Positions 1 to 64,000 of a stretch of 64,000 nucleotides of DNA are shown piece by piece. A program made the translations under genes and the position numbers. Each line of letters opens with the position of its first letter. The stretch's first letter is position 1. Origin of the DNA: Ascoidea asiatica JCM 7603 (lineage: Eukaryota; Fungi; Ascomycota). The notes below the pieces were generated by a model. It made no database searches and was not told the DNA's origin. It saw only the letters and a list, made by a program, of their open reading frames with translations. The stretch lies in assembly GCA_001600695.1 (NCBI GenBank), contig BCKQ01000005.1:733620-797619 (forward strand). The letters are read 5' to 3'.

Positions 1-441
1 GAATTGACAGGCTTTGCTGATAGGGAATTTTATACACAATGGTGGAACTCTTCTTCTATAGATTCCTATTGGAGAAGCTGGAATGTTCTTATCCACAATT
101 TTTTTCATCGTCATATCTATTATCCTGTTTTAAATTCAAAGACTGCTCAAAGAAATTGGTCCAAAATCAAAGTAAAACTTATAGCATATATTGTAGGTGG
201 AATTATTCAGGAAATTCTTATTGGTGTTCCAACTCATACAATTTTAGGAATTGGTTTCATTTGTGTAATTCTTCAATTACCGTTATCAATATTAACCACT
301 CCATTGGAAAATTCCTCTAGAAATGGGAGATTTATTGGTAATATTATATTTTGGTTTGGATTTATTATTGGACAACCTTTATGTTTCATGCTATATTATG
401 CTACCTGGAATATCAAATATAGCAAATTGAGTGGTTTTTAG
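1..441 (+). CDS. MBOAT acyltransferase, DGAT1/ARE (ACAT) family, 3' part (starts before the window)
   Basis: Open frame from base 1 (ELTGFADREFYTQWWNS...YWRSWN...H). The FYxxWWN motif, GVPTH and GNIIFW/GQP match fungal DGAT1-type (Yarrowia Dga2-like) enzymes. Confidence 0.85.
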   Translation, partial: ELTGFADREFYTQWWNSSSIDSYWRSWNVLIHNFFHRHIYYPVLNSKTAQRNWSKIKVKLIAYIVGGIIQEILIGVPTHTILGIGFICVILQLPLSILTTPLENSSRNGRFIGNIIFWFGFIIGQPLCFMLYYATWNIKYSKLSGF

Positions 442-666
442 GATAAAATTTTTTTTAGTTTTCAGTTATAATCCAAAATATATAAAGATGATTTTCTTCA
501 TTTCTTGAGGTTTTTAATTCTTTTTTAGGCATATACTGAGCTTTTTATTTCATTAGAGTTTTTATTATAATTATATACATATTTTTCTACTTTTTATAAT
601 ATCTGTTACTCCATCAACTTAAATACTGCATTAAATCAAAAATCATTTAAACATTAAAAGTGTAGA

Positions 667-2667
667 CTAATATGAGTTAATTACTTCAGTGAGATTATTC
701 AAATCTGGGTGAAACCATTCTGTTTTCAAAACTTTCCACACATCTTTGGCTAAATTTATCGCTCTCTGTTCATCAGAGGCATTTCCTTCAATGTACACCT
801 TTAACTTTGGTTCAGTTCCAGAGCCTCTACAAGTAAATCTAATATTTTCATCATTATCAATAGCATCAACTGGTTTCAAAAGAGCTGTAATCATCTGCGA
901 GTTAGGATCTACAGGGAGCAAAGATTCATTACCTTCAACAGTTTCAAATCCAACTGTAAGATCACGCCAATAAGTAATTTTATATGAGTCATTTTTTCCA
1001 ATTTTTTCCTCTCCTACTTTAAAATTCAAATAATTATAATCAGATCTAATTTTGTCAAATATAATTTTTGTTGTACTTAAGTTTTCTAGTCTATAATAGC
1101 CATTGCATTCTTTAAAATATCCAAATCTTTCATAAATTTGAGTGAGCCTATCCAATAGGGATATATTTTCTTTGGCTAATTCAGTGTATAATTGAAGAAA
1201 AACCAAAATAGCAGAAATACCATCCTTATCATTTACAAGTCCAAACATAAATCCAATAGCTTCTTCATACGCAAATGGAACAAGATATCCTTTTGAAACA
1301 ATTTCTAAAGATTTGTTTGCAATCCATTTGAATCCAGTTAAAGTTTCTTCATACTGGAAACCAATTTTTTCAGCCATTGCTTTTAAAAGTTGTGAAGATA
1401 CTGTAGATACTACAAAATAACATCTGAAATCAGCAGTTTGTTGCCTAAATAAGAAATCTGCAAATATGGCACCTAACTCATTTCCAGTGAATTGATGAAA
1501 TCTATCAGTATCCTTAACACGAACAGCAGCTGAGAATCTATCAGCATCAGGGTCATTTGCGATAATGACATCAGCACCAATTTCCTTTGCTTTTTCAATA
1601 GAAAGAGATAATGCACCTTTTTCTTCAGGGTTTGGAAAAGAAACTGTAGAAAAATCTGGATCGGGAATTCCTTGTTGGGGAATAACATGAATTTTTAGTT
1701 TATCCAAATTTAAAATATCAAAAATGCCTTCAGCAACTTCCAAGCCAACCCCATGCATAGGAGTATAAACGACATCAAAATCAAGATTATCTGGGCACCA
1801 GTTAGAAAATATTAGCCTTTCCTCAGACTTTTCATAGTATTTTTCTACAATTTGCTCTTTACATTTGATTAGCATTCCCTCTTGAAGACCTTTACTTATA
1901 TTTACTTGAACATCAAATGAACTATTCCATGGTTTTAAATTTTCACTTATTTTGCTGGAAATAAGTTCATCATTTGGAGGAATTATTTGAGCGCCATTAT
2001 TCCAATAAACTTTATAGCCATTATCTTTTGCGGGATTGTGACTAGCAGTGATCATCACTCCTCCATTAGCTTTCAAAATAGAAATTGCAAAAGAAACAAG
2101 TGGAGTTGGAACCAAATCCGAAAATAAATCTCTCTGGCTTTCATCTTGCTCTTTGGAGATTAGGTAATAAACTTTGTATCCAGCCAACAAAAAAGTAGAA
2201 ACAGTAATATCAGCATACTCTTTAGAATGGTGTCTATGATCATGTCCAACAACAACACAAGGATGCTCTTTATTAGCAAATACATTATCAATAAGCTGCA
2301 TTGCTAGTCCTTGAGTAGCTTGTAAAACAGTTATGTGATTCATTCTGTTAAAGCCTGCTTCCATGGAACCACGCAATCCAGCTGTTCCGAATGTTATACG
2401 TTTTCCAAGCCTGGCATCTAGCTCATCGAATTTATCTTGTGATAGAACTTTTCCATCAGAAATTGCATCTTTAAATAAATTCAATATTTCTAGCTTAGAA
2501 TCAATATTCTTTTTAAATAAAAATATAAAGAAATTAGAAGTGAGTTAGTAACCGAAAATAATGACTATTCTACCGAAATTTGCTAACAAGTGGAATATAC
2601 TTACATTATCAATATCCAACCATTCTTTGACTAACGATTCAATACGTTTCACTTCTTCTGAACTCAT
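667..2667 (-). CDS. PRM15: Phosphoribomutase / phosphoglucomutase (PGM2/PGM3 family); exons 2667-2605, 2508-667
   Basis: FGTAGLRG, TASHNP, DPDADR and RGSGTEPK motifs. Intron 2604-2509: GTAAGT, TACTAAC (2550-2544), AAG; splicing restores MSSEEVKRIESLVKEWLDIDN-NIDSKLE in frame. Confidence 0.9.
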
Positions 2668-3019
2668 TACGTGTAAATTTATGAAGGTATATTAAAAAAA
2701 AATTATGATAGTAAAAGCTCTCTTGTCTTCTCTTCTACCTTTATAATTTCCAAAATTTCTTCTCCGAATTAAAATACTAATCAGAGAACTGTCAAAAGCT
2801 GGCCCGTCAAACGGGCTCTTTCTTTGTTTCTAAAGTTAAGTAACAGTCCTGCTTTCAGCGGTGTTTACTATTGGTATTAATTACCAAGATCTTTTACAGT
2901 TGTTTCAATTAAAGTACAATAAAATCCTTTTTTAAACAAATGTTTAGGAATGTTTTTTATTTATTTATATATATATACTGCTAAAAATTCAATTCTTGAA
3001 TAACACTCTAGTCTAACTT

Positions 3020-4177
3020 CTAAGACAAAATGTTATACACGGTCTCTGAGGTATTATTTAATGCTCTTAATTCAGAGACATTTTTATCAATTTTTAATAG
3101 AATAGTATTCAAATTTTGAAGAACTGGAATCAATTTTTTATCATTATTAGGATCATAATTTAGATTGTCTTCAGAATAACTACTGATATCATTTATTTCA
3201 CTCTCAATTTCCTCATTTTTGTGTTTAAAAAAAAAATTTAAATCATCTTTATCTAAATTTAAGTCTATATCATTAGGCGATCCATCCAGATTATCATTCA
3301 CTATATCATTAAATATTTGAAATCCCTTGAAGTCATTTTCATTTACATTTTGATATTCTTTATTTTTTAGCTCCACAGTAAACAAATTCTGTTCTAATTC
3401 TTCATATTTTTTTTTTTGTTTTTCTATTTGCTTATCAATTTCCTTCAAATATATTTCATCATTCTCAACTATTTTTCTTTCTTTGTTAAACTCTTTTTCT
3501 AAAATTTCGATTTGTTGAAGATTTAATGAATAATTTATATCTAAATCAGCCTTTCGTCGTATTAAATAATCAATACTGAAATTTTTCCCAGATAGATTAT
3601 TTGAATGTGGAACTTGAATTTTTGACAACCTTTTCATGAAATCTGTAATTATTGATTTTAACAATAACCTTCCTTTTTTTTTAGAACTCTCAGATTTATA
3701 AATTTTCAAAGTTGGTTCCATCATTAATTGAAAAATATTAATAACCTCATTTTTCATTGATATTGTAAGTGGGTTCCAAAGTTCTTGAGCTATCATTTTA
3801 GGAATTTTTCTGCTTATTGTGGACATCTTCAAATCATTTGGATCAAATCGTAAGTTCAAATCTGAAATAATATCTTCTAATTCAGGTGGTACTGCATTTG
3901 AATCATCCTCGTCGTTTTTTTTGATTGACTTGTTTTCATCATCACCATTATTATTACCATCATCATTCTCTTCTGATTCTACATTTTTCTCATTTTCTTG
4001 ATTTTCCTCAATTCTTGTTTCGAAATTGTTACTTTTTTCTTGATCGGAAATTTGATCTAAATTGATTTCCTTTTCTTTTTTTTTATTTTGAAGTTTCGAT
4101 AAATTCTTGTTTTGGCTTTTGGTTCTAGAAATAACTGATTTACTAGTTTTGCGTACTCTTAATTTCTTAGTAGCCAT
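3020..4177 (-). CDS. Probable inner-kinetochore CENP-Q/Okp1-like coiled-coil protein
   Basis: 385-aa ORF with a basic/acidic N-tail, then a W..L...RLSKIQVP...FSIDYL...LEKE..KE coiled-coil pattern resembling the CENP-Q domain (from memory). Confidence 0.55.
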   Translation of the reverse strand: MATKKLRVRKTSKSVISRTKSQNKNLSKLQNKKKEKEINLDQISDQEKSNNFETRIEENQENEKNVESEENDDGNNNGDDENKSIKKNDEDDSNAVPPELEDIISDLNLRFDPNDLKMSTISRKIPKMIAQELWNPLTISMKNEVINIFQLMMEPTLKIYKSESSKKKGRLLLKSIITDFMKRLSKIQVPHSNNLSGKNFSIDYLIRRKADLDINYSLNLQQIEILEKEFNKERKIVENDEIYLKEIDKQIEKQKKKYEELEQNLFTVELKNKEYQNVNENDFKGFQIFNDIVNDNLDGSPNDIDLNLDKDDLNFFFKHKNEEIESEINDISSYSEDNLNYDPNNDKKLIPVLQNLNTILLKIDKNVSELRALNNTSETVYNILS

Positions 4178-4339
4178 TCTTGTTATCTTATTTACGGATT
4201 TATTTATCTCGATTTTAGTAAATCTCTGTTATATATTTCAAAGTGCAACTCTGCTTTTGTTTGGTGATATTTGTTTTGTTTACTTTTGCTATTCGGCAAA
4301 AGCTCTCTATGAAGCATTACGGAAGTGATCGGTTTAGCG

Positions 4340-4346
4340 TTACCCG
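4340..4346 (+). promoter_or_regulatory. Reb1-type site TTACCCG upstream of the CENP-Q-like gene
   Basis: Exact Reb1 consensus in a short intergenic region. CGGGTAA also occurs at 12603-12609 and 59991-59997. Confidence 0.4.
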
Positions 4347-4475
4347 TGTAGTGAACTATCAATAAAATGAAGTAACACTAATTACTAACAAAAAAATAAA
4401 AATTACAAGCAAAGGACAATTTGAAAAATAGCACAAAATAAATATATTTTCATAAAAATTATAAACATCACAGAA

Positions 4476-7007
4476 TTAAAATACCAATCTAGATAAAAAG
4501 GTCGGCTCAATTTCTTCTACTTGAGAAGAAAATTCTTTTAAGTAACTTCTACAACCATTTAGCACATATTCAGAATCTCTGGTATTGATTTTTTTGTTCA
4601 CTAATAACTTTTCAACAAATTCTATAGGAGCATCATTGTAATCATTGACTAACTCTTTGAATTTTTCAATTAATTCATCTAAATCTTCCAAGTATATAAA
4701 GTCTATCAAATATTCAAACATTCGAAATTTATCTTGTAAACCTTCAAACTGTTCATTCAATGATTTATAAAAAATTGAAATGTCAAGTTTAATCTTTTCA
4801 ATAGTTTTTGTTTTCTTTTTTTCATTTGAAAATGAATGTGTATTCTTATTACTTAAAGCTTGAATATATTTTAGTATTAGTTCATCAATAATATCCTCAA
4901 TAACAATCTCATATAAAATTGGGTTAATATAACTTTTGAAATCTATGATATACTCGAGTAATGTACTAACAATTTGCTGGGCTTGAACGCCACTTTCATT
5001 ATACCAATTTTTTGTGAAAATTTCAACGTATGCAGGTTTCAAATCATCGTACATTATTAAAATTATTGCTTCCAAACATTGTTTAGATAAATTAATAAAT
5101 CCATCTAGTGCGTTATTTAAACTATCATCCATTTCACTTTGGTATTTTTTCGATACCATTTTGATATATTTATTTTTGAGTGTTTCAATCATATCGGCAC
5201 CTCTTAATTGATCATTTGCTAATGCTATAATATATTCTATTAAACCACCAGGAACTTCTTCTTGAGAATTTAAATTCTCTTCTTGTTCAACTTTTGGATT
5301 ATTAGTATTATTAACCGTAATTAATCTTGAAACTTCTTTTTTTAAAATATTTGACCAATTACTTTGTCTCTTGATTAAAATTTTACAAAAATCTACAACA
5401 ACTCCCAGAAGAATTTTACCTTGTCCAGATCCTGCAGCGACATCTGCTTGTTGACGAAACATATGAGCAGCTATATTTGAACCCTCTAATCCTAAATAGC
5501 CTTCACTATCGGTTTCCGGAGCTGATTTTCTCTCTTGAAAGATCTTAGTTTCAGTGTTCATTAAGTTGGACATCCAATCGTTCATCTTCGATATTATTAA
5601 ACTTAAATAATCACTAAGTAGTTTCTCTTTAGTTTCATCACCCAATATTGATTTTATCTCGCTTTTGGTAAAGTTTAAGTCAGTTTTACAAAATGCAGTA
5701 AAATCTTTATCAAAATCTAAAATACTTAAAATAATTATAGTTTCCGGTTCTAGCTCAATCAACTTTACCATTATATCTTGACACTTGCTATAGTATAGCT
5801 CAAATACTTTTTTAAAGAAATTCCATCTTTTTGGAGGCTTTAACTCATTTTCTATTTGAAAAGCGCTGAGTAAATCTGACTTCATCCAGTCTAAATTATT
5901 CAAAATCTCAAACACATCAACCTCTTCTTCCAAATCTTCATTAGAAATTCCATTTTTTTCTTTAAAAAAATGATTTCTACAATTTGAAAATGTCATAGTT
6001 ATAGAAGAGTCTAAACATTCAAAAAAATAACTCAAAAAATTTCTTGGCTGTAGTCTTAAAGTTACATGATTACTAAGCATCTGATTTTTTAAATGTCTAT
6101 AAGTTTTACCATAAAATTGCTGTTGCTTCACTGTTAATTGAGGCTTTGAGGACCCAGTAGAAGAATCCGAGTTGACAATTTTTGTGGCAGTTAAGTATTT
6201 AATACCATTCTCTTCCATATTTTTTTTTAATAAATCCATTGCACGATGATCAATGATTTTTAAAATACATGATATCTTTAAATCCTCCCTTTCCTCCACG
6301 TCAATTATTTTGAAAATTTTTTCAATTAGTAGAATATTACCAACCTGATATGATTCTAAAAGTCCAGCAGTAAATTCCTTTATAAGCTTATCAAATTTCA
6401 AAATATTAAACTCTAATGGGGTAGACATTCTTGAAAGTGTAGCTTTATAGTCGCTAGAAAGATCCGCAGAATAATCCTCGAGATGATCTTTGAAATCTCT
6501 CAACTTTGTAAGACTGTAATGAATTTTGAATAAATTTGGATAATTACCATCAATTTCTGTTATAATGTTCTCATTTATTTCATCCATATCATTGGAAATA
6601 ATCACTCCTAAATCTTGGTTGATTAAATCACTAATAAATTTACAATTGTCACTAAAGTTAACAATATTATCATATATCTTATTCACATTAGTGAAAAACT
6701 GATATATATTATTCATTTTATTTATTAATTCATATTCTTGAATTGAATTTATATTTTCAAGAGATATTTGATTTATTTTCTCAAAATTAGAATTAATATA
6801 ATTCACAATTGCCTGCGACTTATTTAAACTTTCTAACCCATCTGTAGTTAATTTGATTTGTTTCTGAAATATTGATTTTAATTGAATGTCAATTGAAGAT
6901 TTTTCATTCTCTAATTGAGTTTTAAGTTCTGTTATTTTATCTAAATCATCTTCAGACTTGATCAAATCTGATATTCCTTGTAATGCTGCACTTTTAGTTT
7001 CACTCAT
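4476..7007 (-). CDS. SEC6: Exocyst subunit Sec6
   Basis: 843 aa; N-terminal DDLDKI..LK..L..EKSSIDIQL and the EYIIALANDQ motif typical of Sec6. Confidence 0.9.
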   Translation of the reverse strand: MSETKSAALQGISDLIKSEDDLDKITELKTQLENEKSSIDIQLKSIFQKQIKLTTDGLESLNKSQAIVNYINSNFEKINQISLENINSIQEYELINKMNNIYQFFTNVNKIYDNIVNFSDNCKFISDLINQDLGVIISNDMDEINENIITEIDGNYPNLFKIHYSLTKLRDFKDHLEDYSADLSSDYKATLSRMSTPLEFNILKFDKLIKEFTAGLLESYQVGNILLIEKIFKIIDVEEREDLKISCILKIIDHRAMDLLKKNMEENGIKYLTATKIVNSDSSTGSSKPQLTVKQQQFYGKTYRHLKNQMLSNHVTLRLQPRNFLSYFFECLDSSITMTFSNCRNHFFKEKNGISNEDLEEEVDVFEILNNLDWMKSDLLSAFQIENELKPPKRWNFFKKVFELYYSKCQDIMVKLIELEPETIIILSILDFDKDFTAFCKTDLNFTKSEIKSILGDETKEKLLSDYLSLIISKMNDWMSNLMNTETKIFQERKSAPETDSEGYLGLEGSNIAAHMFRQQADVAAGSGQGKILLGVVVDFCKILIKRQSNWSNILKKEVSRLITVNNTNNPKVEQEENLNSQEEVPGGLIEYIIALANDQLRGADMIETLKNKYIKMVSKKYQSEMDDSLNNALDGFINLSKQCLEAIILIMYDDLKPAYVEIFTKNWYNESGVQAQQIVSTLLEYIIDFKSYINPILYEIVIEDIIDELILKYIQALSNKNTHSFSNEKKKTKTIEKIKLDISIFYKSLNEQFEGLQDKFRMFEYLIDFIYLEDLDELIEKFKELVNDYNDAPIEFVEKLLVNKKINTRDSEYVLNGCRSYLKEFSSQVEEIEPTFLSRLVF

Positions 7008-7464
7008 TGTGAATCATTTTCTATTATTCTTTACCAAAAATTTATAACTTCTACTATGTTACTGAATAAAGCCTAGTAACGTCAAATTCTCTATAATTAT
7101 TTGCTTTTCTTTCTGGTACAATCTAGTCAATAAAAGTTATTGCCAATTGAATTTATATATTGATTGACAATTCGTATCTGCTGGCATAAAACTAAACACT
7201 AACACTACCGTAAAAAACTATTATCCTCTTGGAAAGGATACTGGCAAACGATACAACACTTTATTTAGTATTCACGGTTCAGATTACGTAATTCTTTCTT
7301 TATTTACTCTCTGTTCTTTATCAGCGACACTGAATTGACCTGTCCAAGTTCAATTATTCAAAATACAAAGGAATTGAATTTATTTAAATATTTAAGAGTT
7401 TTACATCAAATGAGGTATCAGAAGTAAGTTTTTCAGGAAGCATCTTTTGGAAAAGATAAGCAAA

Positions 7465-7891
7465 ATGTTTAGTTTAGGTGGTTTGTTATATGGTATGTCA
7501 TCTTTTTTGAGTTTTTCTTTTTTGCTCTATTGTTTCGTTACTAACCCCATAATTTTTTTGCTCTCGAATAGTTATTGTACTATCAATTAATTCTGTTGCA
7601 ATTTTAAGTGAAGATAGATTTCTAAATAGAAGTATGTATTTATAAAATGTTTCATTCTCAAAACCATTTCAACCTTTACAGCTTGAGACTAATTTTCAAA
7701 TTCATTTTTCACTTTATTTTTTAATAGTTGGTTGGGGAAATAAAATAGAAGGGCAAGGATTTGCAAGCCCTGTTGAACCTACAATCAAATCCAGGTTAAT
7801 TAGTTTAATTTCAGCAATAAGGACACTTCTCAGATTACCTCTAATAATCGTTAATATTTTAATTATTATTTATGAAATAATATTGGGTTAA
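7465..7891 (+). CDS. YOS1: Yos1 ER-Golgi membrane protein (83 aa); exons 7465-7492, 7572-7631, 7728-7891
   Basis: Absent from the ORF track. Spliced product MFSLGGLLYVIVLSINSVAILSEDRFLNRIGW...IKSRLISLISAIRTLLRLPLIIVNILIIIYEIILG. Two GTATGT...TAG introns with TACTAAC and GACTAAT branch sites. Confidence 0.93.
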
Positions 7892-8165
7892 AAATCGCTA
7901 TGCTAAATACACAAAATTAAGTCACATATTCTTTGAAGTTTTAGTTTGTACACATTTTTGTAAATTCAAATGATCTTTTTTTTGAATAAAGTTTTGATAT
8001 TTATTAGTCTTTTATTATATAATAATCTAGTTGAATAACAGATGAAATATAGAAGGAATATTCTATGAAAAATATTAATAATACTTAATGAAGAATTGAA
8101 AAGAAGCTTTTTAGAAAGAAAAATGAAAAATAAAAAAAAAAAGATATTATAATATTTACTTTGGC

Positions 8166-10757
8166 CTAAAGATGCTTTTGCAGCATTTGAATATCATTAA
8201 AATAATTTTGAACTATTTTCAAGTTTTTGGTTAAAACATCAAAAACTCCTAACTTATTTTGTCTTTTGTATTTATAATATATGATTAAAGTATCATAAAT
8301 CAATAGGTATTGTTTTAAATTTTGAACCATTGAAACTCTTTGTTTTCTAAAAAGATCCACTAGCTCAAAAATAGGATCTTTATTATCATCTATGACATTG
8401 GGATTCGATAAATAATCAATTGCAGAATCAATAGCACAAAATGTTCCAGTCCTACCACAGCCAGCTGAGCAGTGGACAATAACAGGTGCGTCGATTTGTG
8501 TAGCATCAAAATATGCTTTTTTGATTGACTTTTGAAAATACACCAATGCAAGCAAATCATCATAACTATCGAATCCATCATAATCTGCCCATGATTCAAT
8601 ATGTAATTGTAAAACCTCATGACGTATTGAATCTAATGTTATCTTTATTCTTCTAATTATAATATTACTTTTTGACCATAAGCCTTTGATTTGATTTTGA
8701 AAAGGAAATAAGCTAATTTCTGGAGATTCAACAAAGTCATTGAGTGGCAAACAATCAAGAACCTTAATTTCGAGATGGCCGTTATCATCATAAACACCAT
8801 CTTTCCAAAAATTAGCACATTTCTCAGTATAATTTTCAGTTTCAGAAGTTAAAGATATTATTAAAGGAGATTTATGATTGAGAATCATTTTCCAGAAATC
8901 ACAAACAGTGCTTCTTAAAGGGCCTTGTGTTGCAATATACTTATCTTTGAATTCATGATTAGACAAATATGAAGCATTTATATAATCTGAGCCATTTTTA
9001 CTATTTACTATTGAGACTCTTGTTCTTTCATAAGGAATTATATCTTTATATCTATTTTTGCTTCCTAATTCAATACCTGCTGACATTTTTGGATTATCAT
9101 TATCGTCATCATTATCTATAAACTTATCATTACCAGGATCTGATTTTGATCGATAGTTATTAAAAGATAAAGCATTATTCAATCTTATCTTTTCATTTTT
9201 TTCAAGTTGATTAAACTTTTTAATTAATTCTTTGGAGCCATGATCAGATGATGTTAAAAGTGAAGAAAACCATTTAGGTAAAGTATTAAGTTCTTCATTA
9301 GTTAAATTATAATTTGATAGTTTGAAATAATTTAGATTTACATCACTTATTGGAGAATAATCACTATTTGAATTATTAGAAATATGCTCATCATTTTGCC
9401 TTATTTTGAAGTTAGGTTGGCATGCAGATAAAGGTAATTTAAACCCGGATAAAGCTGGAGATATTGCTGAACATGAAGAGAGTGAAGAAGAATTCGAATG
9501 CGATATTTTGGTGTTTATAGGATTTAAGAAAGGTAACCCAGAAGTCAAAAAGGGAGAATGGCCATCATTAGAATTTATTGAGATTAATGGGATATTGTTG
9601 GAAGTATTTGAGCGAATGGAATGATTGGATATACTAGAGTGGCTTGAATGGTTAGCATGATTAGCATGAGTTGATTGTTTTAAAAAGTTTGATAGGTTTA
9701 AATTAGTAGAAAGAGTAGAATGTGCCAATGATGATGAAGGAGATGTAGAATTTGAATCAATAATTAAGTTTTGATCCGAATTAGGATTTGTAATTGGTTC
9801 TGGTTGAAACATTAGTATAGGAGAGGTAGAAGGAAGAGAATCTTCAATTAAATTAGGATAGAATTTTTTGAATTTTTGTAATCCACCTTGAAGTACGAAT
9901 ATTCGACCATTCCACAGTTCAGTATTAGCAAATTTATTGGTTATACAAGAAAGAGCTAAAGAGACATTTGATGGATTTTCTGAATTATTTGAATTATTTG
10001 AATTATTTGAAGGCAAATCCAACGAGGAGTAATCATAAAATATTATCGGAGGTAATGGAATATTTTGTTTATTTTTCAAAAAAAAGTCAAATATTAATTT
10101 TTCTTTGAGACCTAATGTTGCAATTGATTTGAATAAATTATATGTTTTTCTTTTTAATAAACAAGTTGGCAATGAGAAATTCAAAGAATCTTTAATTCTT
10201 AAAGAAGAATAATCAGTAAATGACCTTATATCAAAAAGCAATACATTTTTAGTGAAAATAAAATTTTGGAAAGTACTATTGTCATATTGAATTTTATTTG
10301 ATAAGAAATAATCTGCTAAAGAATCTACCGATATTACTTGAATTTTTGGGTGTAATTTAAATAGAGGTGATTTTGAGAGTTGAATTGAATGATTTGAGTT
10401 GTAAGTTTGATTATAATTTTTATTATAATTTTGATTTAGATTTAGATTAGGTTTGATATTCTTATGATTATTATTATTATTATTTGAAGACTTATTTTTT
10501 GATTTTGATTTATTTCTAACTATTGAAAGGGATACATTTGTCGTTAAATTATTATTCAAATTATCTGATTTTGTACATGAACTATTAGAACCTAATTTTT
10601 TAGTTAGGCTTTTATTTCTTATGATATTAGAGGGAGAACTTGTTTTAATATTATTACTGAAATAATTTATTTGAATTTGATTAGGGCTTTTAAAATGATT
10701 TTGAATATTATTTATTGGTTGACTATTGAAGTAATTTATTTCTTGATTTTGAATATT

Positions 10758-10811
<54 letters not shown>

Positions 10812-10952
10812 GTTGTTATCAGTTTTTTTTGTATTATTCGAATTTGAATTAGTTAAATGAGAAGTTAAATCAGAAATATTAAAATCAAATACTTTTTCTG
10901 CGGTTGAAGGAGTAGCAACAGGAGTTGAAGTTGCAGAAGAAACTGAAAGCAT
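8166..10952 (-). CDS. PTP3: MAPK protein tyrosine phosphatase (Ptp2/Ptp3 family) with rhodanese-like MAPK-binding domain
   Basis: KNRY, YINAS, YIATQGP, HCSAGCGRTG and QRVSMVQ motifs; N-terminal DIR...SLPTCLLKRK; poly-Asn tracts. PTP2 versus PTP3 orthology is uncertain. Confidence 0.85.
10760..10812. repeat. (TAT)n microsatellite encoding poly-Asn in the PTP gene
   Basis: Visible trinucleotide tract. Confidence 0.9.
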
Positions 10953-13611
10953 TAATAATAAAGTATTATTAATTATGGTTACTTATAATTATTGATTTCA
11001 AGATATTAGTTATTGATTATTTATAATTAATAATATAGAAAGAGATTGGAAATATTAGGAAAAGTATTCTGATGAAATTTTAGTTGTATTTATAACAAAT
11101 AATTTAGTTTTCGAAATTGATTTAAATAAAATAAGCTATAATCTCATAAAATAAATCATATAAATAACAGAAATTAAAAACTGTAACGAACTTGTTTTAC
11201 AATAGTAATATGAATAAATAAAAAAAAAGATATTTGACTGATTTTTAAGTATTGAATATGTGATTTAAAACAACAAAACAATACTAAATCTACTGAATTA
11301 TAATATATGATATGAAATGAAGAGAACGAATAAACATTATTATAAATACCTAAATTAAAGTAAATATATTTTAATTTTTGTTAGTTGGACATGAAAATAT
11401 ATTAAATAAAAATCTATAAAAGAGTGTAATGGAGCTAACTAACCAACTACAGACCTGGTTAGAAGCTTGTAAAATCAAAAAAGAAAGTTGAAAAACTGAG
11501 TTTAGTTAAATCTTAGTGAATAGTAGAATATTCAATATTCAATGAATATTCTAAGATCAAAAGATTTTGAAGATCCATTTTTGAATATGTGCTCAGCGCG
11601 CACACAGTACTAACCGCTAAGCAAGAGGCTTCACTGTCATGCGTTAATAAAAACACGTAGTATGCAGTAAATCACAGTATGCAGCGCTGTGCACTTCCAA
11701 AACTGCAAAAAACACAACCAGAGGAATCACACTGCGCTGTACATTACCTAACACATTTAGGACATAAAGCCCATAAATTTTAGGGACAACTGAATGCACA
11801 TTTCCATATTGTTGTATTTGCCCAATGCGCTCGGACTTTAGCGCTTGTTTGTTTTTGGGTAACTAGCGCAAAATGTAGGACGCAAAATAAGTTTGGTAGT
11901 ATTATTGCAGAATTTTTGTGGTACTTTTGTGTGATAGTGCGTGCACTTTTATCGTAAATATTCTTCTAATACAGAATTCAAATCCAATGATTAATATTAT
12001 TATTTATTCATTCATCTTTGTCACTTCCTTGTCATTGGTATGCTACCAAACTGAATATTGTAATAATTCTTCGTCATACTTTATTGAATTCTTTTTTATT
12101 TTTTGTTATTAGTAGACTTCCTTTAATTCAAGGTTTAAATATTTTTAAACCCTTTAAACCTCTCCTTCATAGCACTCCCTTTTAGAGAAAAATATTTTCC
12201 TTTATTGAAGGTTTTTCTTATGCCCAAATATCTAGCGTGTACGTAGCCAAAAATCATACAATGCATTCATTTTAATAGAAAATATGAATTGTATTCTTGC
12301 TCATTAATGCTGGAAATTTCCTATTTGGTGAATAGTTTCTATACCTAGGCCAATAGTCACAAGAACCCGGCAAATAAACAAATTTACTTTCAGTTTTCCC
12401 CATCAGATATATTAATATCCTCTTTGGCAAATGTATTATATTTCGGTGGCTTCTATGTAATTGCACAGATATTGTACAGATGTTGTACAGATAGGAAACA
12501 AATATTAATAGACAAGTTGACCAGATTTCATCGAGAACCAATCAGTTTTTTGCAGAGCTTATGCCCATAAAAAAGGGCTTTTTTGTAGATACTTGAATAC
12601 TACGGGTAATTATGCTGGAGCGTAAGCATCAGTAAGTTTTAAAACATCGTAAATGGAAACTTGAAAACCGTTTTGAAATATGTTTTTTACGTCATAATTA
12701 CTTATTGTAATATCAAGTTTCCAAATGCTTTTTGAAAATCGTTTCTATTCTGGTAATTGGCTTAAAACCTAGTATTTATAGCTGGTTTCGATTGATCTAG
12801 ACCCTTGGTAACCAAAGCATCTTCATACTTAAGTTTTACATTTAAATCATTTTACATCCACGCCCATTTTTGTCTCAAAATTTTAATTAAAAATTGCGAT
12901 AATTAAATTTGACTAAAAAAAGTTTTATATTTCTTTGTCATAAATTTTTTTCATTAATATTAAAAATAAATACGTTTATCTTTTTCTTACTATTATAATC
13001 ATCTAGAAGGTCTATAAAAGGAACCAATTATATATGTTTTGTTTTGTCTCAATTAAATTCAGCTAAATTAGTTTAAGTGATATTTTTTTCTGCGCGGGTT
13101 AAAATTTATTGCGCAGCGCTTCGCGTTTTGCTTTAAATTGCGATTACGCGACAACAAAATTGATAGCAGACTGGTTAGCTAATTTGTGGATTGCAGTAAT
13201 TTTAACAAATGCCTGCGCGCAATGTTATTCCAAGATTATTTTTTCTGTACCAATTCTTTTGCGGACCTAGAGGCTGTTACTGCTTATGTGCGTCTAAAAG
13301 TGCATTCCGGTTTTTTTACTCTGCATAGCGCGGCGTGGTTAGTTTTTGTTAATGCTTATCCTCATTTCCTTTTTTGATATCCAGAGCGGATATTCCCGCG
13401 TTGCATGTGTCAACTTCAAAGCCATAATTAGGGGTCTTCTTATATATAAAAAGATACTACCATATCTTATAAAATTCTAAAACGTTAGTCTTGCTTTAAT
13501 ATCCTAGCCTCTATCAGTGAAATTAAGTTAAAAAATATACGTACTCTTTATTCACTTTTACTGAAAGAGAAAACGTAAATAAATATCACTATAATATACT
13601 TTACCACCAAA

Positions 13612-13807
13612 ATGGCTATTATAAATAAAAATGTAGAAGATCAGGAATATGATGATAACCATTTGAATAATGATAATAATTACAGTTATAAACTTCACAG
13701 CAAAGATGAAAATATAGAGATGCAAAATTTATTACCAAGTTCATCCTCTTACTCCGATTCTTTCAATGTATTAAATAATACTGATAATAATGATCAAATT
13801 GATAACC

Positions 13808-13844
<37 letters not shown>

Positions 13845-15939
13845 TCTTCATCAAAATGATAGTGATCTGAATAATAATCCGAGTGACTATTATTCTCCAA
13901 CAAGCTTTGATGATAATGATTCTATTCATAATCAAGACCCCAATATAGCAGCAAATATTAATCCAGCTTATCAATATAACGATGCAAGCTTTGAAAAAAA
14001 AAATGCAATTTTCAAATTTTTAATTAAATTATGGTATGGCCCACAATATCAATCTGATTTACCATTTAGTTTAAAAAATAACTTTTTATTGAAAAATATA
14101 GAAAATTTTCCCTACAATTTAAATAAATCAATTTCAAAAAAATTTAAAATCATCTTATTCTTAGTTTATTTATTATCTTGGTTATTAATTTTTTATTCTT
14201 TGATTAATCCATATTTATCCATTTCTCCAAACTTTATAGATCATTCATATAATAAATTATTAAAAAAAAATATACCTTCATTTTCTTGTTTAGAGCAACA
14301 TACTTTCTGGAAAGGTAAAAATTCAAAATGTGGTTTAAATGCTGATTTATGTAAACCTCATTCTTTTTCTGATTTTGATTCAAATTCAGATTCAATTTCT
14401 AGTATTCCTAATAATGAGATAGTATTCAGATGCCCTGCTTTATGTGATAGAGGTAGTTGGACTTATTCTTCAATTCCAGTTGGTGATCAAAATATAAAAT
14501 ATAGAGGATATTTTATAGGAGGAGGAAGAATTCTGAATGAAAAAAATAGCAAAAAAGATGATGAAATATTAACTAATCCTTATAGAGCGGATTCATTTCC
14601 TTGTGGAGCTGCTGTACACGCTGGACTTGTATCTCCTTTATTTGGGGGATGTGTCAGAGCTTCTTTCATAGGTTCTCAATCTAAATTTTCTTCCGCCAAT
14701 GGTTTTTATAATTCAATCGATGATTCAATTTCTTTCGATTCTTTTTTCCCATCCTCATTTATATTCAAAAACTTACCTTCTCAAATCCATGGTTGTCATG
14801 ATCCAAGATTTTTGATATTATTTGTTAATTTTTTTTTTGGGTTTATAATAATATATCTTTGTAATAATCCTGTTTATAGTTATTGGGCAGTTTCAATTGC
14901 AGCATTTTGGACAATTACCTTAACCCTAGACCCCCCTTTAATCGTTAATCCAACAGATTCTGAAAGTAAAGCAACTTTGGTATCAATGAGTTTTCAGAGA
15001 CTCTTACCATTAGGATTTGTTTTATACACTCTTTGGCACATAGCAATTTCAAAAACTTTATCAAGAGCTTCTTCGCCTTTAGGTAGAGCTTTTATATGGT
15101 ATCCTTTATTTTGGCTAGGTGCTCTGAATAATATCACATTCGATAGACTTCCCGTTGATAGACTTACAATCAAGGATTTGAAAGAACAGCCAGGTTCAAT
15201 AGCTGCTGTAGGTTCTATTATTTCTGTTATTGCCATTGGAATTGTTATTCAAGCATATACTTTATGGAAATCAGGTCGCTTCAAAAAATATTTATCAATT
15301 TATCTTCTATTTGTATTTGCTTTAATTTTCTTTGCAAATTTATCTGGACTTACTTTAAGAATTCATCATTATATTTTAGGAATTTTATTAATTCCTGGGA
15401 CTGCAACAAGAAACTTTTCTGCTTTAATGTTTCAAGGTTTATTATTAGGACTAGTTCTTTCTGGAGTGGGAAGATGGAATTTTGCTTCCATTGTAGAAAC
15501 TTCAACAGCTCTTAGAAGATCAGATCCTTCTGATTTATTGGAATTAAGACCACCAAATGATATGAACTTCAACAATGAAACAAGAATTCTTCACTGGCAA
15601 AACTCTACTGATGAATCAAGCTCTTCCGGGAATATTCTATCAACTCGAAGTGCTTCCCTAGATGCTTATTCTTTATTGATAAATGATATTGAACGATTTA
15701 GAGGAATTGATGTATCAATTGATATTCAAAATCTAATAGATCAAAATGATGAGTTAAAGAGATTGGTGAAAGAAGAATTCGAGGAAAATAAAGATGAAAA
15801 TGGGGACATTACTCTTTATTTGAGAGTTGCAAAGTCATCTTCTAAAATTAATGTGGATAAAACTGGGGATTATTCAAAAGCTGCAATTTTAAGATGGCCG
15901 AGTGGAATTTTCGTTCCTCCAGCTGTTGGTGTTACATGA
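13612..15939 (+). CDS. LCCL-domain multi-pass membrane protein of unknown function
   Basis: CPALC...GYFIGG...YRADSFPCGAAVHAG LCCL signature, followed by several TM segments including RIHHYILG. Confidence 0.8.
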
Positions 15940-16392
15940 TTTGATTTGATTCAATATGCAATATTGGAAACCTTTACTGTAGATAATGACATTGTTTTTC
16001 TTGTTTTCAATCATTTTTTTTTTCTATGCATTTTTATATTGTCTTCAGACTTTTTTTGGATCTTTTTGATATATAACTTTTCTTACCCATTTTCTTTTTA
16101 TATGCATTTATAGGTGCTTGAACACTTTTTTCATTCTTTCTTCAAAACTTTCTTTGATATCTACAACATATTATACATAGTAACGATTTTCAGACAAGTA
16201 GTCGATCTTAAAAACTATGAAAAACTTTCGAATGACTATGGAATTCTGTTATTTTCAATTTAAAGAAATAGGTTGCGATAGCCATGTTACATAACTAGTT
16301 AATTTTTCTTTTGAAAAAGGGAAATTAGTGTATTTTTATTTTTTTTTTATATAATTGAAAAAGTCGAAAAAGTCTTTGGAAATTTCGAAAAA

Positions 16393-17473
16393 TTATTGGT
16401 CGACTTCTCCAGCACTTTCCCAAGTACCAGTTAAATTTTCTTTCCATACAGTTACTTTGCTATCTGCACTAGAAACAGCTAAGACATTACCAGAAAAAGA
16501 CCAACTAACTTTCCAGCATATGTCAGGAAATTTATCTTCTGTCAATAAGGTTTTAATCCAAGGACCTTGATTATTTTCTTGGGTCCAAACAATTACAGTT
16601 TTATCTTGAGAGGCTGAAGCAATATATGATTTTATTAATGATGATGGAGACCATGCTACGTCTCTAATCCAATCTTTATGACCTTCAAGTGATGCTTCCA
16701 AATCATAGGCCTTAGAGTTTTCATTATAAGCCCAAACTTTTACAAGATTATCACATCCTCCAGTTACAAATCTTCTTATTTGACTAGATGGTGTACCTCC
16801 TGGAGATGTAACATCTGAACCAGAAAAAGAAACAGGCGCCCAGGAGGCAGAATTAACCCCTGATTTATGAGCTTCAAATGCGGTATGGCTGATTGTTCCA
16901 TCTTCTTTGAATTGAACTATAGAAACTTGTCCATCAGAAGATGCACATAATAATAAAGCACCATATTCATGAGGAGCCCAAGAAATGCTATTTACAGAAG
17001 CCTTGTGTACAGTGTGCTTAGCAATACAACTCCATTTATTACCATCTTCTCTCCAAATTAAAACTTTTCCATCATATGAACATGAAGCAAGAATAACACC
17101 AAACTTAGGATGAGCCCAACTAACTTGCCAAACAGGACCTTCATGAGCTCTCAATGTTTCTATTAATTTTTGATTATCTCCATCTACTTCGAATATTTTT
17201 ATGGTTTTATCTGAAGAACATGTTGCTAAACGTTTTCCATAATAATCTAAAGATGCATCATGCTTTATAAAAAAAAAAATTATTTTAAAATTAGTATTTA
17301 TCCAGTGATTTATATAAATCATTTCAAATAACTCCAATTTATTGTAATTCTATCATTTTTGAAAATTACTTACAATTATATCTTCGTGTGCGTTTGTTAT
17401 TACAGTCTAAATTCTGGTTAGTATTTTTCATAAATTGATAAATTTCCTTCCGCCCATAATTGTTACTTACCAT
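16393..17473 (-). CDS. SEC13: COPII/nucleoporin WD40 protein Sec13; exons 17473-17471, 17406-17374, 17262-16393
   Basis: Spliced N-terminus [30 protein letters not shown]; [16 protein letters not shown]. Two GTAAGT introns with TAG and AAG acceptors. Confidence 0.95.
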
Positions 17474-18021
17474 TTCAAAAAGCTCTTTAACCAATTACAA
17501 ATAATAACCCCCAATATTTTATTAGATTTTTCCAATTAATTATGAAAGGTTGTTTGAAATATAATTATTTTGATAGTTTAAAGACACGAATTAATTTGAA
17601 ATTCAATTAAGATTTGAAGCTCTGAGCGGATGTTGAAGAAACTAATCTCAAGTCACGTTATCATGAATAACTTTGTTATTTACACTTTTAGGTCTTTATC
17701 GCTAAATTAATTAAAAGTGTCTAACGGTCCTAGGATTGAGAAGATGGGATAAAACTATTCTATTTACACTCCGAATTAATAACTTACTTCAAAGCTACTA
17801 AATAAAATAAGCATATCTTTAGTTAATAATGTTGATAGCTCTTTCTTAAGACAATTGAAAGCTATTTACCAGAGGAAAAATAGAAGAAAATTAACATAAA
17901 AAATTTGTTAAAATTAACTAGAGAACAATTACATTTCTTTTCAAAAAAAAAGAGAAATAAAAAAAAAAAATGCTCTAAAATAGTTGTTTAGCTTAACTAA
18001 TTTTCAAAAAAAATGAATAAA

Positions 18022-20803
18022 TTAAATAGGTAGGACCATAAAGTTAAATTGAAAGTCTGCCTGCATCCCTCCCATCCGTGGTTGAAGTTGAGGTGGCCTT
18101 ATATTTCTATTTCCATCATTTGGGTTTTGACCTCGGCGTTCTCTTTCTCTTCTCATTCGTCGTTGAGCTATTACATGAAGCAAATAAACGATTGTCAATA
18201 CCATAATAAAGAATCCAATTAATATCATATCATCGTAATCATCCAAACCTTCTTCCTCACTTGAAGTCTGTAGTTTTGGATCGCTACTTTCTGGAACAGT
18301 TTTTTTTGTTTCTATGTTTCCAAATTCGGATCCTGTAAAACGAGCTCTGAATAGCATTTTTATACATTCAATCCAACCTTTTTTCTTAACTTCTTCAAAA
18401 TCATTCTCATTCAAATAAAGATTAGAGTTATCTCCCTTAGAAAACTTCCCAATAAATCTATAGATATATGATTTGATATTGAGTTTAAATAAAGATAATT
18501 CAATTGCTATAGAAGCTTTTTTGTTTACTAATTCATAATATCTTTTAGCAAGGTGAAAATCTTTATGTACCCCAATACCGTTCTCATACATATAACCTAA
18601 ATTCCAATTTGCCTGACTAGAATGCTTATTTGAAGCAACCTGATAGCATGATGCAGCTCTTTTGAAGTTTTCTTGACTAAAATAATCTTCATAAGAGATT
18701 TTAGAGCTTTCAGTGACATTTAGATCAATGGATTTTCTTAATAGATCATAATAATACATATCCCCTAATAAAACCGTCGAATCAATATTATATTGCCTAG
18801 ATGATTTGGTAAGATAGTTGAGAGCAGCTAGTATACGCTCTTTAGTTTCCTTTGGGTGATTGTAAAGCTTTGTAGAAAGTCTGTATAAAATATAAGAAAC
18901 AGATGCTTGAGCTACTTCAAATCCTTGCTCTGCATCCATAGAATACCCTATTAATGCTAAACCATGATTTCCACCTATTAATTGATGAAAGCTAAATTCA
19001 AGATGAGATGTGAATGGTTCTAATTTCTCTAAAAATGCTTTATAAATCACAACATTATCATCGATAGAATCTTTATCATTGAAATTCCTTTCATATAATT
19101 GGCCTAGTAAATAAATTGATTCAATTTTACCTGAATATGATGACTTTCTCACTAGCTCGAAAATGGAAGCTTCATTAATAGACTCCTTTTCTTTGGATAA
19201 TACAATTCTATCTTCTTCTTCAGTTTTAACAATCTGATATAATGAATCCAAATATAAACGACCTAAATTTAAGCTTGCTCCATCATGAGATTTAGAAGCA
19301 GCTTTGAAATAATCAACTGCTTTCTTTAAATCAGGTTTTTCCAAGCCTAATCCAAAATTATATATAAGACCAAGGTCATTTAAAACTTCTCCAAAATTAA
19401 CTAGTTCTCTAGATTTGTTTAACCAATTGAATGCCTCGGTAAAATTTTGATCAACTCCTTCACCGCGTAAATACATATGACCAACATTAAACATACACTT
19501 TCCAATAAAGTGAAGTTCCAATGATTTTTCACTTGACATTCGTTTTTTCATTTTTTCCTTTTCATCCCTTGATAAATTGAAACGTTCCATATTACTCCTA
19601 AAACCTTCATAGGAACACTCATAGGCATATCTAAAAGCATCATCAAAATTTCTTTCATTCAAATAATCGCCTTCATAGGCAGTCTTTGAGCTATAATAAT
19701 AATGTATATATTTATGCCTACTTGGATCAATATTAAATTCATTTAGTAAATTTTTGTTATAAACATTTGAAACTTTTCTATTAATTGAAGAAGGAAGTTC
19801 ATATGCTCCATTTGCATTAAGATAATTACTATCACCCAGTTTAGAAACGGAAGAAAATTTATTAAAATCGGCAACTCGAAGGGAAAAACTCTCTATGTTA
19901 ACTCCGCCAATTGAAGTATATGGCTCGACATATTTTTGGAAAGCAATTTTTGATGCCAATGAATAGTAATATAATGCAGTATTTGAATTTTGTTCCACAC
20001 TAATTCCCATAAAATACCTATATCCCATTACCATAAGAGATTTAATATCTCCAAATTCAAGTCCCGCAACGTTAAAATATAAATTTGCTTTGGCTTGATT
20101 AATTGATAATTCTCCAAAAATTCCAGTACTATACATGTAACCTAACATATAATAAGCATTTGCATTTGGATTTATCTCTATTAATTTTTTATAATATTTT
20201 AAAGAATTAGTATAATTTACTGGGAAAGAATAATTTCCATAAAAATTTATTTCTGCCAAAGTTTGTAAACTTTTGGGATTGTTTAATTTAGCAGATTCTA
20301 CAAGTAAATCGTTCACTTTTTTTTGATTATCTGTAAAAAAGTAATGGCTTGAACCTAGTTTTGATAATTCCCGGGGAGGTATATCTATTATGATATTCTC
20401 AACTTGCCCATATAAATGCAAATTTCTTCTCTTTAGTTCTATGTTTGGCCATTGAGGATTATCCTTAAATCCTATCGAAGAAAATTTATCACCCTTCAAT
20501 ATTTGAATAGCTTGATTATATAATTGCTGAGAATAATTTGCAGTATTGATATCAAGATTTAAGTTCCCTTGTTCGGAAAAAAAATATTGGGATTTCGTAT
20601 CTAAAGCATCTTGAAGAAAGTTTTGATTTTTCAATTCCTGAAAGCACTGAGTGATATTTATAAAAGTTAAAAAAAATGGAACTAGAAGGAAAAAAAGAAA
20701 AATTAGTTAGTTGATTTGACCTTTAAATAATAATAACCAATCGGTCAAGTGAATGAATTGTAAATAAGAACATACTGTGCTTGAAAAAATTATAAAAATG
20801 CAT
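18022..20803 (-). CDS. HRD3: ERAD ubiquitin ligase subunit Hrd3/SEL1L; exons 20803-20776, 20681-18022
   Basis: Sel1-like repeats (WNLGYMYENGIGVHKDFHLAKRYY, AEQGFEVAQ) and a C-terminal TM. Intron 20775-20682 (GTATGT, AACTAAC, TAG) adds a signal-peptide-like MHFYNFFKHIPFFLTFINITQC. Confidence 0.9.
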
Positions 20804-21376
20804 TGGATAACTCTAAGACTTTGTTCTGATAACTTATTTTATGAGCAAAGAAAGGTGCTTTCTAATTCTAGATTGGTTCTATTAAAAGTCTTATTCGACA
20901 GAAAGAAAATACAAATAATCCATGAAAATATGAATAAAAAATACAAATACTTTTATTAATGAAAACTAATTATCTAAACCAGATTTATGATAAAATAACA
21001 ATATCAACTAGCTGCAGCTAGATAATACTCGAGTAACTTTACATTTTTATTAACACCTTGGCCGATTATCCGATTAAAATAATGGCTAACCAAAACTTTT
21101 GACGATTCCGTTGAAGTTATCAATGGTTTCTTGAAGGCCTAGAATATTGCGCAGTATCTTGTGCACGGTACGAGAAAAATAGCGTGAACTCGTAACGGTT
21201 ACTTGTTGAGCCAACGCAATACTGCACTGTGGAGGTCAAATATTACGTAACGTTGTTGGTGTACGGAGTGGAGGTTAATAAAATATTCATAATATTTACG
21301 ATATTTTTTTGACATTCAAAATAAGTTTATAAGTTAATGCAATGACCGTTCAAATGAAATTCAATATTCATTTAAA

Positions 21377-22465
21377 TCAAAGTTCATTTACAGTAGACTT
21401 GATAAGAATCTGAACATCTTTTGCAGCTTCATCGGCAGTTTCTAAAACCTCTTTATGACTTGCTTTTCCAGCATCTATGGAAATAGGATTTTCATCAAAA
21501 GCACTAGCTGGCTTATCACTGACACCAGAGTTGGTAATCAAACTTAAGGCTAATACTTTCATTCCACAGTGTCTTGCAATTATAATTTCAGGAACTGTAC
21601 TCATTCCAACAGCATCACAACCTGATGTTCTTAAAAATCTCACTTCAGCTCTTGATTCAAAAGTGGGTCCGGAAACAAAAGCATAAACACCTTCATGGAT
21701 TGATCTTTTGATATTATTTTTTATAACTTGTTGGAAAAAAAGTTTTCTTAAGGATAGATCATAAGCATCAGAAAGAGGAACAAACCTTGGGCCAAATTCT
21801 TCTAAATTAGGACCTCTAAGTGGATGATAACCACTTAATCCTGGGAAATTTATATGATCATTTATGATCATTAAATCACCAGGAACGTAAGAAGAGTTGA
21901 CCCCACCAGCTGCATTTGTAACAATCATTGAAGATACACCCAACAAACGAGCAACTCTTATAGGAAATGTAGCTTCTGAAAGTTCATATCCTTCATAAAA
22001 ACTTTATTTTTTCATTTACCTACTGTCAGTACTAAATAATTACCTTAATTATTAGAATTAATTTGAAAAGAAAATAAGAAAACTTACTGTAATCTCCCAA
22101 CCATGCACATTACAGGAACTTTATTTTCACCTATAAGACCAAAAAGTAATTTACCATTATGTCCAGGGACTTAATATAGTAAAAAAAAAAAAGTAAAAAA
22201 AATATTATGTTAAAACCAAAATGATTTATTGACCAAGTTTAAGTAAGATAAAGTGAATATTTTACATACCAGTTGACGTCTTGAATCCAGGAATATCAGC
22301 ATAAGAAATCTCAGAAGAAATTTCTTTATCAATGATATCAGCAATTCCTCCCAATCCAGAACCACAAATAATAAGGACTTTTGGATTTTGGAGTTCCAAA
22401 GGTAATATCGATGATAATTTCGATTTGGCATTAGTCAAAGATTCTAAATAATTAGAAGAAATCAT
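21377..22465 (-). CDS. PNP1: Purine nucleoside phosphorylase; exons 22465-22270, 22169-22088, 22001-21377
   Basis: Splicing gives IICGSGLGG...STVPGH...GRLHFYEGY...TNAAGG...GPTFES...VGMSTVPE. Confidence 0.95.
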
Positions 22466-23218
22466 TGTAAAATGAAAATTATTAAATGAAAACGATGCAA
22501 AATTATTAGCTTTTTGTTCATTTATTGAAAAGATTGTATTCTTTTCATTCTAAATCTGTCAGAAATTCGACAAGAGATAAGAAAAATAAATAATAATAGA
22601 TGGTAAAATAAATGTGTGGTCAAGCTTTGATTGAAATGCACGAAGAAGTATTCCGATAGCACTTCCAAGAAGTCGGTCTCCAATTTGGTTTTTTGGATAA
22701 ATATTGATTACGTAAATACTTTAATGATGGGAAATTTTTATTTGCTGTTGGAATCAAGTCAATTATTTTTTAATCAAAATGTAACAAGTTTATGGAAATA
22801 TTTCAATCACTTAGGTAAGTACTCTAGAAAAACAAGATTTTATTGACTTTTAGATATTAAAATCGACCGATAAATTCCAAACAAGAATCTATTTCTTTTA
22901 CAAAAATATCTGAACTTAAAATTGTAAAAACCCAAACTTTCAAAAAGATCAAAAAAAAATGATATAAACAACCATAAATATAATTTTAAATGAAAATGAA
23001 ATAAAAATTCTAAAGATATAACTTGAGATATTTAGATGTTTAATCAACGCATTCAACAAAAAAATCTGTAAGCTTTTAGACTATACGTAGAAATGAACTT
23101 GATATAATCTAGGTAGAACAATGCTCTAACTCGAACCCAAAAAGAAAATAAGATAACTGAAGTAAAAAACAATCAGATTGAATAATTCAAATTATCTAAT
23201 TTTCGAAGTCCCCAAATC

Positions 23219-23357
23219 TAGGGCTTTAATATGTATCGTGATTATAGCTGTACTGTGACTGTTTTTTCTATAATTGAAAAAGTTTGAAGAGCGATAAGGA
23301 TGCTTGAGTGATTACCATTACGTTATGAGCACCTAAATATAGACATCACCTAGGGCT
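23219..23357 (+). promoter_or_regulatory. RPS24 promoter: TAGGGCT (23219, 23351) and Homol-D TGTGACTG (23254-23261)
   Basis: Motifs match Tbf1/IFHL-type and Homol-D ribosomal-protein promoter elements. Confidence 0.55.
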
Positions 23358-23621
23358 CTCCTGTGCTTGGAACTCTTGAACGCCAGTTGTTCAGTCCGCT
23401 CCCAGTGCTTGGGGATATAACAACCCAAGAAGGTTTCATGGAAAGGATTATTCCACTTAAACAGGGTTAGCAGTTTTTCATTATTACATAGTTCTATCGT
23501 CCTAATGTTAGCAGGAAATTGAACTTGTTTAATTGATATATTAATTTTTGAAATATAATAAATTCAACTATTTATTTTCAACAGAATCAAATAGAAAACA
23601 GTAAGAATTAGCTAAGTCAAA

Positions 23622-24603
23622 ATGGTAAGTGAGAATACCAATAAATTAATCTAATTCAAATAAAATATGTTTATTCTAAAATGGCTAGTCAAATCGAGAA
23701 CTTTATTAAAGATGGAAAGAAATACATTAAAATCCAATTCAGATATTAGGAAAGTAAAAAAAAAATTGTCCAATATTGATACTCAATGAGAAACCTTCAA
23801 AATGAATATATCTATTTTATCATTTACAGGAAATTAGAAATTAAAAGGACTTTAAGATGAGAATACTGAGAAAATGGAGTTTGGATATTTTAAGTAATAC
23901 AATTGAAATACTTATAAATGATATTATTGCATTTACGTAAGAAAAAAAAATTAAATTTTTGTTTCAAAATCTTTATTGTTAATCTATTAGAGGCTTCAGA
24001 TTAAAGGTATATTTTTAAATAAAATATAAATGAAATATTTCAATTCTTCTTCTCCAAAATATTTTTTAAAGAAATTAATAATATCAATACTTCTACTCGT
24101 ACAATAAACCAATGATTTATTTGGAAAAGGCTCATTTTTATTTTTTTTTCTTTCATTCAATTAAGTTATTAATTACTAACGTTTATATTATATTATAGAG
24201 TGAAGCAGTTACAATCAGAACAAGAAAAGTTATTTCTAATCCATTATTAGCTAGACGTCAATTTGTTATTGATGTTTTACATCCAAATCGTCCAAATGTT
24301 TCAAAAGATGAATTACGTGAAAAATTAGCTGCTACATACAAAGCTTCAAAAGATGCTGTTTCTGTTTTCGGTTTTAGAACTCAATATGGTGGAGGAAAAT
24401 CTACTGGTTTCGGTTTAGTCTATAATTCAGTTGCTGATGCCAAAAAATTTGAACCAGCTTATAGATTAGTAAGATATGGTTTAGCTACAAAAGTTGAAAA
24501 ACCTTCAAGACAACAAAGAAAACAAAGAAAGAATAGAGGTAAGAAAATCTTTGGTACTGAACAAAAACATGCCAAAAAAGTTGCTAAACGTCAACAAGAT
24601 TAG
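23622..24603 (+). CDS. RPS24: 40S ribosomal protein S24 (eS24); exons 23622-23624, 24199-24603
   Basis: Absent from the ORF track. ATG-only exon, 574-nt intron (GTAAGT, TACTAAC, TAG), then [29 protein letters not shown]...[15 protein letters not shown]. Confidence 0.97.
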
Positions 24604-25055
24604 ATTTGATATCTGTCATATAATTTTTTTCAAAAATTGGCTTAAATTAATAAACATGTATCGTATGTATTATATCTACTTGTAGCTCTTATTCTTATTT
24701 TGTAGAACAATAATTTACCCTATATGTAGCGTATAAGTCAATTAGATTATCTTTTATCATTGAGAAATTGTTTTGTGGAATTGCTTGATTTTACATTATT
24801 TTGAACGGGCACCAAATTTAGTTGGTTCTACCGCCTGTAAAGATGATTGTAACTTCAGAAGACAATTTCCTAATAGTAATTGGGTAAGTTGCTCTTAAAG
24901 CATAATATTTTTGCTTATCATACTGTTCAATAACGATCAGAACATCTTTATTTACAATAAAAGAAAAATATAACTGCATTTCGAAATCGAGCTTTTGATT
25001 GAAATGATTTTTGATTTGATTTGAACACAATAAAAAAAGTATCCAAAAATTCTCA

Positions 25056-25967
25056 ATGGAAGTTGTTACCTGCGTTATCGCTGCTGTTTTTGGGTCTATT
25101 GCTTTATTTAAAGGTGTAAATGAATCAATAAAATTTGCTAAAGTAAAAAGGATTGAATTCAAAGGTAATTTCAAAAAAGATATACTAGAAACAAAGCAAT
25201 ATAGTCAGAAAGGTATTAAAACATACTTTTTTAAAAAGGAGAAAGAATATAATGAAGGAAGTTGTTATTACTATAGAAATGTTATAAATATATGGGATGT
25301 ATCAAATAATCAAATTCCTAAAGTTAAATATAAGATTGTACCAAATGGAGGTATTAAAAAAAAAAACTGGATCTTAGTTAGAAACAACGATAACAATATA
25401 CATAACTCAAAAGAAATATGTGAAATATATTTAGGATGCGAGGTCATCATGAAGCTTCCTAAAATACTTTATAAAAGAGTAGATAATGTAGAAGTTCAAA
25501 CTTTTGATAATAATCATCAGTCCGAACTAAATAGTAAACTTTTTTTTGATTGTAAAGAAATAGGATACGAAAGAAGAATTCAATGTGATATCAATCTAAA
25601 ATATCAAATAACAAAAAGGATGGTTGATTTTTCCATAAATAATGAGGAAAATAAATCGAAAAAAGAAGGAACTATCAAATATTATTGGATAAATCACAAT
25701 AAAATAGGATACCTTCAAAGAATTAAAACTGCTGACAATACTTATGAAGAGGTGTATGAAAGAATAGCTGTTGTTGAAAGTCATGATGAATCTAAAATTG
25801 ATTATAAAATTAGATTATTTGATAATGCTTGTGATGAATCTGTAATCTTAGCCAGTTGTTTTATTCAAATTATGAATGCATGGGATAAAAGAAAAATGTT
25901 ATCAGCAGCTATTCAGAAAAAAAAGAATACTTTTTTAAGAAAATTAGTAAAGAATTTCAGATCATGA
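25056..25967 (+). CDS. Uncharacterised protein with N-terminal hydrophobic anchor
   Basis: 303-aa ATG-initiated ORF; N-terminal TM-like helix, beta-rich body and a C-terminal hydrophobic helix. Confidence 0.7.
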   Translation: MEVVTCVIAAVFGSIALFKGVNESIKFAKVKRIEFKGNFKKDILETKQYSQKGIKTYFFKKEKEYNEGSCYYYRNVINIWDVSNNQIPKVKYKIVPNGGIKKKNWILVRNNDNNIHNSKEICEIYLGCEVIMKLPKILYKRVDNVEVQTFDNNHQSELNSKLFFDCKEIGYERRIQCDINLKYQITKRMVDFSINNEENKSKKEGTIKYYWINHNKIGYLQRIKTADNTYEEVYERIAVVESHDESKIDYKIRLFDNACDESVILASCFIQIMNAWDKRKMLSAAIQKKKNTFLRKLVKNFRS

Positions 25968-26158
25968 AAAAAAATTGAGCTTTAACGAATATTTTTCCTT
26001 TAAGATACAAAATTTCAAACTATTTTTGAATTCGGTCTTCAAATTGCCATTCCTATTTTTGAAAATCTAGAATTTGGTTATTCAGTATTAAAACAATAGA
26101 GACAAATTATTGAGTCCTAAATATTTACTACCAATAAACAAGAAAGTCAGGCCAATAT

Positions 26159-26374
26159 AAGGGCTTTAAAAAATGTATGTATAATATATATAGGTCACAC
26201 TATATTAGATAGGGCTATTATATTAATGTTTGCATTTAGTGCTCAGTACAACTGTAGTAAGCTCATAACCCATTTTTATAAATTGTAATCTCAATTAATC
26301 GTGAGACATGTGATGTATATTACCTTCTGGAAAAACCAAAATTTGAAAAACGAAGGGCTTATCCATGTGACCTG
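26159..26374 (+). promoter_or_regulatory. RPS13 promoter: AGGGCT motifs (26160, 26211, 26354) and TGTGACC (26366)
   Basis: Same motif types as upstream of RPS24. Confidence 0.5.
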
Positions 26375-26560
26375 TTTTACCTGGTAAAGCCCAACCTCCA
26401 TTATAATGCCTTGTCTGTTCGTATGCCTTGATTACAGAGCGAGAATCGAGCATTGCAATATTTGTAAAATCAATATATCAAATTTCAATATTAAACAACA
26501 AGCTAATTAAGATTAATTTGGAAAAGAATTAGAAAATAATAATAAAATAAATATATCAAA

Positions 26561-27595
26561 ATGGGTCGTATGCACAGTTCCGTATGTGATTAAGAAAGAT
26601 TTTTCATTAGATTGTTAATATAGGTAGAAAAAGAACAAACTAAAGAAGATTCGTAATAATATTCAGTGAAATGAAAAATCAGGGAAATATTTAACAAACT
26701 GTCAATAATATAAGAATTGAGAATATTGAAAAGTGAAAAGTTTGCACTAATAGAGATATGGCAGAAGAAATAAAAGAAAAAAGGAGAATCAACTCAAAAA
26801 TTTGAATTGTAGATTTTCAAAGATTGAAAGTAAAAATTATTTTTCAATAATTTGACTTTGAGTCTATTAAATTCGCTTTTTTCATATATTTTTTATGATT
26901 TATTTCAAAAGAAATTTTGGGATGGCAGTTTGAAAATTGGTTTGATAAATTTAAAATTTTTACGTCTGTTCTAAAAACCTCAAAATCTTAAGATTTATTT
27001 TCTCAATGATATCAGTAATAAACGGAAATAGATCAATCTGGTCTTATTTTCAAGGTCTATTATTTATTTATTTTCTACCTATAAAAATATTTGATCTATC
27101 TATGATATCCTAATTTTATGAATTTTCAAAAATACTAACTAACTTTTTCAATTTTTATAGGGTAAAGGTATTTCATCCTCAGCCATTCCTTACTCAAGAA
27201 ATGCACCATCATGGTTCAAATTATCTTCTGATTCAGTTGTTGAACAAATTATCAAATACGCCAGAAAAGGTTTAACTCCTTCCCAAATTGGTGTTATTTT
27301 AAGAGATGCTCATGGTGTTTCTCAAACCAAAGTTATCACTGGTAACAAAGTTTTAAGAATTTTGAAATCAAATGGTTTAGCTCCAGAAATTCCAGAAGAT
27401 TTATATTATTTAATCAAAAAAGCCGTTTCTGTTAGAAAACATTTAGACAGGAATAGAAAAGATAAAGATTCAAAATTCAGATTAATTTTAATTGAATCAA
27501 GAATTCACAGATTAGCTCGTTATTACAGAACTGTCTCTGTTTTACCACCAAATTGGAAATATGAATCAGCTACTGCTTCTGCTTTAGTTAATTAA
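26561..27595 (+). CDS. RPS13: 40S ribosomal protein S13 (uS15); exons 26561-26581, 27161-27595
   Basis: MGRMHSS|[13 protein letters not shown]...; 579-nt intron with GTATGT, TACTAAC and TAG. Confidence 0.97.
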
Positions 27596-28072
27596 ATGAA
27601 GTTTATTTTCTTGATTTTTATATAATTATAATGTAATAAATTCTTATTGTCTCCATAAAAAGCTTCTATAAAAAATTTTGAAGACAAAAAACTAATCTTT
27701 TTCTTGTCTTAAACTTGTTAACTCTTTCTGATACGAACAAAAATTAGTAAAATTTTTTGTTATGTATCAATGTTTTAAAATTTTTTAGATATGATTTAAA
27801 TGTTTTCAAAAAAAAATCTAATTTATTCACAAACTTTTATTTTCCATTTCAAGTTAATGTAGACAAAATCTCAATTTCTCAGTGTACTGCGGAATCATCT
27901 TTTAGCAAAATTGAGAAGTATTTAATTGAATACTAAATAGAAAACTAAACTAGCAACCCATACCTTGTTATGCTACATCAAATAGTCAATCTATAAAAAA
28001 TAAAAAGGTTCAAATATTTCAAACATTGAGTTTATATTGAAATAATTTTTTCATCTAACTTTCCTAAAGAAT

Positions 28073-28954
28073 ATGAGTATTGAGATTTCTTCAAAGTATT
28101 TAATAGAAATTATAGAGAAATGGAATTTTACAAATAGTCCTTTAATCACTGGGGTAATGGGCCCTCAAGGTTCAGGAAAAACATATGTCACTTCTAATAT
28201 TTGCAAACAATTATCAAAAAAATATGAAAATTTAAATATAGTTAGTATTTCAAGTGATGATTTTTATTTAACTCATGAAGAACAAAATAATTTGGAAAAT
28301 TTACTTTTGAACAACAAGCTTATCACTTCTGGAAGAGGATTACCAGGCACTCATGATCTTAAACTTTTAAATACTATATTCAATAATGTGTTAGAAAAAA
28401 AAATTGATTATGAAATTCCTACTTATGACAAATCAAAATTTAATGGGAAAGGCGACAGAACAGACAAGAAATATTGGTTAAAAATTCAGAAGAAGCCAAT
28501 TGATATTCTTTTATTTGATGGTTGGTTTAATGGTTTCATGCCTATTGAACCTCAAAAAGATTTGAAAAAATTGTTTGAATCTTTTGATAAATCTACAATG
28601 ATGAAACTGCTTTCTTTTGAAGATGAGATAATACCAATAAATAATTACTTGAAAAAATATGTTCCAATATGGAATACTTTTAATCATTTTATTTTTTTTG
28701 ATTCTTCAATACAAAATATATATAATTGGAGGATAGAGCAAGAGCATAATTTAATAAAGGAGAAAGGTATTGGAATGACAGATAATGAAGTCATTAAATT
28801 TGTTGAAAGATATATTCCTGTTTATTTGTTGTATTATGAAGACTTGAAAAAAAATGGGTTTTTCAGTTATGGAACTACAATTTCAAATCTACAGATTGAA
28901 ATTGATCAGTCAAGAAAAGTGATTGGTCATAAAATACTTCCAAGGGCTATTTGA
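28073..28954 (+). CDS. TDA10: P-loop kinase (glycerate kinase-like, YGR205W family)
   Basis: GPQGSGKT, SSDDFYLT, RGLPGTHD, YDKSKFNGKGDR and WRIEQE motifs. Confidence 0.88.
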   Translation: MSIEISSKYLIEIIEKWNFTNSPLITGVMGPQGSGKTYVTSNICKQLSKKYENLNIVSISSDDFYLTHEEQNNLENLLLNNKLITSGRGLPGTHDLKLLNTIFNNVLEKKIDYEIPTYDKSKFNGKGDRTDKKYWLKIQKKPIDILLFDGWFNGFMPIEPQKDLKKLFESFDKSTMMKLLSFEDEIIPINNYLKKYVPIWNTFNHFIFFDSSIQNIYNWRIEQEHNLIKEKGIGMTDNEVIKFVERYIPVYLLYYEDLKKNGFFSYGTTISNLQIEIDQSRKVIGHKILPRAI

Positions 28955-29026
28955 AAGTTTATAATTTATAGATTTACGGATTTATCAAAAAGTCAAAAAT
29001 TAATGAACATAATATTTATTAAAAAA

Positions 29027-30772
29027 TCATTTAGTTAAGTGTAACAATTCTCTCTCGCACCAATTTATACATATCTTTAATTGCTTTTCAGTTATTCCAA
29101 AGTTTATGATTAAATTATTGATTAAAACACTTTCAATTTTATCTAAATCAATTAAAGATAAATCACTTGAGTTACTAGAATTAACCAAAGAGTTTACAAG
29201 AAATGCATATGCAGCACCTACATTTTTTATTGAGTTTACATTTTCATCGGTATCTTTGATTTCCGAATCATTGATTTTTTCCAAATCGTCATTAGAATTT
29301 TCATTATTATCATCTAAATCATAATAATTGAAAATATCAAATAATCTTTTTTCAGAAATAGGAATTTGGTCTTGGTTAGCTGAATCTTTATTTTTTATGA
29401 AAGATGAATGAAACCAATCGAGATATTTGGTTATTTTATAATCATCCCAATCTATTATATCATTAATACTAAAATTTGATGACAATAATGAGCCTAATAA
29501 TGTTTCAAAATATTGTTCCTCATTTATATCCTTTTCAACATTTAACCTTTCAATAGTTCGAATCCAATGATCCCACCTGTAAAAATATCTGTTATTATTT
29601 ATGGAAGACATTTGATCATGATGTTCTTTTAAGATCGATGAAGATTTGTTACTTTTATTGGTTTCATCAGTTTTTAATTTTAAGATTGAAAAGTATAATT
29701 TTGTAATGACTATTATAATAGAAATTAATTTAATTTCAGGAAACTTTATAAGGAATACATCAATGGAATTTCTTTTATTTTTACTACTGTTAATGTTATT
29801 ATCATTTGAATTATTTATAGATAAATCAAAACTAATATTTCTTAATTGTATAAATCTTTGAACAGAAATAAAAATCTCCGGTGGTAAAACTAATTCTTTT
29901 ATGACTTTAAATAATAAAGGTTCATAATTAATCTTGAATTTATCTTTGATCTTAGTAAAATGAATAAAATTTTCTCCCATTTTATCAATCACTTTTCTTA
30001 CATGAAAGTAAAAATCTCCTTTTAATGGTGGACGCATAGGTTCAAATATAGGAGAATAATGATTTGCTAACCTTTGCTTATATTTTGATGGAATCAAAAA
30101 TGATACCTTCATATAAGGTATTTTATTAGTAGAACACCATCGAATGAAATCTATAGAATATATTGGATATTGCAAATACAAACAAGCCAAATAACATAAT
30201 ACTATAGAATGAATTAATGGAATTCTATAATTGAAAACTTTTTTTCCATTTACATTTTTACTTTTCATATATTCTCCATCAGTATTTATAGTTACATCAG
30301 TCTCATAGCTTTTTTCTGTATCATTTTCTTGAGTATCAGAACCAGCATAATTATTACCTTCTTCTCCACTTTTGAAATCATAATTAGAAACCAAATAAAT
30401 GGTCCAAAGTTCTTTTACAGTGTCTTCAAAAATAACTGGAAGACCTTTTTCTTTAATTAACCAATGTACCTGGGCCTTTAAAACACATTGATAGCATTTT
30501 AAGAATAATTGCCTTCCTTGAGATCCATACAATTTGCTATCCTGAGAAGCATGAAATGAACTCTGTTGAGAAAAGGATTTGGTGGTTGAATTAGGAAGTC
30601 TTAATCTTCTGGTCGGAGCAAAATTTGCTTGATCGTCATCATCATTAACTTCAACATCACCATCCATAACATGGCCAAACTGGCAAACTCTTCTTCCATC
30701 AAAAGCCCTCCATAATCTTGAACCACAATTGTCTGTTCCACAAATTGGTCCTCTGGTCCAGACTCTGCTCAT
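29027..30772 (-). CDS. RRN7: RNA polymerase I core factor subunit Rrn7/TAF1B
   Basis: N-terminal zinc ribbon RGPICGTDNC...CQFGH, followed by a cyclin-like region. The real ATG is at 30772. Confidence 0.85.
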   Translation of the reverse strand: MSRVWTRGPICGTDNCGSRLWRAFDGRRVCQFGHVMDGDVEVNDDDDQANFAPTRRLRLPNSTTKSFSQQSSFHASQDSKLYGSQGRQLFLKCYQCVLKAQVHWLIKEKGLPVIFEDTVKELWTIYLVSNYDFKSGEEGNNYAGSDTQENDTEKSYETDVTINTDGEYMKSKNVNGKKVFNYRIPLIHSIVLCYLACLYLQYPIYSIDFIRWCSTNKIPYMKVSFLIPSKYKQRLANHYSPIFEPMRPPLKGDFYFHVRKVIDKMGENFIHFTKIKDKFKINYEPLLFKVIKELVLPPEIFISVQRFIQLRNISFDLSINNSNDNNINSSKNKRNSIDVFLIKFPEIKLISIIIVITKLYFSILKLKTDETNKSNKSSSILKEHHDQMSSINNNRYFYRWDHWIRTIERLNVEKDINEEQYFETLLGSLLSSNFSINDIIDWDDYKITKYLDWFHSSFIKNKDSANQDQIPISEKRLFDIFNYYDLDDNNENSNDDLEKINDSEIKDTDENVNSIKNVGAAYAFLVNSLVNSSNSSDLSLIDLDKIESVLINNLIINFGITEKQLKICINWCERELLHLTK

Positions 30773-30942
30773 TACGAAGATCAAGCCATTTAATTTTATC
30801 ACTTTTCAAAACAACAAACTCAGATTACAAAAACAAGCTCTTAAGTAAAAAATGTTTCTGAAAACTCTCAAGAATTGTCGTCATTTCGAGACACAAAGAA
30901 GGAAAAGAGGATTATTTATTTAAAAATAAATGAGTTATAGAA

Positions 30943-30952
30943 GTCACGTGAC
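30943..30952. promoter_or_regulatory. Cbf1-type palindrome GTCACGTGAC in the RRN7/SWS2 divergent promoter
   Basis: Perfect 10-bp E-box palindrome. Confidence 0.6.
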
Positions 30953-31148
30953 ACGTTTAACGCTGAAACCCATTATCTTAACATTTACATTACTCGGAAA
31001 TATTGAAAAATCAAACCCCAAGAGTAATTAAAATGATGAAAATGATAAATATTTGACGATTAGTTTATAAACTTTTGGCCTTTTCATTGAAGAAAATCAT
31101 TTGATATTACAAGTCCACTAATTTTGAAACTCAATAGAAAAAATTGAA

Positions 31149-31678
31149 ATGGTCGTGCATATTTTAGGTAAAGCTATATCTGGGGAACTTCCTGTAAATG
31201 TAAGTTTCATTTTTGTTCAATATTGAAAAATTTTGAGTGATTATATTTATTTATCTAAATACTAATTCGAATTTAAATTTCAATACAGTTTGCATTAAGT
31301 AAGAAAATATATGGATTATGCAAATACGACGTGGAAAGAATATGTTCAAAACTTGGGCTTTACCCAAAAATGAGAATGCATCAGTTAACTGAGCAGCATG
31401 TTATGTTAATTACAAAAGAATTATCTGATTTAGAAATTGAAGGTGCCAAATTGGCAGCCATTAGAGCAAATATATCATTCAAAAAGAAGATAAACTCATA
31501 TGCTGGTGTAAGACACGCACTTAGATTACCTGTTCGTGGACAAGGAACTAGAAATAATGCCAAAACTGCCAAGAAATTAAACAGAATTAATAGAAGATGT
31601 ATGTCGACAATGTCTACTATATCTACTAATTTTCAACAGTCCCCATCAATATTTAATATTATTTTTGGATTTGATTGA
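31149..31678 (+). CDS. SWS2: Mitochondrial ribosomal protein uS13m; exons 31149-31199, 31289-31678
   Basis: MVVHILGK...; [22 protein letters not shown]; intron with GTAAGT, TACTAAT and CAG. Confidence 0.92.
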
Positions 31679-31805
31679 ATTAAAAGGGTTTTGTTATAAG
31701 CATTAAACCTTATGTATAAATATCCTTTTTACTGCTGTATATATTGAATTAAATCTTGCCAGTATATTAGATAAACTTATATATAATAAAAATAATATCT
31801 ATTTA

Positions 31806-33956
31806 CTATTTAAAATTTCTTTTCTTTTTTTTGGTAGCTTTAGAGTCCTCAAACCATGTACGTTTAGGTCTTGATTTTATCTCCTTTTTGTATTTAAGTA
31901 AATTTTCTCCTCTTTGAAGATCTCTTTCTGCTTGAAGAATTTCCTTTTCTTCTTTTTCTTCTACTAGAATTTCACTGATAGTTTCTTCTTTATCCACAAT
32001 AACTTTATTTATCTTTTGAACCTTAGTCCAATCAACATTTCTAGTTAGTGCTTGATTTCCAGCGTCATCTGCTACATTCTTACTTTCCTGTTTCTTTTTC
32101 TTTGCTTTTTTAGTTGCAATTGATCTATCTTCAATTCCCTTAATAGCTTCTTTTACAACTGAACGATCATTTGAGCTTTCCCCTACAAAAGAAATAGATC
32201 TTCCCTCACGACCTGCTCTTGCAGTTCTACCAACTCTATGAATATATATTTCATAACTTTTTGGCATATCATAATTTATAACATATTCAATTTTTGGAAT
32301 ATCAATACCTCTTGCTGCAACATCAGTACATATTAATGTTGGAATTACTAATTTTTTGAAATCAGTAACATTTTTTATACGTTGTTCTTGACTTAACGAA
32401 CCATGTAATTCAGAAACTTTCATACCAAGTAATCCAAGAATTATTCTTAATTTATGTGCAGTTTCTTTTCTAGCAACAAAAACTGCAATTCTATTTAATT
32501 GTTTAGGATCAATGTCTTTAAGAACATTGAAAAGAATAGCGGGCTTTAAAATTTCTCTATTTCTAATTCGAACAAATTCTTGAACTAATTTTGAAGAAGC
32601 TTGCTTTGGAGGATTAATCATAATTCTAACAGGTTTCCTTAATGATAACTGAATCAAATCCTTAATTTTTGAATTCATCGTAGCAGAAAATAAAAGTGTT
32701 TGTCTTTTAGATGGTAATAAAGATAAAATTTCTGTAAGTTCATTTTGAAATCCTTCTTCTAACATTCTATCTGCTTCATCAACAATTAAAATTTCCACAT
32801 TATCAACATTGAAAGATGAGGAATTTCTTATATGATCAATTATTCTACCAGGTGTTGCTATAACTATATCTGGTCTTTTTCGAAGTTCTTGTTCTTGTTG
32901 TCTAAGGTTTAAACCACCAACTGCTAATCCAAATGTTAATGAACTAGTAAAACGAGTAAGTTTATTACCAACATCAGCAACTTGAATTGCTAATTCTCTA
33001 GTAGGAGCTAAAACTACAACTCGAGTCATTGGAATTCTTGAATTTTTAAATAATAATCTTTCGATAACAGGAATAAGATATGCAGCAGTTTTACCTGAAC
33101 CGGTTACAGCACCTGCAACAATATCTTTACCCATTAATGCTATAGGTATTGCAGCAGATTGAATAGGAGTAGGAGAACCATATCCTAATGCAGATATTCC
33201 CTTCAACAAAGGACGTGATAAAGACAATGAATTGAAGTCCTTATGAGCTTGGTTTTGAGTTATTGAAGTTTCCTCCTCTGCTGCAAAAAATTTGGCAACT
33301 TCTTCTGGAGAATCTTCATCAACCTTTATGGTTGAAACTTTTCCTAAACTTTCAAATCCTTTTGTAACATTTTTGTCCTGTTCTTTTGAATCAGTCTTGT
33401 CTTCATCTTCTATATCACTTTCTTTTTCTTCATCATCCTCAGACTCACCACTGTCTTCATTACTATCATTGCTTTCATCACGATCAGATTCTTCTTTAAT
33501 AAGTTCATCTTTTTTAACCGTAGCTTTTTTATTCTCAGTTTCGTCAACATCATCATTTATTAAATTGTTCATTAGCCCACCTTTTTGCCTTATAATTCTA
33601 TCTAAATCAACTTCTTTTTTCTGAATTCCATTTTTATTATTACTTAAAGTTGGATCAAAATCCCATCCTTCCAAATCTTTTGACAAATGATCATCAAAAT
33701 CTAGATTAAATAAGAAATCTGGATTTAAATCTTTTTTTGAATCTTTATCATCTTCCTCTTTGGGAATCTCCAATTTTATCTTATTTTGTTTCTCTATTTT
33801 TTCTATTTTTTCTTTTTTATCTTTTTTGCCTTCTTTGTCTTTTTTATCTTTTTTGTTACTTTTTGAGTTCACTTTACCACCTTTTACCTTTTTCACAGAA
33901 GGAGTAATTAACTGACGAAGTTCATCAGCATAGTCATCCAATTCACTATCCGACAT
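31806..33956 (-). CDS. DRS1: Nucleolar DEAD-box RNA helicase Drs1
   Basis: [21 protein letters not shown] and HRVGRTAR motifs; C-terminal SRPKRTWF typical of Drs1/DDX27. Confidence 0.93.
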
Positions 33957-34342
33957 TTTTATTCAATTGTCAATATTCAATAAAAGAACTTATTCACTTT
34001 TATTTTTAATTAAAACACTTTAGCCTTTTCACCTTTACACTTTTTTTCAAAATAAATTTATCAACTTAAAAAAAATTTTATTTGATTGAATGAATTCAAA
34101 GAACCGGGTCCACAGAATTTAAGTTCAGGCATGGATGAAAAATAGAAAAATGAAGTGCTGCGGAACATTTGAGATTAAGATTGAATAAAGAAAGTAAACA
34201 AGATTTAACAATAATAGTAACTATTTTAAAGGTATTTTAAAGTTATTTCCAATTTATTTCAAAAGTATTTTAAATTAATAATTCATTATATTCTTTCATA
34301 TTATTTACATTAAAAGATTCAAATCCGTAAAAAGTTAAAAGA

Positions 34343-34645
34343 ATGAGTCAAGATGAAGAAGTAAATCAAATACCAATACCTACATTGGCTAGACTTTTTC
34401 AAACACTCAATTTTAATCCAGAAAATAATATAAAAATCTCAAAATCAACATTATTATTAACATCAGAATATCTTAAAATATTTACAACTGAAGCAATTTT
34501 ACGAGCAAATGAGAATCGTCAAAACCGAAAAGAATTAAATTCAATAAGTAGTAATATTATGAACAATTCTGAAAAGACTAATGAGGATACAATAGATATA
34601 CAAGATTTAGAAGCAATTGCTGGACTATTAGTTTTAGATTTTTAA
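34343..34645 (+). CDS. MHF2: Histone-fold protein Mhf2/CENP-X
   Basis: TLARL...EYLKIFTTEAILRA...DLEAIAGLLVLDF. Confidence 0.85.
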   Translation: MSQDEEVNQIPIPTLARLFQTLNFNPENNIKISKSTLLLTSEYLKIFTTEAILRANENRQNRKELNSISSNIMNNSEKTNEDTIDIQDLEAIAGLLVLDF

Positions 34646-34707
34646 AATTTTAAGATTAATTAATAAAAAGAATTGTTAAAGAGAAAAAAATAAGAAAATA
34701 TTTAATC

Positions 34708-36717
34708 TTATATAAAAAATTGAGAGTTTTCAATTTGAGTTTTAATCATAGGTTTGTATTTTTTTTCCATCCAATCCTTATTAAGATTATCTGAAGTAGT
34801 TATAAATAAATTTTCTGGATGATTATCATTCAATTGATTATATAATTCATCTAATAATTTAATTTCAAACTTACATAAAGATCTTAATCCATCCATATTC
34901 GATATATTATTAGATAAATCTAAAAGATTAATTAACTTAGCTTTTCTAGATTTACAAAAAATTGTTTTAATAAAAGAAATAAAAATTTTAAAATCATTTT
35001 CATCATTTTCAAAGTAATTAGAAATATCATGTAAATTATTTATATCCAGATAACTTTCATCATCAATATTTTCATTTTTAATATTAATATCAACAGCTAA
35101 TTGATCAATTAACATTATATCATCATTTTTTTCACAATTATCTAAAATTTTTGAAAATTCTTCCCAAGATATAAATGAATCTTTATTATTATTGATATTA
35201 TCATTATTAATTTTTTTTAAATGGTTATCATAATAAACCTTTTTCCAATTTTTATTATATTTGTATTTAATTAAATTATTAAAAAGATAGAAAATGTCAT
35301 TATCTAGAAAATTAGTTATATTGTTATTGTTATTGTTACTTTCTAAAATATTATTAGAGAAAATATTAATTTTGAATTTATTATTTGGTATGATTATAAA
35401 TTGTAAATTTGGTAAAATTGAAAGCCATTTACAAATTGAAGAAAATTCTTTCAATTCAAAAGGTAAATTTGAATTTAAATTTAAAGTTAAATTTGAATCA
35501 TCGATTGAATTTGAAATATTTGATAACGAAATTTCATACAAATTTTCAGTAATATTATCATTTGAATCTATTGGTAAAAACCCATAATTATTGAAAAAAT
35601 CGGATAAATCTTGAATTGGAGAATAAGATATAAAAATTTGAAAACAACTTGTTAAATTATTTACTAAAATATTTTTATTTAGTATTAATAAAATATCATT
35701 AGTTTTTCTATCAATATCAAAATATGAATTAAGCAAAAAATTATTATTTGAATGATTAACAAAATCTAAAATTGGTACTAAAGTTATATCAATTTTAAAA
35801 TCATCTGAAGAAGTTTTATTATTATTAGATGAAATTTCATTTGGAATTTCTAAACTTCTTGATTTCAAAGCAGAAATAATTTGATGAAATTGATTTAAAG
35901 ATAAAAAATTTTCAAAGGTTAAATTATTTTTAAAACTTTCTTCTAAGAAATTATTACTAAATATTGAAGTTTTTACTTCATTATAAAGATTATAACGATC
36001 ATTTAAAATATTATTAATATTATATTGGATTTTTTTATAATTATTAAAGGAATTATAAATTTTATTTAAAAAATCCACATTTTTATTTTTACTTTGATTT
36101 TTTTCTATGATATTATCAAGAGTATTAATTTTTGTATTCAAAAGTATTAATAAATAAGTATTATAAATAATAAAAGGTTGATTATTTAAATAATTTAAAA
36201 TCAAATTAGAGTTTGACTCTGAATTACTTTCTAGGTCTAAACTTTTAATAAAATTTATAATAAAATTTCTGTAATTTAATAAGAAAACTAAACCAATTAA
36301 AATTTTTTTTAAAATTTCAAATTCACTTAATTCATTTGAACTTAAAGATAACAAATTATTAATAATTTTACTCTCTTTAATTAATTTAATATTATTTGAA
36401 ATTAAAAACTTCTTATTAAAATTATTAAATAAATCCTGATTAAAATTCGAATTTTCATATAATTTTTGTTCATTTAAACTTTTCAAAAAAGAATTTAAGG
36501 ATATTGTGGAACTTTTTGAGATTTTCAATAATACAATGTTGCTATCAATATTATTATTATTGATATTATTTTTATAGTAATATAAACCTAACCCATTTTC
36601 TGGAGAATATTTAAGTTTAAGATTTTCATTAATATATACATTTTGGGATTTAATAAATTGAGTTAATTGGTTTGAATTAGAGAGTCCAGGTATTTTAGTA
36701 TCAGAATCTACAAACAT
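34708..36717 (-). CDS. CTM1: SET-domain lysine methyltransferase (cytochrome c methyltransferase-like)
   Basis: SRSLEIP...TLVPILDFVNHS...YFDID..TNDILL...FISYS matches the Ctm1 pattern. Confidence 0.7.
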   Translation of the reverse strand: MFVDSDTKIPGLSNSNQLTQFIKSQNVYINENLKLKYSPENGLGLYYYKNNINNNNIDSNIVLLKISKSSTISLNSFLKSLNEQKLYENSNFNQDLFNNFNKKFLISNNIKLIKESKIINNLLSLSSNELSEFEILKKILIGLVFLLNYRNFIINFIKSLDLESNSESNSNLILNYLNNQPFIIYNTYLLILLNTKINTLDNIIEKNQSKNKNVDFLNKIYNSFNNYKKIQYNINNILNDRYNLYNEVKTSIFSNNFLEESFKNNLTFENFLSLNQFHQIISALKSRSLEIPNEISSNNNKTSSDDFKIDITLVPILDFVNHSNNNFLLNSYFDIDRKTNDILLILNKNILVNNLTSCFQIFISYSPIQDLSDFFNNYGFLPIDSNDNITENLYEISLSNISNSIDDSNLTLNLNSNLPFELKEFSSICKWLSILPNLQFIIIPNNKFKINIFSNNILESNNNNNNITNFLDNDIFYLFNNLIKYKYNKNWKKVYYDNHLKKINNDNINNNKDSFISWEEFSKILDNCEKNDDIMLIDQLAVDINIKNENIDDESYLDINNLHDISNYFENDENDFKIFISFIKTIFCKSRKAKLINLLDLSNNISNMDGLRSLCKFEIKLLDELYNQLNDNHPENLFITTSDNLNKDWMEKKYKPMIKTQIENSQFFI

Positions 36718-36950
36718 TTCTGATTAATTTGATTGTATTATTTATTAATTCTATTATTTATTTATTAATTCGATTAATTATTGAATAATTTATTGAATAG
36801 TTTTTTATTAAGTAATTTATATTTTCAGCACTAATTTTGAGTAATATTTTAATTTCATTGGACGAATAAAAAGAAGACCCATTGAAGTGGATTCTTAAAA
36901 GAAGAAACCATAAACGCGGTACTTCTTAGTTTTAGTTTTAGTAAGGTTAA

Positions 36951-37445
36951 TCAAGAAATATTAATCCAAAATATTGATAAAATATAGCTATTATTATTAT
37001 TATTATTAAAATTTGAGATTTTAATATTTAAATAACCATCATTTTTATTATCCCAAATTGAACCAAAAGAATTTTTAATTACATTATTATCTTTTTTACT
37101 GTTATTATTATCATTATGATTAGAATCAATTGAAGAAGATAAATTATTTTGAATTAAATTAAATTGAATTAAAAATTTATAATTAATTGCATATTCAGAT
37201 AATTTATCTAATAATTGATCAATTAAATCATTAGAAAATGAATCTTTTGAAGTATCTAAACTATTAAAAAGCTTTTTTAATTAAAAATAATAATTAGTTA
37301 ATTGAATTCTAGAAAATCTAAATACTTTCATTATACTTTATAATAAGTAACTGCTTACATTATTCACCAACAGAAGAAGTTTCTCTTTAGGAATGGGACA
37401 TGAATCTGGATTTACTTCCTGAGATAAAAGAGACATTGACGCCAT
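36951..37445 (-). CDS. TDA2: Tctex1-type light chain Tda2 (135 aa); exons 37445-37359, 37271-36951
   Basis: Absent from the ORF track. Spliced product MASMSLLSQEVNPDSCPIPKEKLLxLVNN-LFNSLD...LLDKLSEYAINYKF...FGSIWDNKNDGYLNIK...YILSIFWINIS. Intron has GTAAGC, AACTAAT and AAG. Confidence 0.85.
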
Positions 37446-37708
37446 GATTATTGAAGTGTCACTTGCTGCAATTTTTCTATTGTTCTTTGTTATTATTGCC
37501 ACTTGACATATTTGTGATTCTTGGTTAATTTACTAATTTATCTGATGCAGGAGAAGAAACAGAGACAAACACAAACAATGGAAACAGTGACAGCCATTGG
37601 ATCCATACCGCTGGTCTTATGGTTTTGGCACCTGAGCACCATAATTCTGGCTTTTCCTACAGTCCTGTATTCTCATGCTACATAGTGTATCCGGAAGTGG
37701 CCTCTTAC

Positions 37709-37715
37709 CACGTGT
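37709..37715 (+). promoter_or_regulatory. Pho4-type E-box CACGTG(T) upstream of VTC1
   Basis: Located in the GC-rich divergent promoter; VTC1 is a known PHO-regulon gene in yeasts. Confidence 0.55.
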
Positions 37716-38265
37716 CTTTACTTTTCACTGGGATTGGAAAAACACTCGCCACAACGCCATCGCGGCGAGTGTGTCGAGAGCCTCGAGCGCCGGCGCTGAG
37801 CCAGTCAGTAGGGCCTGCACGCAGAAGAAGGAACCTTAATCAGTCTCAGACCCCAGCAGGAGCACCCTTAAACAGCACCAGCAGCCTTTTTAGCTGGTGT
37901 AGTACAAACTTAACACTCTTTTTCACTTCACTTCCATCAATAGACTATTTTTTGACTGAATATTTTTTTTTTTTTTTTTTTTGTTCTCGAAATATAAAAC
38001 AGATTGAAAATATCGGATTTAACTAATCTCGATTTTTATTTCAATTTCAATCCATCTTAATTTCATTCTCAGTTATTTTAATTCTATAATTAACCATATC
38101 ATAAAATATATACATATTCATCACTCGTTCATATTCTATCATATTCACTTTGCTTAATTTCGTATCTAATAAAGTTTGCCAATAACAATAATAATAATAA
38201 TAATAGTAAAAATAATATTCAAAAGAAAAACATTCTATATCAATAATATAATAAATCTCAAAAAT

Positions 38266-38640
38266 ATGTCTTCAGCTCCCTTATTACAAACAACTCCAGG
38301 TAAAAGAATAGCAATTCCAACAAGAATAGAACCAAAAGTATTTTTTGCAAATGAAAGAACTTTTTTAAGTTGGTTAAATTTTACTGTAATCTTAGGTTCT
38401 TTAGCAATAGGTTTATTAAATTTTGGTGATAAAATTGGTAGAATTAGTGCTGCTTTATTTACTTTAGTTGCAATGTTTACAATGATTTATGCTTTAATTA
38501 CTTATCATTGGAGAGCTGCTGCCATAAGAAAAAGAGGTTCCGGTCCTTATGATGATAGATTTGGTCCAACAATGCTTTGTTTTTTTTTATTAACCGCTGT
38601 AGTAATTAATTTTATATTAAGACTAAGAGCTACCTCTTAA
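38266..38640 (+). CDS. VTC1: Vacuolar polyphosphate synthase complex subunit Vtc1
   Basis: [37 protein letters not shown]...GPYDDRFGP. Confidence 0.96.
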
Positions 38641-38689
38641 TTCAATAAATACTCTCAACCTCATATAATATACTATATATATTAATAAT

Positions 38690-38742
38690 AACATAATATA
38701 ATATAACATAATAACATAATAACATAATAACATAATAATATA
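38690..38742 (+). repeat. (AACATAAT)n octamer tandem repeat in the VTC1-PPT2 spacer
   Basis: About 5 copies directly before the PPT2 ATG. Confidence 0.8.
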
Positions 38743-39210
38743 ATGAATAATCCTCATCAAATATTGGGAATTGGTGTAGATATTATAAAAACTACTCGTT
38801 TTAAAGATATTATATTGAAATATAATTCTGATAATAACTACACTTATCTAAAAAAATTATCAAAAAGAATTTTAAATCAAGATAATAGTAATGAATATTT
38901 GAACTTTCAAAATTTATTAAATAACTACAATAATAATAAACAACAAAATAATGAAACTTATTTAAATAAATTATCAAATTATTTATCGAGTTCTTGGTCT
39001 TCAAAAGAAGCTTTATTCAAAACCTTAGATATAAAAGATCAAAAAAATTTTAATTTTAAAAATTGGTTCAAATTTAATAATATTGATGGCAAACCATTTA
39101 TAAATAATTCAGATTATTCAAATCTAAATAAAAATGAAATTTTTTTATTATCTACAAGTCATGATGGTCAATTTTTAGTTTCAACAGTTTTAAGAGTTAA
39201 ATTTATTTAA
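38743..39210 (+). CDS. PPT2: Mitochondrial holo-ACP synthase (AcpS-type phosphopantetheinyl transferase)
   Basis: GIGVDII, WSSKEALFK, GKP and SHDG motifs. Confidence 0.85.
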   Translation: MNNPHQILGIGVDIIKTTRFKDIILKYNSDNNYTYLKKLSKRILNQDNSNEYLNFQNLLNNYNNNKQQNNETYLNKLSNYLSSSWSSKEALFKTLDIKDQKNFNFKNWFKFNNIDGKPFINNSDYSNLNKNEIFLLSTSHDGQFLVSTVLRVKFI

Positions 39211-39263
39211 TATATTGTATTATACATATTATATATATATTGCTATATTTACTATTATTCTAT

Positions 39264-40850
39264 TTATTCCCATTCAACTGTAGCTGGTGGTTTAGATGTA
39301 ATATCATAAACAACTCTTGAAACTCCTTCAACTTCATTAACAATTCTTGATGCAACTTTTTTCAAAAATTTAGCTTCAAATATATACCAATCTGCTGTCA
39401 TAAAATCTGTTGTTTCAATTGCTCTTAATGTTATAACTTGTGAATAAACTCTTTCATCTCCCATAACTCCAACTGATTTAACTGGTAATAATGCTGCAAA
39501 AGCTTGAGAAATTTCTTCATAAATTCCTGCTTTTTTGATTTCTTCAATATAAATATGATCTGCTTTTCTTGCAATTTCAACTTGTGATCTGGTAACTTCT
39601 CCGAGTACTCTAATTGCAATTCCAGGTCCTGGAAATGGATGTCTCCAAACTAAATCATGTGGAATATTTAAAATCTCTCCTAATTTACGTACTTCATCTT
39701 TAAATAATTCTCTTAATGGTTCAATCAATTTTAATTTCATATTTTCCAATAATCCTCCGACATTATGATGTGTTTTTATAGTTTGTGATGGTCCTTTGAA
39801 TGAAATTGATTCAATAACATCTGGATATAATGTACCTTGTAATAAAAAATTGATTTCTTCTCCCTCATGTTTTGGTTTAATATCTTTTGCAACTCTTTCA
39901 AATACATGAATAAATGTATTACCGATAATTTTTCTTTTTTTTTCAGGTTCTGTTACTCCTTTTAATTTATCTAAAAATTCATCAGATGCATCAATAACTG
40001 TTAAATTAATACCTAAACCTTCTGATAAATTTTTTTTAACATCTCTAGCTTCATTTAATCTTAAAACACCATTATCAACTAAAATTGCATGAAATCTATC
40101 TCCTATAGCTTCAGTCATTAATTTGGCTGCAACTGTTGAATCAACACCTCCTGAAACTGCTCCAATAACTTCTGCTGTTGGTCCAACTAGTTTTCTAATT
40201 CTTGTGATTTCTGTATCAATGAAATTTTTCATTGTCCAATTTGATTTTGTTTTACAAATTTTAATTGCAAAATTTCTTAAAAGTTCTTTACCTTTGATAG
40301 AATGTGTGACTTCTGGATGAAATTGTAATCCATAAATTGGTTTAAATTCATGTGCCATAGCTGCAAATGGTGAATTTTCAGAATTTGCAACAATTTTAAA
40401 ATCTTTTGGTAATCCAGTTAATTTATCATGATGTGACATCCAAACTTGAGAATTATCAACTCCTTCAAATAATGGACAATTTTTATCGGTTACATGAATT
40501 AGAGCTGGTCCATATTCTCTTCTATCACCTCTTGCAACTTCAGTATTATTAACATATGCAATTTCTTGCATTCCATAACAAATACCTAAAATTGGAACAT
40601 CTAATTTGAAAACATCTAAATCAACATGAGGTGCATCTTTTGCAAAAACTGAAAATGGACTTCCAGAAAGAATAATACCTTTTGGTTTCCATTTTAAATC
40701 TTTAATCTTTTGTGTACATGGTAACATTTCAGCATAAACATTAAATTCTCTAAGACGTCTTGTAATTAAATGACTATATTGAGATCCAAAATCTAAAACT
40801 AAAATAGTTTCAAAAATGGCTGAAACTTCTTCAACTTCTGGAGTAGACAT
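39264..40850 (-). CDS. GUA1: GMP synthase (glutamine-hydrolysing)
   Basis: [34 protein letters not shown] and KPPATVEWE motifs. Confidence 0.97.
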
Positions 40851-41456
40851 TTTTTTTTCTTTGAATATAATTTTGAAGCTGTTAGATTATGAGAATAATG
40901 AGAAATATGATAAAAATAATAGAAATAGATAAAATCGAAAAGGAAAAGCAAATGCTTGATTTAAAAACAGTTGCTTCCAATTCAATTTTAATCCAAAACT
41001 CATAATATAATAATTAAAGGTCAAATAAATAAAATTTTTCTCATCCATATCCCATTTCCGAAACTTTCAGTTTTTTCAGTCATACAATGATCATGTGCAC
41101 TTATTTTTTTTAACAAAATTTTATCGGAAAATTTCAGAAAAATCATGTACAGCACTGCACATTCACAAACTTTAAGTCTGAGATAGTTAGAAATACACCA
41201 ATAATAAAAATAGAACTCTTAAGTTGATTTACACAAGCTCATCACCTTGTTTGATAAAGTAGTTAGAAGATAATCTGTAAAATAAAAAGAAATAGAAAAT
41301 GTCTAATGATTGTCCTATTATTATAAAACATAATGCAAAAAAAAGAGATTGAAAAGAATAACTGAACAAAGAAAAAAGTTTGCCAAAATTACAAAAAAAA
41401 ATACCACATCTAATTTTTTAAAAAAAAAATCAAACCAATTTTAATGATATACAATC

Positions 41457-44400
41457 CTAATCACTATCAGTATCTGGATTAGCTATAAACAATTTCACCT
41501 CTCCGTTGTCAATATCATCCAGTTCCACACTATTGAACCTACTCATAACTGGACTATCAAATGTCGGAGCTATACTCTCTGAGTTATGTCTGCTATGTCC
41601 CACGTTTGTAGAAGAATCAGTCATAACCTTCGATATAGGACTTTTAGAAGGATCTTTCAGTATATCTTCTCCTAAAGTTTCCTTCAAAGCTAAAATGTAT
41701 TGAGTTTCTCTACTGAGTTCAGAAGTTTGACGTTTATGCTGTATTGGAGAATTTGCTAAAACATCCTCTTCTAAAATCTCATCTGCCAATAATTTAGGCT
41801 TTAATGATAAATGCTTTAAATCTCTACCTTGAAATCTAGAATCAACAGTAATTGGAAGAGATTTTTTTAATTTTCCAGAAGTTTTTATACCTAAAGGAAG
41901 TCCCCACTTTTTATGAGAAACTTTTGAATTCGAAGTACCTACTTTTATTCTAAGATTTTCAACATATTCAGATTTTTTTCCTTTATATCCAGGTTCAATA
42001 TCAACATTATTAGTATTATTATTAAGCATGGGTATAGATTTTCCATTATCTTCACTTCCCTCAGGTAATATAAAAGTGGAGCCTGACATTGATCTCATGG
42101 TTCTAGATGTTGCTTGAGGAAAACTAGGAGGGGCCCTTCTTGTAAGTACTTTTTGGGGCTTTGTAACATAAACGGTAGGAGATGTTTTTAGTCCTTCTTC
42201 TCTTCTATCATAGGAGAATCCTTTACTCTTTGACACAAGTAAATCATTTAATGCATTTTGACTTGGGTGTTTCGAAGATAATTTATCTAAACTCATATTC
42301 CTATTATTAGAAATAAGTGGAATTTTTTGAGATTCATTATTAAAATTTGTAGTATCTGTAGTAGTTTTACTTTCATTATCATCTTCATCATCTGTAACAT
42401 TATTCATAACTACCATTTTTCTTGTCTCTTCTATAACTGGATAATTTGCATTTGTGGAGAAATTAAGTTTACCATCATCATCAGACGTTTCAAAAGAATA
42501 TCTTCTATCATCAGAATCTGTAATCAGATAATTTTTAGATGAATTATTTGAAAATGTTTTTTCAAGTATAGGAGAATGTTTATTATTAATGGATTGATCA
42601 GTTTCATGAATTATATCTTTATTTAAATCATCATTTGGTTTTGGATATTCATCATCTTCATCATCAGAAAATACAAAGGGATTTGATATATTACTTAAAC
42701 CATCATCAGTATTTTCATCAACAGGAAGATGTCTTAAATTAGAAGATGAATTCAGTTGTGGTATATAAGTATCGGTAGTTATATTTGAAGTTTGACCAAT
42801 GGAATATTGTCTTGGTCTATCTACTGGTGAAACTAATTTAGATGTATCAGATGTTATACTTTTTTGATCTCTCATAATTAATTTATTAAATTCTTGAGAT
42901 TTTGGAGAATAACAAATAAAAGAAGATTTTGCAGAATACAGTTCAGATCCTGGGGAAGAATTTGAATCGGAGATTATTTTTAAATTTTTTGATTTATTTA
43001 TATTTGAATTTTCAATTGTATTATTATTATCATTATCATTTATAATTTCTTTTTCACTTATTAAGACTTTATTATTAATATTTGAATTACTTTTAATTGA
43101 ATTCGAATCTGAGGTTTGAGTTAATATTGGAGCACTTTGTAGTTGGGAATTGCTAAGATTTTTTTTTAATTCAATAGATTCTTTTAAGTTTTCAGTTGGA
43201 GTATCAATAACTAAAATTGGATTTTTGTTATTATTATTGTTATTATTATCAATGTTATTATTATTTTCATTAAAATGTTCAAATAAAGGAGAATTTATTT
43301 GATAATTTATTGGATCTTTTGAAGATAAAGCAGATTCTTGATAAATTAATCTTTTTGATTCTAATTCAAGAAATTTTTGATCTCTTCTAATTAATTCTTC
43401 AAGTTCTTCAGAAGACAGTTTACTCATTTTTTTTGAAAGTATTGGAGAAGTATGCAAAGAATTTGTATCAATAGATTTTATATATTTTGAAGAATTTAAA
43501 CTATTATTATCAATTATATTTGTATTTTTATTTATATTTATTGGACTTATCGGACTAATTGTGTTTGAATTTGTATTTGAATTTGAATTTGAATTTGAAG
43601 ATATTAAGAATTGATCTAATTGATTATTTAAATGATTTATATCATCCATAGCAGTAGATTTATTATTATTATTATCATTAGGTATATTTTTAGTTTCAAT
43701 ATGTAATGGATATCTTATATTTTCTTCGGGAATGATATTATTTTCATTTATATTACTATTGATTAGAGATTTTTGATTATTTTCATGTGAAAAAGTATCA
43801 GTTGGAATAAAATTCGAGCTTAAATTTGAATCAGGTAATAATGAAGGAGGAGGTTTTCTTCTCAAAGTTTTTCTTACTGTTGATGGACTTTTCATCAAAG
43901 TATTAGGAGTAGTTTCTTGTTGAGGTTGTAAAAATTGCATTTTTCGTGGAGATTGGGGTTGTTCTTGCTGGAGTTGTTGCTCCTGCTGCTGTTTTTGAGC
44001 TTGTGATTGTGATTGTGATTGCAATTGTGACTGTGACTGTTGGTTAACATCCTGTATTTGGATATTTGGATCTTGTGATTTTTGATTAAACTCTTTAGAT
44101 AAAGCAGGTAAGGAAAATAGATTTGCGGATAAATCTTTTGGTAGATCAGATCTTGATATAGAATTTCTCTTTTGTAATAATTGAGAAGATTTTTTTTCAG
44201 GATTCTTAGAAATAGTTCCAGAAGTTTTTTTAGGAGATTGTAATTTTAATTGTGGTTTTATTTCCGGTTTAATTTGAGATTTTGTTCTCGAGTTATTTAT
44301 TGAACTTGAATTATTTACTGAAATTGAATTAGAATTAGACTTGAAATTGGAATTGGAATTTGGAGATGAAGGTGAATTTGAAGTTGGAGTAGTAGAAGAA

Positions 44401-44459
44401 TCAAAAAATGAACTTAATCTTTTTTTCCAATGAGAATTTGATCTATGATGAGAACTCAT
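41457..44459 (-). CDS. Uncharacterised 1000-aa S/N/Q-rich disordered protein
   Basis: Long uninterrupted ORF with short motifs RRKPPP, RRAPP and C-terminal LFIANPD. Confidence 0.75.
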   Translation of the reverse strand: MSSHHRSNSHWKKRLSSFFDSSTTPTSNSPSSPNSNSNFKSNSNSISVNNSSSINNSRTKSQIKPEIKPQLKLQSPKKTSGTISKNPEKKSSQLLQKRNSISRSDLPKDLSANLFSLPALSKEFNQKSQDPNIQIQDVNQQSQSQLQSQSQSQAQKQQQEQQLQQEQPQSPRKMQFLQPQQETTPNTLMKSPSTVRKTLRRKPPPSLLPDSNLSSNFIPTDTFSHENNQKSLINSNINENNIIPEENIRYPLHIETKNIPNDNNNNKSTAMDDINHLNNQLDQFLISSNSNSNSNTNSNTISPISPININKNTNIIDNNSLNSSKYIKSIDTNSLHTSPILSKKMSKLSSEELEELIRRDQKFLELESKRLIYQESALSSKDPINYQINSPLFEHFNENNNNIDNNNNNNNKNPILVIDTPTENLKESIELKKNLSNSQLQSAPILTQTSDSNSIKSNSNINNKVLISEKEIINDNDNNNTIENSNINKSKNLKIISDSNSSPGSELYSAKSSFICYSPKSQEFNKLIMRDQKSITSDTSKLVSPVDRPRQYSIGQTSNITTDTYIPQLNSSSNLRHLPVDENTDDGLSNISNPFVFSDDEDDEYPKPNDDLNKDIIHETDQSINNKHSPILEKTFSNNSSKNYLITDSDDRRYSFETSDDDGKLNFSTNANYPVIEETRKMVVMNNVTDDEDDNESKTTTDTTNFNNESQKIPLISNNRNMSLDKLSSKHPSQNALNDLLVSKSKGFSYDRREEGLKTSPTVYVTKPQKVLTRRAPPSFPQATSRTMRSMSGSTFILPEGSEDNGKSIPMLNNNTNNVDIEPGYKGKKSEYVENLRIKVGTSNSKVSHKKWGLPLGIKTSGKLKKSLPITVDSRFQGRDLKHLSLKPKLLADEILEEDVLANSPIQHKRQTSELSRETQYILALKETLGEDILKDPSKSPISKVMTDSSTNVGHSRHNSESIAPTFDSPVMSRFNSVELDDIDNGEVKLFIANPDTDSD

Positions 44460-45678
44460 TTTCTAAATTGTTTCAAATTTGAGTTGAAATTGAAATCGAA
44501 ATCGAATTAGAAAAATTGAATATAAGTTTATATTAATACCAAGGCAATTACTTAAACATTTAAAATTATTCAACCGAGATTAAAAAGCCAACTTTTTGAT
44601 TAGATTGATTGATTCAATTAAATTTAGTATTAATACCAATCAATACCAGTGAATAATTATTGTTCTCCTTTCTTTATAACGTTAAGGTTATTTATAAATA
44701 GTTAAGCAGAGTAGAAGTTTGCTAGTATCGAGGGTACCAAACACATGGTAAAAAAGAGGAGCCGCACACTACATGTACCTGCAGAAAAAAAATTAAAATC
44801 CAAGCGGATATTAAGCGTGGAAATAATTTCCGTTACCGGTTTTTTTTTTTTTTTTTTTTCATTAATATGTAACGATCCACATTTCTTGTAATTTTTACTT
44901 TTCGGCAAAGAAGGATACCGCCGTGTTGGATCCGTAATATCGGCTAAAGATGACTCTCTCAAAGAATGATTGAATATAAAAGATAAATATTGATCAAAAA
45001 AGAATTGAATGTTGACTGAATATTTGCTGAATTAGAAATTGGTTTGAAAGATTTGCAATTACCGGTGGAAGTTAATCTAGGATCCATAAAGATAATACTT
45101 GTTTATTGTCTGTAATAAACTTTAAAATTCTTAATTGATAGTTCCAAGCCAGGAATATATTCTTGGTTATGTAAATAAAAAAAAAGGGAATATAAATACC
45201 AGCCTTTTAAATTTACAAAACACGATTAGTTTGTCTCCTTCAAAGATTTGATCTTAGATGAACAAGATGAAAAATAAGAATAGGAATAAATCTTTATTGT
45301 ATGATACTGGAAATGGTAGCGAATAATAAATGTCTTAAACCCTAGATAAATTTGAGGAAAATGGTAAAATGAACAGAGTAAGATTAGTTCAACTGTTATC
45401 TACGTTATCTACAGCACTGTAACGTTACAGAGCTAATTATAATTGAATGGCGTTATTTCAAAGCGTTAAACTGGTGGTTGAGAATTGGGTAAGTTTGCAA
45501 AACATGGTTTTACAAAAAAACAAAAAATGATGTAGCGCGTTTCACACCAGACCAAATCTAAAGAAAATTACTGCAAAGGCCACTGGGGGTAAGAAGCCGT
45601 GTTTGCGGAACTCCTTTGGCCTTGAACATTCCCGCTGCGAGGGGGCGGTGTGTGGCGGTGAGCGGAGGAGCGTGTGCT

Positions 45679-45714
45679 TTGGTATTTTTTGGTATTTTTT
45701 GGTATTTTTTGGTA
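45679..45714 (+). repeat. (GGTATTTTTT)x3 tandem repeat
   Basis: Direct 10-bp repeats in a GC-rich patch of a 3-kb divergent promoter. Confidence 0.85.
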
Positions 45715-47512
45715 GTGCTGAGTTGGTTCCATTTTTTGATAAAACTCTGCTGCTCTTGCTGCTCTTGCTGCTGGGACACACCCCAACGTTACCAGATCCT
45801 GGTTTTACAGTAGTGCCTTGAGCTGAACTAGTGAAATCAGAATAGAACTGAGAAGCAAATTTGAATTGAGAAACAAAATGTGAATTTGAATGTGAATCTG
45901 AAGCACCTCCAACAAACAGTAATTCCCAGTTACATTTGAATTCTTGATAAAGAATCACTGAAAGGCTTGAAGATATGTAAATCTTTCTTGTGAAAAAAAA
46001 AGCCATTTCTTATTTAAAAATTGAAAAAATGGATTCTCAAAAAGAATTTTGAAGGGTTAAAAAACTAAAATGAATAAAGAAATTTGTAAAGATTGGGAAA
46101 TATTTACAAAATTTTGAAAAATTGTAAGGTTCAGTAATGAAATGTGAATAAAAATCAAAATGATCTAAAATATCCAAATTATCAAAAATATTCAAAAGTA
46201 TTCAAAAATATTCAAAATATCCTAAAGAAAATTGAAATAAAGTGAAATCAATAATAAATGATCCCAATCAAATAACAAGTCAATTTCTAATTATTATTTC
46301 ATAATTATTTTCATTTGAAATTGGAATTCATCTTTCTCTATTCATATTTCTTCAAAAGATAATTAAATAATGAATTTAGAAATTATATAAAACTAAAAGT
46401 TGAATACGATATAATTCTTTACCAATTAGGATATTTCTTTTTATCTAATAAAATAAAATAAACCATTGAGTTACACAATTTCATTTAATCGTTGTTTCTG
46501 ATTTTATTTATATTTATAATCTCTTATATTTATTTATAATTATTTTGCGGTTTCAATTCACTTTAATTCACCTTAGTTTCGATCTAAACTTACAATTTTT
46601 CATAAAATAATATAAATTATATAACTTATATAACTTATAAAACTTATAAATTATTAAATAATATATTATAATCCTTCGTGATTCAAATTAATTACATTCT
46701 GTCGAGATACTTTACAATTTCAATTTCAATTTCAATATTAATCTAATAACTATTGTAATTATATTTCATAAGTAAATTAGTTTCTTTTATTCTTCTCCGT
46801 AAACAAACAAACCTCTTTTGTTATTATGGAAATTTCACATTCGTACTAAAATACCAGATAAATCTGATTTTTCAATATTTTTTGAATATATCATATTATT
46901 ACTACTATTAACATTTATACTTTTTTCATTTTCGCATCTTTATTTACTTTTATATTTACATTTATTTAAAATTTTATATTTATTTAAATCAATTCCTTAA
47001 TCTTATTTCTTTTAATTCTTTTTTTCCTCTTTTCCTCTTTTCTTTCTTCTCTCTCTTTTTTTTCCTTTTTGGTTCCTGATTAATTTCAAGATTTTGATAT
47101 TTAAATGTCAACAATCTTGTAAATTCATTTCTTTATTAAATAATTAAGAGTTTCTTCTCTTCAATTGCTTTTATACATTATATTATATTATATTATATTA
47201 TATTATAAATTATACTCGTTATTTTATATTTAAAATATATATACTACCATATAATATTCTATTTTTTTTTTCCCTCTGCTTTTTTTGTAATATTATTCAT
47301 TCATTTAAATAACATTAATCAATATATTCAATATTTACAAATTGTATCATATAATAATAAAATCATATAAACATATCATCATACCAAAATAAGTTAATCA
47401 TTTCAGTTATATCAATCATATTCATCAATTCATTAATTCATTAATTCATTAGTTCTTTTGCTTTTTCTTCGTTTTTTTATCTCATTTCTTTCAATTGCAT
47501 TTTCAAATAATA

Positions 47513-47714
47513 ATGAGTACTTCAACTCATATATCTCCAAATACAACCACAAATTCAAATTCATATATTAAGAATATAAATGATAACAACAATAATAATA
47601 TAAATAATATAAATAAAGATTCTAATTTAATACAGAAATCTAAAATTCAATCTCAAAATCAATTAAATATTAAAAGAAAAGCTTTAAGTACGGTCTCAAA
47701 TATAAATATTAATG

Positions 47715-47766
<52 letters not shown>

Positions 47767-49174
47767 TAATCAAATTAGTAATAAAATAAAGAATGTTATA
47801 AATGAAGATGAAAATTTTATTATAGATAATTCAAAAACTAAATTAACTAAAAATTCTCATCAAATTCATGTTTATAATGATCAACATAAACTTTCTCTAT
47901 TAAAGAATTCATTAATTAAGAATAATCACTACGATGATAATGATAATGATGATGAAGACAATAATAATTATAATTATGATAACTCTACTTCAATTATACT
48001 ATCGGATTTAACAGATGAAGAATCAGAACATGAATTTGAATTTGAAAATACCAATTCAAACTCAAACTCAAACTCAAATTCCAATTTAAATGTAAATGTT
48101 AAAGTGAAAGTGAAAGTGAATGAAAATGCGAATGAGAATGAAAATGAATCAGAAATTGACAACGAAAATGAAGAAGAAGAAGATGATGATGATGAATTTG
48201 ATTATGAGTATGAATATAAAGATAAATATGAATATAATTTATTAAATGAACAAATTATAAATAACAAATGTCCAGAATTAATAAGTCATCCAATATCATC
48301 GAAATATGATTATAAATTGAAAAAAGTTTATGAATATTTTTATAAAGAAAATTTAGATTATGAAGATGAAGATACAAATGATAGTAATATGGTTTGTGAA
48401 TATTGTCCAGAAATTATTAATCATTTACATGAATTAGAAATTAAATTAAAACCAGAAGGTAATTATATGAAAATTCAAAGTGAAATTGAATGGAATATGA
48501 GAAGTTTATTAATTGATTGGGTTGTACAAGTTCATTTAAGATTTAATTTATTATCAGAAACTTTATATTTATCAGTTAATTTAATTGATAGATTTTTAAG
48601 TAAAAGGCAAGTTTCTATAAGTAGATTTCAATTAGTTGGAGCTGTTGGATTATTTATTGCAGCAAAATATGAAGAAGTTAATTGTCCTTCAATTCATGAA
48701 ATTGCATATATGGTTGGAGATTCATATACAATTGAAGAATTATTACAAGCAGAAAAATTTATGATTACAGTTTTAGAATTTGAAATGGGTTGGCCAGGAC
48801 CAATGACATTTTTAAGAAGAATCTCAAAAGCAGATAATTATGATTTTGAATCACGTACATTAGCAAAATATTTCTTAGAAATTACAATTATGGATTATAG
48901 ATTAATTTCAAGTTTACCAAGTTGGTTAGCAGCAGTTTCAATGTATATTTCAAGATTTGTTTTAAATAAAGGTAAATGGACTTTAAGTCATATTTATTAT
49001 TCTGGATATACAGAAGAACAATTAAAACCATTAGCCTTGATTATTATAAATAGTTGTCGAGAAAGTGAAAAAAATCATAAATCAATTTATGAAAAATATT
49101 CAGATAAAAGATATAAAAAAGTTTCATTATTTGTTGAAAACTGGATTAAAATGGTTGATGAATTAAATCCATAA
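47513..49174 (+). CDS. CLB4: B-type cyclin, Clb3/Clb4 subgroup
   Basis: D-box RKALSTVSN; cyclin box MRSLLIDW...AAKYEE; GWPGPMTFLRRISKAD...PSWLAA of the Clb3/4 type. Confidence 0.88.
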
Positions 49175-49183
49175 ATATGTAAT

Positions 49184-49280
49184 AATAATAAATAATAAAT
49201 AATAAATAATAAATAATAAATAATAAATAATAAATAATAAATAATAAATAATAAATAATAGATAATAAATAATAAATAAT
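49184..49280 (+). repeat. (AATAAAT)n heptamer tandem array just after the cyclin stop codon
   Basis: More than 10 near-perfect copies. Confidence 0.85.
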
Positions 49281-50438
49281 TAATGATATCTATACAGTAT
49301 ATTCTAAGTAGTAACCATTAAAAAAGAAAATATAAAAAAAAAAAAAAAGTTAGAATCCCAGAGTTGAACCGAGGATCTTCTTCAAATCTGACTTCAAACA
49401 AGAAAACCCTCAGAATTGGTTTTTTCTCTACAAGGGGGAAGAGTGGCGGGCTTGTCCATTTCCTATGCTATCCGCGCCACGTGTGTGTGTATCCGTGTCC
49501 ATTCTCATTCCGGAGTTCTCGAAAAGTGTTCAGTGTTAACTTTTACGCGATCGCTGCCAACTTTCCAGCGCTGCTTGACTGATTCAAAGCCTCTGGAGAA
49601 AGAGCGAGAAACAACGAAGAACCTCGAGAAAGGGCAGTACCATAATACTGGCCAGAGTGTTTAGCCAGTACCAGAAGCCTGGACGTGGTTAGTGTGGGAT
49701 CCAGGCCTGAGATCTGAGCTTGCGAGCGTGGAGGAGTGTTATTGCCAGTGCTATTGCCAGTGCTATTACTATTATTACCATAGAATGCTACTATTACTGC
49801 TACCATATTAATTACTACCGTACATCAACACTGTACGTATTGTAGCAGTGTACGATCTTGCTAGTGTTTTCTATATTTGTATATTTGTATATTTCTATTG
49901 TATATTTGCAGTGTATTGGAGATTTCTATTATTTTTCTATATTTGTATCTTTTTGTATATTCTTGGATATAAAATATTTGATTATTTCAATAATTACTCT
50001 TCATATTCCATAATTTATTATTTATTGTATATTATTTATCATTGTTCAACTTTGATTTCATTTATAAAAATATATGATTGGAAATGTTTATAATTATATT
50101 CTAACAATCACAAAATCTTAATTCAAAATATTTTAATTTTTACTTTTTCATTATAAAAGTTAATATAAAATCAAATAATATTATATAATACAAGTTCTTT
50201 AGATACCTTATTTTTTTACTTTCATTTTATTTTCAATCTCAGTTTCATTTCAATTTCAATTACCATTACCATTATTATCATAATATTATCTCTCAGTTTT
50301 AATTCTCTTTCTCTTTCTCTTTTTCATTGTCATTCCCATTTTCATTCTTTCAAATCTCATTCTATATAAAAGCTTATGCCTTTTTCAATATAAAAATTTC
50401 ATTCAAAACTATCAATACCCTTATTAAAAATAATCAAA

Positions 50439-52158
50439 ATGAGATTCAGAGACAACACTTTTGGTAAAAAAAGTGATCTACCATTGTATGTATATATTAA
50501 ATTTCATTTCAATTCGTAATTCAATTCAATTCAATTATAAACTAACTTTTGTTTTTTTCTCTTTTTCTCTAAATCCAAAAAGATCTGCAAAAAATGAAAA
50601 ATTTAAACCTATAAAAAAAAGAAGAAATCCAAAATTAAATAGATCAAATTTAACAATAATAATAATAATAATTTTATTAATTTTAATAATTATAAAATTA
50701 AATAAAAATTCAGATTTAAATTTAAATTTATCTTCAAATAATTTGAAAAATTTAAAAAATTTAAAAGAAAAGTTCTCAAGTGATCAACATATAGCTAAAA
50801 TTGAAGATGAATTAAGATATCCTGATTCAAATAAAAATATAAATAATCAAAATAATAATGATAAGAGTAATAATGATAATGATAATTATGATCATTATAC
50901 TGTAACCGCAGATGGAGTAACCAAAAATAATATAAACAGTAATAACAATAACAATAACAATATTAATGACCAAAATGAATTATCTGAAGATGAAATCAAA
51001 AAACAGCGAGAATTAGAACAAATTTATCATGATACTGTATCTTATTATGATTTAAATGATTTTCAAGGTTCTTCAATGGGTAAATTTAATAATGAATTAG
51101 TTCTACTTTGTATACCTTTAAGAAATGCTCAACATGTTTTACCTTTAATGTTTAAACATTTAATGGATTTAACTTATCCTCATGATCAAATAGATTTAGC
51201 ATTTTTAGTTTCTGATTGTTCTGAAAATGATAAAACTTTAGATACTTTATTAGAATATACTTTTTTTTTACAAAATAGTACTTTAATTAAAAATTTAAAT
51301 GATCAAGAAGAATTAATCAATGAAAGAAATAGAAAATTAAGAGGTACCTCAGATTTATATTTAAGATATATGGATCCAGATTATGTTGAAAAAATTCAAA
51401 ATTCTTTTAAACCTCCATATCATGATGAATTTAATAAACCTTTTAGAAGTGTACAAATTTTTAAAAAAGATTTTGGTCAAGTTATTGGTCAAGGTTTTAG
51501 TGATAGACATGATGTTAAAGTTCAAGGTATTAGAAGAAAATTAATGGGTAGAGCTAGAAATTGGTTAGTTTCAACTGCTTTAAAACCATATCATTCTTGG
51601 GTTTATTGGAGAGATGCTGATGTTGAACAATGTCCAAGTTCAATTATTGAAGATTTAATGAAACATGATTATGATGTTTTAGTACCAAATGTTTGGAGAC
51701 CATTACCTGAATTTTTAGGTAATGAACAACCTTATGATTTAAATACTTGGATTGAAAGTGAACAAGGTTTAGAATTAGCTAAAAATATTGGTGAAGATGA
51801 TGTTATTGTTGAAGGTTATGCAGAATATCCAACTTGGAGAGTTCATTTAGCTTATTTAAGAGATCCAAATGGTAATCAAGATCAAGTTGTTGATATGGAT
51901 GGTGTTGGTGGTGTTTCAATTTTAGCAAGAGCAAAAATTTTTAGACAAGGTGTTTCATTTCCTGCTTTTACTTATAAAAATCATGCAGAAACTGAAGCTT
52001 TTGGTAAATTATCAAAAGATTTTGGTTTTAAAGTTGGTGGTTTACCTCATTATACTGTTTGGCATATATATGAACCAAGTGAAGATGATTTACAAGAAAT
52101 TGCAAGAAAAGAAAGAAAAAAGAGAAGACAACAAAGAACTTTCGAGAATAATAATTAA
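50439..52158 (+). CDS. VAN1: Mannan polymerase I subunit Van1 (GT62); exons 50439-50485, 50583-52158
   Basis: LRNAQHVLPLMF..LTYPH, KDFGQVIGQGFSDRH and YWRDADVE motifs; type II TM. Intron 50486-50582 has GTATGT, AACTAAC and AAG. Confidence 0.92.
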
Positions 52159-52662
52159 ATTCCTTACTAAGTTATTAACTATATCAAACTTCAAAATATT
52201 CACTATTCATTTTTTTTTTTTTTCAATTTTTTTATTATCGTTTTTTTTTATGTTTTCCCTCAAAAAAAAATTTTCATTATCATTTAATTTAGCAAAAGTT
52301 TTGTTAATAGTCTTTAATTACTTCTTAATTATTTCTTAATTACCATTTTTTATTAATCTTTCAAATTTTAATTTTAATTATTTTTTTATTTGTTTATATG
52401 TTTATTTGTTTTATTTGTTTTATTTTTCTATTTATTTTATTCTTTTATCATTTTTCACTTTTAGAACGTCATATTTTATTATTTATTCTATTCATTTGTT
52501 AAACTTTCTTTTCTAGATGGATGTTGACTTTTTTCGTTCATATTTATTATTAACATTTACCCCCCAAAAAAAAATAAAATTTTTATTTAATTAATTTTTT
52601 TTTCAGACTTTCAATTAACATTTAATTATCTATTGAAAAGAAATATATATATATAACATATA

Positions 52663-53526
52663 TTAGTCAATTCTATTTAAAAAATTTGGATTGTTCTTTA
52701 GTTTACTTTTAAAAGTATCCCACCAATTATTAAATTTTATAATTGGAATTTTTCCATTATTATCAACAAATCCACTTAAATAATTATAACAATTATTTAT
52801 AATTTTATTTGATAAATCTTGAATATTTTCATTTGTCAAAATATTAGAATTTGGATAAATTGGAGCTTTTATTAATTTCATTGAACTATTTTTTTTCTCA
52901 GTTTTGAATTCATTAATTAATTGAGTTGCAACTTGATTAGGTTCAATTGATATACCAATAACTATAAAAGAATTATCATTGGAATCTATATTTATATTTG
53001 AATTTGAATTTATATCTGTATTTATATCTAAATCCATATCAATATCATCAATATTTTGAGAATTAATATTATCATTATTCATTGGAGTTGATGATCTTGT
53101 TATAGAATTATTAATTTTAAAAATTGAAGATGGTTTTCCAGTATTTAAATAACCAAATAATTTGAAATTACCATCTAATGAGTTTGATGAAAGTATATAT
53201 AAATTTGAAACATCATTATGATCAAGATTGAAATATATTAAAGCTGTGAAACTTGAATCAAATTCAATATTTGGTAATAAAAATAAAGTTATATGTGAAA
53301 TTTTTGAAGATTGTGGTATTTTGACAATATATTTCAATTGATCAATTTGTTCAGCAATTTGAACTATAATAAGATAATAAATAAGTTAATAATTGAAATC
53401 ATAAAATTTTAGAATCCAAAACCTTTAAGAAACAAGATAAAACAGTAATTGAATAAATCCTTGAAATATCTAACCATTGAAATTCAATAACATACCTTGT
53501 TTTCCTGCACATATCACACCAAACAT
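52663..53526 (-). CDS. OPI10: Hikeshi-family protein Opi10; exons 53526-53496, 53363-52663
   Basis: MFGVICAGKQ|VQIAEQID..., HITLFLLP, KPSSIFK, IGISIEP and WWDTFKSKL..NPNFL motifs. Confidence 0.9.
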
Positions 53527-53764
53527 GTTTCTTATTATATCTAAAGCAAATTATTCCAAGTTATATTATATTCTCTGTCAAGTGAGATCTAATAAACAGA
53601 AAGACATTTATTTTCATTGATTTGATAAATCGAGCCGATAAGCATTGTTTTTATGTTATTATTATCTTGATATGGTCTTTTAATATATTCGTCTTTCCTG
53701 CTTCACAGCCAGTAACAAACCCTCCTCCTGCCGAGCAATTCTCTGCTCCTATCACGGCGGATTT

Positions 53765-53779
53765 CGAAGCTTCCAGAAA
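53765..53779. promoter_or_regulatory. Heat shock element nGAAnnTTCnnGAAn upstream of OPI10
   Basis: cGAAgcTTCcaGAAa, three perfect alternating units. Confidence 0.6.
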
Positions 53780-54274
53780 ACAGGAAAAACCACGGAGAAT
53801 CTTCTTCAACCCCACGGAAATATCCGGATATTTTGGTTACGTAATAAATAGTGTTATATTGGTCAGCTGTTTTGCACTTTTTTCGTTTTTTTGTCTTTTT
53901 TTTGTTTTTATTCATTATTATCAGGGCTCTATCCACAAAAATTTACGGTATAAAAGTAGACAGATTTTATTTGAATTTATTTTATTTCTTTTTTTTGTTT
54001 TCCTCTTCTTTTCTTTATCATGGAAATAAAGAAGATTGTAATTGTTAATTTTTGCTATTTTTTTATAATCGATACTATTTTCCAAGACTGAATAAGGAAT
54101 CTTTACATATTTCTCGTTTGAACATTTTCTAGTTCAATGGGAAAGATATTTCTTGACATTCATTCAATTAAAATCTAAATCTGTTATTATTTTTGACTTA
54201 ACAAATACTTTTTATTTTTTTTTTGTAATATAAAAATTCTTCAACGTTTATTAATTTTACAATAAATTGATTGG

Positions 54275-55946
54275 TCATAATGAATTATATAAAAAATCAA
54301 AGATGTAGTTATCACCTTTGAAATAATCTAAGAATCCAAAAAATCCCCAAAATTGATTTTCTTTAACTTCATCATCATAAATTTTATCATATATAAATTT
54401 TTTTTTGAATTCTTCCATTTTTTCATCATATTTTTCGTAATCTATAGCTTTATAACCAAAACTTTCTAATTTTGAATTATATCCATCATAAACTGGATTT
54501 TCTAAAAGTAATCCTAATGCTGGTGCTTTTGGAATATTAATTTTTTTAGAACTAAAAGCTTCTGTAATTCTTTCTAGTGGACATCCAGTTCTGACAACTA
54601 ATGCAACCATTGCAATCATTTTTCTTATTTGATGTAACATAAATGATTGTCCATGAATTTTAATTGAAACCCATTCTGTATCTTTAATAACAAAAGGTTC
54701 TGAAACTTTTAATGATTTCATAAATCTATTTGATGAAGCTTCTTTAAAATCTTTACCTAATGTGAAATTATGAAAATTATGATGACCTTCAAATTTTAAA
54801 ACTGCATCTCTAACTAATTGTAATTTTTCTTTAGAAATTCTAAATCCACGACGTGAATTATTTTCAATATTTTTAAATTTTTTTAATAATATATAATTTG
54901 GATCATTTTCATCAAATTTATCTTCTTTGAAATTTAATTGTGCATTTTCAATATCTTCTTGTTTAATTCCATTATCTTCTAATTCTTTAATAGTTTTAAC
55001 CCAAAATTCATCTCCTTCAATATCTTTTCTTTTAATTCCTGGATTTTTTAAATCTGCTTCAATTATTTTTTTACCAAGTATTGAAGTTGATTTTGGTGGT
55101 AAAAATGAAAATGTTGGAATTAAATATTCATAAATTCTTGATGAACACATTTTTCTACAATCAAATTTTTTATTAACTCTTTCAATACCCCAAATTCTAA
55201 TTTGTTCAGGTAATTCTTTATTTATTTTTTCAATAATATCTGAATCTTCAATAATTAATTTTAATGATATACAATTTCCTGCTGCATGAACTCCTTTATC
55301 AGTACGTGCAGCTCTTTGAAAATTATTTTTTTTTAAATCATCTGAATTATCTTTTGATACAGCTCCTGCTTTAACAAATGCTTCAAATAAATCTCCTTCA
55401 ATTGTTTTTTCTGGTGGATTAAATTGAAGTCCATGATATCCAACTCCACAATATCCGAATAAAACTGCAACTTTTTTTTTTGGTCTTCTTTCTTCTTTAG
55501 GTATAACATTTCCTTGGGCATCTAATACTGGCTTTCTAGGTTCAAAACTATATTAAAAAAATTTAAAAAAAATATATGGAAAAGGATAAATTATAAGTTA
55601 GTTTCTATACAATTTTTTTTTTTTTTTTTTCATTTCAGTTTGTTTTTCCTTTTATTCATAATCTTTGAATTAATCAAACTTACATTATTTTTGGTTTTCC
55701 GGTATTATCTCTACCCTTTTTCTTTGGAGGCTCGCCATTATTATGTTCATTTTTTATTCTTGGATTTTTTCTATTTTCATCAGAATTAACAGACTCTATT
55801 GATGTATTTTTTACCAAAGATTTCAAATTTTCTTTATTTTCTAATTTTTCTTCAATATCGACATGAGACTCGTTGGGATTTATGATAACTTGGATATTAT
55901 CCCCATCTTCAATTGGAATATTATCCTCTTTTTCTTCTTCTTTCAT
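54275..55946 (-). CDS. PUS1: tRNA pseudouridine synthase (TruA family); exons 55946-55684, 55547-54275
   Basis: KKKVAVLFGYCGVGYHGLQ, RAARTDKGVHA, HNFHNFT and GQSFMLHQIRKM motifs; intron has GTAAGT, AACTAAC and TAG. Confidence 0.93.
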
Positions 55947-56042
55947 TTTTGCTACCTTTTCTTGATTCTTGCTTAACTTGAAATATCAAATCTATCTAAT
56001 CTCGATATTTTCATTTTTAAAAAATCGAATCTAAAATTTACT

Positions 56043-56115
56043 AATTTTTCATTTTTCAAATGATTTTAGCGTACCGGTAAATAAAAAATACAGTAAAGTT
56101 AGGCTTGTCACGTGA
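56043..56115. promoter_or_regulatory. RRPE-like (AATTTTTCA) and Cbf1-type GTCACGTGA (56107-56115) in the PUS1/NIP7 divergent promoter
   Basis: Motifs typical of ribosome-biogenesis promoters. Confidence 0.5.
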
Positions 56116-56274
56116 ATATTTATTTAATTTTTTTTTTTTTTTTGAAAATATTTATATTTCTCCAAATATCTTAACTTAAATTTATTGAATTTAATAAAAA
56201 AGCTTTAATGATAATTTGAAACTAATTTTTTTATCTTATAAACGCTGATAAATACTTTTTAATTAAAAATAAAA

Positions 56275-56820
56275 ATGAGACCATTAACAGAAGAAGAAAC
56301 CAAAGTTGTTTTTGAAAAATTAGCTAATTATATTGGTAGAAATATTTCATTTTTAATTGATAATAAAGAAAATCCTCATGTATTTCGATTACAAAAAGAT
56401 AGAGTATATTATGTTAGTGAAAAAATTGCAAAATTTGCAACAGCAATTTTAAGACAAAATTTAATGTCGTTAGGTATATGTTTTGGTAAATTTACAAAAA
56501 CAGGAAAATTTAGACTTCATGTAACATCATTAGAATATCTTTCAAAATATGCAAAATATAAAATTTGGATAAAACAAAATGGTGAAATGCCATTTCTTTA
56601 TGGTAATAATATTTTAAAAGCTCATATTGGTAAAATGTCAGATGATATACCTGAACATGCTGGTGTTGTTATATATTCAATGTCAGATGTACCTTTAGGA
56701 TTTGGAGTAAGTGCCAAATCAACAATTGAATCAAGAAATATCCAACAGACTGGAATAGTGGCATTCAGACAATCAGATATAGGTGAGTATCTAAGAGATG
56801 AAGACACTTTATTTACATAA
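56275..56820 (+). CDS. NIP7: 60S ribosome biogenesis factor Nip7
   Basis: MRPLTEEETKVVFEKLANYIG...GKFTKTGKFRLH...DIGEYLRDEDTLF. Confidence 0.97.
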   Translation: MRPLTEEETKVVFEKLANYIGRNISFLIDNKENPHVFRLQKDRVYYVSEKIAKFATAILRQNLMSLGICFGKFTKTGKFRLHVTSLEYLSKYAKYKIWIKQNGEMPFLYGNNILKAHIGKMSDDIPEHAGVVIYSMSDVPLGFGVSAKSTIESRNIQQTGIVAFRQSDIGEYLRDEDTLFT

Positions 56821-57311
56821 TAATATATATATTAATTCAATAAAAGAAGCATTACTCAAATTAAATTTTTGTTTTTGATCTGAGATCCACAAAAGAGAAT
56901 TTTTCAAAAATCGACCAATCTTAGGACCAATCCAGGGTTCTGTCCTGAGAACCTGCATTTCTTGCCCCAGTCCCTGTTTTTATCCGATGCTTTCGAATCT
57001 TCACTCGGAAAATTCATCGATTGGGAAAATGTTTTCTTTTGTGAAGGAAACGACGATTTTCACTTGAAGTTGCAACAAAATCGGTATTTATTATCCGATG
57101 CTGTGGATAAAGAGATAAAGTGAAAGTGAAAAATGGAAAATGGAAGTAGGAACATTATTTTCGTACTTGACTTTACTATTTGCCTTAGTTAAAGATGAAA
57201 GATAGTTAGGAAAACAAATAATAACAGTTTGATATCCGAAGTGGATGCATAAATATAAAAACATGATTTCATTAATAGGAATAAGATTTAATCGATTAAA
57301 GTAGTCGATAA

Positions 57312-57363
57312 ATCGAATATCAAATATCGAATATTGAGTATCGAATATTGAGTATCGAATATC
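57312..57363 (+). repeat. (TATCGAATATTGAG)-type 14-bp tandem repeat
   Basis: About 3.5 degenerate copies upstream of the AKR gene. Confidence 0.75.
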
Positions 57364-57586
57364 CATTATCTTAAAATTATATTCTTCTTTTTTTTTTCAG
57401 TGATATTTTAACTTTTATATATAAGTATGAGATTAATTCTTTGATTCAAATATTCTTTTTCTAATCTTTCTTTTATTTTAGATCCAAATTTTAAGTATCT
57501 TTCAACGGTTTTTTTTTTTGAAATTTTAATATTGACAGTTAAGAAAAAGAAAAAAAAAGAAAATTATAATAATAATAGCTATAAAA

Positions 57587-58531
57587 ATGTCATCATTTAA
57601 AGAAAATAAAGGATATTTTACATTAAAAACAAATAATGAATCAACTAATAAAATCTTTGCATTAGGATTTGGATGTGGTACAAAATGGATTAAAAGAGTT
57701 CCAGAAGCAAATCCACCAGTTAATCCAGCTATTATTGAAAATTTAGTTATTGCATTTAAAAAAGGTTTCAAACATATAGATGGATCAGAATGGTATAAAA
57801 GTGATTTTGAATTAGGAGAAGGAATTAGAAAAAGTGGAATACCAAGAGAAGAACTTTGGATTACAAATAAATATAATTCTGGAGATTCTTCACATTCTTT
57901 TAAATCTTTTGAAAAAAATCCATATGAAGCAATTAAAAGTGCATTAAAAAAAAGTGGACTAGATTATTATAATTTATATCTTTTACATTCACCATTTATT
58001 GAAAAAGAAATACATGGTTTTACATTAGAAGAAGCTTGGAAATATTTAGAACAAGCTTATAATGAAGGTTTAGTTAAAAATATTGGAGTTTCAAATTGTG
58101 AAATTTATCATTTAGAAAGAGTTTTAAAAGTTGCAAAAATTAAACCAGTTGTTAATCAAATAGAATATAATGCATATTTACAAAATCAATCACCTGGTAT
58201 TATTGATTTTTGTAATAAAAATGAAATTTTAGTTGAAGCATTTTCACCATTAGGATTAATATTATCATTAGATGAAACAGATCCATTAATCAAATATTTA
58301 AATGAAATTAAATTAAAATATAATAAAAATATAAGTCAAATATTATTAAGATGGGTTATTGATACTGGAGTTTTACCAATTACAACAACTGGAAAAGAAT
58401 CAAGAATGGATGAATTATTAGAAATTTTAAAATTTAAATTAGATGATGAAGATATTTTAAAAATCAAAGAAATTGGATCTGGAAAATCAATACGTAAATT
58501 CTGGAAACCAGAATTTGGTAAATACGATTAA
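57587..58531 (+). CDS. NADPH-dependent aldo-keto reductase (YDL124W / conjugated polyketone reductase-like)
   Basis: GFGCGTKW, HIDGSEWY, WITNKY, LYLLHSP, IGVSN and VNQIEY motifs. Confidence 0.9.
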   Translation: MSSFKENKGYFTLKTNNESTNKIFALGFGCGTKWIKRVPEANPPVNPAIIENLVIAFKKGFKHIDGSEWYKSDFELGEGIRKSGIPREELWITNKYNSGDSSHSFKSFEKNPYEAIKSALKKSGLDYYNLYLLHSPFIEKEIHGFTLEEAWKYLEQAYNEGLVKNIGVSNCEIYHLERVLKVAKIKPVVNQIEYNAYLQNQSPGIIDFCNKNEILVEAFSPLGLILSLDETDPLIKYLNEIKLKYNKNISQILLRWVIDTGVLPITTTGKESRMDELLEILKFKLDDEDILKIKEIGSGKSIRKFWKPEFGKYD

Positions 58532-60851
58532 AAATAATTTTAATTATAACTCATTGAATTTTAATTTTGATTTCTTTTGATAAATAATTAAAAATAAATG
58601 TTTTTTTTAGCTGATTATACAACATTATTTTTCTTTTGCTTTCAAAACCCAACGCACGTGACTAAAGACTATTTGATTTTTGAAATAATTTTAATGCTCA
58701 TAACCATTTCTGTATTGTTATTCTGACAATAATTTTAAGTATGTTTGCAACGTTGTTGGTAAAATAATTTGAAGTGTTTCACTTTCAGTTGAATAATGAA
58801 GAAAACGTTATTAAAGAACAGGAAATGCGTGAATTAATTATAAAAAACTGAGAAAAAAAAAACAAGGATTCAAGGCATAATTTATACGTTTAAAGTTACT
58901 TTAATTGTTTATGAGGAGGGCAATAATAATTTTGAAAAAAAAACACAATAAAAAAGTAAGATGGAAAGTAATGTTAAGCAAAAATAGAGATATCTTCATT
59001 CTTGAGAATATTATGGCTATGAAGTTAACATGATACATCATCCATCATACAAATATGGTGATATTATCAGTATTTTCAGTAATTATCAGTAATTTACTAG
59101 AAGTGAAATTCGATTAATATTATGTATCCTTTCTTATTACATTCCAAGCTCTCAAGGCAAATCAATGGTGAATTAATAAGATTACCGGGGTGTTACTGTG
59201 GAGGAAGCGTGATGATTTCCGACAAATCGCAACAAAATCCAGCAAGCCACAAAATTTTTGGGATTCAGATTTGTGATAAATAAACACTGAATAACGTAGG
59301 ATCACTGAATGAAAATGATATTTTAACAAAGATTACATTTATTCTAGACTAATCTTTCATTTTAACACTCCTGAAAAATAAATCAAAAAAAAAAAAATAT
59401 TCAAAATTGAGTTATTTACTTTAAAGCATGTAAATTATTAATAGTAAGTAGAGCGATAAACAAGCATTACATTTTACAAAAAAATACTCCAGAAATGGTA
59501 GTGTTCAGTTTTTAGGTATTTTTTTTCTTTCTCCCAATACTTGCCCTGTAAAAACAAAATATATTTGTGATGTAAAATTGAAACAATTTTAGCTAGAATT
59601 ACCCAAGCGGAAATAGAAATGGATTAGGAAATCAAAAAAGAATGAGTAAAATAAAAAAACTAGAATGTTCAACAATATCTGTTACTTCAACGCATTTCAA
59701 GTAGAAAAATTATAAATTCTCATTTCAATGAAACTTCAATAGGGCTTAATTTCAAATTGATATGTGTTTTATGAATTGCAGTTCCATTTCTTCTCGAGCA
59801 ATGCTTCTTGATGATTAACGTTAGCTGAACCAACGTTGTCGAGCAAGCGATGGAAAATGACAGGGACTGTGTGGAGGGTACCTGATGCTTGGCTTTTCTT
59901 TAATTCCCAGAAAATTACTGTTTCTGGATACTTTTTTTAAAATTTCTTCTTTTTTCGGACAATTCAAATTACTCAGGGTTTTAAACGTCCCGGGTAACCT
60001 CAGTGAAAAGAATGTTTTAACAATGTCTTTTTCTCAGCGGTGCCACTTTTTGCCTGGTTTTGTGGTTGGGCGCATCCCGCAGATCTGGCTCCAGATTCCT
60101 GTTTCCCACGGCTGCCCGGGAAACGGAAATACCTTAAAGGTCCTCACCAGATTCCCGAAATAATTTGAGAATCTTTAAATAAAAAGTCTCAGATTCCCAA
60201 TTCATTCAGGCTAGAGTATTGAATAGTAGACAGCTATTACACCAGTGATACATAACTAAAACATAACAAATACATATGGTACACCAGTTTTACACAACTA
60301 TGGAATAATGATGAATGAGGAAAAATAATTCTTTTGAAGAAGGGATCATAAAACGCCTCCAAGAATATGTTTTTGTCACTTTTTTATGTGTTTTCAGTGT
60401 TTTCAGCTTTTTTGGTGTGACCCATTTCTCATTCTGTTCTTTTTAGTCACACATAAATATTCCCTTGAATTAATTTATTCAATTGACGAAAAAAAAAAAA
60501 TATCATGAAAACTAGGAGAAGTCGTTCACTTCATTGAAATCTTAATGTTTACTGTTAATTTTAATTTTTTAACTACTATCATACGTACTTTTAGTTTTAC
60601 TTTTAGTTTAACTTTTTTTAAAACTTTACCAATTACTAATATACGTAATAATAAAAAAAAAATGTATATAAGTTAACTCATTCCCTCATTTTTTTAATTT
60701 ATTTTTCGTTTTTTTCTTTATCTTTTACAAATAATAATATATTAATTCTTTAAAATATTTAAATTACTTAAAACTTCTCTAATTATATCCAATTCTAATC
60801 CTTAGAAATTAATAACTAATAACTAATAATCAATCATAAACTCTTTTAATA

Positions 60852-61163
60852 ATGTCTGCTCCTGCTACTACTGTATGTATAATACCATCCCCTTCTTACA
60901 AAAAAAATAAAAACCTTAACCGATTCGAAAATACTAACATTTTCTTTTTCTTCTTTTTCTTTCAGGAAACTCCAAAACCTGTTGAAGCTCCAGCTGCTCC
61001 AGTTGCTGAACCAGTAACAGAAACTCCAGCTAAAGCTGTCGAAGAACCAGCAGCTACTGAAACTGAAACTCCAAAAACTACTGAAGAAACTCCAAAAAAA
61101 TTATCTCCATTTAAAAAATGTCTTGCTAAATTAAAGGCTTTAATAGCTAAAGTAGCTAAATAA
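60852..61163 (+). CDS. Small 72-aa A/E/P/T-rich protein with a C-terminal amphipathic helix (Zeo1-like architecture); exons 60852-60872, 60966-61163
   Basis: Consensus intron with GTATGT, TACTAAC (60932) and CAG; strongly biased codons (GCT, CCA, GAA, ACT). Confidence 0.8.
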   Translation: MSAPATTVCIIPSPSYKKNKNLNRFENTNIFFFFFFFQETPKPVEAPAAPVAEPVTETPAKAVEEPAATETETPKTTEETPKKLSPFKKCLAKLKALIAKVAK

Positions 61164-62195
61164 GTTTATACTTCAACTTAAGTATCTTTTGATATGAACA
61201 TTGAAACAAACTTACTTTAATCTTTTTTTTCTTGATATATTTTATTTTTCTGGTTTTTATATTCTTTAATTATTTTATTATTATTTTTTTTTTGGTTTGT
61301 TGTTTCTGATAATTTAAATATGCTTTAATTTAACTAATGTTTTTTTCTTTTACTAATTTTACTTTATTTTTTAAGAACTGTCTTTCAACTATTTTTACTT
61401 TTCTATTTTTTAATTTTTTTAATTTTTAGAAAGGTTCATAGTTTTGATGCTGATAATTTTTAAATTATCCTATTAATAACTAATATACTTAACCCCCTCT
61501 TTTTTCTCTTACCTAATCTTTTAAATAACCTTTTTTCAAATCCATTATAATTTAATATTTATAAATATATATTTATTTTTTTTTGCTTAATATCTCTAGT
61601 TTAATCAATCCCGAGTTTTAAGACAGTTTAATTTATTTATCTATTTAATTTTTAAATCATTTTGGTATTTTAATAAATATAATGTTCTATTTAATTTTAT
61701 TCTATTTCACTTTTACTTTTACTTTTACCTTTATTGAAGTGTTTATTGTAATCGAGGCTATAATATCTATTGGAATTGTATTAGTTTAACGTTAATAGAC
61801 GGTACCGTAATAAATAGATAGCCACCATCTAAAAGTTTAAATTATATAATTTTTAAATCTAGAAAGATAAAGGATTTTTTTTTTTTCTCTTATCTTCAAG
61901 TTTTGATTCAAATTCATTCACTAAAAACTCTTTATTATGTATTAGTTAACAAATTTGATTTACAATTAATGTTATTATTGTTATTTTGGTAAATTTGATC
62001 ATTCAAATTGAATCAAATTTTTATTAATTTAAATTTGTAAGATAACAAGAATAATTTATTTAACTGATTTAATGAACTTAAACATTTTCCGAGACAGATA
62101 CGTAATGTTATTGATATAAAAATGATTTAATATCTCCGATGGTCATTTCTAGCTAAGAGATTAGTGGCATATTATAGTGATTTTTAATCTCATGT

Positions 62196-62223
62196 TATCA
62201 TCATCATCATCATCATCATCATC
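62196..62223 (+). repeat. (ATC)n microsatellite
   Basis: About 9 copies. Confidence 0.85.
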
Positions 62224-62278
62224 TTTTCTTTTATATCTTCGTCTTATCATTTTTTTATTTTGACATTATATTCGTATC

Positions 62279-62589
62279 TATCCCTTTAATCCCAATTTTT
62301 GTGCTTTTTGTCGTAAAGCAATTTTGGGCTTTACGAGCACGTGTAAACCTGTGTAGAAAAAATTGAAATATTTATTAAAAATAAGTTATAACATTAATCC
62401 CGCATTAAGTAGGGATGTAGTAATACTGTTTACTCAAGTAGTTTACTTTAAAGCACGTGGTCTTTCAAAGATCCCGTTTAGTTTTTGTAGACAAATTTTA
62501 AATACCTACAGTGTTTGGTACTCACGTGCCTCGTTTAGCTGTTAAATTGCTTTACGACAAAAAGCACAAAAATTGGGATTAAAGGGATA
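62279..62589. repeat. Perfect 46-bp inverted repeat (62279-62324 / 62544-62589) with a 219-bp interior; MITE-like or invertible segment
   Basis: TATCCCTTTAATCCCAATTTTTGTGCTTTTTGTCGTAAAGCAATTT and its exact reverse complement. Confidence 0.92.
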
Positions 62590-62747
62590 CTTGCACCCTG
62601 TCCGGCACTAGAATTTGGCAAGATCCGTCCTAACTTTAACGGCCTCTCAGTCGCCAAGAACAAGGAAATTTTGGATCCGAGTATCCACGAAGAGCACGGA
62701 ACAGGCAGACACGATTTGCCACAAAACTGTCTTAGACAAAGCACGTG
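62338..62747. promoter_or_regulatory. Cluster of four CACGTG E-boxes (62338, 62454, 62523, 62742)
   Basis: Four copies in about 410 bp of AT-rich DNA; one is the Pho4-preferred GCACGTGG. Confidence 0.7.
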
Positions 62748-63626
62748 ATTCATATTATTGAAATCCCGGCCGAGGATTGTCAGACAAATATATTTAAAGG
62801 CATGTGACCAGAGTCAGGTGATTACCTTCAATCACCGCCTGACCTGGGTTAAGCCCAAATCTAGACCTCAGAGCCCTAGAGTGCTAATAGCCCTGCATAG
62901 GGAACTTCTTCTTCTAACAACAGCTACCACTGCTACCGCTGCTACAACTCTTTTCACCACAAGCAAAGTCAGATACTTACTGAAATGCACTGTATTTTAT
63001 TAACTCTCAATTATTATATCGATAATCAAACTATTATATTAAATTGAATCAACTATTATCTAATATTATTTTTTATATTATCCCACCATTACAATCTGTC
63101 AATTAACCTATTTATTTTGATTCATTTGATATAATATCATTATAATACTAATTACTAATAGTTGGTAGTAAATGTAAATGTAATCAGAAAACAATAATTT
63201 TCATCTTCATATATAAATTTAATTCATTACTTAATATATTCCCCCATAATTCATTTTACTCATTATATTACTTAATCATTCAATATAATCATTCAATATA
63301 ATTATTCAATATAATTTTTTCTTTTTGTTTTCAATTGACAAACAAAAAGAAAATAAAATCAATTTTCATTTATCGCATATTTTTTTGCTATAAAATATTT
63401 GTATAAACTACTAGCTATAAAATTAAAAAAAATCAATAAACTCAATAAAAAAATCTATTCATATTTTCAAAAATTCATCTATCTTATTCTTTTCATAATT
63501 TTAATTAAATATATTCTAATTTTATTTTCATTTATCCTAAATTATTTTTTTTTTAATTTACAATTTTCAATATAATTCTCATTATAATTTTTATCTTCGA
63601 ATTAATTTCTAAAAATCAATTTCAAA

Positions 63627-63686
63627 ATGTTTAATAACAGATCTGGTCCAACTTTATACAATGATCCTATCAATCTTCAACTTTTA

Positions 63687-63747
<61 letters not shown>

Positions 63748-63905
63748 CTTTTGGAACCTCCAATAACTCTTCTCTTCTTCCTAATCTTTTGAATTCAAAC
63801 ATTTCTACTCCTGCTCAAATTGCTGCAAGTCATTTAAATAAATTTGCCGCCAATTTTACCGCCCAACAACATACTAATAACAATAATAATAATAACAACA
63901 ACAAC

Positions 63906-64000
<95 letters not shown>
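63627..64000 (+). CDS. 5' end of a poly-Gln/poly-Asn protein (runs off the window)
   Basis: CAAAATG context; MFNNRSGPTLYNDPINLQLLQ(n)SFGTSNNSSLLPNLLNS...N(n); no stop before the window end. Confidence 0.7.

Follow-up and report, generated by a model that had tools for sequence, protein, structure and literature searches.

Targeting of TTAA with a 4-bp duplication is regarded as a hallmark of the entire piggyBac superfamily, and structural studies attribute it to transposase dimer geometry. In canonical piggyBac, the spacing of the active sites dictates a 4-bp offset, and in the T. ni element a palindromic 19-bp internal repeat lies beside the terminal repeat, where the C-terminal Cys-rich domain binds it as a dimer (PMC7351741). 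Among 157 piggyBac-like elements surveyed, non-TTAA flanks were seen in single copies only and were ascribed to mutation (PMC5381638). A survey of fungal cut-and-paste transposons restricts its piggyBac entries to Mucoromycota, Microsporidia and Pezizomycotina (PMC5751038), and in the literature searched we found no report of native piggyBac in Saccharomycotina or in Ascoidea (which is weak evidence of absence).

The locus described here carries a 311-bp unit that, like piggyBac-derived MITEs, appears to be a short, non-coding deletion derivative with both tips of transposase-bearing copies. The unit is very probably a MITE derived from a decayed piggyBac-like transposon, and its family appears to use TATA as the target, with duplication of AT alone. 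As in piggyBac (T. ni piggyBac being the type), a terminal repeat is accompanied by a subterminal palindromic repeat, and the subterminal parts differ between the two ends. Unlike piggyBac, the family to which the unit belongs is without TTAA; its TAT/ATA flanks and TATA empty sites point instead to a 2-bp AT duplication or to none. The long inverted repeats of the unit and its family (46 bp perfect, about 65 bp imperfect) and the budding-yeast host also set it apart. What is new is the TATA/AT insertion signature in an otherwise known type of element, the piggyBac-derived MITE.

The 311-bp unit and its copies

The window is the whole 64-kb stretch of DNA that was analysed (G000:C5:733620-797619), part of an assembly of 20.3 Mb in 71 contigs. 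By repeat scan and direct reading, two arms of 46 nt each (62279-62324 and 62544-62589) are 100% complementary, with 219 nt in between; a perfect inverted repeat of 46 bp is far above the chance level. The original prediction had described these exact reverse-complement arms with TA at their outer ends and a dyad at each inner end, at the coordinates listed below, and both approaches bear it out. Direct reading also agrees with it that perfect arm identity stops within the spacers of both dyads and that a weaker inverted similarity continues inward, where it reaches the CACGTG boxes. Three such boxes were said to lie in the 219-bp interior about 1 kb upstream of a Q/N gene, and they are indeed present, at 62338, 62454 and 62523, with the gene starting at 63627. 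The features of the unit are as follows.

62279-62589, minus strand: whole unit, one copy of MITE subfamily A, 311 bp (six full copies with the same boundaries and unrelated flanks)
62282-62586, no strand: element proper under the preferred reading, CCC...GGG, 305 bp (from the net insert at empty sites, which is the unit minus 4 nt, and from the C-starting tips)
62279-62281, no strand: left flank TAT, read as the T of the TATA target plus the left AT copy (62280-62281, a presumed duplication); family ends read TAT then CCC, and empty sites TATA or TACA
62587-62589, no strand: right flank ATA, read on the same basis as the right AT copy (62587-62588, a presumed duplication) plus the A of the TATA target
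62279-62324, plus strand: left perfect terminal inverted repeat, 46 bp, with imperfect inverted similarity on to about 62343 (repeat scan, end alignment)
62544-62589, minus strand: right perfect terminal inverted repeat, 46 bp, with imperfect inverted similarity inward to about 62523 (repeat scan, end alignment)
62311-62336, no strand: left subterminal dyad, 9-bp arms, 8-nt spacer, 9/9 complementary; TCGTAAAGC (62311-62319), then GCTTTACGA (62328-62336)
62531-62557, no strand: right subterminal dyad, 9-bp arms, 9-nt spacer, 7/9 complementary; TCGTTTAGC (62531-62539), then GCTTTACGA (62549-62557)
62338-62343, no strand: left CACGTG box, about 60 nt from the left tip (the parent's 3' end), within the extended inverted repeat
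62523-62528, no strand: right CACGTG box, 62 nt from the right tip (the parent's 5' end)
62454-62459, no strand: third CACGTG box, in the parent's 5'-end segment, where the unit aligns with the C15 fragment

At 311 bp the unit is well within the usual size of a MITE (under about 800 bp), and it is non-coding: the sole frame of 60 aa or more inside it begins with TTG. Comparison with the long copies of the family shows that the sense of the parent transposase at the unit runs from right to left in the window.

A search of the genome with window positions 62200-62680 as the query, followed by comparison of the copies using local BLAST and alignment, yields matches that begin and end exactly at the boundaries of the unit. 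Subfamily A has at least six full copies in the 20.3-Mb genome, which are 85.6-100% identical and have exact shared ends and unrelated flanks. This multi-copy result is the one by which the original prediction had proposed to recognize a MITE; as a terminal-inverted-repeat element with exact ends the unit is typical of MITEs, and its copy number is low for one. Besides the window copy, the following members are present.

C4:1465080: full copy, 99.4% identity to the window copy
C5:576977: full copy, 97.7% identity to the window copy
C46:7064: full copy, 97.1% identity to the window copy
C2:1966997: full copy, 94.3% identity to the window copy
C1:1971087: full copy, 85.6% identity to the window copy
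C15:332103 and C10:32144: two one-ended fragments
C13 (twice), C41 and C32: sister subfamily B, 206-208 bp

A further fragment, C28:1-139, is the C46 locus again, since the contig ends overlap. Several stretches are duplicated at about 100% identity (G000:C28:1-1642 with C46:5562-7202, C41 with C32, and C29 with C32); these are assembly overlaps or haplotigs, and thus raw copy counts exceed independent insertions. The two subfamily-B copies on C13 (G000:C13:91751-91961 and 111395-111605) are inverted with respect to each other, lie about 19.6 kb apart and have identical flanks.

All well-preserved ends of the family read TATCCC...GGGATA. Perfect 46-bp arms are found in four of the six full copies, and a fifth matches at 45/46. 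The original prediction had taken the perfect arms around a diverged core as a sign either of ongoing inversion or homogenization or of a MITE with transcription-factor sites. The first of these views is not supported; the perfection of the arms in the window copy instead reflects recent transposition of a master copy, because arms are perfect or nearly so in five of the six, and the core appears diverged because the 5' and 3' subterminal regions of the parent differ and are conserved as such across copies.

An alignment of 100 nt from each of 23 ends reveals a common series of blocks: TATCCCTTTAAT at the tip; about 7 variable nt followed by TTTGTGCTTTTTGTCGTAAAGC; a spacer of 8-9 nt; and GCTTTACGAG(G)CACGTG. 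These blocks occur at both tips of subfamilies A and B and also in the long copies. In most family ends the outer arm of the dyad begins at nt 33 from the tip, and its partner lies 8-9 nt inward with 6-9 of 9 positions matching (by chance, at least 6 matches are expected in 12% of trials and at least 7 in 2%). CACGTG is found 62 nt from the tip in 10/10 of the A- and B-type ends that correspond to the parent's 5' side, the long C4 copy included, and is missing at this position from a diverged relic on C13; on the parent's 3' side it is retained in 7/11 ends, including that of a long copy on C20. The third box is kept in five of the six subfamily-A copies and has become CACTTG in the oldest. 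(The long copies also contain compensatory changes, AAACC with GGTT, that keep the dyad symmetry, an observation that is suggestive only.) On these alignments, the dyads and the CACGTG boxes are features of the family and are not specific to the window locus. The idea of a MITE that carries sites resembling those of transcription factors is to that extent upheld: the boxes are present throughout the family, with binding by a protein putative. Given the bound palindromic repeat of T. ni piggyBac, the most likely role of the dyads, and of the CACGTG boxes that lie about 60 nt from the two tips, is to bind the transposase, a dimer of which would occupy the dyad (9-bp arms, 8-9-nt spacer).

Transposase-bearing relatives

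A search with the tip pattern finds two tips on C4 that are separated by 3.8 kb (locus L021, 1681-5509). Here tips of the family type surround homologous transposase remains, and the interior is homologous to sequence beside partial MITE matches on C29 and C32. At the C29 locus (L023) the transposase frames, which are broken, have piggyBac hallmarks that include a Cys-rich C-terminus; they stop 30 bp before a 122-bp MITE-like end that finishes in the family tip. The window unit can be aligned with both ends of such a parent.

62279-62401, minus strand: segment homologous to the parent's 3' end; unit positions 1-123 are 85% identical to L023 5584-5705 (C29)
62430-62589, minus strand: segment homologous to the parent's 5' end; unit positions 152-309 match the one-ended fragment C15:332103 with 89% identity

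The 3.8-kb C4 copy, which retains both ends, also aligns here: its transposase-upstream end and unit positions 195-311 share 71% identity.

The transposase remains are recognized by the Pfam model DDE_Tnp_1_7 (PF13843), with E=3.3e-15 on C29:74056-74589, a match that is above the family cut-off and has stops inside; weaker matches lie on C15, C32 and C13. The best of these matches, at 59 bits, is modest, which suggests that the family is a distant member of piggyBac. At the Cys-rich end of the parent the match to zf-Tnp_2 is weak (E=0.036). A 183-aa C-terminal piece has as its best match, among 1.84 billion representative proteins, a protein of 605 aa (38% identity, E=1.8e-14), which itself matches DDE_Tnp_1_7 with E=3.8e-85. 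The nearest intact relative (P0001) lies on a 2,082-bp contig without recognizable ends. By these comparisons, the relatives of the unit appear to combine a DDE_Tnp_1_7 transposase with a Cys-rich domain, as the piggyBac superfamily does; the parent is thus like piggyBac both in this C-terminal Cys-rich finger and in the family tips, which start CCCT.... The unit also appears to have its ends in common with these transposase-bearing relatives, as MITEs do, all of the relatives found being pseudogenes.

No intact transposase was found in the genome, and every copy seen is broken. Mobilization by a piggyBac-like enzyme is argued from the shared ends, and with all of the transposase copies broken the family is probably immobile today. 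An internal deletion of a divergent piggyBac-like element would have produced an inert, non-autonomous MITE that kept about 123 bp from the 3' end and about 120-160 bp from the 5' end, and whose cut-and-paste movement in trans would have depended on the transposase of the parent.

The long copies have themselves been invaded. The C29 copy contains an LTR retrotransposon within its 5' part, and its second (5') end is absent within 20 kb upstream; frames resembling LTR-retrotransposon pol can be read from the translations upstream of the transposase remains (G000:C29:70948-73334; L023 949-3335). The 3.8-kb C4 copy has two nested repeats, one of about 1.1 kb with at least 10 copies (G000:C4:1478222-1479310; L021 1723-2811) and one of about 190 bp with at least 20 copies at 73-84% identity (G000:C4:1481099-1481288; L021 4600-4789).

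Target site and proposed duplication

TTAA flanks none of the family copies, and direct repeats of 3, 4 or 8 bp are absent from the insertion flanks in any register. The flanks TAT and ATA are consistent at a dozen or so independent ends. Empty sites are available for two independent insertions in the form of paralogues, which are 78-88% identical to the filled loci and are neither alleles nor orthologues. One insertion is a subfamily-B copy (C41:25973-26180) that lies within a repeat, and paralogues of this repeat on C4, C6, C26 (two), C3 and C2 are without it. The filled site reads ...AAATCTT TAT[CCC...GGG]ATA AGAAGAATTG; five of the six empty sites read ...AGTCTT TATA AGAA(T/C)AATTG, with both sides in register, and the sixth (on C2) is more diverged and departs slightly. 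The other insertion is the C1 copy, whose flanks are contiguous in C41:34181-35193 and in its duplicate on C32. Here the filled site is ...CCATTTA TAT[..]GTA GGCCCC and the empty site ...CCAATTA TACA GGTCCG, again in register, with one substitution. Flank searches of the genome gave no paralogous empty sites for the C46/C28, C2, C4 and C5:576977 copies, and the flanks of the window copy (about 80-90 bp on each side) have no second copy in the genome.

Since the empty sites are TATA or TACA, the net insert is 4 nt shorter than the TA-to-TA unit. Duplication of TA predicts a single TA at the empty site and is rejected by the four bases (TATA/TACA) found there; duplication of TTAA or of any other 4 bp is ruled out by the size of the net insert. 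The family therefore appears to be without the TTAA target and the 4-bp duplication of piggyBac.

Two readings fit the sequences equally well. In one, the element is CCC...GGG and a 2-bp AT is duplicated within TATA; in the other, the element is TCCC...GGGA, inserted in the middle of TATA with a 0-bp duplication. We prefer the CCC...GGG reading because DDE transposases integrate with staggered cuts, because the conserved cytosine of piggyBac-like elements (PMC5381638) would then come first in the tips, and because AT is self-complementary, so that seamless excision could be kept. If the element begins at CCC (62282), the unit would thus have the conserved first cytosine of piggyBac. In the CCC...GGG reading, integration at TATA with a 2-bp stagger would duplicate AT and give TAT[CCC...GGG]ATA, and excision could still be seamless with AT, as TTAA permits in canonical piggyBac. 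An offset of 2 bp is unexpected, since the canonical piggyBac structure dictates one of 4 bp (PMC7351741).

The chances appear about even that the family represents a natural piggyBac lineage without the TTAA rule, using TATA with a 2-bp stagger and duplication of AT, and that this lineage has seeded budding-yeast MITEs with CACGTG blocks, three of these boxes lying upstream of a CAF40/Rcd1 homologue. A possible parallel is found in ciliates. Paramecium PiggyMac is a domesticated piggyBac transposase that excises sequences at TA boundaries. Like the enzyme proposed here, it is of the piggyBac family and acts at self-complementary dinucleotide boundaries instead of TTAA; unlike it, PiggyMac serves a domesticated, excision-only process with TA boundaries, whereas the yeast family is mobile and inserts at TATA. 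If the proposal is true, the consistent use of TATA/AT implies that piggyBac geometry or target read-out can change in nature, which would be relevant to the evolution of piggyBac enzymes, to the TA-acting enzymes of ciliates and to engineered piggyBac tools with other targets. Budding yeasts have very few known DNA transposons, and the family would extend these to piggyBac and its MITEs.

Two features of the target stand beside these results. Four of the six subfamily-A insertions lie within the same hexamer, CTATAC (or its complement GTATAG), in what is a small sample. The bases beside TATA are mirror-identical instead of palindromic, an odd arrangement if the transposase dimer is symmetric, the sample again being small.

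Genomic context and alternative explanations

The unit is located within a 2.4-kb intergenic region, with a 103-aa gene (60852-61163) on its left and the Q/N-rich gene, from 63627 onward, on its right. There are no frames of 100 aa or more between 61164 and 63626, and an Rfam search of window 60500-64000 returned no match at E up to 1. The Q/N-rich gene has an Rcd1/CAF40 domain (E=6e-117); it (L066 47-1972) is a homologue of CAF40/Rcd1, a CCR4-NOT subunit, with an N-terminal extension of about 375 aa that is rich in Q and N. Elsewhere in the window, a Van1 homologue has its best match in Ascoidea rubescens (76% identity), followed by matches from other budding yeasts. When assemblies were searched with the product of the upstream 103-aa gene, the locus did not turn up in a second one. 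Two samples from two studies yielded contigs that contain 93-98% of the sampled words of the locus.

CACGTG is the type of site used by yeast bHLH factors of the Cbf1/Pho4 class, and the 64-kb window contains 9 of them, compared with about 1 expected from shuffles. The MITE origin is compatible with co-option, in which the element supplied three of the four CACGTG boxes upstream of the CAF40/Rcd1 homologue and has come to contribute to the regulation of that gene. With about 1 kb between it and the ATG at 63627, the unit stands in front of a gene whose product has the Rcd1 domain, and its three boxes are joined by a fourth at 62742-62747, outside the unit and 153 bp to its right, a cluster that favors this idea given that about 1 box is expected in the whole window. 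However, the boxes are found family-wide at every locus, including copies downstream of convergent genes, so that a host function is unneeded to account for them. All family copies are intergenic in varied arrangements, and those that lie downstream of two convergent genes argue against a consistent promoter link. Moreover, the CAF40/Rcd1 homologue is neither a phosphate gene nor a bHLH gene, and the parent's sense direction is leftward, such that its promoter side would fire away from the homologue. Co-option is consequently unlikely. For annotation of the genome, what looks like a promoter with four E-boxes upstream of the CAF40 homologue is three-quarters transposon-borne.

The remaining explanations concern the nature of the unit itself. 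A Stowaway-like MITE of the Tc1/mariner type, which inserts at TA and duplicates it, would resemble the unit in being small, with inverted ends, TA on the outside and probably a 2-bp stagger on integration; TA is present at both outer ends of each well-preserved copy, and the genome contains transposase remains of pogo-type DDE_1 and of DDE_3. Yet the empty sites have four bases (TATA/TACA) and not a single TA; the duplicated dinucleotide would be AT inside TATA rather than TA; the ends are common to copies with a piggyBac-type transposase; and no match to the tip pattern coincides with any DDE_1 or DDE_3 place in the genome. The original prediction, which saw in the unit a TA-flanked Tc1/mariner-type MITE, is therefore correct about the MITE (at least six copies with exact ends), but the superfamily is very unlikely to be the one it named, in view of the piggyBac-like parent and the TATA/TACA empty sites. 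It had also raised an invertible promoter cassette, in which the 219-bp core flips between the 46-bp arms and the dyads are sites for a tyrosine recombinase. Like Flp/FRT- or fim-type switches, the unit has inverted repeats around a short core and dyads of an arm-spacer-arm layout, and any 46-bp inverted repeat can recombine on occasion. Against this, the same structure occurs at six or more unrelated loci and in transposase-bearing copies, several copies are away from promoters, and the arms are perfect or near-perfect in five of the six full copies. Unlike the switches, the unit is multi-copy, mobile and without an associated recombinase (the lack of any frame of 100 aa or more from 61164 to 63626 leaves no room for an adjoining recombinase gene); its dyads belong to the conserved subterminal blocks of a transposon and keep a constant spacing from the tip in subfamilies A and B as well as in the long copies. 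The dyad spacers are also unlike in length (8 and 9 nt) and in sequence, a difference that the original prediction had itself held against a canonical Flp-like site. A recombinase switch is accordingly highly improbable. Finally, a chimeric or fold-back join made during assembly has nothing specific in its favor, apart from the contig ends of C28 and C46 that overlap at another copy; with copies inside long contigs at six loci, and with most of the sampled words of the locus present in contigs from the two studies mentioned above, an artefact of this kind is barely conceivable.

Several other features were observed near the copies or elsewhere in the genome. A GC-rich island (62590-62990, about 45% G+C compared with about 20% around it) abuts the right end of the MITE and contains the CACGTG box at 62742. 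It is single-copy in the genome, lacks a long frame and is not matched by any Rfam family; it could represent a promoter module or else an RNA gene that has yet to be described. Pogo-type DDE_1 domains are found in stop-free frames of 1009-1245 aa (G000:C1:1077310-1077711, C5:830051-830662, C2:237288-237626 and C5:212440-212736), possibly pogo/CENP-B-like genes that are either domesticated or active. At C4:1465535-1465610 (L002 1956-2031) there is a unit of about 76 bp with at least 30 matches, 75-87% identical and some of them in tandem, and neither ARAGORN nor Rfam calls it a tRNA. ARAGORN found no tRNA in any of 17 loci, and it missed a 119-nt intron-containing tRNA gene at C2:1967392-1967510 (L005 1896-2014) that Rfam scores at 43 bits. 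This tRNA gene is 82 bp from the C2 copy of the MITE, which lies upstream of it.
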